DNA of 64,000 nt from Calcarisporiella thermophila CBS 279.70 (taxonomy: Eukaryota > Fungi > Calcarisporiellomycota), in contig NW_027192191.1 of NCBI RefSeq assembly GCF_041956535.1, forward strand, positions 721,328 to 785,327, written 5' to 3'. The notes below the pieces were generated by a model. It worked only from the letters and a program-made list of their open reading frames with translations, had not been told where the DNA came from and searched no databases. The position numbers were made by a program, and so were the translations under genes. Numbering within the stretch: position 1 is the first letter of the stretch; each line of letters opens with the position of its first letter. Below are positions 1-64,000 of the stretch, piece after piece.

Positions 1-1
1 T

Positions 2-1178
2 GGCCTTGCCGATGCACTTTTTCGTAGTTTTTATGTCATTCGTATGGCTACCGATTTTTTAGATGCAATTCTGCCTTATGATATCTGGTTTTGCCGTATT
101 CTCCTCTGGTCTTTCATTTTCTTTCCTATGTGGTTTTCTTTACTCACAGTCAGCATCGCTTTCGACCTCCAACTCTCAGCTTTCCACAAACACATTAATA
201 TTGCTCGGTATCAAAAGTGGTATCTTCCGATATCCACTCTTGTCCCATTCATATTGTCAACCCCTTACCTTTTCTATGGCAATGCTTGGTGGGATGAACA
301 CAAAGTAACTACTGAGTTTTTATTTTATTCCATTATCAACTTAATACGGTTAACGCTAAACTATATTCTAATTTCATAGAAATTTATAAACACAGATTGG
401 CCCTCTGATGTTAACATAGCTTGGATAGTATTGTTCAACATCGTTGTATTCAGCGGAATTCTCTATTCTTTCACTGTTATTGTTATCTGCGCAAAAATGG
501 TTTTCCGCATTGTTTTAGATTCAAAGCGGAAAAGGTTTCGACGTACCGACCAAAATCGCAATAGAGACCGCCTTGTGATGATGTCTATAATAAGGCTCCT
601 AGGGTATCCACTAGTACTCATTGTAATAATGCCATCCGAATGTATACTTACAATTCTCTTTGCGGTTAATGCTCGCTATACGCCGATTGGAGAATCAACG
701 GCACGAGCAAAAGCGATATTGTCTGGGATGCAAGGTATCCTTAGCTTTATCATTTTTCTCTTCAACCCATCCCTCTCGGCAGCACTTGGAGAATTTTTCT
801 TCTCAAAAAATCGGAAAAATTCGCACTCTAAATCGCAGAGTATATCAAATGCATCCACAAGATTCCATGGTGCCGATACATTGCTCCATTTGGAATTGGG
901 AGTAGGGAGAAATTCCGGCATTAGAAGGGACCAACATATAGAAGAGGTGTCTTTAGCTAAGTCTTTTCGACGCGTTAAATTCTTAAATACCAAAGGACAG
1001 CAATGCAGTAATGAACGTTTAACAAAAGATACTAGAGTTCAGTTGCAGAAAAAACCTTCAATTACACTTAAATCCCGTCAGTATAAACCAGTTTTTTCTC
1101 CATCAGACATCCCAGATCAACAGTTCAATAGCAATGGAAACAAATGGATTTTGGGGAGACGATTTTGTGATGCCAAAG
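2..1178 (+). CDS. Git3/cAMP-receptor-like 7TM GPCR moiety (5'-truncated by the window edge), continuing in frame into a methyltransferase moiety
   Basis: The frame is open from nt 2 (GLADALFRSF...). Intron 305-379 (GT..AG) joins it in frame to ORF 431-1207. It has several hydrophobic helices, with RLLGYPLVLI (TM6-like) and LSGMQGILSFIIFLFNP (TM7-like) as in Git3/CAR-type receptors. The donor GTAAGT is at 1179. Confidence 0.75.
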
Positions 1179-1234
1179 GTAAGTTGTGCATCGAATTTTA
1201 TGAATGAAAATAAGTAATTTCAAATTTATAACAG

Positions 1235-2347
1235 AGATACACTACATTTTGCCAAATGATGAGGAGGAGATAGACCGATTAATTAATTTACATTATTTTC
1301 TTCGGTAAGCGTTCCCGTTCCGACCATTAAAAAAATACCTAAATTCACTAGTACTTTCTTGTATAGACTTATTTTTAATAATTGCAATTTCCTTTCTCCT
1401 GTACAAACTATTTTAAAAAATGGAGCTATGGTACTGGACGTTGGGTAAGTATCTCAATTGAATTGCGCCCAATTGCTTTTCACCTATTGGCTTATATTAG
1501 ATGCGGGCCTGGAGCATGAACAATGGAGATGGCTACAGTGTATCCAAGTAGCCACTTTTACGGAATAGACATATGCGAAATGTATCCATCGCACATTGTC
1601 CCTGAAAACTGTTGGTTTCAAACTGTGAATGTTCTCATAGGTTTACCATTTTCGGATGAAAGCTTCGAATTTATATACATACGACACATGAGTTTAGGGA
1701 TATTTCAAAGAGAATGGCCTGGAGTTCTTGGGGAAATACTTAGAGTATTGAAACCTAAAGGGTACTTAGAAATAGTTGACACAGGTAAGAGCACATCTCA
1801 GGATTGACTAACATTACAATACGCGCTTTATTTTGTAATAATAACACCTAAGCTACTACAGACTATAATATCCAAGGAGAAGGTCCAGCACTTAGGAAGA
1901 TCACAGATGGACGTAAGTACAGATGTATATATCACAATATAAAGAGGTAAATATAGATCACTTTTATTCATTGCAGTTTATAATACATTGTGTGCACGTG
2001 ATATTCTCCCGTCATGGGCGCGCTGGGTTCCCAATTATTTAAAAACTATTCACATGGAGGGTGTTCAATCAGTGTCTCGGTCCTTTTCTGCTGGTAATAT
2101 TACGGGAAAGGGCAAAACACTTGGGCGTGAGACCTGGGTGCAATTCTTAACTGCACTGCGACCATATTTAGCACAAGTGATGTATATAAGTAGTGAAGAA
2201 TACGATGAAATGCTAAGAAGCGCGAAACAAGAGTTATTGGAAAATGGCATCCTGATTGAAATTTTATGTACATTTGGAAGAAAATCACCCCAGATTGATA
2301 ATACAATGGAGAATATTGACAGAATAGAATTGTGTCTCGACAATTAA
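1235..2347 (+). CDS. LaeA-like class I SAM-dependent methyltransferase moiety with one in-frame TGA (1517-1519)
   Basis: Exons 1235-1304, 1367-1444, 1501-1784, 1862-1912 and 1977-2347 splice in frame. They give GRRF...YILPNDEEEIDRLINLHY, VLDVGCGPGA*TMEMA, FYGID, LPFSDESFEFIYIR and EILRVLKPKGYLEIVD. Confidence 0.8.
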
Positions 2348-2918
2348 ATTCAAAATGGATACTTGCCACTTAATTAATTTCCTTTACCACTAGTTTCTTT
2401 TTTTTTATTTTTGGTACAACTAGTGTTTCACCTTGAATACCCTTTCGATCTTATGGTTCCTTGTTCCTTTTATTTCCCTCTATTATGTAATCAATATGCT
2501 ATATAATGATTTCTTCTAGTAATAAACACTGTAAATGATAAAAAAAAGAGTATATATACAAGAAAAAAAATCCAAGAATCGGCTTGTTGGTCTAAAGGAG
2601 TCACTAAGCTAAAACTTCCAATGCTCTTTATCAGCCCGTAGATAAACAAAATGGGACTTCATTATAGCGTCTAAGCATTTAAAACAATATTAAAATTACG
2701 GTATCTCCATGTTAAAAAAATTACTGATCCATTCGCCGACATATTACATTTGGGTTGGTTATATATTCGTCACTTGGTAGAGCCTATTCGAGTTATTTAG
2801 AATAAAACCTATTACGATTTTTTTGAATAGTATTCTCAACTTTCTCAGCGCTTATCGAAAATTTATTACATTTAACCAAAATCCTTTTAACCATTACAAA
2901 TAATCCTTAGAATTAATT

Positions 2919-3939
2919 CTAAATGTTAGCACCCTCTTCTTTTATCCATTTGATATGATGTCCCGCACGACCGAAAAAGGTAATTGATCGCTCCTCTATC
3001 GAGAGAGAGGGAGTAAGAACAAGATTACAAATATTTGTATTTTAGTGACTTACCACCGCAATTTTCATAATCCTTCCCCGTGTGATTTGGACCAATCTTC
3101 CTGGAATTAACTCCCAATAATTTGTAGTTACCAGTTCCTCCAGTCAAGTATGGACCGCCGCTATCCCTATACGGTTGCAGCTCGCGTAAATACATAACAT
3201 AGATTGAATGTGCTATTTTTATAATCAGATTACCCGTTGCAAGTAGTCTTCTTAGTGCCAGGATTAGTGCAGAGTTCCGGCCCATCAAAGCCTGTGAAAT
3301 GACCATTGTTGTCTCGGCACGTTTTGTAATCGGATACTTCGATGTCTATTTTGAGGAGCTGGTTAGAAGAACCTCCTTTCTCAGTTTGTCCATATCCCGC
3401 TGCCGTCATGTCGTCAAATTCTTTGGGAATATTGGTGTCGATCACCACAGGCTTGACGTCGATTCCCCGCTCCAAAAAGATAAGCCCAACATCATTATAA
3501 CCTGTTTGACGATACTATTAGAGGAAGGAGGAGTGGGAAGAGGAAGTTTGAGCGATCAATATGGCGAGAACGCATTAGAGCGATATAGCAAAGATACCCT
3601 AGGGTGCATAACGAGCCTCTTTGAGTTCACTGACTGATTGTTTCCGTAGTGCACTGTAGCTCCCTCTTTACCGTCCAGACAGTGGGCAGCCGTAAGCACA
3701 GCATCTTTTGCGATCAAGGAACCGGTGCAACGATAATAGCTTCCGTTTTTCTTTAGGCTTAACCTAAGCACGAATGGCATCTCTCCCGAATTCACCTTTT
3801 CACCATTATAGATCCTGGTGTCATCAGACGGACCAAATTTTGCCTCTGGCACATTCAACTTTTCGCCGGATGGGGCCGCAAATACAGTAGAAGCAAGAGA
3901 AATCAACAAACAGCTGAGGATAGTCGATTTGAACACCAT
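2919..3939 (-). CDS. Secreted S1 (trypsin/chymotrypsin-fold) serine protease
   Basis: Signal peptide MVFKSTILSCLLISLASTVFA and activation site R|IYNG. Catalytic motifs are LTAAHC, NDVGLI and CNGDSGGP. Exons are 3939-3598, 3514-3234, 3166-3054 and 2995-2919. Confidence 0.93.
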
Positions 3940-4023
3940 TATTGAGAAGTGGATGCTAAAATTAGGAGCTAATAACTTTAAGAACAAACTGTGGTTAACT
4001 TTGAAGCATGCTTTCTTACCAGG

Positions 4024-4031
4024 TTTATATA
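4024..4031 (-). promoter_or_regulatory. TATA box of the serine protease gene
   Basis: TATATAAA on the minus strand, about 85 nt upstream of the ATG at 3939. Confidence 0.5.
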
Positions 4032-5717
4032 AGAACAGGATCCTGAATGCTGTATACTTCAACATTCACATAGAGCATGACCACGTTCCAATACCATTTC
4101 GCTCTATTTGTGCAACAGGTAGCTCCGCCTAATTCTCGCCCTCCAAGAATAATATTGTGGTTCGCACCATTAAATTCAGTTTTTTATGAGTCTAGTATTA
4201 AAATGTATCGAAAGATATACCATTAGTTAAATTGATTTAGTAATACTGTTGACAGCAGTCTGAATTATTAACTCCGATCATAGAATTGGTAAATTAAACT
4301 CCGTTAATATGATCGTTGCTTATTCAATGCTATTCTACACCATAGAGTGTAGGAGAAAAGTCTAAAAGGTGTAGTCACAAGATTACACCTTATAACGAAA
4401 AAAGTAAACAAACTACAATTGAGCTCCAATTCACACAATGATTCGTACTCAGTCGGTTTGGTGATCTTAAATACGTTTAAAAGGTTCGCAACCTCAACAA
4501 CGTGCTTTCCACTATTTAAAAAATGGAGGCCATTTTATCAATAGTAAGCTCGGCGCTATTTACCGAGCCACGAGAAATCGTATTGACTCCTTAATAGTTT
4601 CTTCACATTTAAGATGTCTATTGGGAAGTATACGCGAGAATCTAAATTGAATAATTTGATACATATTCTTCAAACTCAACATTAATTAGAACAAATCCCG
4701 AAGCTATTATTAAAACACAGTAACAGGAGAACGTGATCCTATTGCACTAATTGCAAAGATCATGAGGGAATACAATCGGATTGAACTTCCCTGAGCTCAA
4801 TCTAGCAAGGTCGAGTCTGGGGCAGAGGCCTATTGATCCCTTACCACTAGAGCCCAGTGGAATGCGTTTTGTAAATACTTTCCAATAACGCTCAAGAAAA
4901 TATAGAATATAGTGTAAGTTGGTATTATTTTACCTTTATTTTACTTTCATTGACAGTTAGGGGAGTTTGACACCATTTTGACTTGACTACTGCTTACTAT
5001 TCTAAATGGCTTTTGTGAATATACTCATAAAAAAGATCAAAAGAAGTGTCTAGAAATACAGTGAAATGAATCGGAGCGTAATACTTGTCTATACTGCACA
5101 GTGGATCCCAGACGCAATGTGATACTATCGCATGTTCCGCGCAGCGCCTTGCACAAGTTTGTGTGGAAAATGGGAGCGGCCTAAGCAAATCGAATACCTC
5201 TCTAAAGTTGTATTGTCAATGATCAGCCTATTATGTGTCTGGGTTGCATTCAATCTCAGTTTACACCAGTTGATGTCCCTGAGAAAAAGACTACTTCTTT
5301 TACTCAGCTCAGTATCAGTTTGCTAAATTGCGGTTCGAGCCTTTTTTTCAATTACAGTAGCCTTCTCAGAAAAGTCTTTGTACGAAACAAGTTACAGAGA
5401 TGAAAATGTGCTACTGATTCTTCACAACGACTTAAAGATTCTGTAAGTAACTAATAGAGTAGTATTACCCCATGCGTTAGAGATGGAGAGATATATTCTA
5501 CACAAACAAATAGTAATATACTATGCACGAATATTACAGGTAGTTAAAAATATTAAAGAGTACGAAATAAAATAGTAGTATATAAGATATACAACAACAC
5601 AAAGTGGTTCCGGGTAGATATAAATTAAGGAATCATTCAATGAACATTCTGGCATTAATCTAGTGATGTTGACATTCTCTATCAACCTAAAAAGCCTGAG
5701 CTATATTGAAATAAATT

Positions 5718-7696
5718 TCAGCGTGAATTGGAAGTTGCAGTTGTTTCCTGCTGAACTGGTGATACAGTTGTGTTTTGGGTCTCCGCGCTCGGATTAGAAG
5801 AGGTCTTACCAGTATTAGCTGATGAGCTTGCTATAGCGGTTTGAGGTTGAGAGCTCGAGGCTTCCGCTTGATCATTGTTTTGTGTTTCAGTCATAGCTGG
5901 ATGAGAGCACACTTCCTTTTTAGGAGCAGCGGAAGCTACAGCAACTGAAGCCGGGGAGTCGATAGGTTGTCCGATTGGAGATGTAGCATATCTGCGAGGA
6001 AACTCTCGATTGTCGATAGATAAGCTTGCAAAAGCTTGCAGCTTGTTGCACCATTCATCCATTTGCTCGATGCTCGAAGTTCGATATAAATACTGAAAAA
6101 ATAAATGGAAGCGATTAATCACATGCACTTGTATCCTATTGTAAAACGTCCTTACCTTTTGATCCAAATTAAGAAAGCCCAGCTTTTTTTCAGTTATAAA
6201 GAAGGAATACTCAACTTTCTTGCCTTTGGGATGGGTACCTTTAGGAAATACAATAAGATTAAAAACCAGATTACCAGATAATAAAGATATGAAAGCATAC
6301 CAATAGTGCATCCAGGAATGAATATTGAAGTTGATGGCTCTTGGTAAATAGAGGTATCAATGGATTTAAACTCATGGAAGTATCCGGCTGGGGTCAGAAC
6401 ACAGTATCTATATTAAGAAGAGAATATAAATAAGCTAAAATAACTGATTTCAGTCAGGATGTTCTACAGAAGCCAGATTACCTTTCGCCCCACGATAGTG
6501 TTTTTTTCCTTTCTAATCGTCCTTCGATTATCGGTAATACAGTGAAATGTTGTTTATTCGGATAGGGTATACTCTGAGCAGATCTAAGCAGAATCTTTTC
6601 ATCCAGTAGGCTCTTTGCATGCCGCAACGCAAATGAATTCCATTCCTCGTTAGCTTTGGGTAAAAGTCGAGTCGCGGTAGTTGAAGCGCTCAAGATAGTT
6701 TTGCATATGCTATCATTATTAGGAGCAAAAGTTGTGTTCCAGCTCTGAACGATAACGAAAAGTCGTTCTCCAATACTGGCATCCAATAAGGAAATCTTTT
6801 TCTGCCAGTCCAAAAGAGAGCGCAGCGCGTTGTTCTCAACATTAATTTCCTTCTCGAGAAAATTTCGTACAGCTAATTCATTTTTAATGTTTAGAATATC
6901 TTCTGAAATGATATCTTTAAAAAAAATTCTTTACCCATATTTAAAATGAAAGGATCGCCTTTACTGTTGAGTTCCTCCGCTATTAAATAGAGAGCTCTCA
7001 GAATCTGTAAAAATAATATATTGGATTGCTAATACTTACGCGAGGTTTCAACAAGTGCTACACTTTTAGAGAGTTCCAAGATTTTATTCTTAGACCGCTC
7101 CCGCAATGAATCCAGATTGTTATTAGATATGCTGGTATCTTGTTGTAATCTTGTGATATAGCTTTTAACTTCACTCTAAAAGTTGGTTCCAATAATTCAC
7201 AAAGACAATAATGAGGTTAATAAGCCATTAATTGAGGGATTCCTAGTACCAGCTCTACCTTGAGCTGAGATAATTCAACTAGGGACTCGTTTAATTTTTT
7301 ACTGATATTTTCATGCTGTTGAGCTATATCAACCGAAGAATTTTTCAATGCCGAACATAACTCCATTATCCCGCCTTGGGGGATGAAATTTTTGGCAATG
7401 TCAGCAGGGATGTCCACTTGTTCTCCCGATCGATATGAAGCTCGCATAGCGAACTCATGAATTGATGTCTGGCTCTTGAAAAACAACTTGATGTTCTTTA
7501 TAACTACCTTCCAAGCAAGAAGACGATAGGTCAATACGTCCACAGGATGAGTTTCCTCTCCACCACCTGCATTAGATGAGGAGCGCTGGAGCTGAGCCAA
7601 GCTTCGCCTACCAATGGATCCAGTACGGCGAATCAAACTTCGACTACGGGCAACATCAATATTCTTTGAAGGAAATGTCTTATTTTGGATCGTCAT
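5718..7696 (-). CDS. Slm1/Slm2-like BAR-PH domain protein
   Basis: Multi-exon gene. The BAR region has HPVDVLTYRLLAWKVVIKNI and DPFILN. The PH region has IEGRLERKKTLSW, YCVLTPAGYFHEF and YLYRTSSIEQMDEWC. The tail is Ser/Thr-rich. Confidence 0.8.
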
Positions 7697-8790
7697 TCAG
7701 CGAGTTTGGGAGGGGCTACGTGTAGAATATGTAAAGGGCGTGAAGAATGAGGATTCTGGCGATATAATGGAGGATGGAGGAAAACGATGGGGGCGAAAGG
7801 CGAACACAAAGTGGCAATACGATTCAAGCTCCGTCAATATCGATAGGTGCGCATGACAGGCTTGAGTTAATTTTAATATTAACTTGGCTTCGCGTTGAGG
7901 ACCACACAATCGATATTAAATCAGCCTAATATTCCGAATGCAAGCTTCAACCACCACCGAACTGCCAGCACTTGTACTCGTGGGTAGGCATTATATTGCT
8001 CAGCCATTTCTGCTTCGAAATCTGTGAAGAAAGCCGGGTCAAAAATGACGTTGTATCGCTTCCCCCTCTCTTGCTTAAGGGTCTCGAGCAATCGCGACTC
8101 CTTTCAACAAAGATTTGCTATGGCTGAAACAGTCAAACTGTGGCTCATCCATATACCCTTTCTTTACGACTCTTTAAATACGCACACTGAGTAATTCCCG
8201 CCGATCGGCTTATTTTTGTTGGAAACGTACAAAGCGGTGGTATAGCGCAGAATGGACGTCTAATGGTTATATTAAGTGGAATTTCGGGTCAGTCTATGAA
8301 GCGTTATGATTTAGCGATAGATATAACCTTGGGTTCTGTTATAGAAGAGAGAATCAAATATTAAAGCCTTGATACTTATGATCATATTCAGCAACCCGGA
8401 GAAAGGACAGGCAACAGAAATTGGGAAAGAAAGTGGGGAAGAGAATATGGAGGAGAGGGGGCATAGCCTGTTCAGAATTACGCGAATAATGATACAATAC
8501 AAATTGGCCAGGAGTTGAAACCCAACCGGTTCCTTCAAAATATTAAATTTATAATGGTAACTCTTGGCACTGCTTAATATCTGTTTGCCCTCCTGCAATA
8601 TACAGATGAAAATTCCCTAATAAATTGCACTTGCTGTACCTCAATACCATTTTAAAATCGGACCCACTTACTTGGGCTGTAGCGTAATTTCCTTTTGTGG
8701 CAATCTGGATTTACCAATTCTGCGTAATCTGATATATTCCAGACTTCACATAGAAAATATCTTTAAATTCATCAGTTCCATCATCAGACG

Positions 8791-11541
8791 ATGTCTGGCA
8801 ATCGGTCGATGCTATTAGCGACGGATCTTAAAGTAAGTATTATTCTAATTCTGCCTTTATTTTACAGTTGAATTGACATTTGTAACTTTCGTTAGGACCC
8901 AGTTCCTATAATTAGTGAACATCTGCAAAATGGTATTCATTTTGTCGATGATTGCCGAGAGTTTGTTAAAGAACGCGCCCAAATCGAGAGAGAATATTCA
9001 CAAAGGTTGGAGGCATTGGCAAAGAAGTACCAAAATAAAAAAAATAGAAGCCCAGAGGAAGATGAATGGTAAGTTTTTGCTCTCAATCAAGCTCTTTCGC
9101 ACCGCAATGCATTGTAATATTATTGTGTTTAGTTCGGCTCAGCAAGCTTGGGCAATTATAGTTAATCAAACTGAGGCGATGGCAAAAGAACGTGGGGCAT
9201 ATGCAAATGCTCTAGCCTCTAGAATAAGCGAGAAATTTAGGGTGCTGAGTGCTAAGAAAACCGAGTCTAGGAACAGACATATGGGTTTTGCGCAAAAACT
9301 AATTGCGGAGCGAGATAGAGTAATTATGGACATGGATAAAGCAAAAACAAACTACTGGGAGTCCAGCGAGGAAACAGCTACTAACAAAATGCGCCAATCA
9401 AAAGGGGATGGAGTGACAGACAAGGTCAGAATAGGCAACAATGAAACCCTTTATGCTGCCATTTAATCATTATATATCCCTATAATTTCAGGCTAAGAGG
9501 CAATATCAGCATGATATGCTCGATAGGAATAACAACAAGGTAAAAATGAGGCCTTTTCTTTCTTTGTTTAGAATATACCTATTCAGTCCAAAACCGTAGA
9601 ATCTCTATGTTGTTACCATCCACGCGGCAAATGCTATCAAGCAAAAATATTATAATCATGATTTGCCTGCTCTATTGGAGGTATGCTTGGATACGAATGC
9701 ATTTATGAGTTTTTCTCCAAGGTTAATGGAAAAATTTCATTTTATTTGTTTGCCAACAGCAAATGAAGCAATCAAACGAAAGTCGCATTGCTGCTATGAA
9801 GGGTATCTGGCAGGAGTACATTTCTATGGAGCAATTGCTCCTCAATAACGCACAGAGCCAAGTGGGTGTGATTTCTGAGGGCGTTGCTAGAATTGATGGT
9901 ATCTCTGATTCGGCCACCCTCATTGCACCCCACCAACTTGACATCGCGCCTCCACCCGACTTCCTCTTCCACACTTCTCCTATTATCCGAGACACGGTGA
10001 GTTATTGTTTGTGCTATTGGCGATTGAAAGCTTCACATAATAATCTCATGCTCTTTCGATATATACAGGAAGATATTTCCCAGGACGAAAATGAAACCGT
10101 CTTCCTCTTTAACAAAATGACAAAACTTCGTCGACAGCAGGCTGAAGTGACCACGGAATTTGTGCACAAGACTAAAGAGGTGGAAGCACTAAGAAATAAA
10201 CTAGAAAATTGCAAAGAAAACGAGTTCGATGATCTGAATGAGGTTTGTGTCCCATATTGTATTGTCTGCTCTGTTATCTCTAAAATTCGTCCTCTCTTTT
10301 AGACATATCTTGAATCGTGGCGCCAGATGATCTTTTTAGAAAATAGTAAATTGGTATATGATACCCAGGTTTACTTTATCACAGAATGTGTAGGAGGTAT
10401 ACTATTATCCTTCTCCCCTAGAATTTATTCATTTTATTGAAAATTTCCTCTCATTCCCCATCATTAGAAAATATGGCCATTCAACAACCTCATGATTTCA
10501 AGGCCACTTCATTCACTCTTCCAACAAAATGCGATTTCTGCCAGAACAACATTTGGGGACTCTCCAACAAAGGATTTACTTGTCGCGGTACTGTGGTCAT
10601 TCTATCCCTATCGAGAATAATGTCCATATTCATTCATTTGTCTTTTGACAGACTGTGATTACAATTGCCATGCAAAATGTGAGATGAATGTCCCTCCAAC
10701 CTGCTCCAACGTGAAGGGTGGAGCCAAAGCTAGTAGGACTCTTTCGATATCCTCTTCTAATTCAGTCAGAGCAAAAAATAGTAAATACCAAGATTTTGAT
10801 TTGTTCTTTACGCATAATATTCATGGGTTTCATTTTTATTCAGGGGCATCTATCCAAGTTTTCTCCTCGGGTTCCGCCCCTACTAGTGCTAACGTCTCCC
10901 CCAATCCTGGAGCCTCATCGCCCAATCGTTCTCCATCACTTCAATCTCCATCAAGCCGTACCTCATCCGCATCGTCCATGCGCGCACCACCTAGTCGGGC
11001 ACTTCCAAACCGATCGCCTCCTGGAGTCCCCGATCGAACAACTGCCACAGTCATCTATGACTATCAGAGTGGAGAGGCAGGACATTTAAAAGTGGTGGCT
11101 CAAGATGTAATTACAATTGTGCAAGAGGATGGTAAGATTATGAGTAGATTTTCCTATCAATGGGTATGTCGAAAATTTAATATATGTCCACAGATGGCTC
11201 TGGATGGGTAAGAGCGGAGAAACAGGGAGCTCAAGGCCTAGTTCCCGCCTCTTACATTAGTATTAATCCAAAATCTGGTAGCCGCAGTTCGAAGCAAATT
11301 GGTAATTACATATTCGAAGATTTTTATCTTAAACAGATTCGATTTATTGATGCTACTTTTCATTAACAAAGATCAAGTCCGTGCGCTCTATGACTATGAG
11401 GCTCGCTCCGGAGCCGAAATGTCAATCCGTGCAGGCGATCTCATCGAAGTGGTTAGCCGAGATTGCGCCGAAGGATGGTGGGAAGGTAGACTCAATGGGC
11501 AGCAAGGCCTCTTCCCTTCATCTTATGTCGAGAAGGTGTAA
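8791..11541 (+). CDS. BZZ1: Bzz1-like F-BAR / C1 / SH3-SH3 endocytic protein
   Basis: ATG at 8791 with first intron 8833-8896. F-BAR: KERAQIEREYSQRLEALAKKY. C1: HDFKATSFTLPTKCDFCQ..CHAKC. There are two SH3 domains: VIYDY..GWV..GLVPASY and ALYDY..GWWEG..GLFPSSYV. Confidence 0.9.
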
Positions 11542-11980
11542 GCGTAGACGAATGGTCGCAAAATGTATTCAGACCATACCTGATTTCACATGGATTTGGC
11601 TTCTCTTTTCATAAGAAAGCTGTTTTTATTTAAACTGTTAAACTGACTCTATAAACGCGAATGTATTGTCCACTCGAAGCTAGAAAATTTTCTGTAGGAA
11701 GTGCCAATCTTCCGAGGCAATTTTTAAACATCTCTGCAATGTATACAGGAAATTGGGATGGGAAGAAGGAAGCGCACCAGAGGAGAGGGCCAAATCCACC
11801 TCCTATACTAGTGATATGCACTAAAACCATTGCTCTCCCTCAATCGCTTTTCTTATTGTTATTTTTTGTCTACAACTGCTCCTGAAATACAGGCACAATA
11901 AAGAGCTCGAAACTTGTTAACAAATCACCATAACAGGCAACATTTACACTCAAAAACGATGGTATAGGGATGACGCTCGC

Positions 11981-14900
11981 TTACTCATGGAGAAGGTCGA
12001 AATTCAAAAAATTCCTCTTCAACCAAACGCTACGAATCAGCGCATCCGGTTCGGTCGGTAACGGCACAGCTTTGCCCTCGGGCGTATAATATATGTAAGG
12101 CAATCGTAGAACCACAAAACTGCTTCGTGGTAGGATAATAGGCTCGATGCCAGTGCCCATCCCTACTTCAAGTGTCTCTCCTTGAGAGGTGGTAACGGCA
12201 ATGACTGGGTGTAGCCGCAATGGGAGCGGGGAATTGGGAGTTACGATGTGGATCCGCTGAAGTTGGGCGATGATGTTGCTAGGAGTGGTGGATTTTTCGG
12301 GGGGCATATTATGTAAGGGACAGAGTATATACACTGGAAAATCCTGATCCAAGAGGGCATTGACGTTCTCCTTTAACCAATTCCATAAAAGATTCAGTAT
12401 ATTCCTTTATAGCTAAAAGCTGTCCATTACGTTAGTTTACCTTACTGTGATTCGTATGGCCGAGTTTGCAAATTGTGCCTCCGCTGCAACTCAGAAATCG
12501 ATGACCCTGAGGGCATTCATACTCTACTCCCACATAGGTCCGTAGCGTCATATCATTTCCTGGGGTATGTAAATCTTCAGCCAACTTGGCCAACTGTCGG
12601 CTTCGACCTCTCCGTCTCCGGCCACGGCGATCGCGTGGTGAATATAAGATCTCTTCAGTATGATTGCCGATACCAATCCTGCTTTTATTTTCCGAGTGCA
12701 TGGAGTTATCGGCGGAGAGGGATACTTTAGTCTCTGTAATGGCGGAAGCGAGTTTAAGTGCTTGAGAGAGAGGAAACGCGCGTGAGGAAGCAAGAGGGGG
12801 TTTTCCTTGAGGTTTGACTATCATCAAGTGCGCCAGTAATTTAAAATTATGAATGGAGTGTTAATGAATACAAAATGACGTCTTACACTCAGCTCCTAGC
12901 GCTGGCCATGCCTCTTGGTCCTGAATAACATTCATCCCCTTTTTTCTGAACGCAGAAACACCTACAGTGCTTCCTTTCCCTTTCCCTGTTCCTAATTTTC
13001 CATCTCCCCCTTCATATATCAAGTCCAATTCCCATTCCCATTGTGATTCCGCTTTTGCAACCATTGCATCCACTTCAGGGGTAGACTGCACTTTTAGACG
13101 AATATCCCAGGGCAGCAAATAGCTTGTCTTGCTGACGAATCCATCTCGCCAATCTAGACCGGAAAGAGGGCGATACATGCTTGCATGCCCGATAAGAATG
13201 AGAGACCATTGTGAATGTTTAAGGAAGGATGGGGAAGGAAGAGGAAAACGATGCATTCCAGGAGAATCACAGCACCCCTTCACTTGGAATATATGCACGT
13301 TGGCATCCTATCAGTGAAGCGAACTAAACTAAATACTCGAGGAGAAAGAAATTGGACTGTCTAGCTATTCGTACCTCAATATCGAAGGGGTCCTCGATGG
13401 CTCTTCGTGTTCTGCCACAATTACATGCATGGAAAGATTGAATGCCGCTTCGATGAAGTTTTTCCTCATCGTTTTCGCTCTTATCGTGATTTAACTAATA
13501 AGTGTCCGCGGTTAGTACAACAATGGATAGAAAGAGAAAAGGATAACAGTTTCTCCATTTCCATACCTCTTGCATGCATTCATGGCCAGTTAAACTTTTA
13601 ACTTCACATTTCTGTCGACCATTTTCCCAGATGCGCGTACACTCATTACGTAGTCTGTGTGCGTATTCGGTAGCACAAGTGCCACGAGCAAGTGATTGAT
13701 ATAATCGCATGGCCTGATCGAGCTGTGTAAAAACAGTGTAGATAATCGTTTGATAGGGTGGGGTAATTAACAAATGAACCTACTTTAACCTGGTGATGCC
13801 GCTTAGAGTAGAAAGGGGGAGAGTCTAGCAGATAGGCTTCAATGGCTTGTTTCAGGATTTGAATACACTGGCTATGAGAGAACGCTACATCCACCTTCAA
13901 GATCTCCAGCAATCTCTTCTCAAGTTTTTCTCTAATCTCCGTTATATTAGAATATTCATTCACTTTGCTGAATAATATCGATTTCAAAAGCACGGTCTCT
14001 GCGATCCACCCCTCCACAAATGGAAGTTCTACAATGATGTCACTTCGTCTTGACTGCCCTGATGCGGAGGACCAAACGGCGCGTAACCAAGTTTTGATAA
14101 AATCTTTGAACTTGATACCTATATCTTCAGTTTTAAAGAAGCTAGCCTGCAGCAAATTAAGACCATCAATGTCCGTAGGATCGAGTTTAGCAGCACGGAG
14201 AAGGAGAGATATGGTATCATCTGCGGAGGCATTAAAGAATTTTGGAACGAAACATAGTGGATGCTGTGAGGAAGGTGGTGGAAGTGAGAACAATAGGCGC
14301 CTTAAAACATTTTAAGGCAAAAAAAAAAAAATAAAAAAAAAAACAAGTTAACAAGTTGGAGGTCGTTCTGAGTATAGTGTTAATTTACCCTTCGGCGGAG
14401 GAATGAGGATCTGGCATTAAATTGCAGGCACGGAACAGTGCACGCAACCTTGAATATATTCCGTCCTGTGAAGATCGCAAGAGAGACTGGGATATCTCCT
14501 AATTATTTTGTAATTAGAAAGTAATTAGCTGCGTATGAGGCATTTATGAATACCTTCTTGCCGTCATTCTTAGATACGTAGTTAATCTATAATTTGAATA
14601 AGAACAGTCTCGGTCAACCCATAACTGCTTAGGTGATGAGAGTACCGCGAATATAAAAGACAAACCTCCAAAAATGTAAATAATAACAGCGGTAGGGTCT
14701 GTCCGAGCGCGAGCGATTCATCACTATAATCAAAGGCGGATTCAACGCCTAGAGTTGATCTTGCTGCTTTTTCTAGGCCATTCTTTGCCCAAACATTTAA
14801 TTGGTCTTTAATTAACTCTTGCAGTGCGCGATTCACGCTACGCTTGAGAGACGCCAAAGTTGAAAAGAGAGAGAGAAGATTTGCATCTATCTGTGTGCCT

Positions 14901-15866
14901 GGTACAAATGCCTGGGTTATGAAATAACGGTTGAATCAGAATTAAAGAGGGAGAAATATTGAGAATACCCACCACTAGCACATGCGATATCAAGAAGAGA
15001 AAGAGAAGCGAATTGTAAAACTGCTTTTGCCATTCAAAATCATCGCATCTTGAATACTACATAAGAATTTTCATAGATTTCAGTCGAAAGAAATGCATTA
15101 CAGCTTTTTCAAACGTTATTACAATTGTCTTTTTACTGGCAATATTATTGCTGCTCCCCGAAGTGTCTAAATATATAAATATTTGGCACTTGGGAACAAA
15201 ACAATAGGCCCATATCTTTGGCTGGGGATACGAATATATAGGTTAATTAATAAACTTGGTTCGAAATGTAATTAGAGAATGCTTACGAAGTTGTGGTCAC
15301 TCCCTGACAATAATACGGCATGATGCTTTGGACATGTGCATGTCATACCTTTGCAGCTAGACTAAAAGGTAAAATTCGGTTTTTAAGTAAAAATCGTTTT
15401 TGTTGAATCACAAAGCCTTGCGAAAAAACTTCTTACCGATCCGAATGCATTAACCCCTAATACGCCATTAATTTGACTCGACACATCCTGTCCAATGCAA
15501 TCTCCAAGGCCAAAAAAGCCCACTACGGTCGCCTTCTTCGAACCGTCAAGCTGAAATTGTTCAATGAGTCCTTATTATTGTTTTTAATGTTAATAGGGTC
15601 TTCATTATAAGAGGTTCATGCTGCTAATATTAAAACTTCAGAAGTTTTGCCATACTTTCAAATTCTTGTGTCCACTCGTTAAAATAATCTACATTGGATT
15701 TAGTTGACGATTGGTCAGTGTTAAGCGGAGGCTCCCCATCTTTTATCATTCCGATTCCATAGACTGTCCATCAACACACCTTAGAATGGGAATTGAATAA
15801 GGAAGAGTAGAAGCTTGAATTTGCACTGTATTTTAACGACGATAATGGTATCGAAAGACGTTTCAT
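11981..15866 (-). CDS. SMG8: SMG8 nonsense-mediated decay factor (SMG1 complex subunit)
   Basis: Multi-exon gene. The N-terminal exon reads ATVVGFFG..INGVLGVNAF. Other motifs are CTRIWENGRQKCEVKSLTGHEC, RTYVGVEYECPQGHRF, DFPVYILCP, AQLQRIHIVTP and VVLRLPYIY. The start codon position is approximate. Confidence 0.8.
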
Positions 15867-15906
15867 GGCTTAGAAAAGTGACTGCTCACGAGAGCGAGGT
15901 CCTAAA

Positions 15907-15923
15907 TTTCGTGTTTTTTCGTG
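15907..15923 (-). promoter_or_regulatory. Tandem SCB-like elements (CACGAAA x2) in the SMG8/PRI2 divergent promoter
   Basis: TTTCGTG at 15907-15913 and 15917-15923, about 50-65 nt upstream of the primase ATG. Confidence 0.45.
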
Positions 15924-15971
15924 TCAATTATTAAATCTTGCTGTTAGTTTTACGAACGTGTCTGACCAGCA

Positions 15972-17926
15972 ATGTATCGGCAAACTCGCAAAAGGCATGC
16001 TTTAACAACAACACGATTAGGCGATGTAGCCCTTCATACTGCACCGTATCCATATCGTCTGAACTTTTACCTCGATCCTCCCCTCTCTGAAGTTACTCTC
16101 GAGGAATTTGAGCTCTTTGCTTTAGATCGCGTAAAAGGTAACACGACCACCAATTTAATTGATCTGTTGGCTGAAGGCAATGACATGCCGATCTATGTTT
16201 TGTCAAATTATATAGTCCTAAAAATCATCGAAACTTATTGTGTCAGGGGGAAAAATGATGAAGAAATGAAGAGGCAAATGGAAGAGGCATGTGCACAACA
16301 TTTGCCTCTACACTCCAATAATGCTAAACATTACCCCCTGCAAGAAGAGCGACGGAAGGATCATATCAGTCACTTCATTTTACGGTTAGCTTATGCTAGA
16401 ACCGAGGATTTGAGAAGATGGTTCATTAATAACGAATGCGAGCTATTCAGGTGGAGAATTAATTCGGCGAATCAAGTTAGCATCTCAAATTTACTCGATG
16501 TAAATTTTTTCAATAGATATCGCTTCGAATCTGAGACACTACAGGATAGATACTCATATTTGACAAGTTTGAATTTATCATGGAAAATGGTATGCTTGAT
16601 ATGCATATTAGACTGTGGACATCAGAAATCTAACCATTTGACGGATAATACAATAGATAAGTAAAGAGGAAAAGGACAGCATACGGAAAGAGCTAATGGC
16701 ATCCTCCCCCCATATTGCTGAACGATTCGAGAGTGAAGCATTCTTTGAAGTAACTTTATATTTTCATTTGGATTCTATATAGGAATATCAGGACATTACG
16801 CTTACCACGATAACTAACCTCCAGGTTGACTGGCAAAAAGCATTGGATTTAGTCCATCAAAGACGTATATTTTTAAAGCGTGGTAAAGCATACGTTCCTT
16901 CGAGTGATCTGATTGTGCTTGTACTTGGTGAATTCCGAAAGCATTTAACATGCGCCATGGAGGTAACTAGGTGATTCGATCTGTTTTTATTGTGTACCCT
17001 CCTTCAATATGGCCAATCCTTCAATAGGCAGCCTCAAAAGCATTACCACGACTTGACGAAGATGACCGATTGGTACCAGTGTTAAACAATATCAATACAC
17101 AGAGTTCAGGAAAAGAGTTCACTGCGTCAGTACCGATTGCGGGGAAAGTATCGGCAAATGATGTTCCTAACGTAAGTAACATCCTGTTCAATGGTATGTT
17201 ATCTCATCTATTCCTAATTCTTATTTTATTCTTAAAGCTTGAACACCACTTTCCTTTGTGCATGCGCCATCTTTACTCTCAACTTACTAAAGATAAACAT
17301 ATGAAACACGGGGGTCGCATGCAGTTTGGATTATTCTTGAAGGTGAGATGAGCTGCTTTCCGCCTGTTTCGAATTTCATTAACACTTCTTCTTATCTCAG
17401 GGTGTTGGTCTCTCACTTGAGGAATCTATGATTTTCTGGCAAAAGGCGTTTACAAAAATTTCCAGCGATGACTTCCATAAGAAAGGTTATGCATACAACA
17501 TTCGGCATAACTATGGTATGGAGGGAAAGCGGACCAACTATACTCCATACAGGTAAGAAAAATATAAATCGAATGATTGCAATTGCATAGTCGAATTCAT
17601 TCCTTGTATAATTCAGCTGCACTAAAATAATCATGGGCGACCAACCACATGCTGGTGAGCATCACGGCTGCCCATTTCGCCATTTCTCACCTGAGAATCT
17701 CACGGCTACTCTCCGGGGCTACAAAGTACCTGAATCTGGAATACGCGAGATATTGGAGCTTGTACAGGGAAGACATTATCAGGTGGCATGCACAAGATAC
17801 TATGAGCTGACGCGACGGCCGAAAGAGGAAGGTGCATCAACAAAGCTATTAGAGCCTGTAGAACATCCGAACATATTCTTCAACAAAAGCTATGAGTTGG
17901 AAACAGGGTTAGAAGCTAATAAATGA
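15972..17926 (+). CDS. PRI2: DNA primase large subunit
   Basis: [24 protein letters not shown] and [14 protein letters not shown]. The Fe-S region has [44 protein letters not shown] and [14 protein letters not shown]. Multi-exon. Confidence 0.96.
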
Positions 17927-18933
17927 ACAGATATTCTTGGCTTCATTTGTATGAGTTTTATGTTTAATTTTCAAATAAAATAGATAATCGGCTATAGTAA
18001 CATAACCATTGTTTCACTCCTCCCCCTCTTGATCCATAGAAATGGACCCATATAAGAAGGCAAATCAACGGATACCAAGATTAATTTTCAACTACGACTT
18101 AGATTATCAACCATTCTACTTCAATCCTTACATCTCACACTTCTCGACATATCATCTTGAAGGACGTGTCGCAGTTTTTATTTGACGCTTAACCAAAAAT
18201 GCACGAGGTCGGCTCTGCTTTCACGTTTTAATATCCTGCTTCAGAGTAGAGTTGCAAAGCACTCCGACAAAATAATTAAATAATATGCTGTCAAAAAAAA
18301 AAGAGCTTAAAAGCGTGCGCTAATCAGAGTTAATAAACTAACATACTCCTGACCTTAACGGAAATATTTTCAGCAAACCCCAGGTATCCTAACATAAAGA
18401 AAACGGTAAATATTCAGGTGACTCCTATTACAAAAGAGAGTTAAATAAAAAAAAAATTCGAAAATCCAAAACCTGGAAAATTCAAATCAAGAAAGCATTA
18501 ATTCATTACGAACTGAAAAGGCTCGTCAAAAGGTATCTTTCGGAGACCCAGCGGTACAGCATGAGTAGAGGGTGGTATAGTTTCTTGTGAGGGGACTACA
18601 CCTTATGCTGAAAAAGGTGAGATCTGTAGATCACAGTTTTTTCGATCACATTAAGATCGACAAATGCCGTGTACACGAAAATGGAAAGCAATCAATGGAT
18701 GTATAGATTTTCAAAAAGAAGACGCACTAAGGCTGCGGGAAATCGAGGTCACTTATTCACCATATGACCAGAATAATATACCGACTGAGGAATCGACAGC
18801 AACAACATCCATATAGTTCAAAAGAGTAATTAATGATACAAATTATATACCATAAAATATATACAGTCCATTGCAAATATAAGAATATAAGGAAAAGAGC
18901 ACGAGACCAACTAGCCGAGGTGCTTGCTGGATA

Positions 18934-19828
18934 CTATGCGCTGCTGCTAGTAGGCAAGCTAGACCCCTTGATGATCGTATTATAATCAGGAGGAGGTGAG
19001 AGTGGCTGCAAAGAATCGGAGGAAGAGGGGTTGAAGGTGGGAGGAGGCGGCGGAATAAGAGTGGTGGCTTCGTATTCTGGGACAGGAGGGATCTCGGAGA
19101 ACTTTATGATAATAAACTGGATGGTAGAGGTGTCAGTGTCAGGGGGTTAGACCTCAGAGAAAAACGTTTTAAGGCCTACATAATCGAAGGTTCCTTCGAG
19201 CGTCTTCGACCCGTCGGGATTGATTCTTGTTGAACCCAACAGCTGTCTTCTCATTGAATACGCAATGTCCGGGTGGTCTAGCTCGCTCAACTCGGAGCAG
19301 ATTGCTTTCACAACTCTTTCAAACTATATAAACGCGTTTCTCCATCCAGTCTATAATTGAATGGGGCAACCATTGGTAACCTACCTTGCTCAACCGTTTT
19401 AGGACAAAAATTTCACACGCCAACGCAATGCAAACAAGAAAAACAATGGCTATTGCAGTAATTCCCCAGTGGAATCCTGAAGGAAGAAAAGGTTTCTCTT
19501 GAAGCAGAGGGGTAATTCCCAGTGCAACTACCGTCAAGACTACGACACTCACGAACACCAGCCAGAAAATAATGCGCGTCAAGCGCGATTCCGAGTGGGG
19601 CTTCACATTTTGCTCTCTTATTCGCTGATTGATAGCCATTATACGAAGAGAAAAGGTTTGGGGTGACATCTAGATCATAGAAAGGTGGGTTAAGCTCACA
19701 TGAGAATCAGCGCGAGAACAATGACTCTTCCATACATAACCATCAAGACTGGCGGGGAACTTGTCGCAAAATTTCTCGCGAGAATACACTAGTGGAATTT
19801 CGACTTTTCTCGAAGTTGGTTCCTCCAT
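18934..19828 (-). CDS. Two-TM membrane protein with an Erf4/Golgin-A7-like N-terminus and a proline-rich PY-motif tail
   Basis: Four exons splice in phase: MEEPTSRKVEIPLVYSREKFCDKFPASLDGY|MSPQTFSLRIMAINQRI, then 2 TMs, then FERVVKAICSELS..FDY|FIIIKFSEIPPVPEY..PPPDY..SSA*. The family assignment is tentative. Confidence 0.65.
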
Positions 19829-21384
19829 CTCCCATTGTTTAATTAAAAAAGACGCGGCATAAAGAAAGGGCGGCAGAGAGAGATTGGATTAACAAAAACA
19901 AAAAGCCCTTATAGCTAGAGTGTATTTTTTTTAGAAAAAAAAGTGTTTGTGAAAGGCTGTGGGGAAAAAGAAAAGGCAGGCGCGCGTGATACAGCATATA
20001 GCATTCAGCTCCTTCAAACTCTCACTTTTGAAGTATCAGCATGAGATTGCATTGCATTGATTTTGGAGTCTAGTGGTGGCAAAAGGGGCAGCGATGAGAA
20101 ATCTTAAATTCGTCTATAGTAATCCAGAGCCGTAACCCTATGCTGCTCCAGGAGACCCGCCCGCTGCACAGAGAGCCCACGAAGCTCGGCCAATAATCCT
20201 TGGAGATCTCTAGTATGCCTCGGATAAATAAGCTTGCCTTCCAGGAGACTTCAATAACCGCTGCGGTATTCTTGGCTATATTAAAGTGAAGTGTGCAAGA
20301 CTCTAATTGAATCGCATGTGCATTGAATGCAAAAATCGCTGGCTAGCTCCGGCTACAACCTAGAAGATATCTGGCTGCTAACCCTTGGACATAGCCAGCG
20401 TCTCCCGACTGTTTGACACAATAAGCTGGCTCTTCTATTCGGGTGAATATTATGCAACATAGACTTTTTTAATTTACCGCCGATTTCATGCGTGTTTGCG
20501 TCATACCACCTTCCCCTCGCATTCCCTCCTCCTCCCCGTCAACACAGATTAGGTTCCAATATACGTCTTGAATGGCCCATGCTTACCTCACTTTGTCCGC
20601 GCGTAGTGGCTGCTTCTGAAAGCTGTACAAAAAGATGGGAATTATTTTTGTTCTCTGAAGTGTCAGAAAGGGATGAATGATAGAATTTAAGATCTCACGA
20701 GATATCCCGTGTCGACTAAAGCAGCTGATGCATCAAGCGGTCAAGGAAGCTCAATGATCTCTAGTAAGAGCCGTGGAAAAGGCAAGAGTAACGAGGGCCG
20801 TAGCCAGGAAGCACCGACCGCTGTCGAGATGAATTTTTTTTTTTTTGGGTATTCATCTCTAAGAGAGCATAAGATTTTCAGTTCTTTGTGAAGCAATGAA
20901 CACCAATAATAAATTGTCTGAAATCTGGTCTTAACCTTTCAAGCCAGCAATCTTGCATCTCTGCGAAAGCATAAATTCTTAGCTCTTCTACGTCTCTGTA
21001 CCATTATTTCACCAGGAGTGAACCATCTTTATTCAGGCAAAGTTAGCACAACAACAAGGTGAGTCTCGCCCCTTCCTCAATCTCCATTCTGTACGCGCAT
21101 CAATATTTGCTATGCTTTGCTTTGCCCACATGTGGAGTAAACATGGGAAATCTCTGGATTAAGTGGGATTATTAACAACGTATTAATCTTAGTGCTTGGT
21201 GCTGCTTCACGGGAAACTAAAAGGATCTAGCGTGCGCATGGAGATCCTCATCCAGTTTCTTATGGTAAATATATTCGACATAGATTACTTCATGATCTGT
21301 GGTATTAGATCCCTGGGTCCAATAGTGTTCACTAATGTCCATTCGATTTTTTTTTTTTCTATTTAAGCTCCTTTCCCCATAATC

Positions 21385-24300
21385 ATGTCTTCAGAATGCA
21401 ATTCTTCAACCAGCAATGAACAATATATAACCACTTGGACGTCAACAACGCCTCTATTTGAGCTACCTGGAATTCAGAATCGTGTTACCATCGAAAAAGT
21501 TTATTTAAATGGATTGCATGCACTAAAGCGCTTTGAGATCAAGAACACATCACCTTTTCGCATACTCGTGCGCCTGCGTTCCAACCTGGGAACGCAGGTT
21601 GCATTTCAGCCTAATAACGAAAACCTCCCCGATCCTGATGCATTTTTTCAAAACACTTCATCCGCAGGGGCTGGGCTTGTGTCATTTCCTCAGACTCCCA
21701 GTGACGAAGCGTCTGAGCCCCTAGCCACATTTCCCTCTACTCCTCCCTCTCCTACTCTCTCCACGAGTATGGACGATGTACCCAATACTTTGCCTGAACA
21801 CTTCTTCAGTATTGCTACCAACACGGTAGCAGCCATGGCCGCGGGAATAAGTGACCGGTTTGGCCACCAGGGCTATCAGTTCAACCAGCTGTTTAACTAT
21901 GTTAATTATGTGGACGAAATTGATATACCCCCTTTTCAATCGAAGAAAGTTATTCTTGCTTTCCTCCCGGACTCTTCACGCGAACGAAGCAGTCGTCGTA
22001 CAGCAAATCGAGTAGATAGGTCAGAAGAATCAAGTGATAGGTCAAGTTTGTTTTCATCGGCCGCCCCTGCCGACTCGGAGGAGACGCATGATATATTTGA
22101 AGTCAACGGGTTGCTTCTGTTTTACGGGTATATCATGGACGCGACCCAACGTTTTCAGTACAATCATTCTTCAGCAACCTCAGGTCAGCGCACGGGATCA
22201 ACTTCTGTCGACCCATCTCCCCCTACCTCCAACTCACTCTCACGGCGTAACTCCATATCCCAGGAGCGACCACCTCGCTTACAGTTTTCTGAGTCGGAGG
22301 AAGGTTCTGCGACATCTGAGCCTCGGAGGGAGGATGAGCCCGGCTATGGAGCACGCTCTGACTACCAACTGACGGTAAAATTCCGGTCCTCTGTATGCCG
22401 TAGCGTCCTCTGGACCGATGTCGGTGAAACAGGCATCAATTTCGATGACTGTGTCGTGGGAGGTATCTACTTCAAAGATTTTACGGTGTGGAATCGCTCC
22501 GAAATTGAGCTTTACTGGCTGCTAAACACGGTGGACCTCACTAACACTCGGCATGATGACTGGCTACAATTCATCGACTACGATACTGGTGAACCGTTGG
22601 ACGCAAAGCCCATTCCAAGTTATTCACATCGTCGAATCCGCATTACCTTCCGACCAAAAGAAACCGGCGAGTTCAATTACGATCTTCAGGTGGAAAATGC
22701 CAATGATGCGAGCAATATTGAGCTGGTGCGGATCAACGCGTCGGTGCGCACTGTCCTCCGCGAAGAATCACTAGTGGTGAGTAGTGGAAACGTGCTGGAT
22801 TTTGGCGATTGCTGTGCAGGTGTGGTGGCAAAACAGCAGATAGTGCTCAAGAATGTAAGCGACATGCCATTGGAAATCCGATTCTCGGCCGAAAATGCAG
22901 AGGTTGCGTTCGACCTTGGTTCAGCTCCCGAATTACCCTCTGATCTCTCCTCTTCCCACCAAGATACCGTAAGCTCAGGATTGCACACGCCCACTCTATC
23001 TCTAAGTACCATGCTAAGCACAACTGACCGGTCTACCCCTGGAAGCGGTGCAAGTTCCCCACGCCCCTCCTCTCCAATATCTTCTTTGAATACACCCCAT
23101 TCGCTGGGACTCGAGATGGTGAGCGGGCGATCGGCGAGCAGCTCGGTGGCCGAAAATGGGGAAGGAGAGGCGGACGGCGAATCCATTCCTGAAAGTTTAA
23201 AACTCAATCCGAATGCCTCCCCGTCTTTGGCGAGCAATAGACCATGGGGTAGTTCAGTTGAAGCCGGCACCAGTCGCTCAGCGTCCCGGGCTGAAGGATT
23301 ACAGATCGATGAACTCTTAATAAAACCCGGTTCGGAGCGAACTGTAATCGTGTCCTATCGGCCTGAAAAGGATGCGTCCGCAACCGACTTCCGTGCAGGT
23401 CAGCTGGTGCGGCGAAACTTCCGCATTATTCTGGACTACGCCACTTATTCTGGCTCATCGGCACCTAGCTATCAGCGAGAAAAGAAGATAATCAAATGTA
23501 AGGCAAGAAGTTGCACCTCATTTGTTGAAGTTGTACCAAAAGAAGTCAACTTCGGCGATACGGACGTTGGCACACTTAAATCGCTCCCGATTGACATTGT
23601 GAACCGTTCCGAGCTAACGGCCCGTGTTGAAATTCGTTTCACCTCAAAAGTGCTCAATTGTTATCAAGGAGAACTGGTTATACCACCTTTACAGTCGATT
23701 GAAGTGAAACTGGACCTGTACCCGCGTAAGGTCAACCCTGATTACCGCAAGGAGCTTACCCTCGTTAACTTGCAAAACCGAGATAACGACCAGATCATCG
23801 AAGTACGCAGCAACAATATTGATAAGAAACGCGTTACATTTCACTCGCTCTTCTACCGCATTCTCACACCGACGGGATCGAATTATATTGATTTCGGATC
23901 GATTATTCTTAATTCACCTGCAGTGCGCACTTTTGTCATTGACAACATTAGCCAGGCGCCGTTAAAGCTAGAGCTCTCATCTTCGCTTCCCGAGGAGGTT
24001 GTAGTATATCGGAAGCGAAAACTTGCTGACGCTGCAGGTCAATTAGAAATCGACCAGGGCAACCTACTCTTTCGTCAGCGGTTGCTAGACTCCATCAGCG
24101 AGAAACGGGTGAGCGCTTCAAATTTTGTTGATAAAGAATCTATCGCTAGTGCATCCAATGGCTCTCCACTGGCTTCAACAAGTCTGAAGAATGGTCCAAG
24201 CAGCTCCCCGAGAAAACTAAGCTCTCCACGCCACACTATTGGCACCAATGCAGATAAGGGCATCGTTTCTCGGACAGAATATCTTGATTTGGCGACATCC

Positions 24301-27300
24301 GCTCATACCTCTGGCCCGAATGGCTCGGCTCGTAACAAGTCGCGTCCTCCCTCGCGTGTCCCTGGTATATCGAAACCATCGCGGCCCGAGTACTTCCTCA
24401 AGAAGCTTGTGCAGAATAAACTTGCCCTTCAAGCAAAAACTGAAATGAACCGAGATGGAGAAGCGGTCCAGGAGCTCTCACCTGATCCTAGGGGACTATC
24501 AATGAAGACTCCACTTGCATCCTCAGCGTCCACTAGAAGCCCTGCCTCGACATCGACAAAATTACGTCCCACTAATAGATTTGCAAGGGCAGGAAGTATA
24601 TCTGCTGCCAATCCGAAATCATTCTCTAGATTGAATTTTAACGACTGGGTCCACAACGCCGACATTGCCACCGATGCTCTGATCGATGCACTGGAAGCCA
24701 ATTGCATCACCTCTCCGCCCCTTTTCGCAAACTCGTCAGCCGAAGAGAAATATGTGCAGTACCAAGTCGCCTTAAGGCAGGCATTGAACAAAGCGTACGA
24801 AAATGGGATTCTTGTCCCTAGCACAGAGGTGGTGATACCGCCTCTTTCGCAAGAGGAAATCATTCTCATCTATACTGCCTCCGGCCAGGACAAGGCACAC
24901 GTACAAGGCATTCCAAAAAGGCAGAACGCAAGGATATTTCTTCGGCTTGTTAGTTTCGACCGGAATGTCGAGCATGAAGGGCAATTCGACTCTTTGTTAC
25001 AGACAGACATTACTCAAATCCCAGTGCGAGAGTTGATGCTCCGGTCCTCACTGTGTCGTTCTATCATGGATATCGGGCAAAAGAACATCAATTTCGGTGT
25101 GCTCGACAAGGGCGAGAAACGTACCAAAACCATTGTTATTCAGAATCGTAGTGAGGTGCCACTTCTCTACGCTATTCGTAAATCAGGTTCAATTGCATCG
25201 GGCGGTATATCCATTGGGTCGGGTGCATATGGTGTAGTACGAGGGTACGGTAAGAAGGAGGTCGAGTTCTCCTTCAGGCCAAGTCTTGCCGGTCCTGTGC
25301 ACGAGCGTCTTGTTATTGAGAATATTTACGATCGGGAGACTAGCCAGATAGTTTCGGTCAAATCCCAGGTCCGAAAACAATGCCACTTTTTCATCAAGTC
25401 ACTTGAGCTCGATTTTGGTCCGTGTGCCGTTGAACAACCGTCCCGCCGCAATCAGCAACTTGTCATCACCAACACGGACCGCCAGGCACGGACTATTGTG
25501 GTGCGTGTTGATCCGGAGGAGTTGAAGTTTGAACGGTGCTTCGGAGAATTGGATTTCACCTTAATGGAGTCACAAGAGTCGCATATAGAGCTAAGCAAAG
25601 AGGCAGAAGAGGAGATAGAGAGCATCGAGCAGAAACTGAAAATTGCTAAGCGCAAAGGCCGCGAGGACAAAGTGAAGAAGCTGCTGAAAAAACTAGAGAA
25701 ACTAAAGCGAGGTGTATCCGCAGAAGAAGAGGCCGAAGATCCAAATGCCCCAATCGCTAGCGAGTCCTCGAATGACACCCATGCAATGACGGGGAATACT
25801 GTGGGGTCCACCTCTGCTGAGACAAGAAAGGGCCAGTCTCCTGAGCTTCCTCCTGAGTCACCGGCTCACCCAGATCCATCGATGACGCCCGCGCAGCCCC
25901 CCGCATCCGCCGCAGCATCTTACAAAATCAGAAAGACGCCCAACGAGCTCACATTTGTCTTAGAGCCACGCGCCACTCGCACCGTTACAATCTGTTTCCG
26001 CTCTCGGCTTCGCCTTGATAATATCAATGACAACTCCCCCACTTTGCGTGAGATAATCAAGGGCCGGATTTTTGTTCATGAGCATAAGAATACGGATGCA
26101 ATTAAGAAGGTGGTTTTCCAGGCGATCGTTTGCTATGACCATGAGACCTATAAAAAGGCCCTTGTTGAGGCCATGGGCCCAGCAGGCTATGACTCCTTAC
26201 CCCAATTGGATGTCGCAACCGATTCATCAAAGCTCCGCCCTGATTCATCAATGAACAAAGTAGAGGAATCACAAGAGCAAATCAGGACCGAGACTGTTGC
26301 CGTCTTGCCTCCAGACCTTGATGTTGGAAGGTTGGGAGCCGAACAAAAGGGAAACTATTATCTTCGGCTGTGCAATCAAACAGATGACAAACTCGACTTC
26401 GAGATCATACCCTCTTCATCCGAATTTTTCCTCTTTAGCTCTCTTGTTGGTTCCCTTGCTCCCCGCGAGGTGCGTCGACTCGATTTCAGCGTTTTATGCT
26501 CCGAAATTGGGCGACACACGCAGCACCTGCTCATACGGGATCTAACCCATGGCACTTCTAATGCGACCTTCCGTTTTCACTGCTTGATCCATCGCGTGCA
26601 ATATTTGAACTTCCCTTCGCTCAATACAAATGGAGAGCTGGACCTTGGCCTTTGTTATGTAGATCCCGGGCGCAAATACTCTCAGGTAACCCCGTTACTT
26701 GTGGAAAATGTATCAGACGAGGATATCTATATCACCTGTCAGAGCAATCTGTCGCAGCAGGTGTGTATCTTTCTGGATGAAACTGGTAAACGGGGGCAAG
26801 TGGTGGATACTTTGCTCAAACGTAAAAGTGTAATGACTGTGTGGGTTGCATTACGTCCGAATTTGCTGGGAGCATATCTCACAGGAACGTCCACAAGCTC
26901 CTCCAATTCGACCTCTACTTCTTCAGGGCTGGCTGCATCCACTCCAACCTTTAACGACAAAGGTGCATCATCGAGCAGCGAGTGTCGCAAACTGGTCGGC
27001 GGAATCAAGTTCTCGGTGTCCGTGGCAGAATCCAGTCTGAAAGCAGCCGATCAACTCCCCTCCTCTTCTATTGGCGAGGAAGAGCACGTCCTCATGACCA
27101 CACATACAGTTAAATTTACCTCACTAATAGGTCAATCTGTCATGTCCGTTTCGACGACAATGATTGATTTGGGAGTGGTATCACGGCTCGGACAAACAGT
27201 ATACAACGTGTTCACAGTATATAACATGTCTTCGCGATTACCCCTTGAGTATGATGTGGAATGCCCAAGTGGAGCCATCTTAGTGGATCGAAAGGATGGA

Positions 27301-30300
27301 GTCTTGCGTGGACGAGATGTTGGGAAGGTGAGAGAGGATGGTAGCCGTCACTCTCCTCTATTCTCGCCACCCTCCGAAAGTGGTCCTGAAGGAGGTGGAG
27401 AGCTCGAAGATTTTGCGGAGGATGTCACCCAAAGCTCCGCATTAGTGAGCTTTCGCTTCAACTGCACACGCTGGGGCCTCTTCCAGGACAAAATTGTGGT
27501 TTCTAACCGCAACAACCGTGACCAGGAGTTTGAGATTGTGGTGATGTTAATGGCTGATCCGGGCATTTTAAATCACATACCCGATTCGATGCGATGGGAT
27601 ATCAGTGATCTTACCCTAACCAAACCCACCAGCGGAGGTACCCCACTGCACGAGATTTGCACAACAAGGGACGAAGGACTGTGTCATTCTGGACGACGAA
27701 ATCTTCCTGAATTGTGCTGGGATAATATACCTCTTCACTTGGAAAAAGCTTCGGTATCCCCTCCCCAGTCAGGGCTGCGGGTGATTTTGGATGAAGCCGA
27801 AATCCCCTCTAATGGTACTCAGGTGGTGCTTGCTGGGTTTGGTGGGGAAATATCAACCATACCTGAGCAATGTATTGAACTCACCAATCTTAGCAAAGAA
27901 TTGGCTCAGATCGTTCCCTATTGCAACGTGGACGTCGGTGTCTCTTGGGAAGAGGGGGCTCCAGTGGAAAATAATGTGATTGGTGACGATGAGAATCCCC
28001 TGACGTCCTTCGGATTCCGTCGGCTGGGTTCATCAATGGACCTGCTACCCAACCAAAAAGTTCATCTCCAAATTGGCTGTCCACTGCCACCCAACCTTAC
28101 TAGTGCCAATATTGAGCAACTACAGAAAGGCGACAAAATATACTGGACTGGAATTCTCGCCCTCTATGACACCATTTCGCGAACGGCTATAAAAGTGTTT
28201 CGGCTCTCAGCCCTACTTGGACAACCGCGAGCCGAACTTGTTAGCAAGAAAATCGAACTTGGCAAGGTTGGGCATTTCAATGGCTGGAGAAACGTAGACT
28301 TTTCATTCAATGTGCGCAATTTGTCTGCGCTGCCGTTCATTTATAACTTGAGGCTGCCGAGCGAAGTGATGGTTCGGAACTCGATTTTGGAGAGTTGGCA
28401 CTCCGTTGCAAATCAGTGGATTATTCCGCCATGGGAAGAACAGACAGTGTACGCTACCTTGCAGCCGCGCAAACTTTCTGATCCCACTCAGCCTGGAGAA
28501 CGAACGCAAATACTGAGTGTGGTTAACGCCCGCGACCCATCTCAAGTGATGGACTTGAAAATTAGACTTCGGCTAACAGTGTTCGAACTAAGTTTCGCCA
28601 ATCTTGAAGAGAATGGTGAGCTGCACCTTCCCCCGCTACAACACCCGCTCCTAGCATCAGCCGTGCCTTGTGACGCCTGGTTTACGGTGATGAACACGAC
28701 TGACGATGATGTTAGGTTTGATATAGGGGCAGAGCTCAACCCAGAAGTGTCAGATTATATCAAGATGGAAGTCCTTTCCCGCTTTTCTAATACCCCACTG
28801 AAAGGTGGCGTCTCGCTCAGCCCCCATGGCAAAATCGAGGTGAGGCTTCGCGTCCACCCAAGGGAAGATTCACGCTTGCCGAAGAATGCGTTCCATCTCA
28901 CTAACCCAGCGGGGATTTATTTTGGCAAGCTTCGTGTATCCACGCGACAATCACCCGCAGATAAACCGTTTTCAGAGCTCCCAGGAGATTCGGAGACACG
29001 ACCTAGCGATATTGTTGATATTCCAATACGGGGAGTACTTATCGAAGGCCCTGTGTTTAGTATCTCGCGGGATCATATCGAATTCCGCAGTGCATGGCTT
29101 GGTCTATCTGACAGTGAACAGAGCGAAGGTGAGGACGAGGGAGGGAAGCATCCAACTAAGAGAAGTCCTCTCATGCCCTCGATGTTGGATCACAAGCAAA
29201 TTGAAACGGTTGTCATTACGAACCACAATCCCAAATTACCGCTTGAGTTTTCAGTGAGCCTGAACGGTCCGATGGAGACCCCCCTCGATGAGTTAATCGA
29301 TATCTCTCCCCTCTCGGAGGAAGGTCGTGGTTTCGTGGAGCCGGGTGGAAAGCTAACACTCTCTGTGCAATTTCTCGACCCCCAGATTGTCATTTCAGAC
29401 AGCATTAAAGTGTGCATCCAGGATATCAATTCCCTCTCTGGACTCAAGCAAGTGTTAACTGTCAACGTCAGCGCCCGCAAGACGACTAACAAGCGCATCG
29501 ATTATGGGCTGGATGGAGGAGATGGCACACAATCTGAGCATGCTAGGCGGAGGTTACACCACGAGGGTGTCAGTACCGCCATGTCTCCTCGCGTTGCCTA
29601 CGAGTGTCCATGTATCACGCTACGTGGATGCAAGCGAATATCGGATGGAGGCTTTGGTGGACGATATGAGCTCGATCTTGGCCAGCAGGATTTGGGGGCA
29701 ACTAATATTGTTAAGAAGTTGACGTTGGAAAACACTTCTAATGAACCTATCTCCTACCGCGTTAAGACTGTGAATGATGCGGATCGCTCATGGCTCAGCA
29801 TCAGCCCTGCCGAGGGTACTCTGGATCCTCCGAGTGAAGCCGCAGACTCCGAGAACGAGGTCGCATGCAACGATGGATACTCGTCGACTCAAACGATTAC
29901 CATTAGCTTCTCTGCCGCAACACGAAACATTTACTCCACCTATTTGCTCATCGAGAGTGTGGATAATCCGGCTGACACTAAGACGGTGCGAGTGACCATG
30001 GAGGTGGTCGCGAGGCAAAATATTCGCCGAGGGATTGCATCGGGCGGATCGGCGGAGAGTAATAGAGTTTTCGATGTGTACGTGAATGGGGTTGACTCGG
30101 AGAAGACGTGCATCGAGATGCTGAGTCTATACTATGGTCACGAATATACCACTCGCAGCATGGTTATCCATAATTATGAACCCATGCCGATGGAGTTTGC
30201 CCTCAAGACGAACTTGTCTCATGACGACCCTACGGAGATCCTGTTTTCCACCTCGCGCACCTCGGCCAAACTATTCAAGACCCTAACAGTCGATGGGTAT

Positions 30301-31718
30301 TCAAGCGCGCGTGTCTACATTCGCTTCAGGCCGTTCCCCTCTGCCGATATTAGGGCAATGCTTGCCAATGGAGAAGCGCGTGATATCGACGCTGTGGAAG
30401 AGAAACGCCTTGAAATATATGTTAATTGTCGGCTCGTAAAGGATTTTCAACAGATTGTATTCCTAAAAGCAGAGTGTCGAATGCCAGCAATGGAAGTGTA
30501 TTGGCTCGAGACGGAGGCCTTTGTTGGTGTGTAATCTTTTTCGGAAGCATTTCTACACCAAACTTCAACCCACTAATATTTACATAACACTTTTCACCTA
30601 GGTACAATTTCAAGATTATTGACTACTGACTCCGAGGAAAGTGACTGGGAGATCCAGTTTTCAGAAAAAGAGCGTCCGCTCATCGTCTGCAATCTCCTGG
30701 ACATACCACTTGAATATGAGATCGTCAATGATACGAGGTATTTCTTAATGGAGCCAACCGATGCCGATAAGACGGTCGAGTCTTTTGGCCGTCGAGAAGT
30801 CAAAGTTTCTCCAAATATAAAAGCTCTATTGAAGAATGCGGATTCTCTATGGAGGGTGAGTTAAACACATGCTTTCATTCATTTAATTTTTATTTTGCTA
30901 ATATAGCTTCGGTCGACTTTTATAATACAGGAAAAATATATCCAAGAAAATGTGACCATCTATAATCGTAAACGACCCCTTGAAAACTATTGGCTACCGC
31001 TTCGTATCAGCTTCGGACAGACTTCCCATTTCCAGATGTCATCCGGCTATAAGAGCTCATACGCATTCAGTATGCTCGAGAATCATGTTGTGTACTTTTT
31101 GGGAGATTTCAACATGAATGCGACCCTATTGCTGACCCAAGAAGACGAGGTACGATAACCCCCTGGACCGAATATATTCAACTATTTCCTGACATAACTA
31201 TCCTTATTTTACGCTGTAGATGACCCAAAAGAAAATTGCTGATTTGGAGTTTCAGTACCATTTCATCGTCGATCAATTGGTCTACTATGGAACCATTAAG
31301 ACTGGCGAGAACTTTATCCAGCTGGCTTGCCTTCTCTTTGGGTATTTATTGCATTAAATCAATTTATATTTAGTCTTGATTCTCAACTGGCTATTTTATT
31401 ATTTAGCTCGGCACTTGGACACGACGTGTTCAAGGAATATGCCCCTTCCTATCTTAAAGCTACCGATACAGACCAGCGTATCTGGCCCCCTGTACTGGCT
31501 AAATGGGTATGTTGAACATTCCGGCACTCCTGCCCCCATGAAAAATACTAACCACAGTTTGGAATTCCTAGGTTTCGCTATTACATTATTTCATTAGCTT
31601 TTTCCCATACGAGAACCCAATTCTTCATACTCTGAAGCGATTGCATGCATCCTTGATTCTGGTTGATGGAGGTTCTGGGAGTGGAGGAAGTTCTCAGCGG
31701 AAGAAGCCTCAAGGGTGA
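21385..31718 (+). CDS. Giant (~3,300 aa) protein with many ASH/PapD-like Ig-fold repeats; function unknown
   Basis: Exon 1 is about 9.1 kb (21385-30526) and is followed by 5 short exons ending at TGA 31716-31718. The motif [LI][DN]FG..x(n)..[IL]xNxS recurs: INFDDC..VWNRS, LDFGDC..LKNVS, VNFGDTDVG..IVNRS, INFGVLDKG..IQNRS, LDLGQQDLG..LENTS. Confidence 0.85.
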
Positions 31719-32504
31719 AGGGAGTTGTGGAGCAGGACTTTGTGTGAAGAACGGGAAGATGCTTTGAACACGGACTTTTCTTATTTTTATTTGTATTTAT
31801 TTAGTGTTAGCTACTTATTCGGGAGAGTTTTGGCTTTCGCACAGGGACAATGCTTTTGTTATCACTATTTTTCTTTATAGGCAAATTTTTAATTGTGCGA
31901 GTCCATATACTTTTGTTGGTAGATTTTTCTTTTTCTTTCTTTCCACTTAATATCGTTATGGAAATTTATAGTCAATTCCTTTAATTTTTTTTCTTGCAAT
32001 TTTTCATCCCAAGTGTTATTTTAAGGCACCTTGTACTAAATTGCTCTCTTTTCCTCCTCGACTTTTCAATCCGACACTTGTGATTTTTAGGTACTCTTTT
32101 TGTAATTAATTTATTTTTTTTTGACCAAGGTAAACCGGCTTTATAAACGAAACTGGAATTGCCATAGAGGTACACACTTTGCTTAATTGGTTGACTCTAT
32201 GACCAAGATTTGCATTCAATGCCTACCCGGAGATATTGCCGGCGGATAATGATTTTACCTGTGTCACTTTTGGTGAGTAGAAACAAATTCACAGTAAACA
32301 GATCATTGCATGTAACTTAAAGTTTAATAGAGACGTTAACTGCCAAAAAGAGACTGCACGAAGGAGATAGACCCGAGCAACCAGGAAAATAATCAAAAAG
32401 AAACCAAACACAATCGATTATCAATAGTTTTTGAATATATATAATGACTAGCGCATCCAAACATAAACTTTCAAAATAACACAACCACTACACTTGGTTA
32501 AGAT

Positions 32505-33893
32505 ATGGGTGAAAACACTCTACGTTCTGGATCGGGTCAATACAATGTCACGATAGGGGTTCAGCAAGAGGCTCCTGCAAATTCAGAGGATATAACTCAT
32601 ATTGGATATCCACCGCCTCACAAATCTATGAGACTTAACAGATGCCACGCCATTCCGCTAATTTCTATAGCTATATCCTACATTTCTTTTATCCTTATTG
32701 GAATTAATGATGCCGGGTTAGGAGTGCTGCTCAAGAATATGAAGCAGCACTATCTGGTCGACGATGCACACATCGCGCTTATTTTTGTATTCAACCTCAT
32801 TGGCTTTCTGATTTCTTCTTTAAGTGCGGGATTTTGTATTCAAAAACTTGGGATTCGGTGGTATCTTGTTGCGGGGCATAGCTTGTTTTTAATTGCCACG
32901 CTGGCAAATGGCTTTGCACCTCCACTTGTCTTGCTTTTATTTATCATGCTAGTTTTGGGTGGATCGATCGCCAGCATCGATGCCGGATTCAACGCGTATA
33001 TTATAGGCTTTAAGAATAGCACGACATTACTTGGATACTTGCACGCATTCTATGGGATAGGTGGGTGGGTGGGACCTGTGGTAACATCTAGTTTGATCGC
33101 ACAGAGACATCTCTTATGGAATCATGTATATTTTCTATGGACAGCGATGTGTGGTGTATCACTGATCCTAATTCTGACACTGTTTCGCGAGCATTCCGAT
33201 TTACAAAATGTCAAAATTAAAGAAACAATTGGGCATCCTCCTTCAGGTGAAATGAGTGTTGGGACTCAAGCTAAACGGAAAATTACTCTCACTATATTTC
33301 GCAACAAATTCGTCTGGTGGAGCTGTATCACTTTTCTTGTTTATATGGGAATCGGCGCAACGATAAGTAATTGGATGTTTTCTTTTTTCGTTGAATCTCG
33401 TTCTTTCACCGAGCTGGTGGCCGGCTGGATGATAAGTATATATTGGATTGGAATGACAGCGGGGCGCATCATAACGGGTCACCTCGCGAACAGATTGGGT
33501 AGAATGCGAAGCATTTTTATCGGATATGCTCTCTGTTACGCCGGCCTTGCAATCGCTTGGGCTATACGGTACGAGGTTGGCTCAGGTGTAGGGATGTTTT
33601 TAGTTGGATTCGGACTTGGACCTGCGTATCCAATAGCCATTTCTGTCATAATCTCTATGCTACCTGAATACCTAAGACCGGGTTCAATCGGATTTCTAAC
33701 CAGCGCTGCCTGCGTGGGTAATGGGCTTCTCTCCTGGCTAGCAGGTTATATATATCAAAATACTGGAAGAGAGTCGTTGATGATATATTTAACCGTTGGA
33801 ACGGGGGTCAGTTTGATGGGATTTATTGGATTGCACCTCTATAAGGTTAGAAGTAAAAGCGCAGAACATATTGAACAGAACTCTACGTCCTAG
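32505..33893 (+). CDS. MFS transporter (FucP/Bsc6-like), intronless
   Basis: 462 aa with about 12 hydrophobic segments. Motifs include GINDAGLGVLL, DAGFNAYI, LHAFYGIG, YWIGMTAGR and GFGLGPAYP. Confidence 0.9.
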   Translation: MGENTLRSGSGQYNVTIGVQQEAPANSEDITHIGYPPPHKSMRLNRCHAIPLISIAISYISFILIGINDAGLGVLLKNMKQHYLVDDAHIALIFVFNLIGFLISSLSAGFCIQKLGIRWYLVAGHSLFLIATLANGFAPPLVLLLFIMLVLGGSIASIDAGFNAYIIGFKNSTTLLGYLHAFYGIGGWVGPVVTSSLIAQRHLLWNHVYFLWTAMCGVSLILILTLFREHSDLQNVKIKETIGHPPSGEMSVGTQAKRKITLTIFRNKFVWWSCITFLVYMGIGATISNWMFSFFVESRSFTELVAGWMISIYWIGMTAGRIITGHLANRLGRMRSIFIGYALCYAGLAIAWAIRYEVGSGVGMFLVGFGLGPAYPIAISVIISMLPEYLRPGSIGFLTSAACVGNGLLSWLAGYIYQNTGRESLMIYLTVGTGVSLMGFIGLHLYKVRSKSAEHIEQNSTS

Positions 33894-34822
33894 ATTCATT
33901 TAGCCACTGCGTTAATTGTAGAATATATATTTTTAAACTTGATTTTACTCAATAAAGGAGAGGGAACTAATGTACATACAAAGCAATAAAAAATCCTAGT
34001 TCCAGATTACCACATTATTCAAGAATACAGGTATATATTTTATAAGCTTTATCTAAACTATATCAACTAAACGATATTTGCATTAGTCAAACTCTCTCTT
34101 TGAATTCATCCAGCTAGAGGCAATGGTATTTTTCGCAAGCTCCACCAAATAATGGGATACCCAATGTTTAAGAAGAACTCTATTGATTATTTTTAAAGCA
34201 TCTTGGCCTTCTTTTGAGTCAACTTTTCTCTAACTTCCCCCAGAAATTTGAAAACACAAAACCATAAACACTAGATACGAACATAAATTTCAATTTAAAC
34301 TTGCCTCAAATCCAGCGCCTCATTCCCAAGAATAGCTGATTCACCTACGAGATATTCCGTTGATAGAAATTTAGACTAACCTTTGGTGTGCATACATTAC
34401 CCCATATCTCACCTACAGTATCATGTTGATGTATAAATTTTGTTCTTTTGAAGAACCCTCCAGTTTTCCATTTTATTTGCAAATATTTGCCCTAAATACA
34501 ATATATTGCCCCGCACTTGTGGTTTTGCAATCTAAAACAAGTAATACGAAATTAAAATAGCTATTCATTGGAATTCGAGGGATACAGCAGAAATTGCTGC
34601 AAGGCCTCGTGAAAAATGCTTTTGTCCATGCGGGGTGATATCCTTCTTTAGGGAATGCAGTAAGCTGTTGGAATTATCCCTATTAAAATAATCGGGGTTC
34701 TAGTAACGGAAGAAAAAAATGACAAAAAAAAATAATCAAAGAGCAAACGCAATAAATGATATTTCAAAATAAAGAAAGAAAAATCTATAAAATATTTCAC
34801 AATAAATATATAAAAAGCTCCA

Positions 34823-35971
34823 CTAAATGGAAGCCGCGCACCCATAATCAAAACGAAGGCGGTGGAAATGCAACGTAGCCAAATAGTGATACTAAAGAAG
34901 AAAATCAATAGAGGAAATTAGCGCGGAACTGAAGAGCGGTCGCCAGGCATACTCACGAAGATTCCCAACATGACAAACACATGCCATATTGCGTGACTTG
35001 TCAACCCTGGGTAATCAAATAGACCAGGCCAGAACTTCTCAGGGAATCGATGTCCGTAAAAGATCACACCAACAATATATGCAATGACACTCCAAAGGAG
35101 CGGTGCGAGGAATTGGAAAGTGGGAGCCCATCCACGAATTGAGGCCATATGGGCGAGCGGTACCAACCCTCCCAAGCCTGCCAAAGAGATGAAAAGAAAA
35201 ATCCGGAAGGGGCGGTATTTGTGTGTATCGAAAAATTTGAAAAACTGGGGGGGGGGAAACATCAAAAGTTAAGATGATCATAAGCAAGCGAGGACTGTAG
35301 ATAAATATGGGCAATAGACTTACCGGAAATACTAAAGTGCTCATCCCAAGAATGGCAGTGAGTCCCATGTAGAAATTGCGAGTTGAGTCCTCGCAATAAA
35401 ACCCATAATAAATTTTGGTCAGAAGACTCGCCGTGATAAGCAATCCTATTCCAACATAATCAAATGTCGCAGCACATTTGGCTACTGCCGGCTTGGAGTG
35501 GCACATCAGAGTATGGTAGAGGGTCGAACATAACAGGCACTTCAATGCAGCAACAAAGAAGAAGGATACCACCAATCTATCCGCAAGCAGAGATCCAGTC
35601 AAATGATGAGGGATTGCATAGATGGCAAGGCCGAGAAAGAAAAAGAATCCTAAGAGATGGGTCCATATATTGCATGTTTCGTTGTGGACCATGAAAATGC
35701 TCTGAAAGCATTCTCGCATTGTCGAAAAATGCCGATAGCCGCGACGCACATACTGGTTCTCCTGCCATTCCCGGGGAAGTTCCTCAAACTTGAGCAGTCG
35801 CCTGGCCGCGCGCTTACCTGCGGTAACCGCATCTCCGACGGTCTTATCAATACAATTAACGAGATTGCTTGCGGCCACAGAGGCCGAGGCAGCTGCGTGT
35901 GCAAAATGGGGATCTAATACGGTGGTAGATGCTCTTCGTTGGTGCAGAGTAGCTGCGGAATTGAACACCAT
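34823..35971 (-). CDS. PAQR / hemolysin-III family receptor (Izh/AdipoR-like)
   Basis: Motifs ELPREWQENQYVRRGYR, HNETCNIWTH, STLYHTLMCHS, FDYVGI, RFPEKFWPGLFD and SHAIWHVFV. Three exons; the last reads YHYLATLHF..CAASI*. Confidence 0.92.
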
Positions 35972-36635
35972 TCTCGACAGAGTAGGGAAATCAGCAATTA
36001 ATTGAGCGGAACTAACAAAACTGGAGCCTGGGGAATTAAAGAGATATCGGAGGAAAATAGGATATCTGAGGAATAATATCAAAAAGGGAGGGGGGTAAGC
36101 AAGCCAAAGCAATGATTGTAAAAAAGGATGGGGGAAGTCTTAACTAAAATTTGAAAGATATGAGAAAAATATTGATCTATTCGATAGAGAAAAAGTGGTA
36201 CCGTCGTACGAAATCTCATAGCCCACTGATATGCTCCTTTGGCTACACACTACAAATTTAGTGGAGTTCCGAATAGACCCCTCCCTTCGGCATGAAAACA
36301 GCCGCAGCCATTTCTCTATGCATATTCTCCTGGTGCACTAGGATTTATCCCCTGCCATATGCGACTGGAAGACTCCGGATGCTGAGAGAAGCTACCATTT
36401 AAGGCTAACGAATAGGATACCCGTCTGTTTCCACAAAACTTTTCCAAAAGTGAAGTGTGCTATTCCTAAGTAGGTGGTGGAGTGCTTGGTTGGGGCACGT
36501 GAGACAAGCCACGGAAGTCACAGCTAGGACGCCCTTCCATTGTGGCGTCTAGTTTACATCTTGTTTAGTGTAATATAAAAAGCCTTTGACAGCTCAGTGG
36601 CATTTTCTTCATACTAGTTTTCGTTTTCTACAAAG

Positions 36636-36951
36636 ATGTCTTCTAAATATAATCTAAAGCACCAAGAAAAAGTCCAGCCCATAGGTAATTTCTGCATCAT
36701 TATCCACCTTTCGCGTCAATTGTTTTAACCTGCTATTCATCTTGAAAGGCCGTGAACCCAATAGTGCCGCCGTCTTTCACGCGGGACCTCGTCATGACGA
36801 GGAAAACACTATGCTAGATCCTTCGCTCAGCCAATTGAACCAGAAGGGCGAAACTTGGCAGGACAGCGGGGTGACCAACCCCCCTGGCGATAATCGTGGA
36901 GTTGTAGGAAAACCGCAGAAAGATTTTGAACAGTCAAAGCAACAGAAATAG
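36636..36951 (+). CDS. Small (83 aa) hydrophilic protein of unknown function
   Basis: A TATATAAA box lies near 36573 and the ATG is at 36636. Intron 36685-36748 (GT..AG) joins in frame to ORF 36742-36951. Confidence 0.65.
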
Positions 36952-37031
36952 AACCACATGCAGACGTTCAGAGCACCAATATATTAGAAATCGTGTAAAG
37001 TTTAACTTGTACAATAATAAATATCTGTTGT

Positions 37032-38169
37032 CTACAACTTGGGCTCGAAATCAAGAAGCTTCACGCCTAACAACATTTCGAGCTTTTCTAGAGCTTCTAA
37101 CTCCCGCCCAAGTGTCACTCCTTTATGCAAGTATAACAATGTCACTATTAATTGAAAATACAGGTTTTTCGAATAAAATTACTCACGAATAGTTTGCATC
37201 CCAAGTTCACGGGCAGCTTTAAGATTCCTATTAACGAAAGTAGAACTATTTAATGCTCATCTATCACTATCATGAATAAAAGGTACCTATTACATTCCGA
37301 TATCATCCAGGAATACCACCTCAGAAGGTAGAAGATTCAGGGCTTTGCATGCGTGTAAATAAAAATCGGGGCTAGGTTTTCTAGAAAAATATTTCACCCG
37401 ATGTTAAATCACATATTTGAAATGTGCAAGGCACCAAGATAGATTTAGTGTATTCGGCATACCTTAATCCAACTACTGAAGATTCGAAGTAGGCATCAAA
37501 ATTTGCTTTCAACGATTTTTCATGCGACACGTTTGTTAGAGGGTAGTTATTGGTTAGGGCGGCAACCTTGAATCCTTTTTCTCTTAGCCTCCTAATAGCA
37601 CTTAAATAACCTGGATTTATCCGTAGAGCCTCCCTCATCATCTGGGTAAATAGCTCCTCTCCGTCAATATGGATTTTTTCAGGAATGGTCACATTTCTAA
37701 GATTCCTTCGCTGAGCGTAAACACGGTAGTAATCCACATTAGCAGGATCAGATAATTCAGCACCAAAGAGAGAATAAAACTCTTCGAGTTGAAGTTCGCC
37801 CCGTTCCAAGCGCTAGTGGATGAGTGAGTCAATCTAAAATGAATTGCTGAAAATAAAAAAAAAAATGTAAATTCATACTTGGAAAGCACCATTTTCGCGC
37901 GAAGCTCTTAAAATTCACAAGAAATAAAACGAATAGGTATGAGAAACAAAGAACAAGAATCAATGATATAAGTATACTGAATCACTTACATCGCGACATT
38001 AATATAATTCTTAGGCAATCCATATTTCGTTTCATATCTTTTATATTAGTCGTTAGCTTTTAAACCTAACCATGCTTATCAAAAGTCATCAAGTATACTT
38101 TGCAATCCCTGTGAACGGCGAGCCACAAACCACGCCTCCAATGTCGAATATAACTGCTTTGATATTCAT
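37032..38169 (-). CDS. HAD-superfamily hydrolase (sEH N-terminal phosphatase / ACAD10 N-domain-like) with a PTS1-like C-terminus
   Basis: Motifs IKAVIFDIGGV, KVAALTNN, FESSVVGLRKPSPDFY and VVFLDDIG.NLKAARELGMQTI. The protein ends ..FEPKL*. Confidence 0.88.
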
Positions 38170-38593
38170 TATTTCCTCTAACAATGTATATGATGGTTCT
38201 GACTGTTCTTCAGAACTAGGTATCGACTTTAGAGACTGAATCCTCGTGAAAGAAATCATGCGTGACTTTTTTTTCTCAAGACAGATTTCATTTATTCGAT
38301 CGTTCATATGAGAAGCTGAATTGTGCGGCAGAATTAAGAGATAGGTAGCCACAGGGAGCTTCGTTCTTTCATTAATAAATTACAATGGCAAATTGTCATT
38401 TAACATCTCATCAAACTTGAGTTCTCATTTTGACCCGAGCGCGAAATATTAATCCTTTTTTTTTTTTACTTTTGAGCATATAAATATTACAAATAATATA
38501 GAACAATAAGCCGCTATACTAGGAAAAGGCATTAACTTTTGCACCGTCCGTCACGAGGATCAATTTAAATGGAAAGGCTATAACCAAAATATT

Positions 38594-39912
38594 TTACAAA
38601 AGGCCACACTCACGCAGAGCGGACTGGATCAGAATGTCGTTAACGGCATTCATAATACCTCTCACCTGTTGAGTATCAGTTGCACATGTAAAGTGGGCGT
38701 AAATCTTTATACATAAATGATAAGGAGACAGATTTGGTGAATTGGTTCTATCCTTTAGAACTTACCTGCTTGCTCTCCGATTGATTTTCAGCAGCAAATT
38801 TATTCAGGAGATAGTCGCACGCTTGATCGTAGTCAGCTCCTCCAACATAATCGGGAAAAGAATTACTAAGAGGCGTGGCCTGAAGTTTCTCCCGGAAAAG
38901 ATCGATTTTATTCAAGAAGAGTATGATGGACGTATGGACAAACCACCTAAATAAGGATGGGTTAATTGTCCAGAGCTATTCTTTAAGTCGAAAGCGCTTA
39001 TTACCTTGAATTACAGATGGATCCAAAGAGAGTTAGTGATTCGGTCATACGATTTGCACTTTCGTCCTCTCGAAGACGCTGATCATATTCTGACAAGGCA
39101 ACCAGAAAAATAACAGCTGATACATTTTCGAAACAGTGGATCCATTTCTTGCGCTCTGACCGCTGACCACCGACATCGAACACGCGATAAACAATATCAC
39201 GCACGTGGAAGGTTGCCTCCGTAATCCCTGTGGTTTTGACGCGCGACCGAAGAACATCTTGATCAGTTGGAATGTAGTTGGGCTGAGCAATCCGGTCAAT
39301 CGAATCAAAATAACTATTAAAACACGCATCCCATGGATAAATAAACCTAAAATTATCTACACTATTAGCTATTGAACTCACTATCTTGCGGAATCATTTA
39401 ATTGGTATTCGCGACTTCTCCTCTGGCACTCTCGTACCATAGGATCCCACCATAATTCTCTAATGGCTAGCGCAATTTCTGGTGGCATTGTCTCATACTC
39501 CATCTGATACATTTCAGCAGAAAGTATTACATTGGCATGCACTTTATTCGCGGGATTGGCAAGAGTTAGACCCATGTCCTGCATGGCTTCAAGGATGACC
39601 CGCATAGACTGGCATGTATTGATAAATATAATCTCGCGGAAACTTTCACGCTCTTCACGCGAATAGCTTCCCTCATTGATTAGCTTAAACTGCTTAAGTA
39701 TAGTGGATTTTCCGCTTTCCCCAGCACCTATCAATTTAGTAGCAAAACTGTATGAATCGAAAGTCAACATCAACTCATTCAATTTGATGTTTACCAAGTA
39801 GAAGCAATTTCACTTCATTATTCATTTTGACTCGGTCGCGTCGCAACTGATTCTCGATCTCATTGTTGCGGCGGTTTTTCTTTTTCAACTCAGAACTCAG
39901 ACAACAACCCAT
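38594..39912 (-). CDS. Heterotrimeric G-protein alpha subunit (group I / Gi-like)
   Basis: MGCC acylation N-terminus, [39 protein letters not shown] and TCATDT. The C-terminus is LRECGLL*. Confidence 0.96.
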
Positions 39913-40840
39913 TTTAGAGAGGAATCGTAAGAATAAATAAAATGATATATAAACTGCAGCAAATAGAATGGAAACAAACAGTGGATGAAAACGAATGAAT
40001 GGAGGAAGTTATTCGTAATATATAAGAGGAGATATTTTTAAAAGTGGTGGCAAAGCAATGAATTAAACAGGTCGAAATTTAACCAGTTTATTAGGGTGAA
40101 AGAGCTCGGATTGGATTTTCGATCTGCCACAGTTGGGCAATACTACAGAATCAGACAAATCTCGAGAACTATAGGATAAAATAGGCAAGTCCACCTCGAA
40201 AGCTTTTTCACCCATGAAAGGAATGCAGGAAATCGTGGGCAATGAGCAAATTTACTTGGTTCTTACAACGGGGCTGATATGCAAATATGAAATAGATGAT
40301 GCATCCGGAGAATATACAACGAATTTATTTTTCAGGAACGTAAGAAACTCGGACTTTCCAAGAAAAGAAACATAAAACAATTAAGGTAATTAAGCTTGCA
40401 AATTAATACTGTCAATTGCGCAGATATTGTATTGAAATGTCACCCGGTGGTCTAATTTCCCTCGCACTAACACAATATTTGATATAATAAAATTCACCGG
40501 GAGTCTTTTTCTACCAGATAAATAAAAGCAAGCACGACATCCTCATGAATCTTGATTTTATTTTATGCACAATATTTTTTGTAAAATTAAACAGGTCACC
40601 ATAATAAGAATTATTGTTATAACCCATTGATGATCATCCGTTACCCACTTAATCAAATTAATGGCGGTTGATTAACAGTCGAAGCTCTTTCAGACTTCAA
40701 ATAATCAAGATTTTCAAAACATAATTATGATAGATTGCAAAACGATTAAACTTCATAATATAAAAATATTAAATATGAACAATAATCCAGCCTCTATATA
40801 TGAGCACACAAACTAATGCATAATATGTCGATTATTCCAT

Positions 40841-42529
40841 TCAATTATACCAGGAACCGCGCGCTGATCCATCGGCGGTCAACCCAACCTCTATGCCTTT
40901 TTGGATGAATTCATCCTGTGCATCATGGAGCGTCCAATCTCCCTGTCTATCGCCTCTGAGATCTCGCAGCTCTTTTATAGATTGCACCCACTGTAAAATA
41001 TCCTCCTTCGAATAGACCGTCCATTTGGCTTCCTCTAGTAACTGCCGTAATCGGGCAGGATGAATTGCCGCTCCACAATACGTGTTTCTCCAGCAGATCG
41101 TAAGAAGCAGCCAGCCAAAGATTTCTTCTTGGAAGGGAAGAGGCAGATCCCACTGCTCGACCCATAAGGGAATCTCAAAAGCAGCCCAGTTCTCCGCACT
41201 CCAACGGTGAAAATGATCGAAGAGGTCAAGGTGCGTGCGAGTAGAGCCAAACCGTCTCAGTGGCTTAATATTTCCTAATGCAGCAAGCAACAAATAACGT
41301 ATCCCTGTCGCCAAAAGATTTCCCCAGGCAATCGCGGTAGCTCCTGTAGATTCCGTTGCAGCCCATAATGAAATAGCAAGTCCAGCAGCACCAAAAGTCC
41401 AACCAACAATGACGATCAACCAAGCCAAAGGTAAGCGGACACGCAAAGCTCTGATGCCTGGGGACAATGCAGCATGATTACAATGCCACCATCGACTAAT
41501 CTTGCCAGTCGCCTTCGATCGTGCAATAGCCAAGCCAGTAGCACCTCGAGTTGGTATAAGCAGGTTATTTGTCGATTGCAACACGACAGCCGCTTTCCTG
41601 TTAGGTTGAGCTGTGTATAAGAATTCCGACAGATCAGCCACCAACAAGGGTGTGGGCAGCGTCTCCAAAGCAACCCAACAGGCAAGCCCGACTCCGAAGG
41701 AAAGCAGCACAGAACCAACCCCAACGGCCCATAAAGGACCACTACTAATAATTAGTGCTAATATCCAGACTATGATGCCTTGAAGACAAGCCCAAAAGGC
41801 AACCCAACTTCCACCGATGAAAACATGGACTGCGGCAGCGGATATGACAGTTTTCTTACTCCTGGCTTTTCCAGAACGCAGTTGCATCCACCACCTCTCG
41901 TGGCTATATGTCCAAGAGTCTAGAGAAGACGAACGTACAGACCTGGATGGATCGGCCAATGGCCTCACAGTCCATTTTTCTCCGTCCCAAGTCACACTTT
42001 CCCAAGTTAATTCAGCTTCCGAATGGGCCATGCCAAGATCCCAGTATAGGCGGGCGCCAGCCATGTCGATAGCATAGGCAGGACAGTTTGAAGCAAGAAG
42101 GTGTATCTGAGCCAATTCAGCACCAATATTCCCAAGCACTCCGAGGCCAACCCTCAACTGCCATCCACCTCCAAGTGTAGCTCCACAAAGAAGCGTTCCA
42201 ATATACGCGTTTAGCACATTGTAACTTGCTCTTTTCACAAAGCTATTTCCTAGTGCTCCTACGATAGGAGCAATCCAGCTTGCACGGTCAATAATCGGGC
42301 CAGGAACATTACCATCAGCTGCCAGAGACATTTTGGGTATCTGGGCAGCAAACAACGTTTGAATCGCTACTTGCCACCAATTTGTTAAGCCAATAAAGGA
42401 AGAAACTGGAAAACTATCATGAGAAGGATGACTCGAAATGTTAGGACTGGTAGCATAATGTGTTATGAATCTAATTAGTTCAGAGAATTGTGCAGCATCC
42501 ATTGCTATTTCCTTGCGCACCGACCCCAT
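40841..42529 (-). CDS. Uncharacterised intronless multi-pass membrane protein
   Basis: Uninterrupted ORF of 596 aa from ATG 42631; more likely starts are 42529 or 42502. It has at least 4-5 hydrophobic helices in the middle and C-terminal half. I recognise no family. Confidence 0.75.
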   Translation of the reverse strand: MGSVRKEIAMDAAQFSELIRFITHYATSPNISSHPSHDSFPVSSFIGLTNWWQVAIQTLFAAQIPKMSLAADGNVPGPIIDRASWIAPIVGALGNSFVKRASYNVLNAYIGTLLCGATLGGGWQLRVGLGVLGNIGAELAQIHLLASNCPAYAIDMAGARLYWDLGMAHSEAELTWESVTWDGEKWTVRPLADPSRSVRSSSLDSWTYSHERWWMQLRSGKARSKKTVISAAAVHVFIGGSWVAFWACLQGIIVWILALIISSGPLWAVGVGSVLLSFGVGLACWVALETLPTPLLVADLSEFLYTAQPNRKAAVVLQSTNNLLIPTRGATGLAIARSKATGKISRWWHCNHAALSPGIRALRVRLPLAWLIVIVGWTFGAAGLAISLWAATESTGATAIAWGNLLATGIRYLLLAALGNIKPLRRFGSTRTHLDLFDHFHRWSAENWAAFEIPLWVEQWDLPLPFQEEIFGWLLLTICWRNTYCGAAIHPARLRQLLEEAKWTVYSKEDILQWVQSIKELRDLRGDRQGDWTLHDAQDEFIQKGIEVGLTADGSARGSWYN

Positions 42530-43876
42530 AACCAGCGTCCTTTTCTTTTTTTCTGCACTCGAATTGCGGGAGCGAGAAAACAAGGACAATAATAAACGCC
42601 AACGCAAATTGAAACATGATGGGCTGCTCATATAATTTCTTCAATTTTGCAACTGAATAATAGGAAAAGAACGAATGTCGCTTTCTTTTATTCTTACATA
42701 AAGCACGTGTTACGTACAGTCTCTCAGGAGAATAGAGTTTGTAAAATTTTAACAAGTGAGATAAGGAGGGACGAACTTGAATAGCCACTGGGCTTGTAGA
42801 ATATTCTCGGGTACTATATCAATACTGATCACACCAAGCCCAAGCAAACCACAAGTACATCTGCATGTGTCTTCTTTTGCCGAGCCTTAACTTTAAGGTT
42901 GGTTCCGTGAGGAAATTTTTCTAGATTGAAATTCAGGTATATATATTTTATCCAATGCCTAAAGATGATAGAGCTAGATATGCGATACGTTTATATGTAC
43001 AAAGGACCACAAAAATTCATATATAGGAGATATAAATATTTATTTTAGCAACCTCCAAGGAGTAAATATCCTTACTAAACATATAGTTCTCATTCCTTTT
43101 TTATTGTAGCACCCAGCTCAGGGTAATAACTAAAGTTAGGTTAAACTTCGATTGAACGGTTGATACATTTTAGTTTTAATTTCACTCCTACATCTTTCAG
43201 GTATAGATATAGTATTTTATCCAAGATATGTTTCTGCTACTTCAAATATAAGCGAAACTTGTTTAAATGTAATAAGTTTTTAATTGTAGCCTAATGTGAA
43301 GAGTTTTCCATTAACGTGTAATAGCAGGAATAATAGAAGTTTAAAAGAAGTGCCAATTTAAATTTCGTACATCAAAATTATACTTGGCGAAAATGAAAAA
43401 AAAAAGCGAAAAAGAAAACAACGCATTCCTTTGGCCACAGGCGATGGAATGTTTTATAATAAAAGCCAATAAATTGTTGTGCTTGAGATGATTTTTCAAG
43501 TACTTAGTGCCAATTGACCACATCCTTGGCTTGTTTACTTTCTTGATGCCTTTGTTTTCATTTATATACGGTATTTTTAATAGCTTCTATGCGTTTCTAA
43601 CCGTCCTCTTACGCTTGTGATGACCTACTGCCAGCATATTCCTGGATTAGCTGCTTCTCCTTTGCATTGAGTTCCGATCAAGTCCAAGAAGTAAAGGAAT
43701 AGGAATTTAGATCCCCAACTATGCTGATGCAAAACTCTTCTTCAATCTGTGGCGCGACGAAAAACATATCTCAGCCAATGTAAATTAAGGTTAGCTTGAA
43801 ATAATCAAAAATGTTTCCATCTCTTCGTCTTCTCCTGAACGAAACTTACTCCATTCTCGCACACGTAGATATCCAC

Positions 43877-44908
43877 ATGTACTTTGAAAATGCTTATGCG
43901 CTTCTTATAGGGACAGGTGCTAATGATAATGGCGATGTTGACCCTGAATATGAAAGCTTTATAGAGGATGCTAAATGGCTTAAAGATATATTAACAGATG
44001 AATCGCGTTGTGCTTATCCTCCCGGCAATGTGCATCTCATTTTGGGTAGGGAAGCAACAAGGAAAAATATAATTCTTGGATTAGAGAGACTGGCTTCAAC
44101 GTCAAATGAGGATTCGACGGTCCTAGTATTATTTTCGGGGCATGGGTTCCGGAAAGGTTCCAATCAAACTTATTTAGTTCCCACTGGAATGCGCTCCAAT
44201 GACAATCCCGAACAGTGTGCGATTTCTGGTGATGTATTCTATAATCTCATTAAATCCATACCAAGTAAAAAAATATTACTTCTACTGAATTGCTGCTATG
44301 CCGGTGGAGTTATTCCTAATTTGCTACGATCTGAAGGTGAACTAGCTCTTGGTAATACACCACTTACTGAAGGGCAAATTGCCCAGCTCAGGGATGGTAA
44401 GGGCTTTGCTGTTTTGTCGTCCTCGCATCCAAATGAAATAACTAAAACGGGTAGACCCGGCGGAGAGCATGGCTCTCTATCGTCAAAATCATACAGTGTT
44501 TTTGTGATGGGTGTCATTGCGGCCTTATCTGGATGGAATCAGAAGTCTGACGAGAACTGTGTCCGTGTCTTGGATCTGATTACTGCATGCAAAGAATATG
44601 TGAAGGAAAAATCGAAGGGAAAGCAGAACCCTTATGCGGATTTCCATCACCTCGATAATTTTCCTGTTTCTTACTTCAGTGATTACAAAGAAAAACGCAA
44701 GAGAACAAGGTGGTTCCTTGGTATGGACAGAGACTTCATTATCGATAGTGATAGTGATAGTGATAACAGTGAAGAAGAGGATATGCCTATGACCACCTCG
44801 CATGTTTCTCAGGTGGCTAGAACCAGAAACGCCCATGCGACAAATGGCGGCGTTGTCATATCTGGAAACTTTAATATGAATAACGGAAGAGTCCACTTCG
44901 GACGATAA
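43877..44908 (+). CDS. Caspase-family (peptidase C14) protease, bacterial-type, with a C-terminal low-complexity N/G motif
   Basis: Intronless; an alternative ATG is at 43811. Motifs are YALLIG, DAKWLKDILTD..RCAYP, EATRKNIILGLERL, VLFSGHG (His 44141), LLLLNCCYAGG (Cys 44294), AVLSSS..E, YSVF and KQNP. Confidence 0.9.
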   Translation: MYFENAYALLIGTGANDNGDVDPEYESFIEDAKWLKDILTDESRCAYPPGNVHLILGREATRKNIILGLERLASTSNEDSTVLVLFSGHGFRKGSNQTYLVPTGMRSNDNPEQCAISGDVFYNLIKSIPSKKILLLLNCCYAGGVIPNLLRSEGELALGNTPLTEGQIAQLRDGKGFAVLSSSHPNEITKTGRPGGEHGSLSSKSYSVFVMGVIAALSGWNQKSDENCVRVLDLITACKEYVKEKSKGKQNPYADFHHLDNFPVSYFSDYKEKRKRTRWFLGMDRDFIIDSDSDSDNSEEEDMPMTTSHVSQVARTRNAHATNGGVVISGNFNMNNGRVHFGR

Positions 44909-46162
44909 ATCTCACATCAAATTAATTTGTTAGTTAACCAGCATCAGAAAAAGGGTTCGGGTCGGAGGTCGAACATATAAGTAAGAATATGGAGAAATAT
45001 ATAATATATAATTCAGTTTTCTATGAATAAACCTATTGACCTGTCCACTTTGGTTTCTTGGTCATTTTTGGACAATCTATGCTCACATTTATCTCTAAAA
45101 ATGGATCAATGCAATGAGAGCTGAAGAGTATTCCATTATAAGCTCATACCTTGCGTTGTTAAATCTGACCTCTCTAAACTAGTTCAAGATTATGTAAAGA
45201 GCGATCGAGTTGCGCAACATAAACTACTCACATATTGGTGCTATGTCATTGCATAAACCGTTTGGATGGGTTTATGTTAACAAAATGCACAAGGTATTCA
45301 ATCTCCTCTTCCTCCGAAAATGTCCAGACCATCAAGACTACTTAACTTTTACACTTAGCCATTGCGGAAAACTGTTCTATATAGTATGTTCATGCAGAAT
45401 ATCTAGATTTATAGACCGACTATTTGCCCTAGATCAGCTTGTCCTCCATATATTTTCCCGTGATTTTCATGAGCTAAAACTTGTTATTATTAATTGTATT
45501 CTGTATTTTGATGAAGTGCAGGATAACTATATGCCTATCTCTTTCAGCTAATAACTCAAATTGATTGAGAAGGGGCTGCTCTTGGCTGGGTAGCTTTTAG
45601 ACAAACGAAACAAGGGAAAAACAAAATGTGGGAGGTTCAAAAACTTTATTGAGTGGTCGTTTACGCGGGCTCACTCTCATCGTCGTTCGATAAGGCTGCA
45701 CCCGGTGAACCTTATTAAATGCTGCGCCCCATTCACCTGAATGCCCCATTTTTAGCCTCCAACAGATGACGCAACCATTAAAGCAGTTGAAATGGCCAAC
45801 CAGATTGGTTATTAGCCCCATCAGTTATTTTTTTTTTTGCGCAGGGGTGGCTTTTTGAAATCTTTCGCCCTTTTATCCTTTTTCTTTTTTGTTCTTTGTC
45901 TCTTTCCTCAAGCCTCTCGTCTCTCGCCGCAGCTTTACCTTTTCCTCTGTTACTGTCTTTTTTTTCATATATCCTCGTTAACGCGACACCACCGACTTTC
46001 GCATTAACGTCTAGTATATACTTGAGCGTTTTTACTCAATATCCGCACCCATTAGCATACTTTGCTTGCTTTTGCATTATTCTCGACCGGGTCTTGCCCC
46101 CCTCTTAACGTCTCTGACTCATTACATTTGATCACTCCGCATTATCTTCTAATTAGCACACC

Positions 46163-47671
46163 ATGGAGACCTCGAATGCCAATGAATCAACGAAAGCCAC
46201 GGAAAACGAAAAATCACTCATGGAGGACGAGGAAGACAAACAAGTATTTGCTAAATCGGATGCTCTAAAAGATAACAAAGGTAGCCTAAATGACAAAGAG
46301 AATTCCACTCCACCAGTAACCACCGAAAATGGTGAGAAATCACAGTCCGAGGACAAAGCCAGGGGGACCCATCAGGATCTCACCGAGCAAGCCGCTGCAG
46401 CCACTGCCCTCCAGCTTTTGGGTCTAGCAACAAAGTCAGACGAGCACTCTCATGGCGATCGGCCCTCCACTGATGGTGGTCAGCTGTCAGCATCACAAAC
46501 GCCTGGCCTGGCCGAGCAGAATGGAGCAGAGTCAAACAACGCTGGGAACACATCGGGAACGGGTGATAATGCCAACAATTCTCAAAAACGCTCACACGAG
46601 CAGATGGATTCGGATGAACCATCCCAAACTTCAACGGCACCAACGAACCAAGATGAGAGCGTTCTCCAGCTGCATTCCGAGGGTGGCCTCACCTTCACGC
46701 GTGAGGAAATTGCAGCTGGTCTTGCTGAACTCTCCGCGCTTCATTCAGCGGATCTGGGAACCTCAACCACCCTTGTTTCTGCTTCGGCTGACGAAAAGAT
46801 CGAAACAGACCCCGCCACCTCCATCCCCGTTAAGCGACGGAAGCCAACATACGATATGAGTATCATCTCGACCACACCCATTACAGTTACCGGAAGCGAT
46901 GGGCAGAACATTCAGATGTACCAATGCCTGTATCCCGGATGTGGAAAGCAGTTTGCCAGACTCTATAATTTAAAATCCCATACCCGCACCCATATTGATG
47001 ACCGCCCATTCACGTGCGGAGTATGTTCACAATCCTTCTCGCGCAATCACGATTTAAAGGTATACCTCTATTTACACACCTAGCCCCAATCCTTCTCTCG
47101 TTGCTAAATACCTATTGTACTTTTTTAGCGCCATGTTAAAATACACGCGGGAGATAAACCCTATTTATGCCACGGATGTGGCAAATCCTTCTCTCGGCTC
47201 GACGCACTAAAACGTCACCAAGGAAATCAGAAAAACCGGAGCGGCTGTGCAGCGGTAGCTTCGATGCAGTCGATAGAACAGCAACAGCAACAACACCAGG
47301 TTCAACCGTCTCATGCGTCTGCGGATCAGCACGGGCTCGATCACTCTCAATCAAATGAGACCCAACCAGAACTAAACCATCACGAACTTACACAAGAACA
47401 CCACCAGCTATTATTACAACAACTGGAGCAGATTGCCGCTAGTCAAGCGCGGCAACAGCAGCAACAACAGCATGGGCCCGAGCCGGAGCATGCTAACGGG
47501 CTTGCTTCGGCAGACCAAGCAAAAGAGCCCGGAACGGGGCCCCACAGTGACGTAGAAATGAAGCAAGATGTGGGGAAAGGGGTGGAGGAGCCAAAGACCA
47601 TGTTGGCGGATTCTACAATAGATAAGAACAAGGACATGAAATCGGATTCATTACAGGACGTGGAGGCTTAG
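46163..47671 (+). CDS. C2H2 zinc-finger transcription factor (3 fingers, Crz1-like finger array)
   Basis: [38 protein letters not shown]|RHVKIH and [17 protein letters not shown]. Intron 47060-47128; Q-rich C-terminus. Confidence 0.88.
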
Positions 47672-48042
47672 CACTGGTGATATCTTGGCCGGTGGCCACG
47701 CAAGAAAAATGTATACGGAAATAACATAGTAATTCCTTCTGTTTTTCTTTAATATATGTGTATGTTCTTACTATCGTTTTATGATTATATTGCGCGAGTA
47801 TTTTAAGTCACTTTCCCTTTTTTTTTAATATTTAGTATTTTTATTGAGTTTTTCTTTTTCTCTTTGCCAATTCACTTTTCTTTTCTTTTTCTTCTTTTTC
47901 TTTTCTCTTTTCTACTTTTCTTTTTTTTTTTTCCTTTGGTTTTTGAAAAATCACCTTTTTTGACTGTTAGTAAATCATTTCCACATACAACACGTCTTTG
48001 AGCATGAAAGAGAAATAGAAATAAATAGAGAATGAATGACCC

Positions 48043-49692
48043 TCAAAAGATGCTTGACCTCTGCTTCAACAGTCTATCTAACCACAGTTTGCCTCGCTTG
48101 ACCCGTACTTTTCTGCGTGGCTCCACTCTAACCAGTCTTAAGATGGCCATAAAATAGGCATGGGGCTCGGGGGGTCGTGAGAAGAGGCTGATGGTCCATT
48201 TCTTACAGATCTCGGCGACGATGGTTTCTGCGCGTTCCCTATCCACCTTTCTGTTCAAGAGACCGGTAAGCATTCCATGATGTACGTCTCCGGCCCACCA
48301 CGCCGTGCTTTTCACGCACTCTTCGGCATACTCCTTCTCCGTCCACTGCCCCCGTTCAAATTGGGACCATCCGGGGGAGCACATGCGTTCTAAGCGAAAT
48401 TCAAGCGTTTTCCACTGAGTCTGAGAGAGTAGCGTCTCCTTCACCTCCTCCACGCTTCGAAAATGCATCGCCACTCCCAGGAAATCCCTCTCGCGGCTCG
48501 TCAGTATTCCCTCCTCCACGCACGCATCCACCGCCTCATCCAGTGCACCCGTCATCACCTCGCATGCTCCGCTCTGCGCATCCTCCACAGCCGGAAAGGT
48601 GATGAGCAGCTGGCCCATGGGGACGAATTCTTGAGCTCGCAGGTGAAGGAACAAGAGGAGATCGTGGTGGGCTCGTATGGAAAAGGGAAGTCGCTGGAGC
48701 CGAGGAGTGTGTGGAGAGAATGCGAGAGGGGAAAGAGGGGGCCCCTTATGGGGGGGGAGCTTGGAGAGTCTATGGAGGCTATCGAACGAGAATCCAAGCT
48801 GGATATGGTTGGCTATCAAGGAGAAAACGGGAAAGAGCATTGATTGTTTCGTGGGGGTGCAAATTCTAAGATGAGTGAACCTACCTGGAAAAAGACGCTC
48901 GAATACAGGGCGAATGACGACAAAGGGATACACGTTCATCCACGATAAGTTCGATTTATGAGTCCCGTCGCTATGCTTCTCGTGTTGCTCTTCCTCTTGA
49001 ATCGAGCCGTGAGGATCTTCAATTTCAAGCACGATGTCGCCGGCTCCGTCCACCCCCTCGAGATTCACATGAATTTCGAGCTCTTTCACGTCCTCTTTGT
49101 CGTGGTGGAAGGGCACTTTATTTCCAGCAACGGTAGTGTCACCGTTCCCGCATTGAATCTCTGTTTGCGTTTCCTTATCCTTCGGCGGGGTGGCCGGAGG
49201 GCTGGGCGGTTTGCTTAGAAAGGTCTTTCTCTTTCTTTTCCATGTTTTCCCCCGGCCTTCTCCCGGTTTGGTGGATTGGAGATGATACAGATATCCCTCC
49301 CTGGATCTGCCCCAGCCGTTAGTATACTTGCATCCACTCCTCACTTGAAGCGTAGGATTGACTTACTTGCAAATATGATCGAAATCTGCCTGGGAATCGA
49401 CGACATGGCTCACCACGAACTCGGGGTCCTTTATCGAGCAAGAGTGGAAGGGAAAATGGGGCCGGTGTGATATTCGATGGCTAATATTTTCTACAATATG
49501 GGACATGATAGAATATGAAGAATAATGGAATCCTGTGGGTGTTGAGGAGCAAGGTTAAACATTCCGGTTTAGAGGATAGAAAAGACGACCGGAATTACCA
49601 AAGTCGACAATATGAATGGGATTGGTGAGTGGGAGCGCGCATTCTTCGGCTATGCCAGATAGGTGCAAGTGTTTGGTTAAAATGGGGTCCAT
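48043..49692 (-). CDS. SABATH (Methyltransf_7)-like methyltransferase-fold protein with degenerate motifs
   Basis: The spliced N-terminus reads IHIVDFG..PEFVVSH..DFDHI. Later motifs are FSFDSLHRLSKLP, DLLLFLHLRAQEFVPMGQLLITF and HFRSVEEVKETL. The start is uncertain. Confidence 0.7.
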
Positions 49693-50268
49693 TAGGTGGA
49701 GGGAGAAGAGAGAAGCATACCGGCTCGCCTGGCGGTGGAAAGAGCGTCCATTGGCTTGGAAATTAAGGAGAGGGAGGAAGGATGTCGATAATCAGTTGGG
49801 GAAGAAACGGATTTCAAGGCTATGGAGAGGGTTGTGAGAACGAAGCATGGCCCTTGGGATATCGCGGAAACTGGAAAAGAAACCGGTCTTCCTCGCTAAC
49901 TTCTCGCGGGGGCACGGAGGAGAGTCGGTCAGACGAGCTTATTTATTTTTAATTTTCTCTAAGCGGTCCATCACGCCGATAGACCTCGCCCCATTTGCCA
50001 CCCGATAAACTCTAATGGAGTACATGTGCTCTAACAACAAAGGAAAAAACATGGCATCGCGTAGAGTTAATTTATCCATGCCCGCGTTCCAATCTCTTCC
50101 GTCGGCTTGTTTTGGGACCATTCGATCGTGACCCTTTTTTGCTCTCTCTTAGCCCAGCATCATGCGCCCCAAAACAAAGGGAGGGGCCGCTTTAAAATGA
50201 TCATGACGCCACCGCTGATTTCCTCTTTGTTCTCCCTCTCCTTCGTCAACAAGCCCATTCCATAGCTA

Positions 50269-51915
50269 ATGGAAGACACCATGCAAGATTCTAATGCCGA
50301 CGACTCCTCCCCAGAGCCCTCGGACACGCCGAGAGAAGTGCTCTCGCCTATCGTCTGCTCACATTGCGCCCACGCGCAAACGGAGGATGCAACGAAAAGC
50401 TTTTTTCGTAACCCTTCTCTTCCCAGCTCTCTATCCAATAGTGAATAGCTTAAATGAATGAATCCTTCTCTCGATAGTCCATCCCAGAACTCTCACCATA
50501 CTCGCTTTGATGCTGCTTGCGCTTGTCTATGTTGCAATGACGCCTGAAATAGATGATACAACCACCAATGTGAAGTTTGGGATCTTCGCGGCAATAATGG
50601 TGTTCATTCTAATTGGAACGCTGCAGTTTCCCGATGGACCATTTATCCGGCCCCATCCTGCGATTTGGCGTGCCGTGCTCTCAATTAGTGTTCTTTACCA
50701 GATGACATTAGTATTTTTGTTGTACATGGTCTGTTCAATTTTGACTGGCGATTCGACCTTTTTTTTCTACCCGCTTGCTTATTAGTATGGCGCTTATAGA
50801 ACAAGAACGATGCCCGGAAGCTCTTTTCCTATATCGATCCTACGCTTGGAGTTGAGCTACCGGAGCGCTCCTACGCCGAGAACTGTAAAATCACGGTGCA
50901 TAATGTGCTGGCGCAGAGCGACATTTTCGTGCTTGCCCACGCACTCGGATGGTTTGGTAAAGGTAGCTGAACAATCCACTTGCAAAAATTCTCGAATTGT
51001 TTGGGTTAGCCCTGTGAATCCTTATAATGTCCAAATCCATATTAATAGCGCTCATCCTGAGAGACGTGTGGTTCTGTTGGATTCTGTCCATTATGTTCGA
51101 GGTGTGCGAGTATTCGCTGCAGCACCAATTGCCAAATTTCAAGGAATGCTGGTGGGATCATGTAGGCATTGGCTTTCCGTAATTTGCAAACTCCCAATTC
51201 TAACCAGCTGATGCCTCTAACCTGTACAGTGGATCCTCGACGTCCTTGTTTGCAACTGGCTGGGCATCTATCTCGGCATGAAAACCTGCGAATATTTCGA
51301 AATGAAGCAGTATTCCTGGCGAGGCTTCCGAGAGATACCCACCATTCGGGGCAAAGTGTCGCGAACCGTACAACAGTTTACCCCGCATTCCTGGACCCGC
51401 TTCGAGTGGGGCACCACCAAGAGCTTTAAAAACTATGTTGTGGTCGTGTTCTTGCTTGCCATCTTTCTACAGTGCGAGCTTAACTGCTTCTACCTGAAAT
51501 ATTTGCTATGGATACCCCCCGAGCATCCCCTCAACACGTGGCGGCTTTTCTTTTACTTCTTGGCGGGTGTACCGGGAACGCGAGAATTATACCAATACGT
51601 CACGGATAAGTGAGTAGCCATGGCGCTTGTAGGAGGGCTCCCTCCACCTACCTTGTTATTGACAAGATTATTATGATGTCTTTTTCCTTCGGTAGAAATT
51701 GTAAACGTATTGGCCCCCAAGCTTGGTTGGTGATGGCGACCATTTGCACCGAGACTCTCATCTGCGTCAAGCTTGGTCAGGGCGAATTCCCGAACCCAAC
51801 CCCCACTTCAGTGAAATGGTTTTGGGCGGTGCTACTCACGCTGGTGGTGGGGTACGGGCTCCGAGTCCTATCCTTTACAAGCTCAGCAAAACGGAAGGAG
51901 AAGAAGCTAGCATGA
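50269..51915 (+). CDS. Phosphatidylserine synthase, base-exchange (PTDSS1/2, PSS) type
   Basis: Motifs [64 protein letters not shown]|[12 protein letters not shown] and [18 protein letters not shown]. The C-terminus KKLA is an ER-retrieval motif. Confidence 0.93.
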
Positions 51916-52261
51916 GCTGCCTAACTGGGAATGAGAAGATACTGTTGGCTCTTCTTATTTTGGTTCCCCCTTAATTCTGTCTTTTTTCTCTAAGTGCATT
52001 CTCTTGTAAATAGGTCTTCCTGTCTTATGCATGCTATTCTCCCGTTAACTTTAGCTCTCTTATCTATCATTAAATCTGTTCGTTTTCATGTAATTATCAG
52101 AGTTCTCCCCCCCCCTCCCCCCCTCTTCTTCCCTGATTTTATCAATGATACTCATGGTTTTATGTGTAATAGGGTGAATTCTTTTTTAAAAAAATCAAAA
52201 AACTTATTTTTCAAGCAGAAGAGGTTACAGGTAGAACGATCAAAGTGTATAGATTTATTAT

Positions 52262-53108
52262 TTACTATCAAAGAAGATCAAAAAGAAAGAGACGTGAATA
52301 CCTTGGATGATAAAAAGCCCTTCAAGAATAACTCACCTCCTGCATGGCATCCTCGGCCTTGCCCTTGCCCTTGGCCGAGGCTGACCGATCCTTGCGCTCA
52401 AGCAAGTTCTTGCGGTCCTTGTCGACCTTGAGCTTGGTGATCACCACCTTGGAGGGGTGGATGCCGATGGGAACGGTCGAACCTAGATGTTAAGAGTTAG
52501 CCAATCCAGCGCCGACAAATTCATTCGGGGGGGAGAATAACTAGGTACCATTGACTTTCTCGCGGCTCACGCGCTCAATGTGGATAATCCACTTCTTGCG
52601 ATAGACCTGCACGACCTTGCCCTCACGACCCTTGTAGGATCCGCGCACAACGAGCACCTCATCATCCTTGCGGATGGGGATGGAGCGAGCCTAAATGAAA
52701 CCATGTTTAAGCCACGGAGAACATTCAGCAAAAGCGCAGCCAAATCCAACTTACATGGTGCTTCTCGCGGAGCTCCTTGGAGAGAGACGCGCTCATGATC
52801 TTGCGGCGGATATTGGAGGGCGCAGAGAAGTGGGCCTTGCGGCTCTTGCGACGAGAAGAGCTAACGTCTAATGGGGAAGGGCAGACGGATGAAGTTAGCA
52901 TGAGGCCATCAGAATGATCGTATAGTGACAAGAGCAGATCCTAATGGACAGAGATCGAAATAACAACGCTTCTCAAATAAGAGAAAACACATGGTATATG
53001 GAATATACAATGCATCTGTTGTTGTTCCTTCTTCCATCCATCCATCCATCCACCCACTACTTTAGTATCATAAAGAGAAAGCATCTTCTTACCCTGGCTG
53101 AACTTCAT
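52262..53108 (-). CDS. RPL26: 60S ribosomal protein L26 (uL24)
   Basis: MKFSQ|[18 protein letters not shown]..|[30 protein letters not shown]..|[29 protein letters not shown]. The last intron probably sits directly before the TAA. Confidence 0.96.
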
Positions 53109-53219
53109 CGCAAATGGAATAGGATAAAGAAAAGAGAAGGAACCTCCTTTCCCCCCTCCTAGGATTACTTTTCTTCCCTACCGTCAAAGAACAAAAATTT
53201 GCAACGTCACGATTACGGA

Positions 53220-53227
53220 CAGTCACA
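53220..53227 (+). promoter_or_regulatory. Homol-D box (CAGTCACA) in the RPL26/RPP2 bidirectional promoter
   Basis: Exact CAGTCACA match between two divergent ribosomal protein genes. Confidence 0.65.
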
Positions 53228-53497
53228 GTGGAAAGGGGGGGATTTTTGTAGTGCGAATTGATGCGTCGAGGAGTTCCTCCTCTTTTGACTTTAACACCGT
53301 ATATCAGTCGAACTAGGTAAGCATGCATCCATCTTTAAAGATGGGTTTGCCATGGTGGCCGATGGACGGATGGATGGATGGTTCGATTTAATGCGCCTCC
53401 GCCCTTCGTCCACTTTGCTATGTGACCTTTGTGAATTATTCGAATCGCTTTTAGGATATCCATCATTAACGCGTCCTTTTGTCGAAGTAGATCCAAG

Positions 53498-53933
53498 ATG
53501 CGTCACCTCGCTGCTTATATGCTTCTCACCCTCGGCGGTAACGCATCTCCCTCCGCTGAGGACATCAAGTCCATCCTCTCCACTGTCGGCATTGAGGCTG
53601 AGGAGGAGCGCCTTAACCAGCTCCTTTCCGAGCTTGCTGGCAAGGACTTGAACGAGGTGAGTGGCATCGCATTTCTTTTTTTTTTATTTTTATTTTGCTT
53701 GCACACTGTTGGTTGATTCAGTGGACTAACTGAAGAATTTCCCTATTTATTTATAGCTCATCGCTCAGGGTAAGGAGAAACTCGCCTCGGTTCCCACTGG
53801 TGGTGCTGCTGTTGCTTCCTCTGGTGCTGCTGCCTCGGGCGGTGCTGCCGCTGCGGCTGAAGAGAAGAAGGAGGAGAAGAAGGAGGAGGAGGAGGAGGAA
53901 GATGAAGACATGGGCTTCGGTCTCTTCGATTAG
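53498..53933 (+). CDS. RPP2: 60S acidic ribosomal protein P2
   Basis: [31 protein letters not shown]..|[27 protein letters not shown]. Intron 53657-53756. Confidence 0.97.
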
Positions 53934-54651
53934 ATTCTTGCTCTTTAAAATACAACCTAATAAACACGTCACTTGTATTTTCCTCTCGAAATGGACAGCA
54001 CGTCTATTCCACATTAGACCAGGTTTCCCTGCCAACTATCCAGTCATGGATACAGGCTCGGAGCCCTCTCGGTAGAGGGCTGCATTACTTTAGGAGCTCT
54101 TCCACTTTTCTCGCTCAAACTTTTTCACTTATTACGCAACTTTTACATAATATTCGAAAACCTTAACGGCCTATAGAGAGGGGATCCTAGCAAAGATGCC
54201 CATCACATAAACTTGCATTGGAAGCAAAAGGCGGTGCTGATACATAATGAAGCAGAATCACGACATATAGTGAAGAAAGAAGGCGATGCTGGTCATCCGG
54301 CGGTTGCTAGGGTGGCCACATTAAGCCCGAGGTCTCGTGTTTTATGATTCGATGATGTCTCGTAGCATTCCCAGCCTTTTGTGGTAAGATTAGAAATGGT
54401 ACCCATTAAAATTTAATTGCGCGCACAAGCACAGGAAAAAATGCCTGCCAGTTCGTGAAGTAGGGGAAACGGGAGAAAATCGCATATTCGTGTTTCTTTT
54501 CGCTTGTTTTGATTTCTCTCTGTGAGAGCAAGCTTCTTCACTTTCATTCATCCCACTTTCACTTCACTCCTCACTCTCGGCGTCCGCTTTCACTTTCCGT
54601 TCCCTCTCCACCTCCCCCCTCCTGTCTCCTAAGGGAACAGCACAAGCAAGC

Positions 54652-55273
54652 ATGGCCTCACGTATCTTTCAGCATTTCCATCGCCAATCCTGGGATTCAC
54701 GCCGTTCCCTAGCATCCCTGGCTCTCTCTGCACTCCTCCTTCTGTATATCACTTCACTCGCCTCCGCAGCACCCGCTCGAACAATAAAGGTAGGCTTGTT
54801 TTCTGTCGGGCTCAGGAAGATTGAGCGACAATTAATGTTTTGGATTGATAATGGGTTTCTAGTTCCCACAAGTGTCCTTCTACAAAATTGAAAACCACAG
54901 CATCACGGCCAGCCAACAGAGCGCACCACCTCACTTTTGCGACTGCGATTCCCCCACCTGCCGGAGTGCACCTCCTGCCGTCACCGTCCACACCGGAGAT
55001 ACTGTCACACTCTACTTTGAAATGTCTCCTGGACTTGGCGACTGCGACATTTGGCTTGAGGATCCGGGTGCTCGCCCACCTCATCATCGTGTGTTGCAGG
55101 AATGGTGGCACGGAGACTGCACCTTTGCGAACGCAACCACCACGGGAACTACCCCGCTAATTATACCTGCGCGCAAGTGCGAGCAGTGCTTACTGCGGTT
55201 CCAGTGGGAGTTGAAGGCGGATAACAGTAGGAAGACGATACTGGAGCGTTGCTCGAATGTAAGAATTATTTAA
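54652..55273 (+). CDS. Secreted cysteine-rich protein with an LPMO-like beta-sandwich signature but no His brace
   Basis: Signal-like segment LASLALSALLLLYITSLASA. Intron 54790-54862 is in phase. The body reads TVHTGDTVTLYF..GDCDIWL..LIIPARKCEQCLLRFQW..CSNVRI. Confidence 0.7.
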
Positions 55274-56963
55274 GCACGAAAAGTATGAAGGTTCCTTTCC
55301 ATCGGTGACACGCCCCCTCTTGCCCCTTCGTTTTCTCATTCACTTTAATTTTTTTTTCCCCTCTGTTCATAATTTCGCATCTACACTTGTGCAAAGACGC
55401 TTCGCTTCATTCCTTTACCCCCTCCTTGATATCGATGTACTTCTAGTGTTCTCCCGTTCCTCACTGCAATGTGCAGGCTCACATTTGTGCACTATTCTCT
55501 ATTGCTATTGTTTTTTTTTGCTATTGATACTGTTTTTAGCACTTTGGCGCATCTAATGTTAATATATCCTATGATCGCTATTGCACAGGCGGTTGGGCCT
55601 GAATCATAGAGTGCATTACACCAGGGAAGCAAATTGGAGGTCCCCCTCCAATGCATGTAGGACGTGCGTTCGTGACCGCACAAGCTAGGCCTGGTTGTGG
55701 CTCGACGGGGGCTGCCACAGAGTTCAATGCAATATAGTTTGTGCTCTGTGTCTCGAAACCCCAGACAAGCCTTGTCGAGGTTGGTAGCGCGAGACCTCCA
55801 CCTTGGCGACAGCAGAGCGAGGGACTTCGAAAAAAGGAGGAAATTTAATATATCGTGGAAATTGGATGGCTCTTTCGGCCATTTCCTTATTCACTGGAAA
55901 ACGCCATAATGACATATTAAGCGTGCAATTTTTCGATCCCATGCACTCGCTCGGCCAATAGCAGAGCGATCGAGGATTCCACCCTCCTTGGTGTCTCCTT
56001 GTCCCCGCCCGTTCGCAATGAGGATGTTTGCATCGTTCATAGTAAATATTAATTCCTCTCTTTGATGTATATATAATTAAACCGCGACTTTCTAGTACTC
56101 TCCTCAGTAATGAAAGCATGATCTATTTATCCCTAATATTTCCTTTACTCTTCATCTCCCCGCCACACCTCACGGTAGCCGACACCAACATCGACCGACA
56201 TCCCTTCTCATCTCCAAAGGTAGCTTGAACTCTTCGCATCGTCACCGTATATCTCTTCTCCCAGGGGGCTAACTATAGACACTCTCCCCATCGCTAGTCA
56301 TCCCAACTGCTGCTGAGCACTGGCCATAATGTGTCACGAGAATTTTGCCGCATGGACCAGGTCGGACCCCTGACACTTGGTATTGTATTTTGGCTAAGGA
56401 GGGAGTCTCTTTGGAAAAAGCAGCCATTCACGCATTTATACGCTTACAGATCCTTCTTACCTCTATACCTTGGACTCACTCTATAAAAATCCAGTGTGCC
56501 TCATACGATCAAGCGCGTTAGATACCCAACCCTTCCTCGGACGCCGAGCTTCTTCGTACTTTTTCCAAAATCTTCAAAGGTAACTCCTTGCCCTCTCCTT
56601 TCCCCTCGAATCGATGGCTAAGCCAATCCACCCTTTAGAGAGCCGAGATCATTAGGAGAGAAGCTGGCGTTTAGCTCCAGAAGAGTTGCTGTCGCCAAGC
56701 CGTCCACCATCCGGAGCGATGCCACGCTTTCTTGTATCCACTTTGGTTTTGTTGTGTTTTTAGGCGCCGCTGTATTCTTTTTCCAATAATAATAACTTAG
56801 AAGTTTCCTGTGCCTTTTTGGAGAGGACGTGGCCAAAAATATATCATCCCCAATGTCTTGATGCAGGTCTGAATTTTCAGCCACCACTCCAGGAAAGACT
56901 ATTCATCTTGGGATAGGGGCTGACTCCCACCGAGATCAAACCCAACTTTCTAAATTAGACTCC

Positions 56964-58514
56964 ATGACACTACGACTCAAGAACACATTCCACAAACTCA
57001 ACCCTCTGCACAGTGACACTCGGAATCTGCAGATACTTTTGCAGGATGAGAAGGATTTCCTGGCCACCCTCAATAACGCTGCATTTCTCCGCCGCAGTTC
57101 TGCAAAACACATTGCAACATGGGGGAAGGATGAGGGCGAGGACATGGCTGATGTGACGGCCAAAATGGGCGAGGTAAGCATCCAGATTCTCACGTCGTTA
57201 AGTAGTGATGGGCGCTGAATGGATGGAATTGTGGCTTTTAGCTCATGCTGAAGATGGCCGACATCCAAGAGGCCTATGCCAAAAAATACGAGGTGTACCG
57301 GACCACCCTCAAGAATGTGCGGATCCAGGAGAACTCGATGCACGATTTACGCGAGCGACACAAATCCCTGATCAGCAAGATCAATGTGCTCAAGAAAAAG
57401 GCGCAGAATCAACCGCAGCCACGCCTGCCCGAACTGGAGGCGGAATTGCAGACGGTTGAACAGGAGCTCCTCGTCAAGGAGACGGAGCTTTCCGATTTCA
57501 AGCGGTACGCCCTGAAGGAGGCGGCCTATCTGTTCCACGGGGCGGCCCTCGAGTTTGCCCAAAAGACGGCCATCGTCGCAGAGTACGGGAAATACGTCGC
57601 CGACGTGTTGAACACAACCCCCACGATACCGGGGCAACCTCGCCCGAGATACGAATGTAAGTGATCCAGCTGAATGCTCGGCTCGCCTCTTTCCTCTCTT
57701 TCTTAAGCTGTGCTTCTATGGGTTAGACACGGAAAGAACCACGCAAGTGGTGGCTAGCTGCACCTCCGCCTTGGACAACTGGTTCCCGCCTGCAGCCGAT
57801 GTGGGCTTCAACCCGTCCTCCTCCTCCAACCTCTCTCAGCCCCCTAGGTCGCCGTTGCATCTCGATCAGCAATTTGGGAGCAAGCTCAAAGTCGCCAACG
57901 ATGGCTCCGCTCCTAGCCAAGAATATGCTGAACCTGATGGGCAGTATGAGTACGATCACGCGACGAGTGAAATAAAGACAGGAGAATCCTCCTCTCCCCC
58001 TTACATAGCCGATCCGTCCTCCTCAACCACCTACGGGTGGTATTCACCCACTCAGCCAACCGCAGGCGAGCCGGCAGCGGCTCAAAGCGAATACCAAGAG
58101 GCCTCGTCCTACTATCCTGCATCGCACGGATACGATCAAGCTGTATATACGCAATCCCCAGTTCCATCCGCCCCAGATCTCCCACCCTATTCATCCTACG
58201 GCCCCACACCTAAGGCCCAGCCAAGCCGTCGCCCGTATGACCCTAGCATCGGGCCAGCTGGCATTCGCGTTCCGCTCACAGCCGAGGAAGAAAAGCAGCT
58301 ACTGGCGCAGCAGCAGATGGCTTACGGCTCCTATCACGAGCCACCTCAGGGATACACTTCTGCGTCACCGCCGCCTCCGCCTCCGCCACCTCCTCTCCCG
58401 CCAGGCACTTCATCGCCAGCAACATCCTCTCAGTCGGGGCAGCCCACCCTTCCTCCGAAAATCCCTATGGAGGCCAACCCTGATCATCAGAACCAGGCGA
58501 CGCCCCCGCCATGA
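56964..58514 (+). CDS. Eisosome Pil1/Lsp1-family BAR protein with a proline-rich tail
   Basis: Motifs LQDEKD..AKHIATWGKDEGEDMADVTAKMGE, YRTTLKNVRIQE, ETELSDFKRYALKEA and EFAQKTAIVAEYGK. Two introns; the tail has LPPY, SPPY and poly-Pro. Confidence 0.88.
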
Positions 58515-58873
58515 TTGATGTATATTGTTTTTTAATTATACATACATATATATGTTTATATTTCTATTTATATTTAAGCGGCTAATGTAAAGAGGAAACC
58601 ACCCGTTCTCCTAGTTGCAAAACCAACTCTCCCCTTTCTCCCCCCACCAGTTTATTGTTTGCCTGGAGGAGTTGGCCCAAACCTCACGTCTACACCTGTG
58701 TCTGTTGGATCCAAAGCTTTTCCCTGAAGATCCTGGAATCCCATTTAAAATTCGAAAAAAAATTAAGATTTACAGTGGATCGTGGACCTCTTGTTTGATG
58801 GGAAGCAAGATGCGAGAGAAAATAAAACAATAAAATATGTATTTTGCGTCATCATACAGGCCAATTTCGAGCA

Positions 58874-59765
58874 TTATTTAAAGTTATTCTTCATCTCTCG
58901 TAGTTTTGCCATCACCGCAACCGCGTCGGTCTCTCCGGTCGCGGCCTGCACCTTTTGCTCCTTCACACGCATAAACGGGTTGGTGGCCTTCTCGTGGGCA
59001 AGGGTGCCAGGCACGGTGCACGATGCATTTTCCGCCTTTTTCACGGCCTCCTGGATCGCTTGGTTGTCTGGCTCAACGCTCAACGCAAACTTGAGATTGC
59101 TCTTGGTGTATTCATGCCCACAGTACACCTTGGTGTCATCGGGGAGCGATGCGAGCACCTCATTGAGGGACCGCTGCATTTGTTCGGCAGTGCCCTCGAA
59201 GAATCGTCCACAGCCACCCAAAAACAGGGTATCGCCTGTGAACACGGCGCGCTGCTCCCCATCTTCGAGGAAGAAGCTCACGCTTCCCTTCGTGTGGCAA
59301 GGAGTGTGCAGAGACTTCACCTTGATTTCGCCAATATTGAAGGTTTCATCGTGCTTACATGCGTTGGTTAGCCCGGGAATGCGATCGTCTCCTCCCCAGA
59401 CCTTGATTCCGGGATAAAGAGCGAGAAATTCCTCGTTACCGCCAGAATGGTCCCAGTGGTGGTGGGTTGTGATAACGCTACCATGGAAAAAGTGTAAGAA
59501 TAAAAAAGGGACATTATGGAGACAAAATAGGAAAGGTAGCCCTTACCCAACGACGGTGCATTTCGCCTTCTCGATCACCGGGACAATTTTCTTCGGCTCG
59601 ACCGGATCAACCACAGCGGCTGCCGAGAATTGGGGGAAAAGAAGCATCAATAGGATTCGCGTTCAGGCCACGTAATCCGTAGTCATTCTTACCCTGGCCA
59701 GTCTTTTCATCCACCACAAGGTATGCGTAGTTGTCGTCCAAACACGGAACAGGTGTAATTTTCAT
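58874..59765 (-). CDS. GLO2: Hydroxyacylglutathione hydrolase (glyoxalase II)
   Basis: Motifs MKITPVPCLDDNYAYL, THHHWDHSGGN, TPCHTKG, FTGDTLFLGGCGRFFEG, YCGHEYT and EKATNPFMR. Confidence 0.96.
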
Positions 59766-59931
59766 TGTCGCGAGAAGTTGAAGAATGTCAGAGCGAATTC
59801 GGCGTGAGAAAGGCCCAAAAAGTTTGGAAGTGAGCAAGCCTAGAAGGGAGGATATATAATCGAGGGCGTGGCTTCTGAAATCAATTCTGAAGTCAGCGGG
59901 AAGTCATTAAATTGCTTACGGCTCGTCAATG

Positions 59932-59939
59932 TGACGTCA
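59932..59939. promoter_or_regulatory. CRE palindrome TGACGTCA between GLO2 and the Rab gene
   Basis: Perfect ATF/CREB (bZIP) site in the divergent intergenic region. Confidence 0.4.
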
Positions 59940-60210
59940 TCCTATATGGATACGAGACGTGCTGCTGGCCATGCCCATTAGAGATTATTTTTTCCCCCTT
60001 AGTAATTTACATTTTGGATCCGCTTTCGCGATCTGAGCTATTTGGTATTGGGTACTGTAACCGTGTAAGTTGGATAGGACGCGACGGCTAGGCAGCTTAG
60101 AGGATTGCTGCGATGCGTGACTTTGACGGCCTAATTTTAACCTTCTTCACTCACTTGAACAGAGCATAGAACATCATCCAATAGAGGGAAGAACACATCA
60201 ATAAATAAAA

Positions 60211-61517
60211 CTGGATATCGGAACGAGCTCTATTTACTCCTCCATCTTGGAGGCCAAGGTCGTCATTCTAGGGAGTCAAGGTAAATTGTGGCCATGTCTA
60301 TGACTGTATGTGTGGGGGAGAGGAGGAGGCTTAACCAACGGGGCTTGAGCAATTAGGTGTGGGCAAAACATCGCTAGCGGTGCGATATGTGCAGAAGACC
60401 TTCTCCCCAAACTGCTCTTCGACCATCGGTGCATCGTTCATGACTAAAAAGCTGTGAGTTTCTAGAGGTCTAGAATGTGTTCTGCTGCTGGACATCCTAA
60501 CATATGAATTGATGGAAACTCAGGGTTGTGGACAATTGCCGCGTCCGACTGCAGATATGGGATACAGTAAGTTTCGCGGTTTACCTATCATGAAATTCCT
60601 ACGCTGACAGATTGCTAACCGATCCAATTTACAGGCAGGACAGGTAGTAATTCTCTTTGTTTGCAGAGTGTAACATTGAGTGGTCTAATAAGGAGTATAT
60701 TGTTTGCTTCTCCCGTCTCTCCTTCAGGAACGATTTCGGTCGATGGTAAAGTACTCTGTGCCTACAATCGCCTCTTTCTTTTTGTTTATTGTGTTCCATC
60801 TTCATGCTCTTTTTTTTCTGTAGGCACCAATGTACTATAGAGGGGTGGGTATTGCGAACTTGCACGAGTGGAACACCATGGTTTTAATTCTTACCCCCAT
60901 TCTCCGCGACCTGATTAGGCTCATGCTGCGATTTTAGTATATGATATCACGTCGGAGGAGAGCTTTGCTGATATGTCAACATGGACGGAAGGTTCCCCTT
61001 CTTTTTGATCTCTGCTCCATTTCGATCTGCGAACTAACCTACCCTCTCTATGCACTTTAGAGTTGCGAAAAAATATGACGGATGATTTAAGTAAGCACAC
61101 AAACTCGTGTTTCCTCTCGTTTCTCCATCATTAAGCCCATTTTGTGTTCTGCCTTTCGGTTTGGACAGTCATCCATGTGGTTGGCAACAAGCGCGATCTC
61201 GCGACCACACGGCGTGCAGTACCACTGGCGCGGGCCCAGGAATATGTATCTAGAGTGCTGGGGTCGGAGTATGCTGTGCATGAAGTCTCCGCCAAAGACG
61301 ATGAAGGTTGGAGCTGATGGCTCGCCCGCTTTTTTGCGAAATGGTCTAATCTTGGTCCTGAATCTCTGTTTTAGGAGTAGAGGAGGTGTTTCTGGAGATC
61401 ACCCGCGAGTTGGTACAGCGAAAGAACGAGATGGAGCGCGCACGATATTATAACCAACAGAACTCGATCACATTCGATGAGGAACCCCAGGCGCAGAAAA
61501 ATCAGTGCTGCACATAG
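60211..61517 (+). CDS. Rab5-group (Rab21/22/31-like) small GTPase; 10 coding exons; probable CTG start
   Basis: LEAKVVILGSQGVGKTS, STIGASF, WDT|AGQ|ERFRSM|APMYYRG|A, VGNKRD, EVSAK and C-terminal CCT*. Exons are 60211-60280, 60357-60453, 60524-60566, 60635-60643, 60728-60745, 60824-60844, 60919-60991, 61061-61090, 61169-61306 and 61375-61517. Confidence 0.92.
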
Positions 61518-62054
61518 TCCCCTCCGCATCTTTTCGTTACTTTTTCTTCCCCTAACCTTATTCCTCCGCCTCCTGCCTTTGTCTTTTTTTTTCCTCTTTA
61601 CGACTATTATTTGAACCGCTGTAATCGATCACACGCTCTGCCTCTTTTCCTTTTCATTGTTCTTTTTTTTTATTATTTTATTATTATTTCCCGCAACAAC
61701 AGCAATAACATAAACAACAAATGACATGTTCTTATTCCTTTTTTTTCCTTTATATTTAGTGGTATTTTTTTTTCTAGGAAGAGTTTCTTATATTTTTCTT
61801 TTTCTTAGATGATCTTTTTTTTTTTTTCCTTCAAAATTGTGAAGCCATGGCTCTTTAATATTATCTATATCTATCTATCTTCTCTTTTTCATTGTCCTTT
61901 TTCTCTTTCACTTTCTTTTCCTCTGCCAAATTGAATTTGTCTCGGAGGGAGGGAGAAGATAGTTGAAATACGAAAAGTTTATTAAGAAAAAAGGGCGTCT
62001 ATATGGTACTATTTACAAAGGAGGGCAATTGACAGGAAATAAGGCCGGAAATCC

Positions 62055-62372
62055 CTATTTCTGGCCATCAATCTCTTTCCAGATACTTTCAATACGCTTC
62101 CGCCGCTCTGCTGCATCCTGTTTATTCTTTTGACGTTTTCTCACATGCTAGATATTTGTTGAGATGGTAATGAGCGATTTCCCGGAAAAATTGGGGTCAA
62201 CAAGACAATCTCAACCACTTACCTCCTCGGAAAGGCACTTGTTTAGATCGGCTTTGATGCTGTTGCAGCGGCCCAGAAAGGTATTCCAGAAAGAGGCGCG
62301 ATGGCATTCCTCGAGGGCGGCAATCACATCCTGGCATTGGGGATGCTCGTGGTAGGCAAGTTGTGGGTGCAT
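62055..62372 (-). CDS. CMC2: COX assembly mitochondrial protein 2 (twin CX9C), 80 aa
   Basis: MHPQLAYHEHPQCQDVIAALEECHRASFWNTFLGRCNSIKADLNKCLSEE|HVRKRQKN..IDGQK*. Intron 62148-62222. Not in the ORF track. Confidence 0.9.
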
Positions 62373-62647
62373 GCTAGGCGAGTGGGAGACGGGATTGTTT
62401 TTGTCAAAGAGAAACCGACTTGGCCTGTGACGTGATCGAGGCTTTGAATATGAGTGGTGAATAAAATCTTAATTTGAAAATCCCACTCCTTCCCCTTTCT
62501 CCCCTCCGCCTTAAAAATCACTTGAGCATTCCATCGCAAAAACCGCTCCCTCCTCCTTTGTTGGAGTCGTTCTTCTCATGACTATTTTCCCTATCTAGCT
62601 TTGCACTTGCGCCGGTTCACACAAGCACATTGAGTATTTTTTTCGAC

Positions 62648-63802
62648 ATGCCAGACCGCCACTCCACCTCTGCCAGGCACGACACGGCCCCACGACTGGG
62701 GTCGAAATGCACGACAAAAGGGGCGCCTCCCGGCCCAAATGCCATTTTCCCCACGCCTTCCATGCATGACCCTGGCGACAGGGACAGTCGGTCCCGCCGC
62801 GTATCGCCCGTCACTCGCAAACGTTCTCGCAGTGGCTCCCGAGACGGAGCAAGGGGCCGCGTTGGGCGGGACAGAGATAGGCGCACTTCCATAGAGGATA
62901 GAGAGCGGCGCCGTCGATCGCTGTCGACGGCGCGAGGTGAAGGAAGGAGGTCACCGGTCTATTCTTCCGAGACATTGCGGTCGAGAGTAGGCGAGCGCGA
63001 GGAGGAGGAGAGAAAGAGGGGCGAGGAGGCCACACGCGGAAGCGATAGGGGTCGGCATTCGGCCGACCACAAAAGGCACTCAGACCAAGATGGCCACCGG
63101 GAGAGGCGCAGATCGATTCCGCATCCTTGGCAGGAGTGCCTCTCCAGCCGGGGCGAGATCTACTTTTACAATCCCGAGACCGGGGAGAGCCGGTGGAACA
63201 TCCCAAACGAGCCATCGCATCCGCGACGGCGGAGAAGTGAGACCGGGGACTCCACCTTGGACCAAGATCACGCCAAGCGACGGCGCGTCACGGCAGACGC
63301 GCTGAGCGGGAGCGATAGGAGGGCGGTCGCGGACAAGGAGGTGCTCCGGGCCAAACTGAAGCTGCCCACGGGGCCCCGAGGTGTGTCCCAGCAAGAGGAG
63401 CCAAGGTTCGCCCGGCGAGGCTCCACTACGTGGGATGAGGAGAGGCCGGAGCGCAGCGTGGAATCGCAGGAGCAGAGGTCAAGGGGACGAGATCTGGATG
63501 GGCCATCGGATCGCAACCGCTCTGCCGAGCACGGCACTCATCCACCCTTACCGGGCGGGGGTCCTTGTTCGGGCGTGCGGAGCCCAATGAGCCCGTTTTT
63601 TCTCCCTGCTCCCCCGTCTCCTCTCTCGGACCGAGAGCGTATCTGGCGCCAGGTCCGCGCCACCTGGCCCTTCCTCTCTCCGCGCACCGTGGGGACTGAG
63701 CTCTATGCCCGCCTCCGTGAGGTGGTTTGCCAGGGGGAGCTGGAATTTGGCATCCGGTGGCAGCGGCGGTATTTGATGCCCATGGGCGTGGCCATGAAGT
63801 AG
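62648..63802 (+). CDS. Arg/Ser-rich WW-domain protein
   Basis: WW domain IPHPWQECLSSRGEIYFYNPETGESRWNIP inside RS/RD-rich low-complexity sequence, with an LPTGPR motif. Confidence 0.75.
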   Translation: MPDRHSTSARHDTAPRLGSKCTTKGAPPGPNAIFPTPSMHDPGDRDSRSRRVSPVTRKRSRSGSRDGARGRVGRDRDRRTSIEDRERRRRSLSTARGEGRRSPVYSSETLRSRVGEREEEERKRGEEATRGSDRGRHSADHKRHSDQDGHRERRRSIPHPWQECLSSRGEIYFYNPETGESRWNIPNEPSHPRRRRSETGDSTLDQDHAKRRRVTADALSGSDRRAVADKEVLRAKLKLPTGPRGVSQQEEPRFARRGSTTWDEERPERSVESQEQRSRGRDLDGPSDRNRSAEHGTHPPLPGGGPCSGVRSPMSPFFLPAPPSPLSDRERIWRQVRATWPFLSPRTVGTELYARLREVVCQGELEFGIRWQRRYLMPMGVAMK

Positions 63803-64000
63803 GTATCGGCACACAAACATCCCCCACACGATGGCCCCCACTGTACTAATGACCTTGTAACCATACTCTAATCCATTTTTTCTTCCTTTCCTTTTTTTGA
63901 GGTTTTTTTATTTGGAAGGATTCTTTTTTTTTTACTTTTCCGATAACTTGCATGATCTATTTCGATTGTACCCCGCTTCCCCTCCCTCTTTCCATCATGA

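Follow-up and report, generated by a model that had tools for sequence, protein, structure and literature searches.

The window that we analyzed, a 64,000-nucleotide stretch of the Calcarisporiella thermophila CBS 279.70 genome, contains a caspase-like gene on the plus strand. Its likely coding sequence spans positions 43877 to 44908 (343 amino acids from Met23, stop codon included), as indicated by the list of open reading frames (ORFs), an exact protein in the database, and the alignment of homologs. An earlier in-frame ATG at 43811 extends the open frame to 43811-44908(+), encoding the 365-residue protein P0001, whose residues 1 to 19 have low confidence in the structure model; we consider 43877 the likelier start because homologs align from Met23. 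The first-pass annotation described an intronless gene among intron-rich neighbors. The ORF is indeed uninterrupted, but the setting is not distinctive, because adjacent ORFs of 596 and 3049 amino acids are also uninterrupted.

A Peptidase_C14 (caspase-fold) domain occupies residues 29 to 281 (43895 to 44653, plus strand), as delimited by Pfam, the core of the structure model, and Foldseek; the match to PF00656 (6.2e-12, 46.1 bits versus a cutoff of 21.4) places the product in family C14 of clan CD. AlphaFold2 yielded a domain core with pLDDT of 80 to 97, a confident caspase-hemoglobinase alpha/beta fold, from which Foldseek retrieved MALT1, metacaspases, and caspase-9 (E 1e-10 to 1e-8); its best matches, which also include legumain, have a probability of 1.00. 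The catalytic His111 (codon 44141 to 44143, plus strand) lies in an SGHG motif that aligns with the GHG of Arabidopsis metacaspase 4 and is invariant in 13 relatives. Cys162 (codon 44294 to 44296, plus strand), the second Cys of NCC, aligns with Cys139 of the same enzyme and is nearly invariant among the 13 relatives. The initial reading of an intact His-Cys dyad, with NCC for the usual DCC, is thus borne out, and the motif string listed there agrees with the family consensus in the alignment of relatives. The best explanation of these features is that the product is a catalytically competent caspase-fold cysteine protease, as predicted from its sequence.

Fungal type I metacaspases (Mca1/Yca1) share the clan CD fold and the His-Cys dyad with the window caspase, and Foldseek retrieves the yeast and Candida metacaspase structures. 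They differ in carrying a prodomain and the DSCHSG motif. As the first-pass annotation had noted, the window protein has neither: its domain begins about 6 residues past Met23, leaving no Pro/Gln prodomain, and its active site instead reads Asn-Cys-Cys-Tyr-Ala-Gly. Sequence similarity to the best solved metacaspase is marginal (E 0.046), and canonical metacaspases are encoded elsewhere in the same genome, at loci on contigs 11 and 24 that are split into two matches. Judged by its layout and active site, the window caspase is not an Mca1-type metacaspase.

Among NCBIfam models the best was the EACC1-associated caspase (NF047832), a bacterial subfamily, at 67.5 bits versus a cutoff of 140. In the two-gene system after which this model is named, a caspase serves as the licensed executioner during biological conflict, a role comparable to the one proposed here; however, the window score is half of the cutoff, and genome-wide searches yielded no match above cutoff for EACC1 (PF19953) or gasdermin (PF04598). 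The gene lies head to head with a 596-residue membrane protein ORF (40841-42631, minus strand) across a 1.2-kb spacer, an arrangement that might be read as a two-gene cassette in which the membrane protein is a protease-activated effector, as in caspase-EACC1 or protease-gasdermin modules. Bacteria offer a precedent in the EACC1 pore opened by its own caspase (10.1101/2025.11.14.688446). The membrane protein, however, is unrelated to EACC1, single copy, and missing beside the other two caspase paralogs; it lacks a Pfam family, its nearest feature-space neighbors are ordinary fungal hypothetical proteins, and the neighbors of the Jimgerdemannia and Endogone copies are different again. With a single-copy partner and a linkage not kept at the paralogs, we rejected the cassette as unsupported and regard it as very improbable.

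The genome (28 Mb) contains three caspase loci on two contigs: the window gene and two paralogs, one of which has an in-frame stop, leaving two intact copies. Apart from the bacterial affinity of the protein, nothing suggests that the assembly has wrongly joined a stray piece of bacterial DNA to fungal sequence. The contig that carries the window gene is 1.7 Mb long and has eukaryotic genes to either side of it, MFS, PAQR, and C2H2 genes among them; the gene's composition is host-like (GC 42%, GC3 37%; window GC 44%), and the closest prokaryotic proteins are at most 33 to 43% identical to it. Homologs lie amid eukaryotic genes in two further fungal assemblies as well; the Endogone copies have HSP90, dynactin, and YVC1 as neighbors. 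Genomic context, together with the three diverged paralogs on two contigs, excludes contamination, and the chance of an assembly artifact is vanishingly small.

An exhaustive search returned 6216 matches, the closest named ones coming only from Endogonales; named eukaryotic relatives are confined to Calcarisporiella and two Endogonales genera, Jimgerdemannia and Endogone. The family has at least eight copies in Jimgerdemannia and three in Calcarisporiella, and all fungal copies checked are intronless. In a related-locus search that used a 5-sequence alignment, 516 GTDB species genomes encoded relatives, drawn from a number of bacterial phyla and a single archaeal family (Chloroflexota, Cyanobacteriota, Acidobacteriota, and Pseudomonadota, plus Methanotrichaceae, represented by Methanothrix). 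These loci confirm the association with Chloroflexi and cyanobacteria that had been proposed, and vertically inherited fungal metacaspases, the relatives that would have spoken against a transfer, were not the closest ones; Endogonales and prokaryotic proteins were.

In our tree, one branch has all 16 sequences that are eukaryotic or eukaryote-like on the same side, and 15 of them group as a single clade with an SH-aLRT of 99. The stem of this clade is long (1.12 changes per site), and the paralogs within it are deeply diverged (36 to 47% identity). With more distant prokaryotic C14 families as the root, the fungal clade lies three nodes deep among prokaryotic sequences; support for the nesting nodes is moderate (89 to 93, under the 95 mark), and the root on prokaryotic outgroups is assumed. 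Nesting at this level of support, combined with the patchy fungal distribution, favors the horizontal transfer that had been proposed, with the qualification that it would be ancient and common to a fungal lineage rather than particular to this genome. The transfer is not recent. An alternative that we consider improbable is vertical descent: the C14 family would be old in eukaryotes or in fungi and would have disappeared from all lineages except Calcarisporiella and Endogonales, with deep common ancestry or transfers in the reverse direction accounting for its prokaryotic relatives. The long stem, the deeply diverged paralogs, the fully host-like composition, and nesting support of just 89 to 93 fit this alternative, but the family would then have had to vanish independently from many eukaryotic lineages. 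Its prokaryotic members are far more diverse, the more distant outgroups are prokaryotic as well, and, beyond the lack of introns in the fungal copies, the Endogone copy P0091 retains bacterial-type features. The data are best read as an ancient transfer from bacterium to fungus with later expansion of the family, and we infer the direction and date of the transfer: an ancestor of early Mucoromycotina lineages (Calcarisporiella and Endogonales) would have acquired the gene from a bacterium, after which the gene would have lost the compositional traces of its origin and then multiplied.

Downstream of the protease domain, the protein has an acidic linker rich in Asp, Glu, and Ser (residues 305 to 324; 44723 to 44782, plus strand), which was delimited by alignment and is disordered in the model. 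It is followed by a C-terminal Gly/Asn-rich motif (residues 333 to 364; 44807 to 44902, plus strand), delimited by profile and BLASTP, which we consider a putative coupling motif of amyloid-like or EAD-like type; this tail is also predicted to be disordered. The linker separates domain and tail in every member of the fungal clade, all of which keep the order of domain, acidic linker, and motif. The window tail is 44% identical to the paralog tail. Searching the genome with a profile made from the three caspase tails alone recovered the tails themselves and no partner; an extra match (C1:1374906, E 0.28) lies antisense within a large unrelated gene, and we dismissed it as chance.

The prokaryotic relatives suggest what such a tail may do. 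There, the caspase tail matches the N terminus of an adjacent gene encoding EAD10+NACHT+HEAT or NACHT, and caspase-NB-ARC fusions also exist. The best explanation is that bacteria and archaea couple this family to STAND/NLR-type NTPases. EADs have been proposed as homotypic couplers (Kaur et al. 2020, PMC7159879), and BASS motifs in bacteria pair NLRs with effectors, CHAT included (10.1101/2020.01.06.895854). The STAND-coupled caspases of Cyanobacteriota, Chloroflexota, and Methanothrix are the closest nonfungal relatives of the window protein and have the same length and layout, with a Gly/Asn-rich tail mirrored at the N terminus of the STAND NTPase. They differ in several respects: their active site is Asp-Cys-Cys rather than Asn-Cys-Cys; caspase and STAND genes are adjacent or fused, whereas the fungal caspase and NLR genes are dispersed; and their partners are NACHT+HEAT proteins, whereas the fungal partners would be NB-ARC+TPR/ANK proteins. 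Some prokaryotic tails are EAD10-like (that of the bacterial protein P0010 touches the EAD10 model at 19 bits, below cutoff), whereas the fungal tail has no Pfam EAD10 match. The Pfam HET-s, sigma, PP, and EAD10 models gave no match at E up to 10 to the fungal tails or the NLR N termini.

The Calcarisporiella genome has 14 NB-ARC matches and, in a genome search, no NACHT (PF05729) match above cutoff. Upstream of 11 of the 14 NB-ARC matches lies a Met-started exon with a related motif, and the introns from motif exon to NB-ARC exon are splice-compatible (GT..AG). This splice check refers to frame compatibility. The exons were searched singly; joined N termini come from the public gene models P0177 and P0179, both of which place the motif at the protein N terminus. 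NLRs bearing the motif have either NB-ARC plus TPR (TPR_10/12) or NB-ARC plus ANK architecture. Altogether, we attribute the first-exon motif to at least 14 NB-ARC+TPR/ANK NLR genes and to one gene encoding a patatin-like lipase. Such motifs are short, and their composition is biased.

The link between these exons and the caspase tails surfaced on reading the exons upstream of the NLRs, and the profile that we used was built from NLR exons only. Searched against the whole genome in six frames (28 Mb), it recovered the NLR exons, a further NLR (L127), and the patatin gene (E 2.3e-4), with the caspase tails ranking directly after them (paralog tail, E 0.0017; window tail, E 4.9). A genome-wide match at C8:1087821 (E 2.5) lies in a frame that is not gene-like and was set aside as chance. 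The third paralog's tail scored 0 bits with this profile, that is, no match. The window tail scored 14.2 bits versus a maximum of 11.7 among composition-preserving shuffles (n = 2000), and in two such tests 0 of 2000 shuffles reached the score of the real caspase tail. In pairwise BLASTP, the caspase tails matched NLR exons at E 6e-5 and 7e-5, the latter being the window tail against the L121 NLR exon (46% over 24 amino acids), and the alignments begin in register at the same Ser-Gln. For the family, a terminal motif shared between an effector and NLRs of the same genome is what these comparisons indicate; for the window tail, whose own genome-wide value (E 4.9) is not significant, we rely on homology to the paralog tail and on the pairwise match (E 7e-5) and shuffles. 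A complex prediction pairing the paralog tail with the P0179 N terminus scored 0.01, which we counted neither for nor against coupling.

The same gene, with the same origin, might instead carry a tail that is no more than disordered, low-complexity sequence and that resembles the NLR exons through Gly/Asn/Ser-rich convergence. Under this reading the caspase would work by itself, for instance as a metacaspase-like stress or developmental protease. The genome-wide value of the window tail, the 0-bit score of the third paralog, and the predicted disorder all point this way, as does gene order: the flanks of the three caspase loci contain a single NLR, P0182, which is about 10 kb from the caspase P0002 and has a nonmatching N terminus. 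We think this reading unlikely, though worth serious consideration, since convergence would have to account for an NLR-only profile that places caspase tails straight after the NLR and patatin matches in 28 Mb of six-frame sequence, for the shuffle results, for alignments in register from the same residues, and for a layout kept in all fungal clade members. The pairing of tail and neighboring NACHT N terminus in the bacterial relatives is, moreover, unmistakable.

Our preferred explanation as a whole, to which we assign a probability of roughly 55%, is that a bacterium-derived caspase of a STAND/NLR-coupled family has retained its prokaryotic layout and been recruited by motif-bearing NLRs. 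Protease domain, acidic linker, and short Gly/Asn-rich tail would have been kept in the fungus; upon a trigger, an NB-ARC+TPR or NB-ARC+ANK receptor with an N-terminal motif would oligomerize, and the clustered receptor motifs would template or bind the caspase tail. Caspase molecules gathered in this way could become active by proximity and cleave substrates, leading to cell death or defense. The patatin-like lipase, which bears the same motif, may act as a further effector of this pathway. Motif-motif binding, activation, and the biological role of the caspase are what we infer, and the cell-death or defense reading receives indirect support through the motif apparently shared with NLR genes. 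Together, the data suggest a receptor-to-caspase death or defense pathway so far undescribed in fungi. More tentatively, and at somewhat less than even odds, Calcarisporiella, and probably Endogonales, may possess an inflammasome-like pathway of bacterial origin, in which one family of prion-like or homotypic motifs links at least 14 NB-ARC receptors to a patatin-like lipase and to a caspase with two intact copies. The 0.8 kb upstream of L131, a Jimgerdemannia NLR, contained the conserved linker and no recognizable motif exon.

Animal apoptosomes and inflammasomes are built around NLR-to-caspase signaling, whose evolutionary origin is under debate; the known NLR-controlled executioners in fungi are pore-formers and lipases. 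To our knowledge, caspase-related CHAT domains occur in fungi only within NLRs or as gasdermin partners. If correct, the inflammasome-like reading would provide the first motif-based receptor-to-caspase coupling in fungi and the first NLR motif signaling in any zygomycete lineage; it would also connect bacterial STAND-caspase systems directly, in evolutionary terms, with eukaryotic NLR-caspase signaling. If an early-branching terrestrial fungus does have a free caspase-fold protease, clearly bacterial in ancestry, whose short motif recurs across its NLR repertoire, then a complete logic of receptor, adaptor motif, and caspase can pass from bacteria to eukaryotes and remain modular. With a motif of about 30 residues, a protease of 340 residues, and a thermophilic host that can be cultured, the system would be small and tractable for testing caspase activation by motif templating. 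If only the transfer is true, the family is a well-supported ancient bacterial immune gene that was domesticated and expanded in Mucoromycotina.

The animal apoptosome and inflammasome (Apaf-1/caspase-9; NLR-ASC-caspase-1) resemble the proposed pathway in outline, with a STAND receptor, a homotypic adaptor element, and a proximity-activated caspase. This is analogy only: CARD and PYD are six-helix bundles rather than a short beta-prone motif, and the sole sequence relation is the caspase fold. Amyloid NLR signaling (HET-S/NWD2; HRAM, PP, sigma, and PUASM motifs; BASS1-10) likewise uses a Gly/Asn/Gln/Ser-rich motif of about 25 to 35 residues at the NLR N terminus and the C terminus of a separate effector. 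The window motif, a putative element of this kind, differs from these in that it lacks a known Pfam model. In the papers that we consulted, amyloid NLR signaling is reported from Ascomycota, Basidiomycota, and bacteria only, not from zygomycete lineages, and fungal NLR-motif effectors described to date carry HeLo, HeLo-like, SesA/B, or PNP_UDP domains, whereas the Calcarisporiella effector would be a caspase-fold protease. Adjacency of effector and NLR genes is usual in Ascomycota and bacteria. The Calcarisporiella arrangement resembles that of amyloid signaling in Agaricomycetes, where many NLR-side and few effector-side copies of a motif are unlinked (PMC9815663).

The window contains an uninterrupted open reading frame of 365 amino acids (aa) at 43811-44908 (+), consistent with the intronless gene called by the first-pass annotation; that annotation's start at 43877, giving 343 aa, is more likely than 43811 because relatives align from the second Met. 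Residues 1 to 19 are low-confidence in the structure model, and Pfam Peptidase_C14 matches residues 29 to 281 (6.2e-12). His111 (in SGHG) and Cys162 (the second Cys of NCC), already recognized as an intact dyad in the first pass, line up with the two catalytic residues of Arabidopsis metacaspase 4; among relatives, His111 is invariant and Cys162 nearly so. The AlphaFold2 model, built from 13 input sequences, has a confident core (pLDDT 80 to 97) and is disordered from residue 292 to the end; Foldseek matched it at 10 to 17% identity to MALT1 paracaspase, plant and yeast metacaspases, caspase-9, and legumain. Thus, domain match, catalytic-pair alignment, fold model, and structural matches establish that the protein belongs to the clan CD proteases and that its dyad is intact. 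As had been claimed, it lacks both the prodomain and the active-site motif of metacaspases such as Mca1. Canonical metacaspase loci are present elsewhere in the genome (contigs 11 and 24, each as two split matches), and we are highly confident that the window gene encodes a bacterial-type C14 protease, not a metacaspase. Between the domain and an acidic linker, residues 292 to 299 (window 44684-44707, +) form a Lys/Arg-rich patch that resembles a classical nuclear localization signal; the paralog has not conserved this patch.

The C. thermophila genome (28.2 Mb, 116 contigs) carries three caspase copies, and the window copy is integrated among eukaryotic genes. It shares a 1,703,125-bp contig with its intact paralog P0002 (C1:901032-902057), its GC content is 42% (GC3, 37%) versus 44% for the window, and the window also encodes an MFS transporter, PAQR/HlyIII, C2H2 zinc-finger, and SABATH-like methyltransferase proteins and a 3049-aa Ig/ASH-domain ORF; given this assembly context, contamination or misassembly as its source is not tenable. 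P0002 lies near genes that we take, from ORF translations, to encode an Aurora-type kinase, a Rad3/XPD-type helicase, and a lactone oxidase. The third copy (C39:19129-20178; L008:2129-3178) is probably a pseudogene, because it has one in-frame TGA after residue 188, adjoins a Tc1/mariner-like DDE transposase fragment and stretches reading N, and its tail scores zero against the NLR-exon profile described below. Divergently transcribed from the window caspase is an uninterrupted gene for a Trp/Gly-rich, multi-pass, 596-aa membrane protein (40841-42631, −), an arrangement that could mean the two work together. This protein is single-copy and belongs to no Pfam family, neither the other caspase loci nor the Endogonales loci encode it, and we found no evidence of a conserved pair; we consider such a partnership very unlikely. 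The 3049-aa ORF (21385-30534, +) is uninterrupted and has ASH, HYDIN/CFAP65-type Ig, and Cep192-like domains, a set usually tied to cilia and centrosomes; C. thermophila is not known to be flagellated.

A word-based protein search returned, in order, P0002 (45%), Jimgerdemannia flammicorona proteins (41 to 44%), and unnamed metagenomic proteins (∼33 to 35%). An exhaustive HMMER search gave 6216 matches at E ≤ 0.001, part of which carry taxon names; the closest were further Jimgerdemannia and Endogone sp. proteins and a few unnamed ones. Among GTDB species genomes, 516 loci encode relatives, the best being from filamentous Cyanobacteriota, Anaerolineae and other Chloroflexota, and Methanothrix, in line with the link to Chloroflexi and cyanobacteria that the first-pass annotation had drawn. 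We inferred a maximum-likelihood tree from 133 domain sequences (LG+C20, quick search, SH-aLRT supports, no bootstraps), in which 15 fungal or fungal-like sequences form one lineage-restricted clade (SH-aLRT, 99; stem, 1.12). Its sister, with weak support, is P0091, an Endogone copy that is divergent and looks more bacterial; all 16 therefore fall on one side of a branch. The C14 phylogeny that the first-pass annotation proposed as a check on horizontal acquisition places the fungal clade three nodes inside the prokaryotic radiation (supports, 93, 91, and 89), with a root that depends on the outgroup, here distant prokaryotic C14 sequences from Anaerolineae and an Acidobacteriota sequence.

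The Endogonales copies that we checked are intronless and lie among eukaryotic genes (HSP90, dynactin, YVC1 channel, giant GTPase). In a published phylogenomic tree, Calcarisporiella is sister to other Mucoromycotina, and the Endogonales clade branches next (10.1101/2022.06.24.497490). A single bacterium-to-fungus transfer near the base of Mucoromycotina, followed by expansion in Calcarisporiella and Endogonales and by loss in lineages that branched later, is the simplest history. Taken alone, an ancient bacterial transfer is probable; its weak points are how the tree is rooted and that node support is moderate. Vertical inheritance with widespread loss is unlikely; fungus-to-fungus transfer is possible. 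P0091 (L132:8730-9767, Endogone sp. contig RBNK01000382.1) retains the bacterial-type Asp-Cys-Cys and a bacterial-like segment past the domain, and its neighbors are HSP90, mitochondrial L31, and dynactin genes; it either preserves the ancestral state or was acquired in a second event, and a second transfer is possible. A Jimgerdemannia caspase paralog (L129:1-7476, contig RBNJ01000814.1) adjoins a gene for a 2558-aa GVIN/URGCP-type GTPase, whose family has been tied to animal immunity.

All members of the fungal clade have a protease domain, an Asp/Glu-rich linker, and a tail of 30 to 45 residues that is rich in Gly, Asn, Ser, and Thr, with aromatic residues at its end. A profile of the three Calcarisporiella tails, searched alone, found no partner. 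NB-ARC matches the genome 14 times, in long open frames that also encode TPR_10/12 or ankyrin repeats; in 11 cases, a short frame that opens with Met and encodes a related motif rich in Gly and Asn lies upstream of the P-loop, and predicted GT..AG introns of 64 to 120 nt could join this frame in phase to the NB-ARC exon. Public models of two of these NLR genes (P0177 and P0179) have exactly this motif as their N terminus. We ran a profile of the 11 NLR exons alone against the whole genome in six frames: after those exons came another NLR, L127 (E = 2e-8), the first exon of a patatin-like gene (E = 2.3e-4), the P0002 tail (E = 0.0017), another NLR exon (E = 1.8), a chance match (E = 2.5), and the window caspase tail (E = 4.9, genome-wide). 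That rank and the tail composition would suit mere low-complexity sequence. Nevertheless, both tails align in register from a common Ser-Gln, and none of 2000 composition-preserving shuffles reached the real score of either the P0002 tail (24.5 bits; shuffle maximum, 10.6) or the window tail (14.2 bits; maximum, 11.7). Pairwise BLASTP aligned the P0002 tail to P0179 (50% identity over 22 residues; E = 6e-5) and the window tail to the NLR exon of L121 (46% over 24 residues; E = 7e-5). From profile ranks, shuffles, and pairwise alignments, the similarity in sequence is real for the caspase family and probable for the window copy, and we regard the low-complexity explanation as doubtful. One tandem cluster (C2:53000-71499; L125/L126) has three NB-ARC-ankyrin NLR genes, each with a distinct motif exon subtype; one of these exons has no start Met and is perhaps in decay.

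The patatin-like gene (L128; C16:694700-697200) has its motif exon at ∼227-343 and patatin exons at 615-914 and 981-1184, Pfam Patatin matching these later exons. Its motif is that of the NLR N termini and is itself N-terminal, versus C-terminal in the caspase; this phospholipase is probably a second effector of the proposed circuit. A triggered NB-ARC receptor may oligomerize, and its N-terminal motifs would capture the caspase tail by acting as a template or as a homotypic interface; the clustered protease would then become active, much as proximity does for caspase-9, caspase-1, or MALT1, and the lipase would act in parallel. Genome searches for candidate substrates found neither gasdermin nor EACC1. 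We give the combined reading, an ancient transfer of a caspase coupled to NLRs through this motif, a probability of about 0.55.

Bacterial amyloid signaling motifs are common to NLR N termini and effector C termini, including a CHAT protease (Dyrka et al., 10.1101/2020.01.06.895854). One survey (PMC9815663) and two reviews (PMC10197012, PMC12258605) place such motifs only in Ascomycota, Basidiomycota, and bacteria, with HeLo-type, SesA/B, or PNP_UDP effectors; in a limited literature search, neither a fungal caspase-fold effector carrying one nor signaling of this kind in zygomycete lineages turned up. The fungal genes keep the architecture of prokaryotic STAND/NLR-caspase systems, but in C. 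thermophila the partners are dispersed, with many receptor-side and few effector-side motif copies, a pattern also reported for Agaricomycetes (PMC9815663). At bacterial loci such as L030, L058, and L017, the caspase tail resembles the N terminus encoded by the adjacent large gene (EAD10+NACHT+HEAT, NACHT+HEAT, or NACHT+FGE-sulfatase); at L030, this resemblance falls within the Pfam EAD10 domain, to which one bacterial caspase tail has a weak match. Kaur et al. (PMC7159879) proposed that EADs couple effectors to core NTPases through homotypic interactions. Some relatives (L035 and L048) are caspase-NB-ARC fusions; in others, on Anaerolineales contigs (L044 and L063), the tail and a neighboring P-loop gene have in common a Cys4 zinc ribbon, not the Gly/Asn motif: a single caspase family has interchangeable coupling elements.
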